DNA of 64,000 nucleotides from Epiperipatus broadwayi (GCA_028023455.1 JAQFVV010000003.1:11780001-11844000), one strand, 5' to 3'; positions 1 to 64,000 are shown, numbered from the stretch's first letter. The notes: generated by a model from the sequence alone, not told the origin. Made by a program: numbers and translations.

Positions 1-180
1 ATGAAATCGGCTATTTTTTAAAAAAAAGAGAGAGATTCCAGGTTTAAAAATCCGAATATAACTACCAGTGTATTGGATGGATACTATGTTTCAAGCTAAG
101 AAAATATTCAGGATCAACTGGATTAATTTATATTATAATAAAAAAAAAGCTAATTAAACTCCACTCTCCTTCTTCAATAG

Positions 181-391
181 GAAAAAGAAAAAAGGACTAT
201 TATTAAAATTCTTCACTGGATTTCACGGGATTATTCTATCTGAACATTATCGCCAATGGAAAAAAACATTGAAAGTTCATCTTATCTTTTCTCTACTCAA
301 AGAAATAAACCCATCTCTACATCTTAGGACTAAAAATCAAGAAGCTACGATGAATCAATGGATAATGAAAATGGACACGCTTTTACTTAAG
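181..391 (+). other. candidate host exon (unverified)
   Basis: Pyrimidine-rich acceptor ctccttcttcaatag|G at 180/181 and donor AAG|gtaagc at 391/392 bracket 211 nt with one open frame (KKKKGLLLKFFTGFHG...MKMDTLLLK). No family recognised. Confidence 0.25.
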
Positions 392-1325
392 GTAAGCTTT
401 TTTTTTATGCATATGTGTGCATATTTATATATTTTTTTCAAAAGAATAATTTATATTTTAGTTTATATCATAAATAGTGTACATTTAGATTTAATAGGGT
501 TTATGAAATGAAGGGCTCCGAGAGATTCATTTACAGATTATTTAAACTCGTATTAATGCGACGATGTTTTTAAATATTCAGTTTAAATTTTGTATGTTTT
601 AAATTTTAGCTTGAAATATCGGACAGAAAACAAGTTTAAATATAGAGTTTTATTTTACGTTTGTTCAATTATTATGTTAATGAACAAATAGAGTTCCACT
701 TTATATTTGGTATTTGTTATCTAGAAAATTGTATTAAAATATTCAAAATCTCTCCTTCCATTCAATTTTTTTTAACGTGTCATTATTGTTTTAGCAACAC
801 CATTTAGAGTTACACACATAGATTTTCTCACTTTTATTAATTCAATCAATCACAAATATCGGATAATCTTATGTTGTATTTGATTAATGTTACAGTTTTT
901 TTATAATCCAATAAATTGAGTTGATTTAAATGCTATAAACCAGTTTAGTTTGGGGTTGTTGTTTTTTTTTTTTTTTTTTTTGGATTGCGTAAAAGGATTT
1001 TGTTATTTTAAAATTCGGTTCAAGATTCAAACTCAACTTGATAAGTGAACTAGAATTTAAAATATATGTTTTGTATATTATACATTTTTAAAAATCTTAT
1101 TTACGGATAAATTTTATAATTATTTCTGCATTTGAATATTATACATCATATTTTATTTTAGTTAATATTACGACTAAGTCAATATAATTCATTAGCTTAG
1201 AGTTGATTATTTCTTTTCCATCATAAAAATCTAAATAGATCGTATTTTGTCATTGGTTTAGAATGACTTTAAGTCAATAAATATCACATGACCACCTCCT
1301 CTTATGCTTGTGTATAACTGTTGTT

Positions 1326-1364
1326 AAAACAGGCAAAACTCGCTATATGAGTTTTGCCTGTTTT
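1326..1364. repeat. minimal inverted-repeat footprint of HHR family A
   Basis: Perfect 16-bp arms aaaacaggcaaaactc / gagttttgcctgtttt with a 7-nt spacer. The arm core gagttttgcct matches family A ends at 19163, 27781 and in the 29-31 kb array. Confidence 0.6.
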
Positions 1365-2883
1365 TTAAAATGACTGTCTTAAATATTTTTAAAACTTCTC
1401 TAAAATGAAGAGTACAAATTTCATTGACTGGTTTAATTGAATATTGTTTTTGATTTGAACAACGATCAATTATAATTATATAGTTTAATTGTCACCAAAA
1501 CCAATTTCATATTCGATTATTTGAAGATTCAAATAAATAATATTAATAATTATAGGTTAATAAACATCCAATGGAAACTTAATACAGTATATCATTTATA
1601 TAATGTGATTGGGCATTGTAGAGGTAGAAATTATCTAACAGATTTGTTGATAATAAATTCTCGTGGAGTATTCTATTTTAAAATATAAACGAAGCAATAA
1701 TTAAGAATCGCTTTATTGGAAGATATTAATAAATTATTTATACATTACATTATAGCGTCTTATTAAACTAGACGTAGATTAATTTGTTTAAACATTTAAA
1801 GGAGTGCATAAATTTTCTAAGTGTTTTCCAAAAGGATGTAAAACTAGTTGATTTCAATAGAATATTATTAATTAAATATTAAAGTAGAAATAATTATGTA
1901 TCGCTTTATGGGAAGATATGAATAAAATGTTTCTATATTATATTTAAATAGTTTACTTCCCGTTATATATAAATAAACACAAAAACTTATAAGTAAAGTT
2001 TAAAAGAGAAGTTATAAATATAATAATTTTCATGGATCCATGACTCATAATCATAGCTTTCTTAAAAATATATAATAAAATATATGCAAAGATATTTAAA
2101 TTAGTACGTGTTGTTTATTTATATTGTATTTAGTGTTTCATTAAACTAGATATACATTTGAGTCAACGATTATTTTGTTTCAACATTTAAAATAGTGTAT
2201 ATATTTTAAAATGTTTTGTAAAAACGCAATTATAGTTACTTAGAAGCTCATCTGTTTTGATAAAATGCAGTATCATTAAATGTTAAAATAGATCTGAATT
2301 ACTACAATAACAGTAGATTAATAAAGTGTGTTGGAATTTAGTTTAGTTATTGATTCGAAATGACTTTCATTAAATTACTAATCAAATATTTAGCTTAATC
2401 ATATATTATTGTTTAGGGCAATGATATACGATTTCACTGCTTATTGCAGTTTACTTTGTAATTGTGATAGATTTGTTGATATCTGGAACAGATAATCACA
2501 GTTATTTCGTTTTACATATAGCTTAAACAAATTAGGCTTTAGTAGAGATTATTAGTGCTTTATGATGGTTTTATTACATAATGGCAACCCGAATGAGCTA
2601 GATTAGATTAAATTATATTTTTTTAAGATTTTGATCAGATCAGATTGATCATTTTCCCCAGCACATTGACAGATTTAATCCGTTATAATATATACACACA
2701 CACAAAACATGTTAGTAACTTATCCATATTTGTGTGTCATTTAATAATCACACAATAAAAACAATTCAATATATGAAGTGAATATTAGAAAATTACTTTG
2801 CCAGATTCTTTTAAGAATTCAAGGAAAAACCTTCAAAGATCTTCTTTCAGTTAATAACAAACACTTTTTTAGCATCTACATGT

Positions 2884-2960
2884 TTGTTGTTGTTGTTGTT
2901 GTAGTTCTTGTTGTTGCTATTGTTATTATTATTATTATTGTTATTACTATTATTATTATT
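2884..2960. repeat. compound (GTT)n(ATT)n microsatellite at the LINE 3' end
   Basis: Directly visible. Lies just downstream (minus strand) of AATAAA at 2981-2986. Confidence 0.9.
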
Positions 2961-3374
2961 AAGTTTCAACAATAATAAACTTTATTAATCCTTTTAGTTA
3001 TATAGTATTACAATGCCGTAGCAAGATACATGTTTAATCTTATTATTGTCAGTTCAATTTCGAGTGCCACAATATTCATTTTTTTAAAAGTACATATCTA
3101 TACAGGCAATTTGTACATGATTCTATCTGCTTTAGAAATGTCATTATTGTCCAATAGGAGCATAATCTGGACCATACTTTCTTTAATTCTTTGGAAATAG
3201 GAGATATAATTTCATCATTGTTTTTTGATTTCCAATCTAGTGGTATATCATGGAAGACATTATATGAATTTCTTTATCTCACAGCCTTTATATTCTAGTT
3301 TGTCCTTCAAACCCAAAGTCCCATGATCATATTTGGGATCATTAAAAACTTAGTTTATCCATAAACCAGCAACT

Positions 3375-6300
3375 TCATTCTTTATAACTTTGCTGTTTGT
3401 TTGAGCAGGGACCAAGTAGCTGCATAAATATCCAGGATGGTGATCTGCTTGTCTCTAACTTGAATTTTAATTTATTCTCAAATGTGGTTGGATGCCTTCT
3501 GGGGTTATTACCCAATATGAATGCACACCTAGTGCACCAAAGTGCATATAAGACAAACATTAAGGCCCTTATGGCTGGTACAGACCTACATTTGTAAGTT
3601 GACATAATTTGCATCATTATAGTGTTTTGCTTTCTATATTTCCCCTGCAGAATGCATCTAGTCTGCTCCATAGCCTTGCAGTTGAAAATTATGTGCTGTA
3701 AAGTCTCCTCAGTCATATGGCAAAGGCCACAGAATGGATCAACTGACCTGTACATTCTTCTGTGATGTAAAAAATATTTAGTAGGTAAAGCATTCAAATT
3801 CATTTTGATTATAAAATCTAGAAACTTAGGTTCTAGTTGCCATCTTTTGTATTGCTTGATCAGATATTTGTTTCCTATTTCTAGTATTGATGGGGATCTC
3901 CTTATACTTTCATTCAAATTGATGTTTCTAGTATTGATGGGATCTCCTTATACTTTCATTCAAATTGATCCGGGATTGTTTTTTCTCTCCTGCATTGGTA
4001 GATGGTGACTGCCAAAAAACAATCTTCTGGAGGATGCCTATCTGTAGGTGTTATCTGCTCTAAGTGTCTTAATTTAGGAAATTGAGTGAGTATAGCAATT
4101 ATAGCATTCCTTGTTTTGAATGTTTGAAATGTTTGTAAGCTATGCAACCCCAGTCCATTTGCTATAAGAGGGCGATTGAGTTTGACCATTGAAATTGCTA
4201 CCGTCTTTTTCCTCCAGATGAGCTTGCAACATATGGAATTAATACATGCCATAAATGTTTTTGAAAATTCAACTACAGGCATGTAATATGTTATCTTGGT
4301 TATTATAAGCTTGTTATTCAGTTCCACCTTTGCATATATGGACAAATATGCCTTTGAGAGTGATTCACCTATGCTCTTGACTTCTTCTTTGAGCTTGGCT
4401 TGGATCTGACATCACATACCAGTGGCTCCTAGAAAAAAAGGAAAGCCTAGAAATAGAATAGGTTTTTTTTGATACATTGGTCCATATGGCCTTCCAGTGA
4501 ATAGCATCCAGGCTGCAGTCTTTATTCGCATTCTGTATTGTTTTGAGAATTGTTCAAGCACTGCCTGAAGCTGTGGTATTTGCTTCTTGGATGTCAAGAA
4601 GACGTGATATCGTCCATGTATGTGAGACATGCAATCTTCTGTGTTGTTCCAGGTATTTGAACTCCAATGAATGTACTATTGATTTTTTCATTAAGTGGAT
4701 TGATATAATAAATAAACATTAATGCACTCACAGGAGACACCTGGGATAGTGATTGTGTTGGGATGAATGAGGGAGAATTTCTGCCATTCATAGTAACATA
4801 AAGTTCTCTGCTCAGTATCAAATTTGAAGTTAAATATAGCAGAGCTTTGGGTATTTTAGACTGCTTGAGCATATCCAGTAGCACAGGAATTCTCACTGAA
4901 TCGAAAGCTGAAGCAATATCTATCTGCACCACCACTGTGCTGTATTTCTTCCTCACCCTAGTGGCTATCATCATGGTCTTGAATAACAATGCTGCTTGCA
5001 CTGTTGATGATGTCTTCTTTGCAAATTGTGATTCACAGATGGTTGGTAAAATATAGGGCTCAATTTTATATTTTATAATCTTTTCCAATATTTTAATAGA
5101 AAGTGGCCCCATAGATATTGGTCTAAGCTCATTTGGCACTGATATGACTTTCTTTTTGTTATTATATGGCACTATTGCCATGGGGTATATCTCTGTGGTT
5201 GACTTAATTTCTTGAGCAAGATGGTTTGCTAAATTCTTGAGGTATATAGCTGTAAAAAAACTTAAATGCTTGAGAATGAACAGTGGTATCCCATGGCCAT
5301 CTGGGTGATAAGCATTGCTGATAGTTCTCATTTTCTCTATTATATCATTTTCACTAACTGGTAATTCACTCTCAATCTCTCCAAACATTTTTGGTGGGAA
5401 GAAAAAGCGAGGTGCAGCACTTAACTTATCTTGAAAGTATTTGAACAATGGCATGATCATGTTATGACCAGCAAACATACCATCCTCAGTCTGGATAGCC
5501 ATTGGCACCTTTAGGTCTGGTACATAACCTAAAGCCCACTTGATAAACTTGCAGTTCCAGGTGTGCTGTTGTGCCATGCAAAGCTTACTTTTCTTTATCT
5601 TCAGATATTTTTTCAGTGATTCACAGGCCTTGTTATAAGCATCAGTCAGCTTTCTTATGTGTATTTGGGATCTGTGTGTTGGAGCCATCACCATTAGTCT
5701 CTGATGTAGCTGATTAGCATATTGCAGAAACCTTGATGGTAGTGGTTGATTTATTGTTACATGATCAATATTGAAAGACAAGATGTTTATAAAAGTCAGG
5801 TATTGCTGTATAGAATCAAGGCTCATCCCTTTAACCTTCTGCAACAGAATATATGTCTCTGAGAAGAGGAATTCTGTTGCATTTGTTGGGATAAGTACTC
5901 TCATCATTTTTGTTAGCTTGTGATTAACTACTTGCAGTTTTTCTAGATTGATTGTGATTAACTGGGCAGAATGATCAGAAAACGTAGTCAGGACCAATTT
6001 TACTTCCATGAGGTGATGCAGTGATGGCAAGCAAAAGTTCAGATCCATTAATGTTGCCAACCAACCATTATGAAATGAGACAGCCCCTTTTGGCAGAAAA
6101 CCTTGTCCACTAATCAATGGTATGGCTATTTTATGTAGTGATTTCTGTATAAATTCTTCATAAGATGAGTTGCAGTCCCCAACCAGAACAGTGGGGCTTA
6201 AATTCATGGCAAGAATTGGAATTTATATTGGAAATTATAGATTCTATCTTTTGCTTTTGTACTGGCATATAAACAAGCACTATATTCATTGTAATTATTT

Positions 6301-6604
6301 TTTGAGTCAGTGTTATTATTAAGAGGTTTGAATCAATGTAAAGTATTTTGAAATTTTCAAAAGGACAATCTTGAGCAATTACTACTCCAGTTCCTATAGA
6401 TGGAGAGGACGAAACTCTGGAACATGCAGAGAAGCCCTGGCCCCTTAGGTAGATAGCTAAATTTATTGGTGAGCCTGCATATATCTTTGTTTCTAATAAT
6501 CCTGTTATATGCGCTCGGATTTGATTTATCCAATGTTTAACTTTGAAATTTTTATTGATTGAATTAAGTCCTCTGACATTTAAAACAGCAATTTTAAGTT
6601 TCAT
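3375..6604 (-). pseudogene. LINE ORF2 (APE endonuclease, reverse transcriptase, C-terminal zinc finger), frameshifted
   Basis: 6158-6604 MKLKIAVLNVRGLN..LLET..VYMP, continuing to SDH (APE). 4594-6207 LRPISM, QIDIASAFDSV, SQVSPVS, YMDD (RT). 3375-3917 CGLCHMTEETLQHIIFNC and LWCTR (zf-RVT-like). Pieces are in different frames. Confidence 0.9.
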
Positions 6605-6784
6605 TAATAATCTTGTTTGAGTTAGGCACTCGTGTCTTGCTTCTTTTCTTCCTCGATTTCCATGGCATCTTGAAACACCAGGCCACTCTCTTCATCCACT
6701 GCTACAGCCCAATGATATATCTCCTGCTCACTGTGAGGGTTCTCTTGTTCAATTACCACCTTTTTACATCTATCTTTTTATTGG

Positions 6785-8592
6785 TCACCCAGGTTTGTGC
6801 CTACATTCAGTGTGTGTTTCTATTTGGTTAGGCAGATCCGGAGTAATAGCCTTCATCACTTCAGTTGATGTTTTATTCATAATTGTTGGCCATGGTATGA
6901 CTTTGGTTGAAATTCTGCATCTTTTATGTACATCAATCATGTCTTCAGTTTCAGTCTCACGTGCCATTATTTGTGAGCAATCTTCATTTGCACTCTCTGA
7001 CTGATTTTGTTGGTCATATTTCATATGGCTTACCTTTGCTGCAATTCTCTTATCCTCTTTTTCATTGTTTAATCTCTCTTGCTCATTCAACTGAGCTGGC
7101 CTTTCCTGGTGAGCAATTTTAAGCTTACTTTGGTTATTATTATCTTGTATGTTGTCCAGTGGCTTATTTTCCATTTTTAAGCCATCTAGTTCTCGGTCGG
7201 CCTCAATGTATTTGATGTGTTTTATCTTCTTGTCTGCCGTTGCTTCAATTATATCTTCTTTACCTGTTTTTTGCTTACTTTGTTTATTATCTTGTACGTC
7301 ATCCAGTTCCTTATTTTTCATTTTTAAGTCATCTAGTTCTCGGTCACCCTCAATGTGTTTGATGTGTCTTATCTTCTTGTCTGCCCTTGTTTTATTTTCT
7401 GTCCTTTCAATTATATCTTCTTTATCTGGTTGGTATATTTTCCACATTTTTTTATTATTTTTTTGCATACTATCTATATCTATTTTTGATCTTTGGTGTT
7501 CATGAAGCGAATCTTCTATTCCAGTCTCAGATTCCAGTCTTTAATTGTTATCTTGATTTCCTTTTTTTGATAGATTTTGTTGATCAAGCTTTATCTGTTT
7601 TGGTCTCACTTCAATTCTTATGCCTTCTTTTTCATTAGTTAGTTTGTCTTTCTCAAACAGCCATGATAGTACTGACTGATCAGCAACTTTCAGCATACTT
7701 TGCTCCTTATTTCTTTGCATATCATTTAATTCTTTATAATTTTTTTGCAAGTCACCTGTCTCTTGGTCACCCTCTTAATGTTTGGTGTATTTTCTCTTCT
7801 CTGGCCTTGGCTGACTTTCAATTCCTTCCTTTGTATATTCTTTATCTGGAAGTTCCATTTCTGCCCATTTTTTTTTATTTTTTTGCATGTCATCTATTTC
7901 TCGGCCAGTCTCTGGGTGATCAGCATTTTCTTTCTTCTTGTTTGGGTTTGCTTGATCTTCCATTTGCTCTGTTGTGTATTCTTTAATTAATATTTGCTGT
8001 GTTTTAGCTGCTGACTGGCCATTGCTGTTGTGCTTTCTTCCACAGTCTATTGTCAGGTGTTCTCTACTGCCACACTCAACACATTGTGGCCTAAGTCCTT
8101 TAATTTGTATATTCAGTATTGCTTCTTGATCCATTATTATGTTTGGGATGTCTTCAGGTCATGTCTTCATTCATCTTGATCTTGAAATAAAAACGGTTTG
8201 AATAAACCAGTGTAGGCGTGTCTGAGAAATATATTGGCTTCATGTATATCGGTTGCCCAAAGGGTTTCATTAGTTTTGTGAAATCATGTATATTATACCC
8301 AAAATAGGTATTTTTAATAATGCCAGTGTGATAGTTTTGCATTTCTTTATCTACAATCACAGAGCATAATTTTCCAAAGTCTTCATTTTTTCTTGAAAAA
8401 TCTGCACATTGCTTTTCATTAATGAATTCTACCGCCAGATACCTTGAGTTGGTATGCTCTCCAATGGTTGATACTGAGCTCTACATTTTGTTCTTTGATA
8501 ACTCTTTATATAGTATTTCCCTTGGAAACTTATAGAGAGAGAGATTTCCATCTGTTGCTGCCAAAACGATTGACTTATTTGAAAAAAATCTC
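6785..8592 (-). pseudogene. LINE ORF1, central and C-terminal part (RRM-like, CX2CX4HX4C knuckle, charged repeats)
   Basis: SIVLAATDGNLSLYKFP...RYLAVEF...GIIKNTYFG...KPFGQ, then LRPQCVECGSREHLTIDC at 7775-8134. Several stops and frameshifts. Confidence 0.85.
7150..7950 (-). repeat. imperfect ~147-bp (~49-aa) coding repeats in the ORF1 tail
   Basis: ctagttctcggtc recurs at 7186 and 7333. Peptide motifs DRELDD/QKNxKK/PDKE recur in ORFs 6785-7468, 7541-7750 and 7775-8134. Confidence 0.7.
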
Positions 8593-8607
8593 TTAAATGA
8601 AATAAAT
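8593..8607 (+). repeat. left TSD of the PLE insertion (TTAAATGAAATAAAT)
   Basis: Identical 15-mer at 14892-14906. Excising the intervening DNA restores LINE ORF1 in frame (PKKLFISFK-RFFSNKSIV). Confidence 0.9.
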
Positions 8608-8670
8608 TAATATATATAAATGCGCTCTGCGCACAGTTAATGAAGCTATTAATAAATTGTCAAAATTTTT

Positions 8671-8719
8671 ACTGCCAAGCGCTTTCAGGACAGTCTACAG
8701 TCCCATATTCATGGCGAGT
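8671..8719 (-). ncRNA. candidate variant type-I hammerhead ribozyme in PLE pseudo-LTR (copy 1)
   Basis: ACUcGCC-AUGAAUA-U-GGGAC(uguagacu)GUCCU-GAA-AGCGCU-U-GGCAGU. One G-U wobble in stem II. Confidence 0.6.
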
Positions 8720-8775
8720 TATTCTGTTAATAACTGTAAAACTATGCAAATTTTATGCAAATTTATATGCAGATG

Positions 8776-11069
8776 TTACGTGGACCATTTACGAGATAGG
8801 GAATAGCAGGCCTCTCTTCTGTTGATTGCCGATGGGTCAGCCGCAATGAAGTAAGCTTCCCTAACTTTACGTTTGGTGTCGTTTGTTTCAGAGCAAACGA
8901 CACTGGCTGTGGTAGGTAGAAAAGCATGTCCAGAGTTTCTCTCGTGTTCGACAAAAATCGAATTACCTTCATACTTTGTTTTGGTTTTATTGTAAAGGTA
9001 TCGGTGTTGAGCTACTCTGGTGGCAATGTTAGTTTTGGTCTCTCCATAATATGTTGCCATGCAATTTCTTTGGGGGCAGGTAATTTTGTACACAACTTGA
9101 GGGGTGAGTTCAGGTTTGATCCTGTCTTTGGTATTATTTATCAGTCTATTGGTGTTGGGAGGTGAACGGAAAGTGACTTCAAAGTCACATGATAGTTGAT
9201 TGATAAGGCTTTTAGCTGTAGAGTGAACGTATGGGATTAAGATTCTTGGTTTGTTTTCTTTCTTGTGGTTGTGGTTTATTTTATAGAAAAATTTGTTGAC
9301 TTTTCTGTTGATGGATGAATAAGTGTGTCCTATTTTCCTTAAATCAGTTATATAATTGATGAGATTTTTTCTTTTATCTGCCTCATATTTGCACAAGTTA
9401 TGGTTCCTAAACATGAATGAGGAGAGGGCTGCAAGTTTGTGTGAGTGAGGCGCGTAAGAATTAGGGTTTGTCAAGCCTCTTACTTCCAAAGGTTTGACTA
9501 CCATTTGGTAGTCCAGCTTATCTATATTTTTGCTAACACATATGTCAAGGTATTTGACCTGTTTGTCTTGGTTTTCCCAAGTAGTAGTAAAAGTAAGCTT
9601 GGTATTATTATGGAGGCTATTGTGAAGGTTAGAGATGATGTCTTCTGGGGCAGCAACGAATATGTCATCAATGTAGCATGTATATATCATATGTGGGGTT
9701 GACATGAAGAGTACAGGTAGTATTAGCTTCTCGTAATGGTCAAGTACAACGCTTGCCATTATACCACTAAGTGGGAGGCCCATTGGCCATCCGTTGTTCA
9801 TACTAAACCACTTATCTCTGAAAACAGCAATTATATTTAAATCAAGCCATTTTAAAAAATCGATGATGAATTTGGCACGTGTAGGTGGGCAGTTTCTTGC
9901 AATTAATTTATCATTGACTATTTCGATAGATTGTTTACGGTCAATGGAGCCATATAGCTCTGCCACATCAAATGATGCGATTTTAAAATTAGCTGGTATA
10001 AACGCGTGTTTAATTTTTCCTACAAACATGAAAGATGATTTAATGGTGTAATCGCCAAAGCCTAATATATCAATAAGCCAGCGATTGACCAAAACTGCCG
10101 TGTTGAAATAGTGTGCCCTGCCAAAATCAATCATAAGTCTCAAAGGTTTATCAGGCTTGTGCAGCTTAATGTTAGCGAAGATTCTAGGAGGAGAAGAGGT
10201 TGACGGGTATATACGATGGTATTCGGCTTTTGTAAAGACGCTGTCACGATTTATTCGTAGTATATTGGATATAAATCTATCTCTGTTAAGCCTATTGTTG
10301 AAATTATTTAGATTTACAAATTTTAATTTTTCGATTTGTGTATTAATCTTAATATTATATTCATCATCATCTATCAATACAAATCTGTTCCCCTTGTCTT
10401 CTTTTAAGCAAATGATGGAATTATCCGCTAGAAATTGATTTGTGTTAGCTGCTTATTCTTGCAATCATTAGGATAATTGTTTAGCTGCTTATTCTTGATA
10501 GTTTTTGCTATCCTTGCGATAATTGGTTCCTTTAGTGGGTTGTCCATTAAAGCTGTTTCGACGTCAGCAACAATTTCCATTTTGGGATTCTTCCAGCGTC
10601 TGCCTATGAATTTTGGACCTAATTCAAAAACTTCCTTAATCGTGTGCGGAATGTTTGTGTTTGTAAGGTTGACAAACTTGTTGCTATTGAGCGCATCAAA
10701 TTGAATATTTTGCTTTTTTGCTAAAAATTTTATTTTATTATTGAATTTCTTGAACAGACCGTTCGTATGTCTATTGCATCTGTCGGTGATAAATGGGGGG
10801 ATCAGGTAGTTGTCGGAAATTATGTTCCATCTTCTCGTTTCTTTTTTTAAGGCCCTTTTGCATCCTTTAATGATAGAAATTAGTAGTTGTTTTTGTAAAT
10901 TCGTTTTGATTCTATCGTAATTATATACAGTCTTGTTAATAATAATTTTGCAGCAGTTAGGTACAATTTTACACTGATAACATTTTGTAAAGAAATATAT
11001 TCTCTGCTGAAATGTGCAAATTGACAGTCCAGTATGAAGTAGCTGCCGGTCTCGTGCGTAGTTATTCAT
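8776..11069 (-). pseudogene. PLE ORF (RT + C-terminal GIY-YIG endonuclease), ~764 codons, one frameshift near 10440
   Basis: RT motifs KLHKPDKPLR, SFDVAELY, GWPMGLPLS, YIDD, YLD. Endonuclease VVYKITC..C..YYGET..RVAQH..REAYFI. N-terminus in ORF 10428-11069. Confidence 0.92.
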
Positions 11070-11179
11070 GTTATTGAAATAGTTAAGATTTTACTTCATT
11101 AACGCTTAAATAAATTAATATATATATATGTGCTCTGCGCACAGTTAATGAAGCTATTAATAAATTGTCAAAATTTTTT

Positions 11180-11228
11180 ACTGCCAAGCGCTTTCGGGAC
11201 AGTCTACAGTCCCATATTCATGGCGAGT
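11180..11228 (-). ncRNA. candidate variant type-I hammerhead ribozyme in PLE pseudo-LTR (copy 2)
   Basis: Same fold with perfect GGGAC/GUCCC stem II. Predicted cut at 11186/11185, ~116 nt upstream of the ORF ATG at 11069. Confidence 0.65.
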
Positions 11229-11284
11229 TATTCTGTTAATAACTGTAAAACTATGCAAATTTTATGCAAATTTATATGCAGATG

Positions 11285-12735
11285 TTACGTGGACCATTTA
11301 CGAGATAGGGAATAGCAGGCCTCTCTTCTGTTGATTGCCGATGGGTCAGCCGCAATGAAGTAAGCTTCCCTAACTTTACGTTTGGTGTCGTTTGTTTCAG
11401 AGCAAACGACACTGGCTGTGGTAGGTAGAAAAGCATGTCCAGAGTTTCTTTCGTGTTCGACAAAAATCGAATTACCTTCATACTTTGTTTTGGTTTTATT
11501 GTAAAGGTATCGGTGTTGAGCTACTCTGGTGGCAATGTTAGTTTTGGTCTCTCCATAATATGTTGCCATGCAATTTCTTTGGGGGCAGGTAATTTTGTAC
11601 ACAACTTGAGGGGTGAGTTCAGGTTTGATCCTGTCTTTGGTATTATTTATCAGTCTATTGGTGTTGGGAGGTGAACGGAAAGCGACTTCAAAGTCACATG
11701 ATAGTTGATTGATAAGGCTTTTAGCTGTAGAGTGAACGTATGGGATTAAGATTCTTGGTTTGTTTTCTTTCTTGTGGTTGTGGTTTATTTTATAGAAAAA
11801 TTTGTTGACTTTTCTGTTGATGGATGAATAAGTGTGTCCAATTTTCCTTAAATCAGTTATATAATTGATGAGATTTTTTCTTTTATCTGCCTCATATTTG
11901 CACAAGTTATGGTTCCTAAACATGAATGAGGAGAGGGCTGCAAGTTTGTGTGAGTGAGGCACGTAAGAATTGGGGTTTGTCAAGCCTCTTACTTCCAAAG
12001 GTTTGACTACCATTTGGTAGTCCAGCTTATCTATGTTTTTGCTAACACATATGTCAAGGTATTTGACCTGTTTGTCTTGGTTTTCCCAAGTAGTAGTAAA
12101 AGTAAGCTTGGTATTATTATGGAGGCTATTGTGAAGGTTAGAGATGATGTCTTCTGGGGCAGCAACGAATATGTCATCAATGTAGCACGTATATATCATA
12201 TGTGGGGTTGACATGAAGAGTGCAGGTAGTATTAGCTTCTCGTAATGGTCAAGTACAACGCTTGCCATTATACCACTAAGTGGGAGGCCCATCGGCCATC
12301 CGTTGTTCATACTAAACCACTTATCTCTGAAAACAGCAATTATATTTAAATCAAGCCATTTTAAAAAATCGATGATGAATTTGGCACGTGTAGGTGGGCA
12401 GTTTCTTGCAATTAATTTATCGTTGACTATTTCGATAGATTGTTTACGGTCAATGGAGCCATATAGCTCTGCCACATCAAATGATGCGATTTTAAAATTA
12501 GCTGGTATAAACGCGTGTTTAATTTTTCCTACAAACATGAAAGATGATTTAATGGTGTAATCGCCAAAGCCTAATATATCAATAAGCCAGCGATTGACCA
12601 AAACTGCCATGTTGAAATAGTGTGCCTTGCCAAAATCAATCATAAGTCGCAAAGGTTTATCAGGCTTGTGCAGCTTAATGTTAGTGAAGATTCTAGAAGG
12701 AGAAGAGGTTGACGGGTATATATGATGGTATTCGG
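11285..12735 (-). pseudogene. 5'-truncated second PLE ORF copy (RT + GIY-YIG)
   Basis: Near-identical to 8776-10226 at a 2509-bp offset. Homology ends at the inversion junction. Confidence 0.92.
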
Positions 12736-14686
12736 TTTTTAGCAAAAAAGCAAAATATTCAATTTGATGCGCTCAATAGCAACAAGTTTGTCAACCTTAC
12801 AAACTCAAACATTCCGCACACGATTAAGGAAGTTTTTGAATTAGGTCCAAAATTCATAGGTGGACGCTGGAAGAATCCCAAAATGGACATCGTTGCTGAC
12901 GTCAAAACAGCTTTAATGGACAACCCACTAAAGGAACCAATTATCGCATGGATAGCAAAAACTATCAAGAATAAGCAGCTAAACAATTATCCAAATGATT
13001 GGAACAAGAAAATTACTAACACAAATCAATTTCTAGCGGATAATTCCATCATTTGCTTAAAAGAAGACAAGGGGAACAGATTTGTATTGATAGATGATGA
13101 TGAATATAATATTAAGATTAATACACAAATCGAAAAATTAAAATTTGTAAATCTAAATAATTTTAACAATAGGCTTAACAGAAACAGATTTATATCCAAT
13201 ATAGTATGAATAAATCGTGACAGCGTCTTTACAAAAGCCAAATACCATCGTATATACCCATCAACCTCTTCTCCTCCTAGAATCTTCGCTAACATTAAGC
13301 TGCACAAGCCTGATAAACCTTTGAGACTTATGACTGATTTTGGCAAGGCACACTATTTCAACATGGCAGTTTTGGTCAATCGCTGGCTTATTGATATATT
13401 AGGCTTTGGCGATTACACCATTAAATCATCTTTCATGTTTGTAAGAAAAAATTAAACACGCGTTTATACCAGCTAATTTTAAAATCGCATCATTTGATGT
13501 GGCAGAGCTATATGGCTCCATTGACCGTAAACAATCTATCGAAATAGTCAACGATTAATTGCAAGAAACTGCCCACCTACATGTGCCAAATTCATCATCG
13601 ATTTTTTAAAATGGCTTGATTTAAATAATAATTGCTGTTTTTAGAGATAAGTGGTTTAGTATGAACAACGGATGGCCAATAGGCCTCCCACTTAGTGGTA
13701 TAATGGCAAGCGTTGTACTTGACCATTACGAGAAGCTAATACTACCTGTACTCTTCATGTCAACCCCACATATGATATATACATGCTACATTGATGACAT
13801 ATTCGTTGCTGCCCCAGAAGACATCATCTCTAACCTTCACAATAGCCTCCATAATAATACCAAACTTACTTTTACTACTACTTGGGAAAACCAAGACAAA
13901 CAGGTCAAATACCTTGACATATGTGTTAGCAAAAACATAGATAAGCTGGACTACCAAATGGTAGTCAAACCTTTGGAAGTAAGAGGCTTGACAAACCCCA
14001 ATTCTTATGCGCCTCACTCACACAAACTTGCAGCCCTCTTCTCATTCATGTTTAGGAACCATAACTTGTGCAAATATGAGGCAGATAAAAGAAAAAATCT
14101 CATCAATTATATAACTGATTTAAGGAAAATTGGACACACTTATTCATCCATCAACAGAAAAGTCAACAAATTTTTCTATAAAATAAACCACAACCACAAG
14201 AAAGAAAACAAACCAAGAATCTTAATCCCATACGTTCACTCTACAGCTAAAAGCCTTATCAATCAACTATCATGTGACTTTGAAGTCGCTTTCCGTTCAC
14301 CTCCCAACACCAATAGATTGATAAATAATACCAAAGACAGGATCAAACCTGAACTCACCCCTCAAGTTGTGTACAAAATTACCTGCCCCCAAAGAAATTG
14401 CATGGCAACATATTATGGAGAGACCAAAACTAACATTGCCACCAGAGTAGCTCAACACCGATACCTTTACAATAAAACCAAAACAAAGTATGAAGGTAAT
14501 TCGATTTTTGTCGAACACGAAAGAAACTCTGGACATGCTTTTCTACCTACCACAGCCAATGTGGTTTGCTCTGAAACAAACGACACCAAACGTAAAGTTA
14601 GGGAAGCTTACTTCATTGTGGCTGACCCATCGGCAATCAACAGAAGAGAGGCCTGCTATTCCCTATCTCGTAAATGGTCCACGTAA
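12736..14686 (+). pseudogene. inverted PLE ORF copy (RT + GIY-YIG) with stop and frameshifts
   Basis: ORFs 12709-13209 and 13661-14686 match the minus-strand protein. Premature TGA at 13207-13209 and indels near 13445 and 13555. Confidence 0.92.
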
Positions 14687-14742
14687 CATCTGCATATAAA
14701 TTTGCATAAAATTTGCATAGTTTTACAGTTATTAACAGAATA

Positions 14743-14791
14743 ACTCGCCATGAATATGGGACTGTAGACTGTCCCGAAAGCGCTTGGCAGT
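14743..14791 (+). ncRNA. candidate variant type-I hammerhead ribozyme in PLE pseudo-LTR (copy 3)
   Basis: ACUcGCC AUGAAUA U GGGAC uguagacu GUCCC GAA AGCGCU U GGCAGU, ~57 nt after the ORF stop. Confidence 0.65.
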
Positions 14792-14891
14792 AAAAATTTT
14801 GACAATTTATTAATAGCTTCATTAACTGTGCGCAGAGCACATATATTTATATTAATTTATTTAAGCATTAATGAAGTAAAATCTTAACTAT

Positions 14892-15190
14892 TTAAATGAA
14901 ATAAATAACTTTTTCGGTATGGTCTCATTATATCTGCGATTTATCTCTCCCACTTCTTCTTTTAACCAAACGTTTTGCAAAGGCACATCGGCATCATATT
15001 CATCCATATTTATATCATTCACTTCATTCAGATCACCCTGATTGGCCCTTCTAAATCTTGGGATTTGTTTTGTATTTTGCAAATTTAATTCAGCTATGTT
15101 CGCATATGTTGTCTGTGCTCTAATATTGCTATATATTCGTGAAGTCTGATTCACACCAAACTTTATCTTGGATTCTGATGTGGATGCCAT
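14892..15190 (-). pseudogene. LINE ORF1 N-terminus (includes the right TSD 14892-14906)
   Basis: MASTSESK...TTYANIA...PKKLFISFK joins in frame to 8592 after removing the PLE. Confidence 0.85.
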
Positions 15191-15413
15191 ATTGACAATA
15201 TATAGCGTCTGAATAGCGCTTGGGAAAACTAAAAATTATATGCAATGAATCACTTACTTTGTGAGTAAAAGTCCATTTTCCCTGATAGGTGTGAATATTA
15301 ACTATCTTCAGGTGATGTTTTAAGGAACTGTTTTTTGGCAATTCAGTATTTTTTTTATACTTTTGTTAGAAACGTTTATCTAATGCATCTAACTAAAAAC
15401 ACAGCAGGACCAC

Positions 15414-15433
15414 TTATTATTATTATTATTATT

Positions 15434-15471
<38 letters not shown>
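15414..15471. repeat. (TTA)n(TCA)n microsatellite
   Basis: Directly visible. Confidence 0.95.
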
Positions 15472-16403
15472 TGAAATCTGGTGGTCAAGATGGACATTTA
15501 TTAAAAATAAGTTAACAGTAAACATTTTCTCAAAGTAACTGCTTTAGGTTTACTAAAGAATTTAAAATCACAAATTAAAAGAAAAATTAAATTATAAGGT
15601 GCAAATAAAAATAATGTTGTCTTCTGCATGAGAATCAGACTAAGTTTAACAGAATATCAAAAGTCAGAATTTCTAACTAAAAATGTTTCATTAAAATCTC
15701 TTAAAGCAAAATTGATTTTTTTTCCATTAGAAAAATCAATAGATTGTACTCAAAAAATTTAGGTAAATTAAAACTGTAACTACTACTAAATCTTATTAAT
15801 AATTATTAATTAAAATCCAATTACTTTGTACTAATAGTGTTAAATATTTTTACTACCAGCTTATCTGCTAATAAGAAAATACACTTCAATAAAATTAAAA
15901 AGTAAAAGTCATTACAGAATGAACAAATTAAAAATGCAAAAGTCAATTTTATTATATATATATATAAATAAATAATAATTAATAATATAATGATTTATAT
16001 AAATGCAATATTGTGGAAAGAAACTACTCTTTACAGCTGTGCTGGGAAATTTAAGGGATTATCAATTTTCTAGACATGTTTGAACAGTTGTTTGAAGAGT
16101 AGTTTCCTTCTATGATATTACATATAGAAAAAATAGTAAAATAGCATAGGTATATATGACAACATTCCTTACCTTGTGTGATAATGGTGTAATGAAAATT
16201 AAATTACAGAAATATTATTCATTATTGGATCATCTCTATTCTACTGAATGACTAATAAAAATTATTATTATACTTTCAATAAATGATTTGGGTTAAAGTT
16301 GTGAGGACTGTACATTTGACCCTTATCAATTAAACTGTTGTAATTTGCTATCTTACTATATAGTGAATAATGATAAAGATATGTGTAAGAAATTGTGATC
16401 TGT

Positions 16404-16447
16404 ACCAACTGATGAGTGCTGGCTTAGCATGAAATATGCAGTTTGGG
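16404..16447 (+). ncRNA. degenerate family B hammerhead within a ~130-bp family B fragment (~16360-16490)
   Basis: ACCAA CUGAUGA GUGCU(ggcuu)AGCAU GAA AUAUGCAG U UUGGG. Stem III is decayed. Flanks match 34726-34790 and 37571 onward. Confidence 0.6.
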
Positions 16448-19096
16448 GATCATAGATCTTTTTCACATGTCTTTGATCATATGTTTATGATTACATCCCT
16501 CCATAAAGTATTAAAAGTGGATAGAAAACATTCCATATCTTGTGTGAGGGTGGCATAATAAAAAATAAACTAAAGAAATATTATTAATTATTGGATAATC
16601 TCTTGTTTAATGAGTGACTAATAAAAATTACTAATTTAATTTAATTTGTTCTTGTAAATTCATTATCCTGCTCCATATGAATAAATAAAGAGAAATATGG
16701 CAAACATATGCAGTAACATTCTTACAACCAACATCATAATTATTGTATATTTTCTACAGATTATGATATATATATTAGCAAAGAAAAAAAGATGAAATAA
16801 TTGTACTCATAAAAATTAGAAATCTAAAATAAATAACATGGCAATCAGTACTAGCTATCAATACAAAATGTTATAGCAGATTGATTGTAAAATGTAAAAG
16901 AAAATACCCATACATGATACATTATGTGATGAATTTTCAAGGATAGAGAGATAATAATCCAGTGACTACTATTGTTTTCATTGTAGCAGAAATCTTAAAA
17001 ATAAATTTGTCAAATAACTGGAAAAAAGGAATAGCAGTTCATTATTAAGGTATACATATGTTTCATGACTTGATAAAATAGTAAACATATGTAATAGTGG
17101 GCAATGTAATAAGTACTATAAATAAAAGATTTGTTCTTCCCTTTTTATTGTTTCCTAAGATGCTGAATTTATGACATTCTCTAAATTTACATAAATATAT
17201 TAAAATTTTTAAATCTAAAATAATGATTACAACTATATAGATGAGATGAAGATTTTGACAAAAAAAATTTTAACATGAATGTGGACTACTTTAATAATAT
17301 GTTCTTAATATCTGCATAAACAAGAACCACCTCAAACAATAAAAATATATAATATTACAGTTAGCAGATATAGACATTAAGTTATCTATCAAAGTCAAGT
17401 TTACAATATAATATAGGTAGAATTGATTTCAAACTCATTTTCAAATAAGGAAAAATCTGGTAAATAATCAAAACCTATATTAAATAACTTAAATATCTTT
17501 TGAAAGAGAAAATTATTTAAAATCAGATCTCAAATCTTTTGCATTTGTGATATCATTTTGATCATATGAAACTTTTTGAAATCATCCTCACTTAATTATA
17601 AAAGAAATAAACATGAAAACTATGCATAATTACTCTTTAATCATAATCTAGCATAGAAACAAATATAGTCAATGCAAATTTTAATTAAAAGCTGTATTTA
17701 TAATGTCAAAATAATTGAAACTGTAGCTTAATATTTTGTCAATGATGATCATAAAACAATTCCAATGACCTTAACACACATAGTATTTTTTTTGAATTGT
17801 AATTAATGTTGAAAATGTCATTTTTTTTATAAAATGATAAAGTATATGTCATTGTTAATCAGTAATTGAAATTCAGTTTAACTTGAAACTAAAAGTATTC
17901 ATTGTTTGTTTTTTTAAACTCTAGTTTGAGATTTAAATCACATAAAAGCTCTAAAAAGTTCCCAAAATTTCAAAGAGAGATGTTTTTTTTTTAATTCAAT
18001 CTAATTAATTATTATCCGATATTTATAGAAAATATTCATGAGAATGATTATGCAAAGATAATGAATGATCTGTTAATCAAATTTAAATTTTCAACAATAA
18101 AATCAACTATATATAAAACATTTCAACTGTCATTTTTCATTATATATTCTATATGCTCAATCTTATCATAAATTCTTGAATTTTAAATTCCAGAATAAAA
18201 ATATTCATGATATATATCCTTGCAGAAACATATTGAGTTTATTGAGTTTTTTTAATATATTTATTAACTAGTATAATTTACATATCCAATTTTCATTGTA
18301 AAAATAATCTGAAAAACTTTAATTATTTTCAGGCTTAGAAATTTATTGATTAATTTCTTAATGCTAATAGCCACCTTAAAGTTTTTTCCTTTGACAAATA
18401 CTGAATCCCTGCTACATTCAGTAATGGTTGTAAATTTCACTTACATAGATTTAAAAAAAGACATGACTTTTAATGAATTTAGTAACATTAAATTGTATTT
18501 TTTAGATCTATAAAAAAAAATGTTTAGCCACCAATGCAGAATTAATATTAATCTGAAATCCAATTTCTTTTTTCCCTATCATTATTGTTGCAGTTATTCC
18601 ATTGCAAATATACATCTTAAAGAATTCAATCACTTTTAGAAAAATATTTTCACTCATTATATCCCTATCTAATGACTGAGCAAAATAGAAGTTTTTATGA
18701 ACAGTATTATTGAAGCAATTAGTTTATGCCAAATTTGTAATATCAATCAATTCATCCAAATGGTTTATAATAAAATCATTAAATAAACATTTTAATTATT
18801 CTACACATATATCGATAAACACATAAAAGTATAAAACTTAATATGACATTCCAACTGTATGGTTTAACTCTATGAACCATATTTTTTTTCTTGTGAAATA
18901 ATTCTTGCTTTATTTTATAAGATAAATTACCTTTTTTTTTTTAATGGTTCAAATAAATAAATCTGAAACAAATGGAGTTGAGATTGAGAAGGATTATTTC
19001 TGCTCATACACTATTAAAAAAAAAGTTTGAGTAAATCAAACAAAATAATGTTTGAAACCAATAAGAGATTGGTCAAAATAATTAATTAGATGAAAT

Positions 19097-19163
19097 ACCA
19101 CTAAACATCACATGATCACTATTTCTTAAGCTGAGTGGCACTACTGTATGGAGAGTTTTGCCT
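19097..19163. mobile_element. 67-bp two-ended family A mini-insertion
   Basis: Left accactaaacatcacatgatcac (antisense family A end) and right gagtggcactactgtatggagagttttgcct (sense). Flanked by ttagatgaaa (19086-19095) and ttagattaaa (19167-19176). Confidence 0.7.
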
Positions 19164-20820
19164 GTTTTAGATTAAACGTCTTTATACTATGTTATAAAAT
19201 CTTCATTTATATCAAAAACTATAAAAATTCTAGTAATAATTATATATTAAACTATTTCTATCTTCTAATATTAATATTAAATGCTTTTAGAAAAATTCAA
19301 ACTTTAAAAATATTGCTCAATATATAGTATATCATTTGAAATTCCTACTAACAACTGAAAAGTCATGTTTAATATGAAACAACTTTTATTCAGCTGATGA
19401 ATTATATTATTGTATCTATATATGCTGTACAGTTCTAATTACCATTCAGCACTCTTAAGCAAAAAAAAACACTTTATTTTAAATGTGCCATAATTGGTCA
19501 CATAATCTTGCAGTGTAATACTAGCACTTGTGTGGTACATAATAATATAGATAAAAATTATTAATTTTTCAGTAATGGCCTGCAACTCAAATCATGGCAA
19601 ATATTTTGCAGATTACCCTTAACTACCTATTTGAAAATGGAAATTTTCTAATAATCCTCAACTTTAGCCTAATGTAGAGTTGACAAGCAGATGAATGACA
19701 TATCTTCTAAACAAAATATTATTCTTTTATCATGTGGCATTCATAATTTTGATTTGAATTCTGTCAAATTATTCCCTTGCATCAATAAGTTAAAGCAAAA
19801 TCTAGATACATAACATTCTAATAATGATAAATTTCACAGTTGAAAACAAACATTAAGACATCTGATGCTATAATTCTTAATAAGACTTATCTAATGCATA
19901 ATAAATAACAAAAATAAAATGTCTGTTGCTAATCTTAGTGACAACCACATTAACAGAAAATGATTTTCAAAAGAACAATATTAATATGTAAATATTTTAT
20001 TTAAATATATTGTGGTTTCTTATTATATACCACTGCATTCTACTATTAACACATAGATTGAGGAACTGTTAAAAAACATATCAGGTCATGCATTTATTTA
20101 TTACTAATTACTCATGTATGATTTTGTAAAATCTTTAATTTTTCTTTATCAGCAATATTTCTTACAACTTTGCATTCACTATTTTTTAACTTTACTGAAA
20201 TTTAAAGTTTTATTTATTTATTTTTAGACTGTATGTCTAAGGGTTAACCATTTCAAATATTTATTCCCTGGTGTACATTTGTATATATAGATTATTTAAT
20301 TCAAGATTTTAAATTTGAAATATGAGCAGGAGTATCCAAGCACATGTACAATACATAATATATATGTGGCTCACACATTCACCAACAAAAATATTTTTAA
20401 AAAATGTATATAAGTAATAAAAAATTAAAAAATTCATCTTTTGAAATGAAATCTGTATTTGAAAATGTACACATTTATTCAATTCTGAATAATAGACTAA
20501 TTATCAAAAATCAAAGAAATCAATTATTTCAGATTTACTATCAAAGAGGCTACTTTTGATACTGAAACTAGCATTATGAAAATTTAAAAATATGTATGTA
20601 GAACAATTAAAAAAATGGATATATTTATTTATGCTATAAATCAATGAATCTCAAAAAAAATTATTTAATGGTCATCGTATTAATAAAAACCAACACTTCT
20701 GTTATTATTTAGCAGTGATAATATTATTAATACATACAATTAAAATAATTACCCAGCACTTTCAACACTAATGTGTCTTTATCAAGGCAAACTCTGTAAA
20801 ACATGGACTCTTTCCACACT

Positions 20821-21255
20821 TTAAAAAAAAAAAAAACACTTTAACAACCGGACATTACTAATCAGAAAACTAGTTTGTTTGGCATTAATTGCATCCTGGG
20901 ATTTCTTAATTAAATACGATTCCATAATCATTTGTTTCTGATCATGTGGCTCATACATCAATATATTAAACTTTTGTGGAATAAAACTATGACTAGTTGC
21001 ACATTGATGAATATAAAATACTGAATATACCATATTATCTTCTACCACTTTTTTATATGAATAATTATGCTGTTGCAAACAACATTTCATATTCATCCTC
21101 TTTTCACCAATATAAATAGTACAACATCCTGGAACTTGGAAAACAATAGAATATATCATTTGACATTTATCACTATCAGCTGTTTTACTTTTAGTATTGT
21201 TTAATTTCCTATTAAGAGGTGGTGTATGCCAAGTTATTCTATAATCATTACTCAT
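20821..21255 (-). pseudogene. decayed PLE GIY-YIG endonuclease (different PLE lineage)
   Basis: MIYSI..PGCCTIYIGEK..LQQH..HQCATSHSF..ESYLIK..AIN aligns motif by motif with the C-terminus of the 8776-10377 protein. Confidence 0.75.
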
Positions 21256-23799
21256 AATTGATGCTAACTTACCCTGTATATTAGGTGCAATACATAATAT
21301 AAATGCACAGTGAGATTTAGATTTCCCAATAATAAAATATTATGATAAATCTTGAGTGTGAGAAGATAAAATAATGTTAAAGGGATGATTAAAACCAATG
21401 ATAAACTATTACTGAATATAGTTAAATGTTTGTTATTTGGGCATGATTCCTTTTTCCAAGAGATTTTATCTATCTACATTTCATATCTCAATTAAATATA
21501 AAAATCTCACAATGATCTATAATACTGTTTATTTGGTTTATCCACTGAATCTTGTCATGTGACTCTAATATCTTACAGACAATCTTCTATGGAAAACATT
21601 AAAATCAACTTTTTACAATGAAGGAAGATTTCTCATTTATCAATTTTAGGTAAAGCACTGGCATGAAAAAAAAAATACAAGTAATCAACTGTTCATAGTC
21701 CTGACATTCTATTATAAGTAAGTTATCCAAACTGGAAACTAGCTAACAAATAGATTTTAATATCATATCATATAAAAAAAAAATTATAGCTGAATAGACA
21801 ATAATTCTATAAACTCTCAAATTCTTTCTTTCAATCATAAGCAGCAATGAATTATAAAGATGAATAGCAATTGCAATTCTAAGACTAAAAAAATAATTAA
21901 AACAACAACAATAATAATAATAATAATCTTAAAATAATATTTAAAACCATTCCAAGACCCAAACTATCTCTTATCACTGATTATTTAAAATCCCCCAGAG
22001 ATTCATTACTGATACAGAATCTTGTATTCTCTCCTAAAAATAAATATCACTAATGAGAAATATATTCATTACTTTGTCTATCCTCATAGTATAATGAAAA
22101 ATCCATTCTTAACAAGATAAATAGACTTCTATGCTACAAATTTAAATACTGATCACTCGAACCTAAGTTTTTTTATTTATTTTTAAAATTAAAATTAGAA
22201 GCATTACCTATAAATCATTTTTGCAGATATAGAAGACACAAATAATGGAAGATCTTTTTAATCTTTGCTTCTTGACCTAATCTTATAAGGTTATAACTGA
22301 AATACCAGCTCTATTCAAAACAAAAAATATAGATATCATATATCTCCTGGAAATTTTTGGTAATGGTCTTTTTTCATATATCCATGCCAGTACATTTATT
22401 CTCTATATAAACTGGGATACAAGATGTATGTTTGTAAACAATAATAACCCAGAAGACATTCAGATATATTTAAAAATAATCAAGAAAGGGACAAAAAAAA
22501 TTTGCAAAATATAAAATTTACATAGAAACCTGGTTAATTCTTTATCAACCATCACACTAACTTTAGGAGAACAACTAAAATTAAATTTCAAACAAAAAAA
22601 CCTCATTATTTCACATACACTAAATGAAAAGACCTCATAGATATATTTAAATTTTGTAAACCTCATATAAGTCCTAGTTTTCTTTAAAATGGAGACTTAT
22701 TAACAATTTGATGTTCTTTTTAATACATTTAACCTTGGGTATTACATGTGGGGGGGAAAAAAAAAAAAGCAAAAAAGGGAAAAACAAATGTATTCAACTT
22801 TCAATGAATGAATAAATGTGTGCTATTACTAACAGTTGACTGTAATTGGATAATTTAAATAAATTTAATTTTTTCTAAAGACATTCAATACTTAATATTA
22901 GATGATGGAAATAGTCCAATACATAAATATGATTAAAATACCATTGCCACAAATCTTCAGGATAAAGATGATGATTGTAATAATAACAATAGTAGTAATA
23001 ATTAGTAGTAGAAATACACCAGAGATTAATTCTGCAATAACTATATCAAATAACTATACAAATAAATCTTAATATAAAGTGTGCTGGCACATTAAATATT
23101 TTACAATGGTGTCTTTTAACTTTTTCTATAGAAAACTTTTATTTTTAAAATACTTTAGTATCATGCCTAATTATAATTCACCAATGAATTTTATTCTCTA
23201 TCATATTTTTTGATGAAAATGATTAACATTGCATTTTTAATTTTGTAATAATCTTTATATGTAGTTGTTCTCTCCCATAAAAATCATGTTCATCATAAAA
23301 TGTCCTTTTAGGAAGTTTTATAGAATTCATCTGTTTCATGTGTCTAATTCAATGATGGTATAATTTTACAATAATGGACTCTATTGTAACACATCCATCA
23401 AATTGAAAAATTCTTGCCATTGTATTTTCAAAACTTTATAGAGCATTTTTACATTTTTTTTTAATCCCATCATACTGCATGATAGAATCTCTATCTCACT
23501 TTCATACAATAAATTAAATAAAATAACAGTGCTATATATAGTTAATTTTGTTGCAGTTTGATGAAATAACCAATACTTTCATTTGTTAAAGCAGCACATA
23601 AGAGTTTATACTGAAACCAAACACTTAAATTCATCTTTCTGCTTATCAAACTAATTTGCTATTTAAATTGGCTTATATTCTTAAACTCTATATGCAATAA
23701 TTATTTCACTGTATAAAAAAATCTATCTTTTAATTTGTTAAACCAGCAACAGTACATTGGAGTTTGTGTTGCTTCTCAACACCTAAGTCCGCCTTTCTA

Positions 23800-24640
23800 T
23801 TTATCAAACTAATAAGATATTTAATATTTAAACTGACTTACATTCTTAAGTTGATAACCATTCAAGCTAAAAATTTCTGAATATTTTTCTTCCATAATTG
23901 ATTGTTAAAGAACTAGAGTTTTTAACACTAATTATTAAATCAAAGACTTTATCTATTTCATTCAAACCATTCAATACACTTTGCAGATCATTTTTTGAAA
24001 TGGACAAAATAGTACAATCATCCAGAAAAGTGATTGTTTTACTTTTGATTGTTTTACTTTTAATCAATTCAATTACAAATTCTATCATCAAATCTGTATT
24101 GCATCTTAACCTGATTCATTAAGCCACCACTAAAAATCACAGTCATAAAAATCAAAAACAATGTTGAAGCAATTTTCATTTCAAATGCCTATGATTTTCT
24201 GCCTGTAATAATACTTTCTTATTCCATCACATAAAAGTTATATCATACTGAATAAATTTTGGTGGATAACCAATTAATTTCAAACAGCGTCAAATGCCTT
24301 GATCAATCATTAATATATATATATATATCATTTTTTTGTTTCAATACTTTTCTTACATATGTCTGGCAATAAAAACTCTTTCTATAATGTTTTTTTTTTA
24401 ATTCTCTAAACCTGGATTGAATATCAGGTAACAACCTATTGAACAAAATCTTGAAAGTGTCTTTATTGTAGTAGATAATAAATAATGATATTCCATATTA
24501 ATTACAGCAATATTATATCCCCTTTATTTTTAAAAATCTGAAACAATAGAAGCATTCCTAAAATTAGGCAACACAACTTCCATATATTGTTTTAAAAATT
24601 CCAATATTTTTTAAGCAAATATCCACTATCATATTACAAA
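23800..24640 (-). mobile_element. decayed RTE (BovB-like) reverse transcriptase remnant
   Basis: Frameshifted IFKNKGD, LLPDIQSRFR, KAFDAV and TFLDDC..FDLIISVKN (ORF 23867-24091). Confidence 0.6.
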
Positions 24641-24655
24641 GTCTATATAAGTAAA

Positions 24656-26104
24656 GAAAGAATTCATAATATAAAGTTTTTCTTTTTCTGCAAACTTACC
24701 TTAAGTCTATGTCCTCTCCCATTTCTATTACCATAACCAAAATTACCTACAGCACTCTCATCTGTCATTTGTTTACCAATACTAGCATTAAAGTCTCCCA
24801 TAACAATTTTAAAATGTTTACTCTGATAAAAAGCTTTTTGTACATCTATATAAAAATCTTCTACTACTACTACATCACTATTAGAACTTGTTGGTGCATA
24901 AACCTGAATTATCTGCATTTCGTATCTGCTATTAAGTTGTATATCTAATCTTGCCACTCTGTCTGATACGCCATCAATCTCCATAATGTTGTTCTTCCAC
25001 TTTTTATTTATAATGAATCTTACTCCACTTGTATTTTCAATATTTGTGCCTTTATAATAGAGTACATGACCACTTTTTAAATCTATTGTCTCTTTACCTT
25101 TTCTTCTAACTTCACAAAGTCCAATAATGGCCCATTTAATATAAGATCCTTCTTCTAATTCTTGCAATCTTTCTTTACTACATAATGATACTAGGAAAGT
25201 CAACATTGAGAGACTGTAAGACAGAATGATTCCATATCTCCAAAACTTTTTACAGCAGTGCTGCAAAAAGTATTTTGTGGATTAAAATGGGAAACTAAAG
25301 GAGTGAAAGTAAATGGAGATTGTTTAAGTCATTTAGATTTTGCAGATGATGTAGTTGTTTTTGCATATAATGCGTTAGAGCTACGAGAAATATTGCAAAA
25401 GTTATCAGATGAAAGTAGGACTAAAGATAAATGTTAAAAAGACTAAAGTAATGTTCAATGGATTTTCTCAAAATATTAAAATAAAGATTGATTATGATGA
25501 GTTAAAAGAAATTAACAGCTACAAATACCTTGGTCAGATTATTAATACAGATGGAACATAATGGAAGAAATTAATCATAGAATTAAATGTGGTTAGAGTG
25601 CTTTTGGTAGAAATAACTTTGATACTAAATGGAAATATGCCTATGTGTTTGAAAAGGAAAGTTTTTAATAAATGTGTTTTACCAATTCTTACTTATGGAT
25701 CTGACACTTGGATACTTAATAGAAGAGCAATATAGAGACTTCAGACCACTCAAAGAAGTATGGAGAGATGCATGTTAGGAGTAAAAAGAAGAGATCGAAA
25801 ACACAATATATGGATAAGAGAACGATAAGGTGTTACTGACCTCACTGAAAAAATGAAAAGACTGAAGTGGAGTTGGGCTGGACATATTGCTAGGAGACAT
25901 GATAATAGATGAACAATTGAAATCTTAAACTGGATTCTAAGAGATTGTAAAAGACCAAGAAAGAGAGCACGTGTGAGATGGATGGATGAAATAAGAAAGT
26001 GTGCAGGGGCGATGTGGAGAAGAAAAGCCAAAGATTGATTAGAGAAGATGGATTGAACTAGGAGAGACCTTCATCCTGCAGTGGATTGATAGTGGTTGAT
26101 GATG
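24656..26104. mobile_element. RTE-clade LINE with 5' inversion (APE part minus 24656-25178; RT/3' part plus 25179-26104)
   Basis: Minus: IIGLCEVRRKG..QVYAPTS..VMGDFNA. Plus: VRQ..SISPKLF..LDFADD..(GAT)n tail. TSD atataagtaaa at 24645-24655 and 26105-26115. Confidence 0.85.
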
Positions 26105-27395
26105 ATATAAGTAAACAAAATAATTAAATAACTAGCATAGTTCTATATATATAAAACAGTCTTTAAATAGACTATTTTAGGACAATAATCTCATTAATAA
26201 TCACTTATGATGTAAATGGAAAGAAAGGGTATTTATTATTCATCACACTTGCCGATAGCTGCATAGTGACAATTTGAGCTATTTGTTTATCCAGTTATAA
26301 ATTCTAGCTAAGAATATCTAAAAACACTTTTATTAATTAATATCGGATGTTTGGATACCTGGGAAAAAACCTTAAGATTGAATGGAAACTGAAAAAAAAA
26401 ATACAAGTTCTTAACCGGAAGATATTCAATCCAGATAATAGGTATGAAAGTTGAATGTATTATCACTACACTACAAGACTTTGGAAGATAATTTTAATAA
26501 AATCATCCATTTATAATTAAATACATCTCTTTGTTTATTAGCATAATTATTGTCTATTTAAAATTAGCTGTTAATGTGTAGCAATTCAAGATATTTGTGC
26601 GAGCGCGTGCGTGGGTGTCTAAACATTGTTAATCAATAAAATTGTAAATTTAATCTTATAGCTCTTGTAAGATTCATGCTGTTAGCTTTCGAAAGGGCAA
26701 ACATTTAACTTAATTCTAATGTCTGCGTAAATATTACAAATATAATATTTAAAATTTCTTTTAAATGATTCGATTAATAACATTCAAAACAAAATTTAAC
26801 ATTTCATTTAAATGTATACAAATTAAGAAAATTCAATATTATTAAGAATATTCTTAATTATAAAAAATGGTAAGCTGTCTGCTTAATTCGGTTAAAATTA
26901 TTAGATATTTAAAAAAAAAAAATGTAATGCTGAGTTTGCCTCCATCTCCCCTATATTTGTTTTTGAATTTGTAATATACGGTTCTTTTACACACCCACAA
27001 CGCGCATAAATAAACTATTTTACTTAAAATGATTAATATTTTGAATAAGCAAACATGACACGCTTCGATAATAATATTAGATTAAAACTAAAACTTTTAA
27101 TTCAGTAAAATCTACACAATTGAAGCAAAGTCAAATTCATGGCTACAAATACTTTAAGAGTTATTATCAAAGCTTATATTCATTTATTTTCACCAGAAGT
27201 ATAAAAAAAATTAACAAAGCAGGCAGCGGTAATTATAATTTCTAAAAATAAATGAAGATAATTCGAAAAAAAAAAAAAAACTGTATAGATCTACATCAAT
27301 TATTTCTTATGCAAAGTTATATCAATATTAACTGACTGTAAATATAAACGCTACTGTTTCTGATTATACAAAGTCTTTATCATTATAAAACTACA

Positions 27396-27784
27396 TCCAC
27401 TAAACATTGCTTGATCACCACTCTTCACGCTTACACAAACTCTTTATACAGAGGCAAAACTCTCCACACAGTAGTCTACTCAATGCAAGCCAGAGTAAAC
27501 AATGGATGCAGAAAGGTTTGTGCATAAAATCCCTTTCTAGTTCCTACTCATTCAATATCCCCAGACAAGTTTCTAGCTTGTGGTTTTCATCAATGATCCT
27601 AAGATCTAGGTGCAGTGCTCTCAGATTCAAACTCCTCGCTGATGAAAACCACAAGCTAGAAACTAATCTGGGGATATTGGATGAGTAAGCGCTAGATAGG
27701 GATATTATGCACTAACCTTTCTGCATCCATTGATTATTCTGGCTTGCACTGAGTGGCACTACTATATGGAGAGTTTTGCCTCTG
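27396..27784. mobile_element. family A inverted element with two degenerate hammerheads (plus 27633-27674; minus ~27558-27596)
   Basis: Arms pair around a junction near 27596. Plus core UCCUCG CUGAUGA AAAC(cacaa)GCUA GAA ACUAAU C UGGGGA. TSD tataaaa(a)ctaca at 27384-27395 and 27785-27797. Confidence 0.8.
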
Positions 27785-28199
27785 TATAAAAACTACACTC
27801 CAAACAAAGTGTTTAATAAGGCTTTACTGTAATCAAATTTATCTAGACCTTAGCCTGCTTATCCACTGCAATTTTCATTTAATCATAATAAATATCCAAC
27901 ATTTTATGTACTCAAAAACACTAACCTTCTCTATAACTTTTTATCCAATTACAATTTTTATTATATCCAACTATATTTAACAAAGTGCAGCAGCTGTGAT
28001 TAGATTCCATAGTGTCACTAAGGACCATCACTCTAAAACTTTTACAGTAGTTTTAGAGAAAGTGTTAAAAATAAAATCAATGAGAATAAAAATAAATGAA
28101 GATTATTTAAGTTTGTTTTTTATAAATAAATATAAATAAATAATGCTGGAGAACTACAAGAAATGTTATAGAAGCTTTATTATGAAAGTACAATGATGA

Positions 28200-28620
28200 A
28201 TTAAAACAAGTTATACAATTACAAATATTTAGGTATAATTACTAATACAGTATAAACAAATTTAGATAGAGTGATTTCCATAAAAATAACAATATTATTT
28301 ACATGTTTCTGTACTTAAAAAAAAATAGGTTTTTAATGAAAGTATTCTTCCAGTGCTTTGAAATCTGGACATTTAACAGATGAGTAACACAGATTCTCAG
28401 ACTACATAGAATATAGAGAGATATATGTTAGGATTAATAAGACTGCAATAAAAGAACAAATAGGTATCATTAACATCAGTGAAAGACTTAACCAGGCTGA
28501 GATCAAATTGGACTACCATATTGCTAGAAGAAACAATATATGGACAACTGAAATTATAAACTGGATCTGAGAGAAAGACTAAATGTGACCTATTGGATGA
28601 CATTAAAAAGTTTGTTTGGA
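28200..28620 (+). mobile_element. decayed RTE 3' fragment
   Basis: Resembles 25500-26000 (tacaaatatttagg, gttttaatgaa..tcttcca, catattgctagaag, aactggat). Confidence 0.5.
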
Positions 28621-29366
28621 TAATGTGAAAAAAGGAAGTTATGTATCAGAGAAACTATACTAAATTTGTAAAACTCATCTTAATATTAATATCATGTATA
28701 TTCTTTATTACTTTTAGAACTCATCTTCTAATATAATGATAAAGACAGAAAAGAAAAAATGTGATTAGTGATCCAAAAAAAAAGAACTATGCAGAAATAC
28801 TGGAAATATTGAGCAAAAGGTTTAGGCTTAGACAACATAACTAATAATGATAATGATGTTGATATGATTATATTTTGAAAAAACATTTTTGAAAAATGCA
28901 ATCTTAAGCTTATACATATATTTTTTCCTAAATATAGATTCCACAGTAATCTGAGTAACAAAGTATTTCAATTAATCCAGTAGATATACTTAATCATCAG
29001 TATTGATAGTTTAATAATGCTTATCAAGAACTTAAAGATAAATTAATCTAAATACACTCTAACAGGGTTTATTTTATGCTGTAGTTTTAAACATGGTACA
29101 ATATTAAATATGAAATGCTAAAAAAAAAAGTTAAAATATTAACAAATTATTATCAATAATCATGCATTATCCTACTGCTTACACTCTTAAATATTATTTT
29201 TACATATAATTTCAAATTATTAAACATCACATGATTACCATCTCTATACTAGCACATAATTGTAAACAAAGGCAAAACTCTCCATACAGTAGTGCCAAAC
29301 AGAGTAATCAATGGATGCCAGAAGGCTTGTGCATAAAATCCCTATCTAGTGCCTACTCATCCAATA

Positions 29367-29408
29367 TCCCCAGACTAGTTTCTGGCTTGTGGCCATCATC
29401 AGTGAGGA
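29367..29408 (-). ncRNA. family A minimal type-I hammerhead ribozyme (best copy)
   Basis: UCCUCA CUGAUGA UGGC(cacaa)GCCA GAA ACUAGU C UGGGGA. Canonical core, GUC site, palindromic stem III. Confidence 0.85.
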
Positions 29409-29819
29409 GCCTTGAATCAGAACACTGCACCTACATCTTAGGATCTAATTCAACCATCCAGCAGCCACCTTGTAACTCTACTTTACTATAAAACTATGAG
29501 GATGAAATTGAAAACACAATAATATTTTCAATCTAAGCTCAATAGCTTATATAGTCATATGGGTCTGAACTCAATTTAGCACCCATACATTTTGGTCTCT
29601 TTGGCTCTTAAACAACCATATCCACCACTATCCTATTAGGCAGGATTGGTGTTAAATCACTAAACATCACATGATCACCATATCTATACTAGCACATAAT
29701 TGTTGTAAACAAAGGCAAAACTCTCCATACAGTAGTGCCATCCTGTGCCAAAAAGAGTAATCAATGGATGCCAGAAGGCTTGTGCATAAAATCCCTATCT
29801 AGTGCCTACTCATCCAATA

Positions 29820-29859
29820 TCCCGACTAGTTTCTGGCTTGTGGCCATCATCAGTGAGGA
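29820..29859 (-). ncRNA. family A hammerhead, 2-nt deletion in the stem I 3' strand
   Basis: Core and stems II/III intact. GUC is followed by GGGA instead of UGGGGA. Confidence 0.65.
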
Positions 29860-30275
29860 ACCTTGGATATGAGAGCACTGCACCTAGATCTTAGGATCTA
29901 ATGCAACCCTCCAGCAGCCACCTTTTAACTTTACTTTACTACAAAACTATGAGAATGAAATTGAAAATACAATATTTTTTTATCTAAGCTCAATAGCTTA
30001 TATAGTCATATGGGTCTGAACTCAATTCAGCACCAATACATTTTGGTGTCTTTGGCTCTTAAACAACCATAGCATAGCCACCACTATCCTATTAGGCAGG
30101 ATTGGTGTTAAACCACTAAACATCACATTATCACCATCTCTATACTAGCACATAATTGTTGTAAACAAAGGCAAAACTCTCCATACAGTAGTGCCACCCT
30201 GTGCCAAACAGAGTAATCAATGGATGCCAGAAGGCTTGTGCATAAAATCCCTATCTAGTGCCTACTCATCCAATA

Positions 30276-30317
30276 TCCCAAGACTAGTTTCTGGCTTGTG
30301 GCCATCATCAGTGAGGA
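30276..30317 (-). ncRNA. family A hammerhead, one stem I mismatch
   Basis: Core intact. Extended stem I AUCCAA/UUGGAU beyond a GGC/UA internal loop. Confidence 0.75.
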
Positions 30318-30820
30318 GCCTTGGATCTGAGAACACTGCACCTAGATCTTAGGATCTAATGCAACCCTCCAGCAGCCACCTTTTAACTCTACTTTACTAC
30401 AAAACTATGAGAATGAAATTTTAAAAACACAATAATATTTTCAATCTAAGCTCAATAGCTTATATAGTCATATGGGTCCGAACTCAATTCAGCATGCTAC
30501 TGTATGGAGAGTTTTGCCTTTGTTTACAACAATTATGTGCTAGTATAGAGATGGTGATCATGTGATGTTTAGTGGTTTAACACCAATCCTGCCTAATAGG
30601 ATAGTAGTGGCTATGGTTGTTTAAGAGCCAAAGACACCAAAATGTATGGGTGCTGAATTGAGTTCAGACCCATTTGACTATATAAGCTATTGAGCTTAGA
30701 TTGAAAATATTATTGTGTTTTCAATTTCATTCTCATAGTTTTATAGTAGAGTTAAACGGTGGCTGTTGGAGGGTTGCATTAGATCCTAAGATCTGGGTGC
30801 AGTGCTCTCAAATCCAAGGC

Positions 30821-30862
30821 TCCTCACTGATGACGTCCACAAGCCAGAAACTAGTCTTGGAA
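30821..30862 (+). ncRNA. family A hammerhead, degenerate (stem II disrupted)
   Basis: UCCUCA CUGAUGA CGUC(cacaa)GCCA GAA ACUAGU C UUGGAA. Confidence 0.6.
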
Positions 30863-31011
30863 TATTGGATAAGTAGCCACTAGATATGGATTTATGCATA
30901 AGCCTTCTGGCATTCATTGATTACTCTGTTTGGCACAGTGTGGCACTACTGTATGTAGAATTTTGCCTTTGTTTACAACAATTATGTGCTAGTTTAGAGA
31001 TGGTGATCATG

Positions 31012-32355
31012 AAATGTCTAAATGATAAAGATGTACCAGATGATTGAAAGAATGCAGTACTAATATTTAAAAAAGGTGATAAAGAAGATAAATTACAGAC
31101 CCATTAACCTTTTATCAGTTTTATACAAATTTTTTACCAAGATAATTACAACTCATCTACAGAGAACATTGGATTTCCACTAACCAAGAGAACAAGCTGG
31201 ATTTAAAAGTCATTTTAGTACAGTAGATCATATTAGGTATTGAGAGAAGTTATAGAAAGGACAAATGAATATGAGTTGCCATTGTGCTTTGGATTTGTAG
31301 ATTATGAAAAGGCATTTGATTCTATAAACATTTCTTCAGTAATTAAAGCATTGGATCATCAAGGTATAGATCCAGGATATTGTCATATTTTAAAAAATAT
31401 TTATAAAAATGCAACAGCAACAATTAGATTACATAATGCTACTGGAAAGTCAACATTGAGAAGGGTGTAAGACAGGGTGACTCTATATCTCCAAAACTTT
31501 TTACAGCAGTGCTACAAGAAGTATTTTGTGGATTAAAATGGGTAGCTAAAGGAGTGAAAGTAAATGGAGATTATTTAAGTCATTTAGATTTTTGAAGACG
31601 ATGTAGTTGTTTTTGCAAATAATGCTTTAGAGTTGCAGGAAATGTTGCAGGAGTTATCAGATGAAAGTAGAAAGTAGGACTAAAGATAAATGTTAAAAGA
31701 CTAAAGTAAAGTTTTCTCAAAGTATGAAAATTAAGATAGATTATGATGAGTTAGAAGAAGTTAACAGTTCAAATACCTTGGTTAAATTATTAATACAGAT
31801 GGAAACATAATGGATGAAATTAATCATAGAATTAAACTTAGTTGGAGTGCTTTTGGTAGAAATAACTTGATACTAAAAGGAAATATGCCTATGTGTTTGA
31901 AAAAAAGTTTTTAATAAATGTGTTTTACCAGTTTTTACTTATGGATCTGAGACTTGGACACTTAATAGTAGAGCAATACAGAGACTTCAGACCACTCAAA
32001 TAAGTATGGAGAGATGCATGTTGGGAGTAACAAGAAAAGATCGAAAACACAATATATGGGTAAGAGAACAAACAGGTGTTACTGACCTTATTGAAAAAAT
32101 TAAAAGACTGGAGTTGGGCTGGACATATTGCTAGAAGAAATGATAATGAACAATTGAAATCTTAAACTGGGTTCCAAGAGATTGTAAAAGACCCAGATTG
32201 TAAAAGACCCAGAAAGAGAACACATGTGAGATGGATGGATGAAATAAGAAAGAAAGTGTGCAGATGTGATGTGGAGAAGAGAAGCTAAAGATCGAAGGCG
32301 ATAGATTGAACTTGGAGAGACCTTCATCCTGCAGTGTATTGATAATGTTTGATAA
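31012..32355 (+). mobile_element. 5'-truncated RTE-clade LINE (RT), same family as 25179-26104
   Basis: KCLNDKDVPDD*KNA..NYRPINLLS..REQAGF..FVDYEKAFDS..VRQGD, then a GAT-rich tail. Possible TSD tgatcatg at 31004-31011 and 32356-32363. Confidence 0.88.
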
Positions 32356-32399
32356 TGATCATGATGATGATAAAACAAAAAAGGCTGGCAAAAATAATT

Positions 32400-33860
32400 T
32401 GAGAAAAATACAAATCTAAATGACTACTTGAGAGTGTCTAGAAATAATGATGGAAAGGTTACATAAAAGAAAGAAAAAAAACAACCCAAAAAGTAAATTA
32501 AATATTAATTAAAAGCAAATTTTTAAAAAATCATTACCCGAAATAAATAAAATTTCAAATAAATAAATAATAACTATATTCAAAATGAAAAGTAGAAAAC
32601 GAATAGTAATCATCTTGATGATAGAAAATATGGGGAAGACTATAACCATTATATAAATGCTGCAAGACCATAAAAAAATCTCTGGAGAAAAAAAATTAAT
32701 GAAAATCAAATAAGAGTTGAAATAAATAAATCAAAAGAATGAAGCCATATAAGAATATCTGGAAAAAAAATGGATGGCAATTAAGTGAAAATTAATCAGA
32801 GGAATGAACTTGAAGAAAATAATGAAGAAAACAGATGAATTATTTAGTCAACAAAAAATCTTAAATCAGAGACTGAAGAAAGAGAGATTACTCTGAGGAG
32901 CAAAAATAATTAAGAAAAATAGATTGAAAATATCAAAGGATTGAAGATGTAATGAAAAAATAAAGTAGATATAGCTTTAAAAGCATACAATAAATTCAAG
33001 AATGAAAAGAAGAAGAGAGTAGATAAAAATGAACCTACAGAAAATAATCAAGAGAGCTGAGAAAATTCTGCAGAAAATTGAAAAGTTATCAACAAGATAA
33101 TAGAAAGAATTAAAAAGATGAAGCTAGAGGACAATAATAGAAAGATGAAAATGAGACTGAAAGTATATATAAAAATAATGTGGCCAGATTATCAAAAAAG
33201 AAATAGAAAAAATTATAAAAAAAATGAATCAAATAAAAATAGTGAAATCCAAGAGTAGAAAAGCAAACAGGAAAGATTTAGGAAAGAGTACCAGATAAAG
33301 AAAAGCGAACTGAAGCAGAAATGGAAATATTAAAACATATATATCTGAAAAAAGGAAAACAAAATAAAACTTAAAAAAATTCTAGTGGATAAGAAAGAAC
33401 TGAGATCATCATCAAAACATTATGACCTGGATTAACCAACCATTTTTTAAAAACGAAGATCTTATCCAGTAAAGATGTGGGAATCCTAATCCAAGATTTA
33501 AACAGCCTAGAAAATTACTTTGTACTATACCTCCTGAATAAACAAAAAAAATGGGAACTGCAAATGGTCACCTGTAAAGATTGATTAAAGAATTGTTGAA
33601 CTGTCTTATTAGGGCACTGAGATACTTTATAGAATCCAGAAACTAACCATCACATAGAAATTGATAAAAATACATATGCATGCCTCAAGTATGAGAGCAT
33701 GTATATACTAAATGAGCATATGTCCAATTGAAATAAAAAATTATAGATTAAGAAGAAACAGTAAAAAGAAGAAATCTGCTCATATGACAATGGAAAATAT
33801 TCCTATACCTCAACCAAGTAACCACTCATTACTTTTGCTCTAAAAGATGAAAATGGAAAA
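32400..33860 (+). mobile_element. possible highly decayed LINE ORF1 tail/APE fragment
   Basis: K/E-rich purine-biased stretch followed by weak APE-like fragments (..SNHSLLL near 33820). Confidence 0.3.
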
Positions 33861-34725
33861 ATCAGAACTCTTATATATATATATAAAATTTCTATTAACT
33901 TTTGCCTTTGACAAAATAGTCTTATTGGTCAGAATATCATCTTAAATTCAGTATTTATAAAGATAACTAGTTTATTTTATAGATGAGCATTTTCAGATTA
34001 ACTTTATCCACAATAAATCAAAAAATTTTATAGTCTTGAGAATAAAAACTATATAATAAAACACATAACATTAAGTTCAACAATTATTATGTAAAATTCA
34101 TGAATGATAAAAAACAATCAAACAAAAATTCTTTAATTGAACAATTTTATTCTCTACTTCTGTTATTAAAAGTATATTTTAATCAAAACATTATTACATA
34201 GAAATAAAAATTTAATACAATTTTAATATAAAAAATTAATTTATTAAATATATCAGTAAAATTATTTAAATGAAAAGATATAGAAGATTTGAACTCAGAT
34301 TTTCAAGCACCCTTCAACTATTCACACTATCTCATACAACTGATACATATGACCACACACATGTAAAAAAGATTAATAATCACCAATCCAGCCCTCATCA
34401 GTTGGTCCAGATTATCATCTCTCACACATATATATAATCAATGCTCAGTTTATATTAAGATAGCAAATCTTCATACTTTAATGGACAGGCTTCAATCCAC
34501 TATAACCTCCAACTTTTCAGCCATCCATATCATTGAAAATCTGATGGCAATAATATTAGCATCAGCATGGGATTTGAGTTTTCATCATCAGATTTTCAAT
34601 GATATGGATGGCTGAAAAGTTGGAGGTTGTAGTGGATTGAAGCCTGTCCATTAAAGTATGAAGATTTGCTATCTTAATATAAACTGAGCATTGATTTTAT
34701 ATGTGTGTGAGAGATGATAGTCTGG

Positions 34726-34769
34726 ACCAACTGATGATTGCTGGTTTAGCATGAAATGCGTATATTGAT
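34726..34769 (+). ncRNA. family B type-I hammerhead
   Basis: ACCAA CUGAUGA UUGCU(gguuu)AGCAU GAA AUGCGUAU A UUGAU. The left-arm counterpart (~34380-34408) has an internal deletion. Confidence 0.65.
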
Positions 34770-34780
34770 GATTATTAATC

Positions 34781-37570
34781 TTTTTTTTTTCTCAGAGATG
34801 GGATGTTTATTCATCAAAAAAAAAAAAAAACAGATACAATGAAACAAATGAAATTTCAGGAACAAAATGGTAAGAGGGGAAGGATACATGTAAAAAGGGA
34901 ATGGGAAGAGGACAGGGGAAATGGTGTGTAGTTCAGGTTAGAAAAGCACATCTTAGAAAAAGGTAGGAATACAGAAATTTTATGGTGAGCGAGGATAAGC
35001 TGGGTTGGGAGAGATATGAGGAGTACAGTTCTTGCTTCTCCTGCCAGATTTGCACAATGATTCATTCTTGATATTACTTGATGAACCACTGTCTGAGAAA
35101 AATTCAGCAGAGGAAGGTGAGAGAGTGCGAAGGGAGGAGGGTGACGAGGCCCGGGTTGAAGCCAGAGAATTTTTTGCTGAAAGAATTCTTTTTTTCCTTG
35201 TGTGTTCTGAATGTCTGAGACTTGCCCTTGGTTCAGGAAAAGGATCCATTATGATTTGACTGGGAAGATAAAGGATGGAAATCTGGCTGTCAGAGTTGGT
35301 ATCACTATCTGAAGGGTTAGGGCGTACACGCTTCTGATTTTTCTTGTTAGTGGCGGAAGGGCCAGAGTTGGTAGACTCAGACAGGATGATTTCTGAGTTT
35401 GAATAAGTGTTCATGTCCATTAAGGAGCGAACTGTAACAGAGAGTGGTGGGCTGTGAGTGAGACCAAAATTATGTGGCCTAGAGGAAGCTGGAATCTTAC
35501 TGAAAGGTGAGAGAGTGGCCGAATGCTGAAAGATTGAATTGAAGTGAGGTGGAGGTGAGAGGTTAGCTGAAAGAGGATGTTCATATTTATTGGGGCTGTG
35601 CAGAGCACAGATGTGGTTTAGGCCCTTTTCTTTCTGGCAAGAGTTGCATTTATTTTTTTAGGGCAGTCCCAATTAAGGTGGTTGCGGTCTTTGCAGGTGA
35701 AACATTGTGGCCTCATCCCCTCAATTGAAATGACCAAAGGTGCTAGTTCAGCTGCTATTGTTGTGGGAATGCTTTCAAGAGAAATACCTTTTTTAAAGAT
35801 GAATTGAAATAAGGCTGTGTTGGTGAAGGTGAGACCATTGGTGAAAGGATCCCTAAGGTACTCAAATGAGGTAACTTGTCCGAATGCCTCAAGATATTTC
35901 TGTAGGTGCTGCCTCTGCATACCTATGTGGCAGTTTTTGATAAACCCCTTAAGTATGGATGGTCTATCGGTGTCTATTGGAACCATGAACATTTTGTTTA
36001 AAAATTTGAATCTGTTTTTGAAGGCTTGTCTTTGTATTGTGTTGTGAAACTCTAATGCCATGTATCGGTCATTAGGAAGAGTGAGGATTTTATGTATATA
36101 ATCAGTTAGCTTGTGGAGTTTGATAAGGTCATAGAGCTGCTGTGTTGGAAATTTATGGAGTCCACATTGTAGATCTGTAACCGCCAGAATGACAGAGCTG
36201 TCACTCTGGTAGCAACGAAGTGACTTGAGGAGGGGCAGTGGAACTGTTTGGTTATATTGTTCTGAGATCACTGTGTGATTCTCTGGTGTGAGTTGTTTAG
36301 TAGGAATGAAGGTTTCAGAGGTGGCTGAATCATGATTGTTCAGATTGTCCTCATCAAGGCCCCACAGATTTTGAGGGAGCTCCGCCTGAGGTGTTTGTGT
36401 TGTGGTTCTATTAGGACTTTTTGCTAAGATGCTGGATGCAGCCTGAGCATAGGAGTTAGCAAAGACTTGCTGTGGTGATGGATTTTTAATAAGGGATTGC
36501 TCTATAGTGTGACTGATAATAGTGGGAGTAGTGCTGGCAGACTTGGTTGCCCTCGTAGATGGGGAATTATGAGTAGCATCATCTTTGAAGTAGTTATTGT
36601 GTTAAATTTTTAGAGAAATCAGAGTTGGCTGAGGTTTCTGTATTAAACTTAGGTGTAGCAGGCTGTTTTTTACCCTTTATAATGGAGGAGTTTTTATTGT
36701 TCCCAGTTTTGCTTGGAGCAACCTTTTGATTGGTGAGATTACTTTTTTGGAATTGCTTCTTGCCTTTGATGGGGCAAGCCTCACACTGTAGGGGAGGAAA
36801 ATCCAGAGGGTCTGGGGATGGAGATCCTGAAATAGATTCTGTGCTGAAAGTTTCTTTGGAGTTTAATTTAGTTAACATTTTTGGAAGTTTTGAATTTTTG
36901 TTTTTATGAATTTTATGTTTTTGCACATTTTTGCCGCTAGGGGCGGTGGCCATCTTTAAACTGTTTGGAAGAGTTACAGATTATATAAAGAAAAAATATT
37001 GAAGTGAAATCTAAAGAATTTGATTTTAAAAAATGAAGTAATTTCACACTGGAGAGATTGCTAATGTTAATTATAGTTGGTTAATACAAAAATTGATTAG
37101 AAATTAAGGCAGTTTGCAACCCCATAGGGGGGGAGGGAGTGAGAAAAGAAGATCGTTTTTAATGATCATTTTTTAGACCTAAATAATTGTCACAATACAT
37201 AAAAAAATTTGGTAAAAAAGTTTTGAGTGATAAGAGAACTGGTGAGGAAATGAAGTCAATGGTTTAGGAAGAAATAAAACCCTCTATGGTACATAGAACA
37301 GTGAACCTACCCATCAAACAGGGGGAAGAATATGGTAATCTATTGTAGATAATCAGATAGTAGATGCAGTGAAATAATGATGAAATACACTAAAAACTGA
37401 TAATTGTGAATGAAAGGGCACACAAACAGCAAATAATGTTCTTTAAAGGGACAAATACACATAGGGAATACCTCTATAGCAGGAAAACTGACTTTTTAAA
37501 CTCTTTTCAAGAGAGCTGTGAAGCAAGTGATTTTCTTTCTAGAAGCAGCTCCACCTACTACTAGAACTAG
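34781..37570 (-). mobile_element. ORF1-only polyadenylated non-autonomous LINE derivative (half-L1/HAL1-like), ~2.8 kb
   Basis: ~600-nt 5' UTR, ORF1 36953 to ~34980, AATAAA at 34806-34811, A10 tail 34781-34790. No APE or RT motifs. Inserted at a T6|ACATGTG site of family B. Confidence 0.75.
34980..36953 (-). pseudogene. frameshifted ORF1 (SYAQAAS, RRM-like region, CX2CX4HX4C knuckle, Ser/Pro-rich tail)
   Basis: 35618-36271 SVILAVTD..LHKFP..RYMALEF..GFIKN..AFGQ..MRPQCFTCKDRNHLNWDC is collinear with the LINE ORF1 at 7775-8592. Confidence 0.85.
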
Positions 37571-38419
37571 ATATGTGTGGTCATATGTATCAGTTATATG
37601 AGATCGTGTGAATAGTTGAAGGGTGCTTGAAAATCTGAGTTCAAATCCTCTATATTTACAATTAAACTCCCGGGTTTGTGAAGAGTGCCTGGTTTCAAAT
37701 ATTTAAATGAAAAGAGTAACATCATTTATAACTTTTGTTTCATATAGAAATATTTCAAAAAACAAAATGTGAGTTTAAAATATTTCATCTGGATTCTTTT
37801 TATTTTTTTAGATATCTGAAATTTAAAAAAACTTCTCTTTTGTATTGATAAAAGTTTAATTGTTATCAACTTTGATATTAAATTTTTCAAATTTGATATC
37901 ATTTCTTCAGGCACTTCAAATAAATTACATTATTTTGTCAATGATAGAAAAAAATTATTAATTACCATTCGATGTTGTTTTAAACTGAATTACAATGATT
38001 CTTCCAAATGTTGTTCTAAAGTAGTTTTAGCATTAATTGAATCTTTGGTGGTAGTTGTTATATTTAGCTTTGATTCACAACTGTAATATTTGAATTAATC
38101 TGCAAAATTATTTTGGAATAACCTTTACATTTAGGTTTTAGCTAATTTAATGATAGTTATATATAAAGAGTATAAATTGTATATAAGATATAACAATATC
38201 AATGGATAAAGTTACTTAGGATACTAACAACATTGTAAATTAATGCTGAAATAATATACAACTCAGAAAAATATTACCCTGCTAAATTTTGTTTACAGTT
38301 TTTCTAAGTAAGAATTTGAGAGCATTTAAATATCTAATAAATGACTCTATTATTTTTTAAAGATATTGTATTTCTTGTTATCAATGATAGAACAGTGAAA
38401 AATCACATAGTTCTAGAAA

Positions 38420-39720
38420 TATGAATAACTATAATAGCTTTAAAGGAATGAATGAATTTAATGTTTTTCTTGAGCAATTGTTTGAGATTTATTATATGGA
38501 CAGATTTGAAAGATGTATAGCAAATCTACTAAATGCTTATTACAAGACACAAATGGGATGAAGATTTAATTTAAATCCTTTGTTGATGAAAATTTTGGTT
38601 CCAAGGAATAGTACCTAGTAAAAATTTGAACAAAAATTAGGGACGTATGATTGAGAAATGTACCTGATTTAGAATCTGGTTAAAGTTTTAACAATTGAAA
38701 AAATTGACTGTAGGATATATATTTTTTTAAAAATATTTAAATAGCAACTAGATATTTGATATTGCATTGGTTCAACATATCTGCATGCTCTACAACAAGA
38801 TTAGTAAAAACAGAATGGTTTGCATATAGAAGTAAATCAAGCTATTGTGAGTGACTTGGGATTTGATTGAAGTTGCACTGCATATTTTAGCTCAAAGGTG
38901 ACAAATAATGGCAAACTTATTAAATTAAGATCCCTTTACATGCAGAAAAACAAGCAGTTATAATTGACAGGAGATGTGAAGATAATCCCAAGATGTATAA
39001 TTTTGTATGCATGGACTATAGAAATCAAAAATACTTCCAAGAAAAGCATTGCCAATACAAACTTTTACTTGAGAATAAAGCATGTGTGAACAGAAAACTT
39101 TTATTTTTGTATTGAACTAGCTGATAATGAGATAATTCAAATAAGGACTTGTGTCTTAGATAAATTGATTGGAATTTCAAGAAAATATTAATAAGTTCTT
39201 GTGAAGAATGGTGATAGTTTGTGATTCATATATACCTGATACATGGATGCCTTACAAACCTGAATATAAAGGAAAAAATGAATGTTTTGAGATTTCTGAA
39301 GATTATCATGGCATCATCAATGAAAAATATTGCTTTAACAATAGTTACCAGATGAGGAAGGGGTCTTATGTGTATTGTTTAATTGTTTTGATCATAAGAG
39401 TCTACATATATTGCAAATGCAAATGATGACCCCTGTGGAATGCCAGGGCTAGCATTAAAAGATGAAAAGAGACTATAATTTTTAAGCTTAACTGATCAGT
39501 TGATAAAATAATTTTTATACAGTAATTAGATGTGTATAGTTAAGCAGATTTCTTAATTCACTAAACAAATATTCTCAGTTTTCTAGATCAAAAATGGCCT
39601 TATAATTAACTTAACATGTGACATAATTTGATCATTGGTCTCTTTCTGCAAAGAAGATTGTCTTTTATATTAAAAGGATAAGTTGATTTGCACAGCAGAT
39701 GATCTCAATAAAAGTAATTG
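38420..39720 (+). mobile_element. decayed RTE-like APE-RT remnant
   Basis: LLQDT(K)W motif near 38535, SDLGFD (GDFN-like) near 38850, and TADD near 39695. Many stops. Confidence 0.45.
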
Positions 39721-41479
39721 CTAGATACAATGTGATTTTGGCAATACAAACTATTATTTAGCTAATAATATTGTCTTGATGATAATAGGTGCTGAGATAT
39801 CACTTGCTATATTAATAAGATAACACATATAAAAAAACATGGATTTTTATACATTATCCTTCACTTAATAAAATCTTCATTTTAATATATATATATCATA
39901 TAATTGAAAACTTTATTCCAAAATTTCATTAATTTTATACAGTAATGGTATACTTTCATATAACAGATTACATTTAAAGCTAAACAACAAGATATAACAT
40001 CAGTCAGCAGTGCTGCTATTGCATGAAAAGTCCAGTTACTAATCATTTAACTTTCTTTTGTATACAAGAGATATACTTAAAAAGATTGTCATAATTTACT
40101 TATTTTATTTTTCTAATTCAGTGTTTCTAGACTGGTGTTTCTTTTTTGCGCATTGATAACTTTTGTACTGGTATGACAAATGTTTGAAGAAATTATGAAA
40201 TAATATCATATGGAATGTTGACAAATCTCAAATCTGATGTAATATTTTGTTACATAGACATTTTTAAAACTTTAAACAAACATAATACTTTCTGCCTTCT
40301 GTTCTTTCTTTGAACTAACTGAAGACTTGGCAGCATATTTCAACAATCATGGAAGTCTATGAATTCATTTTTAAACTTTAATTCATTGCAAATGCTTCTA
40401 TGCATATTCATATGCAAGATAGCTTCATCCAATATTCTTGATTATAATATTTCACAAAGGAAAATTGTGAATTTAAAGTTTGTTAAACATTCTACATGCA
40501 CGAAGTGCATCTTTTATACACACAGCAAGATGAGTGAGCACAAAATTTTCTAGATGATTATACTTTTAATTGAAGCATAAAATTTGTACAACACAAATAC
40601 CCTTTCAGTTAATAGTGTTTTAAAATTTTCTTATGTATCTATAAACTTGTGAATCCTGATTTTGAAGTTTTTTTCCCCTTGTGTTTTGTTAGAGTATTTG
40701 TAAAATTAAAATCAAGATTATTATGAACATATATATAAAAGAGTTGGAATCTGGAAATATCCATTCATTATGAAATATTAATCCTGATTTTTTTTAAATT
40801 ATAAGTAACTATTATAATATTAAAATTACATATATCTTGCAAATAACAAATATGGAATGTTTTGAGCTATAAAATCTAAACTGTACTTAAAACTGACAGT
40901 TAAACTTTATTTAATTTAATGATTAAAAATCTAATGTTAAAAATCAGTAAACTTTTTCCCTCTATAATTTTTTAATGTGTTCCCAAACCAAGATGTTTCT
41001 GAACATAGAGGTTTATTCTCCATCCTCTGAAAAATGAATACTCAAAGTTTCACAGTAATTAAACTCTAACATCTTTCAACTCAGATCTTTTATATCTTAA
41101 ATCAGATATTTTTTATGAATGAAATATCAGATAATACATTTTTAATCACGATTTTCCATTTTATTAGGTTTTGATTAACTATAAAAATTCATTATATTAG
41201 AAATAATTATTTACTGTTATAATAAAATTTAATTCTATCTTTTACAAATATAATAATTCTTTTTTCCACTATTTTTTTAATACTATATAATACATATTCT
41301 CTAATTATGAATAAAAGAATATGTTTATCCATATTTTTATTGTTAGTTTTATGACTGAAATGTCCTATATATATATGTGTGTGTGTGTGTGTGTTGTTAT
41401 TTTGGTGATCTGCAAAGTTTTTTTTTTTATTACCAAAATTATTCCACAATTTTTAAAAAATTAAAAATCATTGCACCAA

Positions 41480-43760
41480 TCTAATACAATAATTTAAAAC
41501 TTCAACCATCTAAAGATTTTGACCATAAATTGATTTTTGTTCTTACCTGAAAGTAGACAATAATAAGACTGAAGTGAGTTTAACACTAAACATTATAAAA
41601 GAAACAAATTTCAATATATATGATAGGGAAAAAATTCCATTTAGCTTATGACTGAATAATAATGATCTATCAAAATTATTATGATTACTTTAAGAGTGTC
41701 TACAATAATATATCCCATAAGCACATTTATAACATTTTATGAAAGATTGTCAAATCATATTTCAGCAAACCATGCAAGGTATTTGATGGAAGAAATGTCA
41801 GATATATTAAAAAAGACTTCATTATCAATTAACAATAATGAAAAAATTAGCACACTAAAAAATCATTATGATATTGTTCGAAAAGTTATGAGGTTATTGA
41901 TCATATAATTATGAAATATGTTCAGAAAATATCATATTACTCAAGAAGAATTCTCAGCATTAGAAAAAAGATCTATCATTCAAGTTGGAACTCAAATATT
42001 GATCATGCAATATGGAAATATTTCAATTAATTATATCATGATAATAACCTAATACCATGGGACTGATTTAAAAAAATCAGATTTACCTCAAATATCTTTG
42101 ATTTCCTTTGAAAAGGTGATTAAACAAACATACAAACTAAAATCTACAATAAAAATTAATCACTTAACAAGTTTATTTAATTAATTCGTAACTATTGAAT
42201 ATGTCAACAGACCAGCTATTAACAAATAAATATTATTTATGATAATAAAAAACTCATAAATCCATGCTAAATATTTGCAGCCCTTTTAATAAATAAACAA
42301 TTGCCTGTCCATTATTCTATCTTTGGAAGACCCATTTATCATGCAATAGTAACATAGTATGACACATCTGAAACAAAATTGCCTATTAAATGCAATCACT
42401 GTGAAGAATGATTTTAAAAATGCTTTTCCCCTTGCTAACTCTAATTATCCAGCTAAATAGATATCTAATTTTATTCCAGAAAATCCAATATTTATGTGTG
42501 GATTAATAATTTACATAAAAAATAGATCAGCAGCTATAAAAAAAATTATTAAAATGTTCACAATATCTCAGATTATAAAATACATTACCAAAGATTCCTT
42601 TCTTTCTCTTGTATTATTTACTATCTACATAGATTCACTCATAAGAAAGGATATTTTATTCATGGAATATATCCCACACATAGGATGAAAAATAAATATA
42701 TTTACTATGCTGATGATATTGTAATAATTACTAGAGGAATTTCTAATACTTTTATTATTGAGAAATGCTTAATATTACCACGAAGAAACATTCCATTAAT
42801 GATTACAGTTGTTCCAACTAAATTCTTTAATATTTCAATAAGTATTTCAATGATCAAAATCAAATTAATAATTAATAAATTAATCATTCATAAATTTTAG
42901 ACTAAATTATTAACTTTCAATCTGATTAAATGGCAGCTGAAAACAAAAATTAAAATAATTAATTCTAAGCCAATGGCACAGTATGCACTTTGGAATGGTA
43001 AGCACACATTAATAAATATATAATAATTATTTATGGGGAGTAAGATCAAATCTTTCATCATGCAATACTCTACGAATGTCAACTAAAAACAATAATCTTG
43101 AATTAGTTGAAGTTCATTTTGTCAATTCATAAAAGTCACCTGGAAGAATATGTAGTGATCCTCTATTTAATATAAATTTTCCTGTCAGCCATCTAGTATG
43201 GTAAATTGAAAAAAAACATTATACTTGGTAAGAAGTGGGCTAACTTACTTACATAAAAGATCTGATGAATAGACATAATTCAATACAAAAATCTGTAAAT
43301 AATGATACATCCCAAAATTCAATCAAAGTATCAATTGGAAATCCATTCATCTATAAAAATATTAGAAAATATATTAGATAAATCACTGACTTATACAAGC
43401 ATCAAATTTTTATAGAATGTTTTTCCAACTACATTATTTCTCAACAACTCATGGATGGTTTTTTGCCACAAATTTGTAAATTATATGAATCAAATGAAGA
43501 AACTTTTTATACATTATTGATTATTGTCTCTTTTTCAATAATTTAAGAACAAAATTAATCTTCTCCAATAACCCATTGAGCAAAATTTTGATATCAAATT
43601 TTTTGATAGGTGATGAAAAAATTAATAAGAGCTGCATTATCATTTTGGAGATTTTACGACTAGTAAGATGTTAGGCAGTTTTCCAAAGCAATCATTATTA
43701 TTCTAATCAACTGTGCCATAAAAACAGGAAGAAGTACTATTATAGCAACTTAAAATAATA
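41480..43760 (+). mobile_element. decayed L1/Tx1-like ORF2
   Basis: DHKLIF (APE end, ~41521), DFKNAF, YYADDIV (ORF 42685-42900), and an ICKL..EETF..IDC-like zinc-finger remnant near 43470-43530. Confidence 0.6.
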
Positions 43761-45057
43761 AAAAAATTAAGATTTAGAATGTTCCATAGGGATTATTTAT
43801 TTAATTCATGATATCCATTATGACTTAAGTGAAAAATGGACTCATAATTGCATGATGACTAATGAAGCAATTGCTGTCTGTATAATAATACATTTAAGTA
43901 TTAATGTTGACAGTCATACAAGAAGAATAACAAGTAAAACACATCAATGTCTTTTCTAAATGTAACATGTTAAGTTTTGATTTTAAATATGAAACTTTTT
44001 TTTTACTTGATATGTATAAATTATTGTATACAGAATAATAAATTAGTCTGAAAAAAAAATGAATATACATACTTTAAAAAACCTGTTACAAGCTATTTCT
44101 AGTAGATTAAATATTTGGTTTTAAAACTTTAGTGTCTGAAAGTTAGCAATCATCATTTGGTATAACATAAAACTTCAATGATTGTCTAAGAGATATATTC
44201 TGCCTAAAATAAAATCCAAATAACTAAAAAATGAATTCTAGTAAACTGATGACATAAAATGCCTTGATGTGATGTAAAATGGTTTCTCTTTAAATAAAAT
44301 CAAAAGTTTTTGTGCAAAGACTACATTTCCAGAGGCTCTGTTAACCAAATTAAACATTCCCCCTCTCGCTCTCATTATCTAAAATTGATATTTACATAAT
44401 AAAGTTCATTATTTTCTTTCAATCTACAATAACCCAATCATTCTTTTAGCACAGAAATTCCATTTTAATAAAAGCTCTTATATAATTTCAGTACCCTTTT
44501 CTCATATTTCAATTTTTTTCTAAAGACCTACACAATTTTTTTTACAAAATATTTCTTTCTTTCACAATAACATTCTTCTATTCTCTATTCATTTTCTGAT
44601 CTTCATTCAATACCCTACACACTAATATTTTTTCCACATTTCAAGACAATCCACAATGACAGACTAACTTTGTGTCCCATTTTTCAGATATTGATGGCAT
44701 TATCCTGGTGATCTGGGTTCCTTACTCTCCTCTTAAAAAAATATAGAAAAGTTTAATATTATTATTCTCTATACATACAGTGAGATGAATCAGGTCTTGC
44801 AGTTATGGGTAATAAAATAAAAGTAGACCTGTGTCTTTGCTTGATTTTCTTCATTTTCATTTACTATTTTCCCTATATTTCATTCATCATTGCCTGCATC
44901 AAGTTAAAAATGAAGAAATAATTTCTTTTGTTTCTGAATAATGATATTAAGATAAATAATAAAATTAAGAAAATTAAGCAATTAAATTGTTTGCAGTAAC
45001 TAAATAAATGAGGCAAAGTGCTTACTTCATACTCAATTTGTGATATAAATGAGTATC

Positions 45058-46530
45058 ACATATTTAAAAGAGAAACTTTGGATTAAAATTATTATTATTC
45101 TCAGTCTCACTCTTACTAGAAAGATCTCTTATAGAATGAACCAAAGTCTGCCTGAACAAATAATAGTTAAGTAGTTTGTCAGAAAAGAAAGTCAATGAAT
45201 AACTTGATTGTAAATTATTGATCAAATTTATAAGGTGGAAAAACAGTGAATATTATGATGCTCTCTCAATGAATACAATGTTTCATATCATTATTGTAGG
45301 TAACTTAAAACCATAACTTGCTAGACAAACCTACATTTGAGTCAAACATTTGTGCCCAACAATTAATATCTACAAAAAAAAAAAAGAAGCATATCTAGCT
45401 GCTTATTCTCAAAACCTGATAATTATGTTATTTGTGATGTAATAGTTCAATGAAAATAAGAAACTACTGAAAATTATATAGAAACCCTAAGACTGGCTAC
45501 AAATTAAAATTAGATTTATGCTCAGACAACTTAGAACAAGAGTTAAAAGTAGATTAGATGACTTTCTCAAACTATCAAAGAAAGTATTGAAAATTGATAA
45601 AATTATCCAAAAATTTTAATAATTTACTTAGGAAAGATTTTCATTCTTATAAACAGAGATTTAAAATTTCTTTGATAAACATACTATTGAAAGTATTCAA
45701 TATTGGAATATTTATATACCTTTTTTACATTTAACTTATTTGTGTATGCATTATTTTCTTAATGATTATCACATGTTTTCACTGTATAAATGCACAAATA
45801 CAATGTTATCAATATCAAATAATTTATATTTGCATGTATTTCTATTGCTTGATTTATCATGCAAAGTGATATTTTAATGTTGGTATTTAATGAATAATAT
45901 CACTTTGCATGATAAATCAAACAATAAAAATACATGAGGATATAAAGTGTTTGATATTGATAATATATATATATTTGTGTATTTATATAATATTTTAATA
46001 GTTATTGTATTATTAATATCTTAATGAATTAGCATTATTAAATTCATTGTTACTTTTTATGGATGTCCAGATATTTTGTTATTATGTATATATCTTACTC
46101 GTACATAGGGTCTGATTCTTAAAATTGTGCTAATTAATAGATATATTTATAATAAAAGAATTCATAATTAAAAATGTTAAATAATAATATATAATCAGCC
46201 TGTTTAGGCGAATAAAGGGCAGTACACTCTAAAAGTAAAGATAGTTATCTTTGAAAATAAAATTCACACTGAGTTTTACCATGTAACTTTTTGCCAACTA
46301 TTAAATAGAGTATTATACTAATATGAAAGTAATTAATTACTATACCTAGAACCATCAAATGGCTGTCAATACTATTATATATTTTGGCATTCCAACATAT
46401 GCCTTAACTATCATCACCATGTCATTATTCTATTATAATATATATATAAAATAATCAGGATAATATTTAATAGATATATTAAACAATCTCCACACTTCCC
46501 CATTATTTTTAAATTCATATAAAAGACAAA
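45058..46530 (+). repeat. ~1.5-kb dispersed repeat, copy 1 (inverse copy at 51229-52697)
   Basis: Long collinear reverse-complement match, e.g. ttctcagtctcactcttac / gtaagagtgagactgagaa. Confidence 0.85.
45806..45963. repeat. internal ~70-bp-arm hairpin (also present at ~51790-51950)
   Basis: ttatcaatatcaaa...tgatttatcatgcaaagtgatatt / aatatcactttgcatgataaatca...tttgatattgataa. Confidence 0.85.
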
Positions 46531-46620
46531 TAACCCCCAAGATGCATTTGTCTTTTATTGTATCTTTATTTATATGAATTTAAAAAGAATGGGGAGTATG
46601 GAGATTGTTTAATATATCTA
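46471..46620. repeat. terminal ~60-bp-arm hairpin of the 1.5-kb repeat
   Basis: tagatatattaaacaatctcca..cccatt..aaattcatataaa / tttatatgaattt..aatgggga..ggagattgtttaatatatcta. Confidence 0.8.
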
Positions 46621-47204
46621 TAAAGATATTACACATGGAAAAGAGAAAGATGAATAACTCCATGTGTGTGTATGTTTAAAATTACAAATTCAGGTATATT
46701 AATATAATCTTTAACTGAGGTTTAAGGTTTATATCTGTGCTAATGATAATCTCTAGTTTAGAAAATGATTAATAATAATCATTGTTGTATTTATCTGAGG
46801 TGGATAATGTCAAAGTTGTGAGGAGTGAGTTTGACAATGGTAAATAAAAAATGTGATAATATTTAAAAATCGCATTCTATTTCCAGAAACTTCTAAAAAT
46901 TAATACTTAAATACTCTTTCAAGTTAAGGAATAGATAATCCAATCGGTTCTTTACATTTATTAACAATTGAATGCTGTTTATTTGTAGCTCTAGGAAGTC
47001 TATTTACTTCCAATTAAATTACATATATTGTGACAGAATGAAGATGATCGTACCCCATCACAAGTTAGTATTTGCTAGCCCAATAAACCTAAATGTATTA
47101 ATGAGCTAAGGAAGCTTCTTAAAATAGATAAACAAATTCAGAGTAAAAATATAATTTTGTAGACATATTTTATTCCTACATATAATAAAATATAAACTTC
47201 ACAT

Positions 47205-47360
47205 GATCCAAAGCTCCTCATTGATGAAAGCCACAAGGTAGAAACTAGTCTGGGGATATTGGACGAGTAGGCACTAGATGGGGATTTTATGCACAAACCT
47301 TCCTGCATCCACTGATTACTAAGGCTTATACTAGATGGTACTATTGTATGGAGAGTTTGC
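47205..47360 (+). mobile_element. solo family A fragment with degenerate hammerhead (47215-47256)
   Basis: UCCUCA UUGAUGA AAGC(cacaa)GGUA GAA ACUAGU C UGGGGA, followed by family A sequence to gagagtttgc. Confidence 0.8.
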
Positions 47361-50169
47361 TACTGTTAAAATATACACTAGAAGAATTTTCCTTTAGTTG
47401 TAGTTATATTTTATTTTTATCACCAAAAAAAAAAAAATGTATATTTTAGTTTATCTATTTAAATGTTAAAAAGAGGAGAAAATTAAGTTTTGCTTTTTAT
47501 CTTTCAAAGGACTTTATTATATATATTTATCTTTGATTACATTGTAGATATGTCCACAAGATATTACCCAAAACATAAGTAATAACATTGGATTAATATT
47601 ATAAACAGCATAAATTGGAAAATAAGTAGAAATTACAGGAAACATGAACACATATTGTAAAGGACACTGGGCACCTCATATCCATTATCAGAGGGTGCCA
47701 TTAGACCTCTAGCCTAAAAAATTTATAATTTATCAATGAGGATACCAAGTACAAGTGCCTATGACAGTTGTACCATCACTCATATATCTAAAATCATCTC
47801 TAGATCTCAGAGAGAAGATTCTTGGCAAAATAATAATTGGCATAGCAGAAAACAGTGAAAAAAATGCTGGACAAATCTAACAATTAACAAAACAATATTT
47901 ATTAACAATTTAACAAAGATAAAATTCAATGGTAGGGTTAAATACTAGAATTATTTGCAACAGAACAGAACTTGACTATTAATTAACTCTTTTTTTAAAA
48001 AAAATAGATAGTGTATCTGATATCTGATAGTTAAATATTATACTTCACTTAAATTTTACTTTTAGTACTATTAATAATCCCTGAAGTTTACAAAGACTTG
48101 AACAATTTATTCAGATGCGTGCATACATATATATATTTCATATTGATATTAACAAAATAAATATTCAAGCAGTCTTCCTCATTATATATGGCTACCCATG
48201 CAAGCTATTACAAAAACCAAAATCTATATGCAGTGCATTGGATCCAACCATGAAAAAACAAAAACAAATAAGGAGTGACAATAAATAGGCCTATTAATTG
48301 TTAGAAAGCAAAAACATAAACATAATCATGGGAAGGAAAGTCTTTTGATCAATTGTAAAATGTACATGCCCACAAATATCTCAAGTGGGAACTCATGGGG
48401 AGAAAGGTCACTTTACCCATCCATTAACATATCAATAACTACAAATATATCAAGCACAAATAATTTAAAAAATCACAGGGCCAAAACATAATAATTTCAC
48501 ATGGTATCTAAATATCTAGGATCACTCTATACAATGCAATCACCAACACACATATCTATTTCTTTACTTTCAGGTGTGTATGACACAAAGTAAACAAAAA
48601 ACCGACAACAATTTAAACAATGATTTATAAAAACTTATGTGCACATGTATACATTGAGTCAAGTTCTCACATATTAATGATTTTAAAATATTCGATGGCA
48701 TTATTAAAATAATAAAATTATAAAATCAAAACTTATCTCTTTTAAAACTACTATTTCTTTTTAATTTAAAACCTTTCACTAAAAATAGCATGGACTACAA
48801 TTACCAACAATTGGGGAAATGTTTTTCTTTTAAATAAATCGGTATATCTCAACTTTATGAGGAGAAAAAAAAAACACAAATCTTTTAAGAAGAAAATAAA
48901 AATATTAATCTTTAAAACTAGATTCAAACTATCAGCTATTAAACACATTAATATAATACATAGAAATATAACACACAAAAAAAGTTTATAAAACAGAAAA
49001 ATATAAAATTAAAACCTTTAACTTATATATATCACTAGCTTAATGGCAATGTTTTAATAAACAATTCATAAGAAAAGTTTTATCTTAAATCCACAGAGGA
49101 GTTGATAAAGGGATACTATTTCCTGTAAAAGTTGTATTAGATAAACATATGTATGAGCAGCAAATGTAGATGGAGTTTCTGTATCTTCTTTTACTGGTTT
49201 CTTTGCTCTGGAATAAGAATTTCTCTTGGAATTGTTTCTCTCATATTGAAAAATATATTTATTTATCGGCATCTCAGCAAATAAGGTTAAACTTGGTCAC
49301 TGTAGGAGTTCTGCATACAACATGTTAAGCAGACAATATAACGATTACAAATAAAAACAGAATCACAGCAGAGTAAAAGGAATCAATAGCAGAATAGAAA
49401 TGACTGTAATAGAATGCAGAATGCCAAATGAAATATAATTCCCAACTGGTCTTTTTATATCCCAAAATTTAGTGGATTAACAACCCACTCATTTATCAAG
49501 AATTTTTTAATTAGCAAGATGGTGATTACATTTTCAGATAAGCCGGTAATTATTTAATCAATGGATTTTACCAAATTTTTAATTAAATCAATCTGGAGGA
49601 TTTAGAGACAACAGAATGTTAAAATCAGCAACAAAACAAAATTAACTAATTAGGAATAAAAAAAAGTTTTAAAATTAAGTATTGTTCCTATAATATAATT
49701 TTGATTACTGATTGATAATTTTAATTACAATATATATATATGCAACAAACTACAAAGTACATATTTTTTTATTACAAAGTACATATTTTTTAATTTTTTA
49801 AACTAACAATAACTCTGACCAACATAGTAAATACAAATTTATTAATGTGTGCACATATCTAATACAGCATTTATATAAAAAAAACTTAAAAGCTGAAATT
49901 AAGCTTGTGCTTTGTCAACATAAAATATTTGCACATAAGTTAGTTATTGAGAATATACATCATATATTTTAACATTCCTTAATATTGAACAACAGTCATG
50001 TGGCTCACAAGTTTCATATTAATTTACAAAGAAAATTAAAATTGGTTATGATTTTTCCGTATGACTTCACAATCTGTATCCCTTAAGAGACTATTGCACC
50101 TTGTTAAAAGTTTGAAAATATGTGTATTAATGCTCATGTATTTATATATACCTTGTTCAGCAATTTTTT

Positions 50170-50620
50170 TTATCCCTTTGACATAGTGTCTATTTTGTTA
50201 ATAAAAGTATTTGGATATCTTCTATGATCATTATTATATACAAATGTATATCTGGTACACCATATGAAAAAAAGAATGAATATGCTAGCCTGAAAGTAGG
50301 GATAGAAATCCTTGGCAAATGATTCTATAAGATTGTTGATATTATCATTTTTGTTGTTGAATATTATTGGGAACATTCAAAAAAAATGTGTGCTTGTGTT
50401 TCAATCACTTTATGACATAGAGTACCTTGTGCATCAGTATTTGTCCTTTTTTGAATCTATAGAAGTATAGTGTGGATAGGGATTCTAAGTTTAGTTTTAT
50501 TAAGAAGTCTAAAACAATTTAGTTCTAGTGACCAGAATTTCAATTTGCAACATAATTGTTTGTTATTAAAGTTTAATATGGGTTTTACTTCATTTTGTGG
50601 AGGTGGATAGAGCAATGAGT
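50170..50620 (-). mobile_element. L1/Tx1-like ORF2 3' fragment
   Basis: ETQAHIFFECS and FIWCTRYTFVYNNDHRRYPNTF are homologous to ETLQHIIFNC and LWCTRCAFILGNNPRRHPTTF at 3375-3917. Confidence 0.75.
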
Positions 50621-50899
50621 GCACTTCCCAATACTTATATTTATTTTAGGGCAAAAGTGAATATTTTGAATAGATAATAAAGTTTTTAAAAGTTCTTCCC
50701 AATATTTTGAGTTTGGGAGTAGTCAATCAGTAGGTGCTATTTTACAGGTGATCTCTAGATTTTGAAAAGTTTTAGCATATAATGAAATTATGTTAAATGT
50801 TTTTTGTAATCTGAATGTTTTTCTTTTTATCTTGTAAAGGTAAATTATTTAAAATGGGGTAATTTCATACACTGTACAGGCTTACACACACCTACACAT

Positions 50900-51228
50900 A
50901 TATAATGTAATATATAAGGGATTCAAACTCAGACTTTCACACGATCCTCAACTATCCAAGCCATCTCATATTGTTGATCCACCCAATCACACACATGTTG
51001 AAAAGATAAATAATCACCAATATACGTATTTCGTGCTAAATCAGCAATCATCAGTTGGTCCAGATTACTATCTCCACACATATATACAACAGTGCTCATA
51101 TTTATATTAGGATAGCCAATTTTCATACTTTAATGGACAGACTTCAAACTACCCCAAACCACAATTCTTCAGCCATCCATTTCATTGGAAGTCTGATGGT
51201 GGAATGTTCAAAGCCCACATTAGTGCCA
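50900..51228 (-). mobile_element. family B hammerhead repeat copy
   Basis: Collinear with 34279-34548. Confidence 0.8.
51016..51059 (-). ncRNA. family B type-I hammerhead (best copy)
   Basis: ACCAA CUGAUGA UUGCU(gauuu)AGCAC GAA AUACGUAU A UUGGU. 8-nt palindromic stem III, AUA site, stem I extended AGUAAUC/GAUUAUU past a UGG bulge. Confidence 0.8.
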
Positions 51229-52697
51229 AGGCAATGTATCTTTATTTATACGAATTTAAAACGAATGGGGAAGTGAGGTTGTTTAATATATCTATTAAAT
51301 ATTATACTGATTATTTAATATATGTATTGTAATAGAATAATGGCATAGTGATGATTATTAAGATATATATTGGAGTGCCAAAATATATAGTAGTATTGAC
51401 AGCCACTTGATGGTTCTAGGTATAATAATTAATTACTTTCATATTAAGAGTTGGCAAAAAGTTACATGGTAAAAATCAGAATGAATTTTATTTTCAAGGA
51501 TAATTATCTTTACTTTTAGAAGGTATTGCCCTTTATTCTACTAAACAGGCTGATTATATATTATTATTTAACATTTTAAATCCTGAATTCTTTTATTATA
51601 AATATGTCTATTAATTAGCGCAATTTTAAAAGTCAGACACTATATATGAGTAAGATATATTATATACATAATAACAAAATATCAGGACATCCATAAAAAA
51701 GTAATAATGAATTTAATAATGCTAATTCATTAAGATATTAATAATACAATAACTATTAAAATATTATATAAATACACAAATATATATATATTATCAATAT
51801 CAAACACTTTATATCCTCGTGTATTTCTATTGTTTCATTGATCAAGCAAAGTGATATTATTCATTAAGTACCAACATTAAAATATCACTTTGCATAATAA
51901 ATCAGACAATAGAAATACATGTGAATATAAATTATTTGATATTGATAACACATATATTTGTGCATTTATACATATGATAATCATTAAGAAAATAATGCAT
52001 ACACAAATAAGTTAAAAGTAAAAAATATATATAAATATTCCAATATTCAATACTTTCAATAGTATGTTTATCAAAGAAATTTTAAATCTCTCTCTATATT
52101 TTTAAGAATGAAAATCTTACCTAGGTAAATTATTAAAATTTTTGAATAATTTTATCAATTTTCAGTACTTTCTTTGATAGTTTGAGAAGGTTATCTAATC
52201 TAATTTTAATTCTTGTTCTGAGTTGTCTGAGCATAAGTTTAATTTTAATTTGTAGCCAATCTTAGGGTTTCTGTATAATTTTCAGCAGTTTCTTATGTTC
52301 ATTGCACTATTATATCACAAATAATATAATTATCAGGTTTTGAAAACATTTAGCTAGATATGCTTCTTTTCTTTGTAGAAATTAATTGTTGGTCACAAAT
52401 GTTTAACCTAAATGTAGGTCTGTCTAGCAAGTCATAGTTTTAAGTTATCCACAATAATGATATGAAACATTGTATTCATTCAGAGAGCATCATCATATCC
52501 AATGTCTTTCCACCTTATAAATTTTACCAATAATTTACAATCAAGTTATTCCTTGACTTTCTTTTCTGACAAAATACTTCACTATTATTTTTTCAGGCAG
52601 CCTTTGGTTCATCCAAGTTTATAAGAGATCTCTGTAGTAAGAGTGAGACTGAGAATAATAATAATTTTAGTCCAAAGTTTTCCTTTTAAAATGTTAT
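51229..52697 (-). repeat. ~1.5-kb dispersed repeat, copy 2, contiguous with the family B hammerhead
   Basis: Reverse complement of 45058-46530. Confidence 0.85.
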
Positions 52698-55600
52698 TTT
52701 TCTCTGAAACTGTCATGTAAAGTCCATGTGATTTGGACTTTATAAAAATGCTTATTGGCAAATTTTGCTAATTCTCATAGGGATTGATACCAAAAAGGAT
52801 GATCAGGAAATATAACTAATGATTATTAGTTTGATCCCCTTTTAAATAATACAGGTTTTTATCAGCGTGTCTATATATTTAATTGACTTGAAATAATTCC
52901 ATATGTAAGGCCTGTAGTAATTAATTTAACTAACTTACATATAAAATTCAGTGCATAGAAATTTTTGCACCCCATGTATGTTTTGAATGTGTAGGACTAT
53001 TAAAGTAGAATGTTGTAGAGAGAGTGAATGGGGTAAGTTCCTGGTACAATATAAAATTTAAAAATTTTAAAAAACACTAAATAAATTATAACTATTAAGT
53101 ATATAATACTGAGAATATAAACTTATTCAAGAAATAACCAAATTAAACAAAGTACTACAATAATTTACAATTCAGATTCCTAAAGAATCATTTTTTTAAC
53201 AAATGTACAAATGGGATCAAATGTATAATGTTAAGAATATAAATTTATTCAAGAAACCCCTAAGTCTGCATAAGTTACTAGTATAATTCACAAGTCAGAT
53301 TCCTAAAGTATCATTTTTTAACAAACTGGCAAACAAGTGGATATCAGATAATATTATTTGCAAGTTTTTTAAAAAAAATATTTTTTAAGAATATAATATG
53401 TGAATTATTGTAGTAATATATTCAGATTTCTTACTCCAATAATAACTTTATATATATACACATGTGCAAAGTCTGTACAAAAAACCAACTGTGACAAATT
53501 TTTCTACTAACCAAATTAAAAATCAAAGTAGCTTTCTCAATTGACACCAAGCTACATCCATTTTCTGAAATTTTTATTTCCATCAGTTAAACTTGTATGG
53601 ATTAGACATGCAAATTTTACCAGAAATTGTAATCTAAAATTGAAAAGTTTCTCTAATGGATTTTTTTTTTTTTTTTGCTAAGCAAGCACTGTTGCAGCTA
53701 ATTATTTTTGATGAAGGACAAAAAAAAATCTATCAATTCTTGAATATGAGTCCACTTGTACTGGGTATTAAAATATGACTATCTATTCTTTTTCTCCATT
53801 CTTAATTATTTACAGATAAAACCCAATATTTGTATTATGATATAATTATAAGCATGCATTCTAATTCTACAATTAACAACTTGAAAAAAAATCTAGCATA
53901 TATATATGCTAGTTTTCATTTATTGTAAGCAAAAACTCAAAATTATTTGTGAGATTACTATCAAGGCTAAACTAATATGCAACATCAAGAAGAAATGTCA
54001 TCATGGAGTGCATCTGCATTATTAGAAATCAAAATTTAGATTTCAGTAAAATAATTAAGTCAGTTTTTCAAATAGAAATTCTAGATAATATAATCAAATA
54101 TTATTTTATTATATTTTTTTGAAGCTATAACTCCACAAGTTCCCAGGGTTAGGTTAGACTCCAAAAAAAAATTCTGGTTTTCATGGAAAAAATAATTAAA
54201 TTATTGCATCCATAATAAATATTTAGAGAAAAAGTAGTAGTAAACATCTGACTTAAGCTTTTCTTTAAAAAAAAAAAAGAATAAATGAGCATTTTTCTAA
54301 TATAGTTCCAGAAAGACGTATTTTCATAATCAGGTTAAAAATTCTATCTTGAGTTTTACAGAATGCATACATATTGTGCAGTGATCTAAAGATGAATTTG
54401 ATATTTGTGTTTTAATGGAAATTGTCCATTATCATATGTTCCATAGTATGTAGAATTTTTTAGTTGAAAGTTCACACCATAACTGAAATTGGGAGAAAGT
54501 ACTTTAGGCAATCTGGCTGTATTTTACATGATTTAGATTTTTAACCATCAATTGATCTACAATATAACAAATTTCATTTTATCAGAAATAATGATTTACC
54601 CAGGTTAATAATATTTGTTTATACTTATAAATTCTTTTGAATTATTTAACAAGTATATAATGGATTAATAATTTCAGACCAATTACCCTAATACCACTCA
54701 CTAGTAGTGGCAGACAAATTCAGAACTCTATATGAATGTAAGTGAATGCTCATTCCCAAATGTCTTTAATAACATGAGTAATGATCTAGTAAAAAGATTG
54801 CAACGTGGATTATAAAAGACAATGATCTTTTTATAAATAAATTAATGATCACTATTTTAATCATCAAATGGAATCTATGCAGATTAAACACTTTTGAACT
54901 GAAAGATAATTGTTTCTGATTACATTATTATCTATGAGCTGACCTTTATGAAATTGCACAGATTAGCATGCTAAGAAACTTATATGATGTTCCATAAATA
55001 TTGATAATAAACATTTTCTTACTGCAATTTTCCAAATAATCTTTCAAAAAGATATAGATCTTTGTTATTTAAGTAAAATTGATGAAGGTGAAGGTAAGTT
55101 ACAACCTAATTATAATGAAGACATCATTATCATATGCAAATACAATGAAAAATCACATTAAATAATTTTACTTAATTCTTCGTGAAAAAATTAACCAAAA
55201 TAAAGACATAAACAAACACTGAGTGATATCTTCAGTAATATGGAATAACTAACAGTCTAGTTTAGTATCTGACAAAAAATATCTTCTTTGCTGTTTTTCT
55301 CAGGAGTACTACTGGAAAGATCTTTGTTCAGCATTGAACCTATTTAAAGATATTTTATGTATAATATTTAAAAATTAAATTGATATGGTGAATTATCTAT
55401 AATCTATATTTATATTTAATCGGTATGCTTATTTTTTTATGTCACTTTTTGTTTTTTTACAATCAAACTTTTATTTTAATATACTTTCCCTAACTTTAAT
55501 TAAAATTTAATTACATCAATGAAATAATCAAGTTAACTTTTTAAATAAATAAAAAAAAGTCCAAAGGAAAGATTTTTTTTTTTTTACTGATAAGCTATCT

Positions 55601-57232
55601 TTTCTATGATAAGAATTAAGCTATCTTTTTAATTAGAAAATGTTAAGGGTTTTAAGTATTAATTTCGCTAGTAATTACACTTTATGAATAAAACTTTTTC
55701 TAAGAGTGAAGATTCAGTAAGGATGGTTTTTTAAGTAGTTAATCTCTTTTTCTTTCATCTTTGAAAGTTATTGCCTTTTGAAAATGATGGAAAGTGTGTT
55801 GTAATAGTATATTGGTTAATGATCTTTTTAATAGTTTTTTTTTACTCAAAGTAAAGGGCACCCTCAGTCATTCATATATGTAATTGATAACTTCAAATGT
55901 GAGACTCAAAGGCCAAGCTTTTAGGGATATATATAATTAGTAATTACATATATAAACATATGGGTATTTATATGGTGAATATCAGCTGTTGTCTTGCAGG
56001 AATAAATAAATAAATAAATGTTATTAACTATTATTTTTTATGTTTTCAAACATATTACATTTTTTTGTTTTTGATTTTTTTTTTTTAGAAAAAATTATAT
56101 TTATTAATTAGTTTATTCTAGTATAGTTTAGTATGTGAACTGTGACTCCATTAAAAGGTAGAGCATACATGCAAATAATATTTAAATATTATATCTAAGA
56201 TACTGCAAGGAAGTAGAATACTGGTTTTTTTTTTTATTGATAGGATAAGACTTAGGACAAAATTCAATGGACCACAACAATTAGAAAGATGTTGAAGTCT
56301 TTTAGAAAGAAATATTTGCTGCAGATGAAATAAAAGACAGCATGATAATTAATATTGTCTTTAAGTCTGTTAGAATGCTTGCTCAAATCTCATGCTTTAT
56401 AGGAGATCTGCACAGAATCAAATATAATAATCAAATTTTCAAAATATTATTAAAACTACATTGTCTTATAGAATTCAATCAGCAGTACTGTGATGTGCTG
56501 TAAAAATTAAGTTTTCTGAAATATAAGGTTTTGAAAATGATTGCATTTTTATAATTCTATTATAACAGTTTGTTTATTTATAAGTGAATAAATTTCACAA
56601 TTATTAAATACATTTTTTTATATTTTAAGGCAATTTCACTTTGGAGTAAATTTATCATAAAATTAGCATGTAATGTATTTACATAAATTATTTTTGTTTT
56701 TGTTTTTTTTTTAAAGTTAAATATAATAATAATAAAATTATTTAATAACTTCTATAACTCAAGAAAGATGATTTAATTTGACATCATATTTTTTATGAAA
56801 CAATTGTGCCTTGTAGTAAATTTTAATACAATAACATTTAAGTTTTTATTTTATTAATATCTAATATTGTTGTTAGCATCTGAAAAAACTGCACTTTCAA
56901 ATTTTTGTAGAATAGGTCTCCTCGAAGTTGAAAAACAAACTTCTTTGGATTCCATTTAGATGTTTTGAATAATATTGATTTTGACTAAAGCTCTGAACAT
57001 TCTAAGAATGCCAATGTCACAATATGTTCAATAAATAGAGTAATGAACTATCATTTGATACATGTGGACATATTTATGTTTGGCTGATTGGTTCCATATA
57101 ATTATTTTAAATACCTTTAATTTTTTGTCTATTTTTTCTAATATTTAATTTGATGTTACAATGGTCATATTCATTTATGAGGGCTACTAATAATGATAAA
57201 AATAGACATATTGCTCTATAGTTCATTATTAT

Positions 57233-57420
57233 TATTATTTCTGGGAGCTTCCATGTAATAAAAATATAATAGCTAAATAGCTGATGTTTCAGTACAATAA
57301 CGACACACATTCTTATGATTTGAAAAAGAAGAAGCTCTGAGGAAAGTAGTTGTTATTATACTGAAACGTCCGCTATTTAACTATTATATTTTTATTACAC
57401 AGAAGTTCCCGGAAATAATA
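57233..57420. repeat. family C inverted repeat (~72-bp arms) containing a candidate minimal hammerhead (57333-57374, +)
   Basis: Arms 57233-57304 and 57349-57420. AGCU CUGAGGA a AGUA(guuguuauua)UACU GAA ACGU C cGCU. The other arm reads GAAACAUCAGCU, so the consensus restores stem I AGCU/AGCU. Confidence 0.55.
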
Positions 57421-58660
57421 CTATGTATCCATCATTTATCCATGAGAATATTAGGATATAGATATATATTAAGTAGACATAGATAATGAATATGAAATTT
57501 AAATGGAATTAGCAACATCCATGAAAGTTATGTATAAATAACATTTAGGTATCAATAAATGATAAAAATAGAATGTACCATATATGCCTTAAACCTTTAA
57601 TGGTCATAAGCTTTTGTTTATTGATGTTACTAGAAATATATAGTGGAAATTGTGCCATATTTAAATGAAGCTAATATATCATTTCCATTCTTTATTTCCA
57701 ACAACATCAATACACAAAAGGTTATAATCACTGAAAGCTTAAACAATAGGTGGTCCATTCTATTCTTTATTATTTATTGATGTATGAATGTTATTTATAT
57801 AGCTTCCAGAGTTGTTGTTATATTTAAATTTAAATATATATATATATGTGTGTGTGTGCGTGTATGGGAGTTATATTTATGCAGTAAAGGGAAGAATAAC
57901 TTAATAATTCTAGATCATTTAAAATTTTCACTATTTTCAATAAAAGATGAGTTGAGAAACCTAAAAATTTTGATAGCAGACCAATAAAATGAAAGGAATT
58001 TCTTTTTACTGAAGTGGAATAATTACTTTCTAATGTATTTTTCTATTATTAAATAATTTCAGAAAATATTTTTTGGATGCAAGATGAGGACTAGGTCATC
58101 CATTTATGAAATATGTGAGAAGTAAACATGCCTAATAATTTATGTTTGAGAAGTAAACTGATACATAAAATAAAAAGTAATAAATTTAATGAAGAAGTTT
58201 GTGGAACTGAATTAAGTGAAATAAAGCCAGACAATATTTTGCCTATTAGAATAAGAAAAGAGATAGGTATGTGATATTGTGTAAGCAGATATAGGAATTT
58301 AAGTATCAAGATGGAATCTACTGCTGATTTAATAATTAAATGTCACATTTGGTGCTGCTTTTCTAATGTTTCAAATAGGTTATTACTGTATTAATGATGT
58401 ATGAGGTTTAATTTTTTTTAAGATGTATTCATAAACATTATAGTTCAATGCATTATATAAAATGGAGCAATAAGCAACCTAAATATATGATAATGACATT
58501 AATATCTTGCAAAGTGAATGATATACTGTCATTGATTCGGAACTATGATTTGATATTGTGCTGACATCAAATTAATTTTTGTATATATACTGAAGCATTG
58601 TGCTCTATACCACAGACAGATAGATGGCTAATGTAGTTAGAACATTTACATTGAAAACAA

Positions 58661-58692
58661 TGATGATGATGATGATGATGATGATGATGGTG

Positions 58693-58730
<38 letters not shown>
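58661..58730. repeat. (GAT)n(AAT)n microsatellite
   Basis: Directly visible. Confidence 0.95.
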
Positions 58731-59939
58731 TTATTATTTATCAAACAATACATATAAAAAAGAGAAATAGTCCAAACAAGATAACTTGTGCTAGAAGTCT
58801 TTCTTAAATTATTAATTACAAATCAAAAACAAAAACACCAACAAAAATAATAATAATAAAATACATTATTTTACATTACTATACTATAAATACTAAAACA
58901 AATACAAAACAAATAAAATAATAATAATAATAATGAGGACAGTAGTTATAAAGATGAAGTAGTAACTAATAGAATTTAAATTAAAGATTTAAAAATAATT
59001 GTATTTAATTAATGCTTCTATTATAATATTTTATTCTTTTAATATTAATGAAATAAATAATTCATTCTTTTCATCAAATAAAAGTCTATAATTGAAATGT
59101 AAAGATGAATATATAAATATGTGTTATATACAATACATATTTTATTAATTTTTTACCTTTTTAAAATAAATATTTTATTTTCAATTTTAAAATAAGTATT
59201 TTAAACAAGGCAGAAAAATGAATCAAATTAAAAATCTGCATATATAAAATAAGAGTTAAAATTTAATCAAATTATCAATTATGTGACAGAATGGGGATGA
59301 ACTTTATTTCATTAAGTATTTGGTTATTAAAATGTGAAGTCAATTTAATACAAATTGTTCTATATAATCCAGTCTTTGGTCAAAATTATTGTAATTTATG
59401 AGATATTGTTGTAAAAATTGCTGTTATTTTCTGTCAAAAATGAATAATATATTATATTTTATGACCCTGAGGATCTTTAATTGCTAAGTTAAAATCGTTT
59501 TATAGCATGAATGCTTTCCATAGTAAAGATCAGAGAAAATTATTTATCAATGATTATCCAGAAAGAAAAATTAACTCCTATATATTATTAAAATTATTCA
59601 TTTACAGGCATGCATTTTATACTTCATTATACAAATACTTGTTTATATTTGATTTTAGTAGCTTTCAAAATATGAATTATCAACCTTATATATATATACA
59701 AGAGTACCTGCACTGTTATTTTTAATTGTTGGAGGTTTACAAAGAACTAAGTTTGTTTATTTCACTTTAAAAAATGTAATTATTTAATATTCATAATAAA
59801 AAAAATATTTTAAATTTAATTCAAAATTATAAAAATTTAACAATATAGTGTAACAGTATACATATGCAATTACATTATTTTAAAATTAAAATAAACGGGG
59901 GGGGGGGGGAAATAATCATAAATAAAATTGACTTATTAA

Positions 59940-62900
59940 AAATGTAAAAGAAAATTAAAATAGTTATTTTAATGTACATATTATCGTACAGATGAAAAAC
60001 TATTTTAAAAAATGATTATTTAAAATATATATATATATAAAAAATAGGTCTAAAGATAAAGATTAATATTTTTTGTTTAAAAGTAATGAAAAAGAAAAAT
60101 GTTAATTGGTTTTAATTTAAAAATCATGTTTAAATCTTAGTGAACGGAAATGATTGTTCTATTAATTGAATCTAAAGCAAATGAGCTCTTGGGCACTGTA
60201 ATGTAACAGTCAGATAAGAGATAAAAATTAAAGATTGTTTCCCACTCTGAAGCAGAGTGACCAATGCAAGCACCAAGCCATGCATGGACCAGAAAGGAAA
60301 ACATCCGGACCTATAAAAACAAATAACATCATGTACAGTCGATTCGGAGAATTTGTGATAAGAGAGGCCAGAAATTATAAAAGAAAATAATTGAATTCAT
60401 TAGTTAATCTGACTATTAATCTATGTATTCCAGCTAGCTATAGTGCAGAGGCAGCTCCCCAACCACGGTTCCAGAAAGTATGGCTTGTAGCAGTTGTGGC
60501 TCCAAAGAAACTATTAGAAAATAATATAATCAGCAAGGATTTCCATAAACGGGATTAAATCTGGAGGAGTTATCAAGACCGAATGGGAAGTATGAACTTT
60601 TATCAGTTGAACTTTTTTTTAAAATATATCTCTTCAATAAGTAGTCAATCCATAAGAAAATATAAATAATAAGTGAACTCTTATCTGACCAGCAACAGGA
60701 CTCTAGATCAGTTAATAATCTATTTATTTACGTATTAAGTGTGTGAATCAATCATTTTTATTTTATTTTTATTAATTTTTTTTTTTATTTGTTAACTATA
60801 TTAAATGTAAAGTTGAGTGTAGATGGCTGCATATAGTCATTAAGTTTGGGGCTAGGTCATAGGGGTCAATTTCAGACTATTTGTTTCGTAGTTGAGTCGA
60901 TGCTGGTAGAGAGATGTATGGGTGCTTATATCAATGTAATATGAATTGTGTTAGCATACAGGTCACTGTGCCCAAATGAATGCATGGCCCAGAAGTGTAG
61001 CCATCGCATTGCAATGGGTGTGGATATATTTCCCACGCCATTGATCTCCTTTTGCCCTGTGGATTGGAACTATAAGTCAGCAAGGACTGCTCTCCCTCCA
61101 TATGGAGAATTTCATTTTCCATTTTATATACATGATTCCTTTACCAGACAGAAGCACATTCCTGTACTCATTGAAGATCATTCTTTTTAAATAATATCAT
61201 GCTGCAGATGCACGCTTCATGTTGCATTGGTTGCATCTGTATATCAGGAATCTAGCATTGGTTTAGCTGAGAACTTTTAGCCTGAGGTTAAATGTTTGAA
61301 AATCTTTTAAGTGCATAGTCTATATATGCTATCTATGCTCAACATTCTAAAATATTAAATTATATAAACTGTCCATCTGTGCAAACTTACTAAAAAACAG
61401 AATTTAAGTTTAAAAATCATAATAATAATAAAACCTAAGGCAATGTTAAATAATTTATTCCTCAATTTATTTTTATATATATTATGTAAATAAATGTTTG
61501 TATGATTATTACTGGCAGTGGCTTATTTTAAATTTTTTTCTTTATCAACAATACTTGAAGAATTTATATGTATAAATCTCAGCTACTCCTTGAGTCAGCG
61601 ACTAGGGCATATCAGTCAAATAAAATTGGATCTTTTCCCAAGATGTATCTGCCTACTATATAAATTTTCCAGGTCCAAATGGCCTGGTGGCACCCTGTAT
61701 GGCAGATAGTGTAAAAGTCCTTTTGACGGACCATTATAATAGAATTGATAAAAAATTTGAACAGATAAAAAAATTTCTGATAAATAACATTTCAGATTGT
61801 ATCTTATTCTCTAGCATCTTTCAATCCCAATCTGACAATTTTTTTAATAAATAAATAAAGTTTTGAATTAACATGTGATACAATCCACTTCAAATTATCT
61901 TCATGATTAATATCTTGAACAATCTGCTTTTATAAAATCTATTTTTCAACAGCTTATTAAATAGTATTGCTAATTTATACATTCAGACTTTACTATAAAG
62001 TAGAATGTATTATCGATATTTAAATAACAATGTTATTACTATGTTCATGAATTGAGGGTTACTTTGAAGGTAGTTTATAAGGGCAGCTATTAAAAAATAT
62101 TTAAACAATTACTTTTGTTAAAAATTATTATTTTATAATAGCAATAATTATATATATATATTATAACGGTCAGGGTGGTTGGAGCTAAGTCATACCGTAT
62201 CAGCCAAACAGGGCGCCATCTAGGCTACTTACAACCTAGAAAATTTATAAAGTAGACAGATACGCGCAGTTAAAAATCCAACCTTTTATTTTATTGACCG
62301 TTTGCCCTTGCCACTAGCTCAAAGAGATGCAAAAACTTTAAAATATATTAATATTTAATAAAATAAGCCACTGCCAGTAATTAACACACAAACATTTATT
62401 AATGCACATGTATAATATTTAAAATTGAGGAATAAATTTAGACTTTACAATTAGTTTTAAATTGGTTATTATTATTTTTAAATTGAAATTGTTTAATAAA
62501 CTGCACAGATGGACATTTAAATTATATTTTACTTTAGCATGTTGAGCATAGATAGGCTACATAGATTTTTTTTACTTAAAAACTTATCAAAACATTCATT
62601 CAATCTCAGACTAAAAGTTCGTAGCCAAACCAACGCCTGCTTCCAGATATAGTCGCAACCAATGCAATAATGAAGATGCTAGCATAAAATCATGCCGACA
62701 GGAATGTGCATCTGACAGCGTGATATTATTTGAAGAATATGATCTTTGACAGTATAAGAATGGGCATCTGTCTGACGAAGGAATCATGTATATAAATTAA
62801 ATAAAGAGTGCTACGTATGGGGGAGAGCAGTCTTTCTGCTGACATAATCCCTCCACAGAGCTAGAAGGGGTCAATAGTGCAGGAAATACGTCTGCAACCA

Positions 62901-63950
62901 TTGCAACGATATGACTACCTCTTTGGGGTCATGCATTCAGTTGGACATGTTGCCCTGTATGCTAAACACGCCTCACATTACATTGATATAAACACCCATA
63001 TATCCCTCCACAAACATCGTCCTAACTACGAAAAAATGGCCTAAAATTAACCTTTTAAAATAAACAAACGAATTTAAACATAGTTATTAATTTTTATCCA
63101 TGCAGCTATCTACACCCAATTTTAATTTGATACATTTTAATTAACACTTAACACACACAAAAAAAAGAGAAATTGAAATGATTGCTTAAACATATGCATA
63201 AAAAAAATTATTAATAATTGATTTTGAATTTTTTTTGGTCAGATAATTGTTCTTATTTTCAGCTATTAATTGCAATTTTAGAAAAGTTATTAGATAGACA
63301 CAAGAGTTCATACTTTACGGATTGAGCAGATTTAAAAGATCCATCTTCATGATCACTTTCTTAGATTTTATCCTTTGAAACGAAACTGCTACTTGCCATT
63401 CATTTGGTCAGGAACTGTCATCCAGAGGCCTCAACTGGTTGTCCAGAAAATTAAATTCATTGCAGACTTCAAACGTGAAATCTGCAATAAAACTAGTTAT
63501 GATGGTATATTCATAGTCAGCTCTAAGATAATTATAATAATAATTTGGCTTTTATATTTTTATTAGTCTCTTATCATCCAATCTTTGGATTCAATGAGCA
63601 AGACGTCACTAATCCTATGGTGTTTCAATTACGGTCCGTGCTGTCATTTTCGTGCTTGCATTGGTCATTTAATTTCTTTTTCTCTTACCACTTAATTTAT
63701 TTCAAGTGCCCCAAGGGCTAGTTTGCTCTAGAACAATCATTTATTTAATAAAACAATCATTTCCATTTTCTAACATTATAAAAATCAACATTATTTCTAT
63801 TTTCAAAAATATCAAATCTTTATATCTTTACTTTTTTACAAAAAAATACTTTCAAATGCATTTATTTTTAAAAGACTTCAAAGTTTCCCATCTGTGCAAT
63901 CTATATATACATTACACAACTTTAATTTTCAGTTTTTAAGTTAAGGTTTT
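59940..63950. repeat. old inverted duplication: arms ~59940-61740 and ~62160-63950 (may continue past the window end)
   Basis: Collinear reverse-complement anchors: gaccaatgcaagcac, cttgggcact, ttatctgacca, tatacatgattcct, gggtgc/ttatatcaatgtaat, ttactggcagtggcttatt. Many substitutions and indels. Confidence 0.85.
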
Positions 63951-64000
63951 TTTTCTCTTTTTAATAAATCAATTTTTATTCATGATCTTTTTACTTTAAT

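Follow-up and report, generated by a model that had tools for sequence, protein, structure and literature searches.

The three 49-nt motifs found in the 64,000-nt stretch of DNA analysed here (the window) are probably minimal, dimer-type hammerhead ribozymes of a Penelope-like element (PLE), from a lineage in which an A3-U8 pair takes the place of C3-G8; they are predicted to cut as dimers, with integration being defined at other sites. The first reading of the motifs as A3-U8 PLE hammerheads is partly supported. Direct reading of the window located the motifs exactly where the initial annotation had placed them, and a search with a 36-nt pattern returned these three matches only (expected 0, from 100 shuffles):

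8671..8719, minus strand: hammerhead motif copy 1, A3-U8 core, U17 at 8677, private C-to-U change at 11.1 (8687)
11180..11228, minus strand: hammerhead motif copy 2, perfect, U17 at 11186, internal to the tandem arm
14743..14791, plus strand: hammerhead motif copy 3, perfect, U17 at 14785

The 5′ half of copies 2 and 3 reads ACUCGCC, AUGAAUA, U and GGGAC-8 nt-GUCCC, and the 3′ half following GUCCC reads GAA, AGCGCU, U and GGCAGU. In copy 1, GUCCU replaces GUCCC, at position 8687, so that the 10.1-11.1 pair is G-U there, whereas it is G-C in copies 2 and 3. Since position 8687 is a C in contigs from four sequencing runs, the change is private to copy 1. In all three copies the core is AUGAAUA and not CUGANGA, that is, the C3/G8 consensus is absent and the 3-8 pair is A-U, as had been claimed. 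U4, G5, A6, A9, G12, A13, A14 and the A15.1-U16.1 pair are all kept, position 17 is a U, and an extra U lies between A9 and 10.1. The same conserved core nucleotides occur in every family compared, most of these positions being fixed by the search patterns. The motif has been inherited with the element, and all the other catalytic nucleotides (U4, G5, A6, A9, G12, A13, A14, A15.1, U16.1 and H17) have been kept. Alternative core registers, in which the C of stem I would serve as C3 or the extra U would pair with A3, were rejected because none of them puts G8-A9 back beside stem II. The predicted cut sites lie between 8677 and 8676 and between 11186 and 11185 on the minus strand, and on the plus strand between 14785 and 14786. 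The two successive minus-strand sites are indeed 2509 nt apart, as reported earlier.

All three element copies arrived in one complex insertion of 6.3 kb (8608-14892), which contains all three motifs and is flanked by a 14-bp target duplication; contigs of other samples carry the empty site, passing from 8607 directly into the sequence after 14906. The features of the insertion are as follows:

8594..8607, no strand: left target-site duplication TAAATGAAATAAAT, identical to the 14-mer at 14893-14906
8608..8670, minus strand: 3′ end region of the minus arm (short-end type), whose end lies 69 nt beyond the predicted cut position
8776..10377, minus strand: C-terminal ORF piece of 533 aa, reverse transcriptase plus GIY-YIG-type endonuclease (from homology, motifs and a structural model)
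10428..11069, minus strand: N-terminal ORF piece of 213 aa, in a reading frame different from that of the 533-aa piece
11070..11179, minus strand: pseudo-LTR segment from hammerhead 2 to the ATG, with both alternative 3′-end ("tail") sites and the 5′ leader of the downstream unit
11285..12745, minus strand: upstream unit of the minus arm, 5′-truncated, with an RT/EN ORF remnant of 486 aa
12736..14892, plus strand: inverted 5′-truncated arm, head-to-head with the minus arm (inverted repeats I1-I10; junction and end read directly)
14893..14906, no strand: right target-site duplication TAAATGAAATAAAT, pairing with 8594-8607

The insertion is thus laid out as a 1.65-unit tandem minus arm, head-to-head with an inverted plus arm. 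The upstream and downstream units of the minus arm are 98.6% identical across 1629 nt, and the plus arm is 97.8-98.5% identical to the minus-arm units. The 3′ terminal region of the minus arm finishes with a conserved block followed by (AT)n-TTAAT, and this block is 87-91% conserved between subfamilies, compared with 54-58% in the spacer. The plus arm ends 107 nt past its own cut site (the long "tail" end), and the two 3′ ends, at 69 nt and 107 nt, leave a 38-nt tail on one side only. A partial tandem (pseudo-LTR), an adjacent inverted 5′-truncated copy and a one-end tail are all present, which fits the published PLE architecture of a partial tandem, an inverted 5′-truncated copy and an optional 30-40 bp tail (PMC8557442, PMC11167929). 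The three copies are dead, with broken ORFs and a divergence of 1.4-2.2%. Elsewhere, the window holds a U3-A8 motif remnant (20745-20791) and a 456-nt tandem of the non-LTR retrozyme kind (29221-30494).

The motifs sit 57 nt 3′ of the stop codon of the RT/GIY-YIG gene of the PLE, in agreement with the position behind such an ORF that had been assigned to them. The initial annotation also had the 2509-nt unit hold the whole ORF, which does not stand: the gene is broken in this unit, because the 213-aa and 533-aa pieces are in different frames, and the frame break adjoins a 1-nt length difference relative to other copies at 10448-10455. The RVT_1 match of the 533-aa piece is weak (E = 2e-5, under the Pfam cut-off), and the ORF gave no match to the Pfam GIY-YIG profile, no match in a PDB sequence search and no close protein relatives at E <= 1e-10 in a homologue search. 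HMMER nevertheless retrieved 4976 relatives, the best of them 25-30% identical, and in the alignment the endonuclease motifs Y..C..C..YxG..R..H..H..H..E..E..N are invariant or almost so. When the structural model (pLDDT 81) was compared with known folds, GIY-YIG domains (UvrC, I-TevI, PD-T4-3) filled all of the top 15 places, with weak matches (best E = 0.07, probability <=0.91). The element has a reverse transcriptase followed by a C-terminal GIY-YIG domain with a CCHH-type motif, the arrangement that defines canonical EN+ PLEs.

For copy 2 (11180-11228) the monomer fold has a predicted energy of -16.7 kcal/mol (z = -2.6). AGCGCU is self-complementary, making a dimeric double hammerhead possible, and the dimer through a palindromic stem III that had been postulated is supported by RNAcofold, which predicts the homodimer as a double hammerhead with an intermolecular helix III and stem I formed in trans (-40.3 kcal/mol, versus 2 x -16.7). 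The motif gave no match to the Rfam hammerhead models at the gathering score or at E <= 10, a result of little weight because PLE motifs with a canonical core were missed too.

Genome-wide, 1075 copies of the window's A3-U8 family are perfect, and 4031 are found when up to three mismatches are allowed, versus 0 for the control pattern. A3-U8 is in fact the majority core, with ~10,600 exact copies in many families. Among motifs with an AGCGCU helix III in this one 5.6-Gb genome, the 3-8 pair is A-U in 1075 perfect copies of the window's family and 9540 exact copies of other families, U-A in 1838 copies, C-G in 593 and G-C in 34, while controls gave 0-31 matches. Within the window's family, 1075 of the 1095 copies that are perfect at the other fixed positions have both A3 and U8. 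The remainder are changed at position 3 alone (n = 17) or at position 8 alone (n = 3), as neutral decay would give; a canonical-core sub-lineage was sought in the family and rejected, there being 0 copies with both positions changed. In a tree of the endonuclease, the G3-C8 family is the sister of the window's A3-U8 family (support 96/96; 58-62% amino-acid identity), which implies a compensatory double transition. The existence of U3-A8, C3-G8 and G3-C8 PLE families, together with this sister relationship, argues for selection on the 3-8 pair.

Features lying outside the search pattern were scored in 44 distinct A3-U8 motifs; the invariance of the core in these samples is partly by construction, because the search patterns fixed it. 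A MAFFT alignment of three families placed gaps within the core, so the pairs were counted in Python after the motifs had been parsed by structure. After A9, all 44 motifs have a U as the extra nucleotide, and position 17 is A in 18, C in 13, U in 13 and never G. Stem II shows 91% pairing, as against 71 +/- 2% in shuffles (maximum 77%), with 2-4 pair types at each position. In stem I, the 2.4-1.4 pair is A-U in 16 motifs and G-C in 12, the 2.1-1.1 pair varies between U-A, C-G and G-C, and the changes that distinguish subfamilies (CGCC/GGCG and CACC/GGUG) are also compensatory. Furthermore, the 27 fixed nucleotides are conserved across the subfamilies of the window's family, the flanks of which share only 54-67% identity, and the AGCGCU palindrome is invariant across the A-U, U-A, C-G and G-C families. 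The covariation of stems I and II and of the 3-8 pair, for which a check in relatives had been proposed, was thus found across the PLE families of this genome, and the pattern indicates that the motif is under purifying selection, its helices and 3-8 pair covarying among families of the same genome. The nearest relatives from other species, which are 25-30% identical and come from a tick genome and from two Logan assemblies, all have a comparably placed motif with CUGANGA, an extra nucleotide and a palindromic helix III. Sequence comparison thus supports a true homology between the motif and the minimal dimer-type hammerhead of PLE pseudo-LTRs, C3-G8 being replaced by A3-U8.

Exchanges of the 3-8 pair have a history in the laboratory. 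Martick and Scott, in 2006, are said to be among those who engineered 3-8 swaps, with 3-8 behaving as an exchangeable Watson-Crick pair, and Przybilski and Hammann reportedly found in 2007 that any Watson-Crick 3-8 pair is cleavage-competent, depending on context. Engineered swaps are described as active in vitro by Perreault 2011 (PMC3088659), and C3G/G8C has been engineered in an Anolis PLE (Frangieh 2024, PMC11167929). However, when a type III hammerhead was mutated comprehensively in pairs, activity came back with the G3:C8 swap only and was low in every other core double mutant (Roberts 2023, PMC9901934), so that for A-U this 2023 scan conflicts with the result reported for 2007. These swaps establish 3-8 as a Watson-Crick pair of exchangeable identity, but are laboratory mutants in hammerheads with an intact helix III or tertiary contacts. 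Natural replacement is also on record, as U3-A8, in the Cercyon PLE of Schistosoma mansoni (about 1300 matches; PMC4209133) and in several bacterial and other examples (PMC3088659). Of the core swap put forward initially, the A3-U8 pair itself is present, but covariation at 3-8, as U3-A8, had already been published for PLEs and other hammerheads. Like the window motif, U3-A8 hammerheads are natural Watson-Crick replacements of C3-G8; they keep a pyrimidine at 3 and a purine at 8, as C3-G8 does, whereas A3-U8 is reversed. A literature search on hammerhead A3-U8, which left out Lunse, Weinberg & Breaker 2017, found no natural A3-U8 report.

In other respects the motif resembles the minimal PLE hammerheads described by Cervera & de la Pena (2014, PMC4209133), which have an extra nucleotide between A9 and 10.1, a G10.1-C11.1 pair and a palindromic helix III. 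As in those, it lies in a pseudo-LTR behind an RT/GIY-YIG ORF, is type-I-like with no helix III hairpin and a dimer-requiring palindromic 15.x-16.x, and occurs in high copy number and many families per genome; it differs in the A3-U8 pair. The extra U, first taken to be non-canonical, is accordingly known from the literature as a conserved feature of PLE hammerheads (PMC4209133). The double hammerheads of ASBVd and newt satellite RNAs (Forster et al. 1988, cited in PMC4209133) likewise consist of two motifs sharing an extended helix III, as the cofold predicts here, but have canonical cores, a short hairpin helix III and no protein-coding retroelement. Non-LTR retrozymes, proposed to be non-autonomous derivatives of PLE pseudo-LTRs (PMC7229834, bioRxiv 10.64898/2026.07.22.740005), differ in being non-coding and in their canonical C3-G8 core; the retrozyme tandem at 29221-30494, unlike the PLE motif, is without the extra nucleotide.

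The ends of genomic copies do not coincide with the predicted cut site. They fall 64-77 or 106-114 nt past it, corresponding to the PLE "tail", and 15 of 30 independent copies end 64-77 nt past U17. Genome-wide, G1.1 is the first nucleotide of only three copies and U17 the last of only three, compared with more than 1000 that run across the site; as candidate genomic footprints of cleavage all such ends were rejected, being rearrangement or fold-back junctions. As no copy is bounded by the cut site, integration does not use the 2509-nt linear product of cleavage as its template. The uncut internal motif held by the tandem minus arm (11180-11228) was also counted against the predicted cleavage. 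Sequencing runs containing the motif were covered as Logan contig sets (~100 Mb), the depth of which is high at the 3′ end and low at the 5′ end; the contigs look like DNA of 5′-truncated copies and therefore carry no RNA ends. In an Anolis PLE, hammerhead cleavage is dispensable for insertion in vitro, and RNA-seq shows no ends at the cleavage site (PMC11167929).

In the mechanism that we favour, two motifs in multimeric or read-through PLE transcripts would pair through AGCGCU into an intermolecular helix III, stem I would form in trans, and the two resulting active sites would cut after U17, probably slowly. G12 would still act as the general base and the 2′-OH of residue 8 as the general acid; A3-U8 is compatible with the latter role because residue 8 contributes its ribose and not its base. 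Reverse transcription would start at two internal sites that lie ~70 and ~107 nt downstream of the cut position, its RNA template still including the motif, and cleavage would not be the step that defines the integrated copy. Tentatively, A3-U8 may even be a fully working natural core, with a purine at 3 and a pyrimidine at 8, that prevails over C3-G8 in this PLE radiation (>10,000 copies, many families).

That the motifs merely resemble hammerheads by chance, within a repeated DNA family and without constraint at the RNA level, is highly improbable. In its favour are the shortness of the hammerhead core and the 5.6-Gb size of the genome, and copy number alone proves nothing, because the copies of the window's family are near-identical through recent amplification. 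Yet reversed-pattern controls gave 0-3 matches against thousands for the real patterns, the motif is found at a constant place behind the endonuclease gene although the proteins of the families share 25-60% identity, other species have canonical counterparts, and both stems covary along with the 3-8 pair; we regard chance resemblance as effectively refuted by this cross-family covariation. A more serious alternative, although we consider it somewhat unlikely, is that the motif is derived from a hammerhead and conserved but cuts negligibly or not at all, serving the PLE cycle in some other way at the RNA level, such as by providing a folded landmark or an AGCGCU dimerisation signal beside the region where reverse transcription starts. 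The inactivity of most 3-8 double mutants in one deep mutagenesis study (PMC9901934), PLE insertion in vitro without need of cleavage (PMC11167929), the genomic copies without ends at the cut site, the good proliferation of PLE clades lacking canonical hammerheads (PMC8557442) and the invariance of the palindrome whatever the 3-8 pair would all suit a non-cutting motif. Such a motif would not, however, readily account for the retention of all eleven other catalytic nucleotides across families 25-60% identical in protein, for the avoidance of G at position 17 (0/44), or for 3-8 changes occurring only between Watson-Crick pairs, including the A-U to G-C switch of the sister family.

It is also possible, but distinctly less probable, that both minus-strand motifs cut and that the 2509-nt monomer is circularised and used as the template, rolling-circle reverse transcription that starts at the internal site then producing partial tandems. 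Insertions do have fixed internal starting points, which lie 64-77 or 106-114 nt beyond the cut site, and continue through the motif; with 1.65 units, the minus arm has a length that a circle permits, and rolling-circle proposals have been made for the related retrozymes (bioRxiv 10.64898/2026.07.22.740005). However, read-through of tandem master copies yields the same structures without cleavage, a head-to-tail junction is indistinguishable from genomic tandems, and in vitro the reverse transcription of PLEs is initiated inside a linear RNA (PMC11167929).

Natural covariation of the 3-8 pair has so far been seen only as C-G to U-A, whereas here one genome carries A-U (dominant), U-A, C-G and G-C at a homologous place in related retroelements. 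The A-U to G-C switch between sister families constitutes a clean natural test of the 3-8 pair, which also bears on residue 8 acting through its ribose. The dominance of A3-U8 conflicts with the survival of only the G:C swap in deep mutagenesis, putting at issue the context for tolerance in the core, i.e. the dimeric minimal fold and the extra U. As CUGANGA and Rfam descriptors miss A3-U8 motifs, existing counts of PLE hammerheads may fall far short. The position of copy ends away from the cut site bears on what hammerheads do for PLEs. If the A3-U8 core works, the majority of PLE hammerheads would have escaped CUGANGA censuses, in some animal lineages at least, and claims of hammerhead-less PLE clades could be affected.

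All three 49-nt motif copies of the initial annotation are present at 8671-8719 (minus strand), 11180-11228 (minus) and 14743-14791 (plus), and a 36-nt pattern searched across the window matched only these copies, with no match in 100 shuffles. The copies at 11180-11228 and 14743-14791 have the same sequence, and both form the stem II GGGAC/GUCCC that had been attributed to all three; the copy at 8671-8719 has GUCCU instead (position 8687), giving a G-U pair at 10.1-11.1. Contigs from four sequencing runs carry C at position 8687, so this change is private to that copy. Rfam returned no hammerhead match for the window motifs, either at the gathering score or at E <= 10; canonical-core motifs of Penelope-like elements (PLEs) are likewise missed, so the lack of a match is uninformative.

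The motifs lie within 8608-14892, a single insertion. The 14-mer TAAATGAAATAAAT stands on both sides of it (8594-8607 and 14893-14906), and contigs from other samples join the left and right flanks directly. Its parts are as follows.

12745 to 8608, minus strand: minus arm, 1.65 tandem units with two motifs
12736 to 14892, plus strand: plus arm, 5′-truncated, one motif, joined head-to-head to the minus arm
11069-10428, minus strand: N-terminal ORF piece, 213 aa, between the two minus-strand motifs
10377-8776, minus strand: C-terminal ORF piece, 533 aa, between the same motifs, in a frame different from that of the 213-aa piece

The arrangement matches the published PLE architecture, in which a partial tandem is accompanied by an inverted, truncated copy and one end is extended (PMC8557442). 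The three unit copies diverge from each other by 1.4-2.2%. The ORF, said to be held whole by a 2509-nt monomer, is split into two pieces, whose differing frames, with a 1-nt length difference from other copies at 10448-10455, indicate that the gene is broken in the window copy. The window copies are dead. The 533-aa piece matches RVT_1 weakly and has 4976 relatives (HMMER), the best just 25-30% identical, with which its last 134 residues can be aligned; in the endonuclease domain alignment Y, C, C, Y-G, R, H, H, H, E, E and N are invariant or nearly so. The top 15 structural matches of the domain model (pLDDT 81) are all GIY-YIG nuclease domains, including UvrC, I-TevI and PD-T4-3, with weak E-values. 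A short way left of the insertion, an ORF of 537 aa (4594-6207, minus) contains a clear RVT_1 domain (E = 8e-18) and belongs to a different retroelement.

The extra U, which had been taken as non-canonical, is no oddity, since minimal PLE hammerheads as a class have a nucleotide between A9 and 10.1; they also share G10.1-C11.1, a palindromic segment at 15.2-16.2 and action as dimers (PMC4209133). The suggested dimer type with palindromic stem III agrees with the modelled folds: stems I and II are predicted in the monomer fold (-16.7 kcal/mol, z = -2.6), and in the predicted homodimer (-40.3 kcal/mol) AGCGCU pairs between the two molecules as helix III and stem I forms in trans, a double-hammerhead topology. 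In other species, the closest relatives, from a tick genome and two Logan assemblies, have pseudo-LTR motifs with an extra nucleotide, a helix III that is palindromic and the canonical core CUGANGA; the core of the window family is AUGAAUA. A U3-A8 covariant hammerhead occurs in Schistosoma (PMC4209133), and such covariation is known from further hammerheads (PMC3088659).

Genome-wide, the window family numbers 1075 perfect copies and 4031 near-perfect ones, with single core changes in 17 at position 3 and 3 at position 8, and none changed at both; these rare changes are neutral decay around a fixed A3-U8. The proposed relaxed-core search and covariation check on PLE relatives recovered A-U, U-A, C-G and G-C families.

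Core pairs in other families sharing the helix III of the window family (exact or near-exact copies). The search patterns fixed the core, making its invariance partly a matter of construction, and copies of one family are not independent of one another.
A3-U8, N7 not A: 9540 exact copies; control 3; at least 12 different complementary stem II sequences
U3-A8: 1838 copies; control 31; one remnant in the window, its own endonuclease relic 30% identical
C3-G8: 593 copies; control 1; endonuclease remnants upstream
G3-C8: 34 copies, 21 from one family; control 2

Among 44 distinct A3-U8 motifs, taken unfiltered, every one has U as the extra nucleotide, and position 17 is A in 18, C in 13, U in 13 and never G. 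Stem II pairing reaches 91%, against 71 +/- 2% with partners shuffled (maximum 77% in 1000 shuffles), and in stem I the pair 2.1-1.1 is U-A or C-G and 2.4-1.4 is A-U or G-C. A small G3-C8 family (21 exact copies, loci L090-L094, core GUGAACA U GGGA..) is sister to the window family in the endonuclease-domain tree (support 96/96; 58-62% identity), a placement implying that A-U changed to G-C at 3-8 by a double transition. Between subfamilies of the window family the flanks are 54-67% identical, while the 27 fixed nucleotides are retained. The window motif is very probably a selected, hammerhead-derived element.

Other hammerhead-like sites occur in the window. A 5′-truncated remnant of another PLE family (20745-20791 and 20821-21255, minus) comprises a 144-aa endonuclease relic at 20821-21255, 30% identical to that of the window family (E = 5e-22), and, about 30 nt downstream, a U3-A8 motif (UUGAUAA A GACAC..GUGUU GAA AGUGCU G) decayed through a CpG change within the palindrome and through G at position 17; its family (about 1838 copies genome-wide) shows a compensatory stem II change, GACAC/GUGUU to GACUC/GAGUU. 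A 456-nt tandem repeat (29221-30494, minus; 2.8 copies, 92% matches) carries a canonical minimal hammerhead in every unit, on the minus strand and lacking the extra nucleotide (CUGAUGA UGGC..GCCA GAA ACUAGU C; core positions 29402, 29853 and 30311), and looks like a non-coding retrozyme-type repeat. The candidate canonical core at 16409-16445 (plus; CUGAUGA GUGCUG..UAGCAU GAA A UAUGCAG U U), within repeats 16158-16276/16524-16642 of 366-nt spacing, may be due to chance.

We lean slightly towards the A3-U8 core cutting at a biologically relevant rate. Przybilski and Hammann reportedly found in 2007 that all Watson-Crick 3-8 pairs are competent and that pyrimidine-3/purine-8 is preferred in a context-dependent way. 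Engineered 3-8 swaps are described as active (Perreault 2011, PMC3088659). Against both activity reports stands the result that, of the 3-8 swaps, only G3:C8 was tolerated (Roberts 2023, PMC9901934). For an Anolis PLE, insertion without need for cleavage has been described, with no RNA ends seen at the site (Frangieh 2024, PMC11167929).

The ends of genomic copies bear on the template. In 30 independent copies containing the motif, 15 end 64-77 nt beyond U17 (the nucleotide before the predicted cut), with a conserved block and then (AT)n-TTAAT preceding the end; another 13 end 106-114 nt beyond U17, and none of the 30 ends at the predicted cut site; the window insertion ends 69 nt (minus arm) and 107 nt (plus arm) beyond U17. 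The two end types, about 40 nt apart, are the PLE 'tail', which Frangieh et al. (2024, PMC11167929) attributed to two internal sites where reverse transcription starts. Genome-wide, just 3 copies start at G1.1, immediately after the cut, and 3 stop at U17, every one a rearrangement junction. Since copies end away from the cut site, the RNA template of reverse transcription extends across the motif, and the linear monomer left by cleavage is therefore not the integration template, even though the spacing arithmetic behind the proposed 2509-nt monomer is correct (the minus-strand motifs are 2509 nt apart).

A second conserved pseudo-LTR island (8608-8650, 11117-11160 and 14811-14862; AAUAGCUUCAUUA.CUGUGCGCAGAGCAC then (AU)n-UUAAU) is 87-91% identical between subfamilies, their spacer being 54-58% identical, and coincides exactly with the short 3′ end; this is probably where reverse transcription starts and where protein recognition takes place. 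The window family also has many very short fold-back double insertions (loci L001, L016/L017, L025, L028, L074), 5′-truncated at points 37-51 nt before U17, inside the hammerhead or slightly upstream of it.

A literature search for 'hammerhead' with 'A3-U8' or C3A/G8U matched no paper (Lunse 2017 lay outside the comparison). The A3-U8 motif is genuine and conserved, and represents a new variant within a known class of ribozymes.
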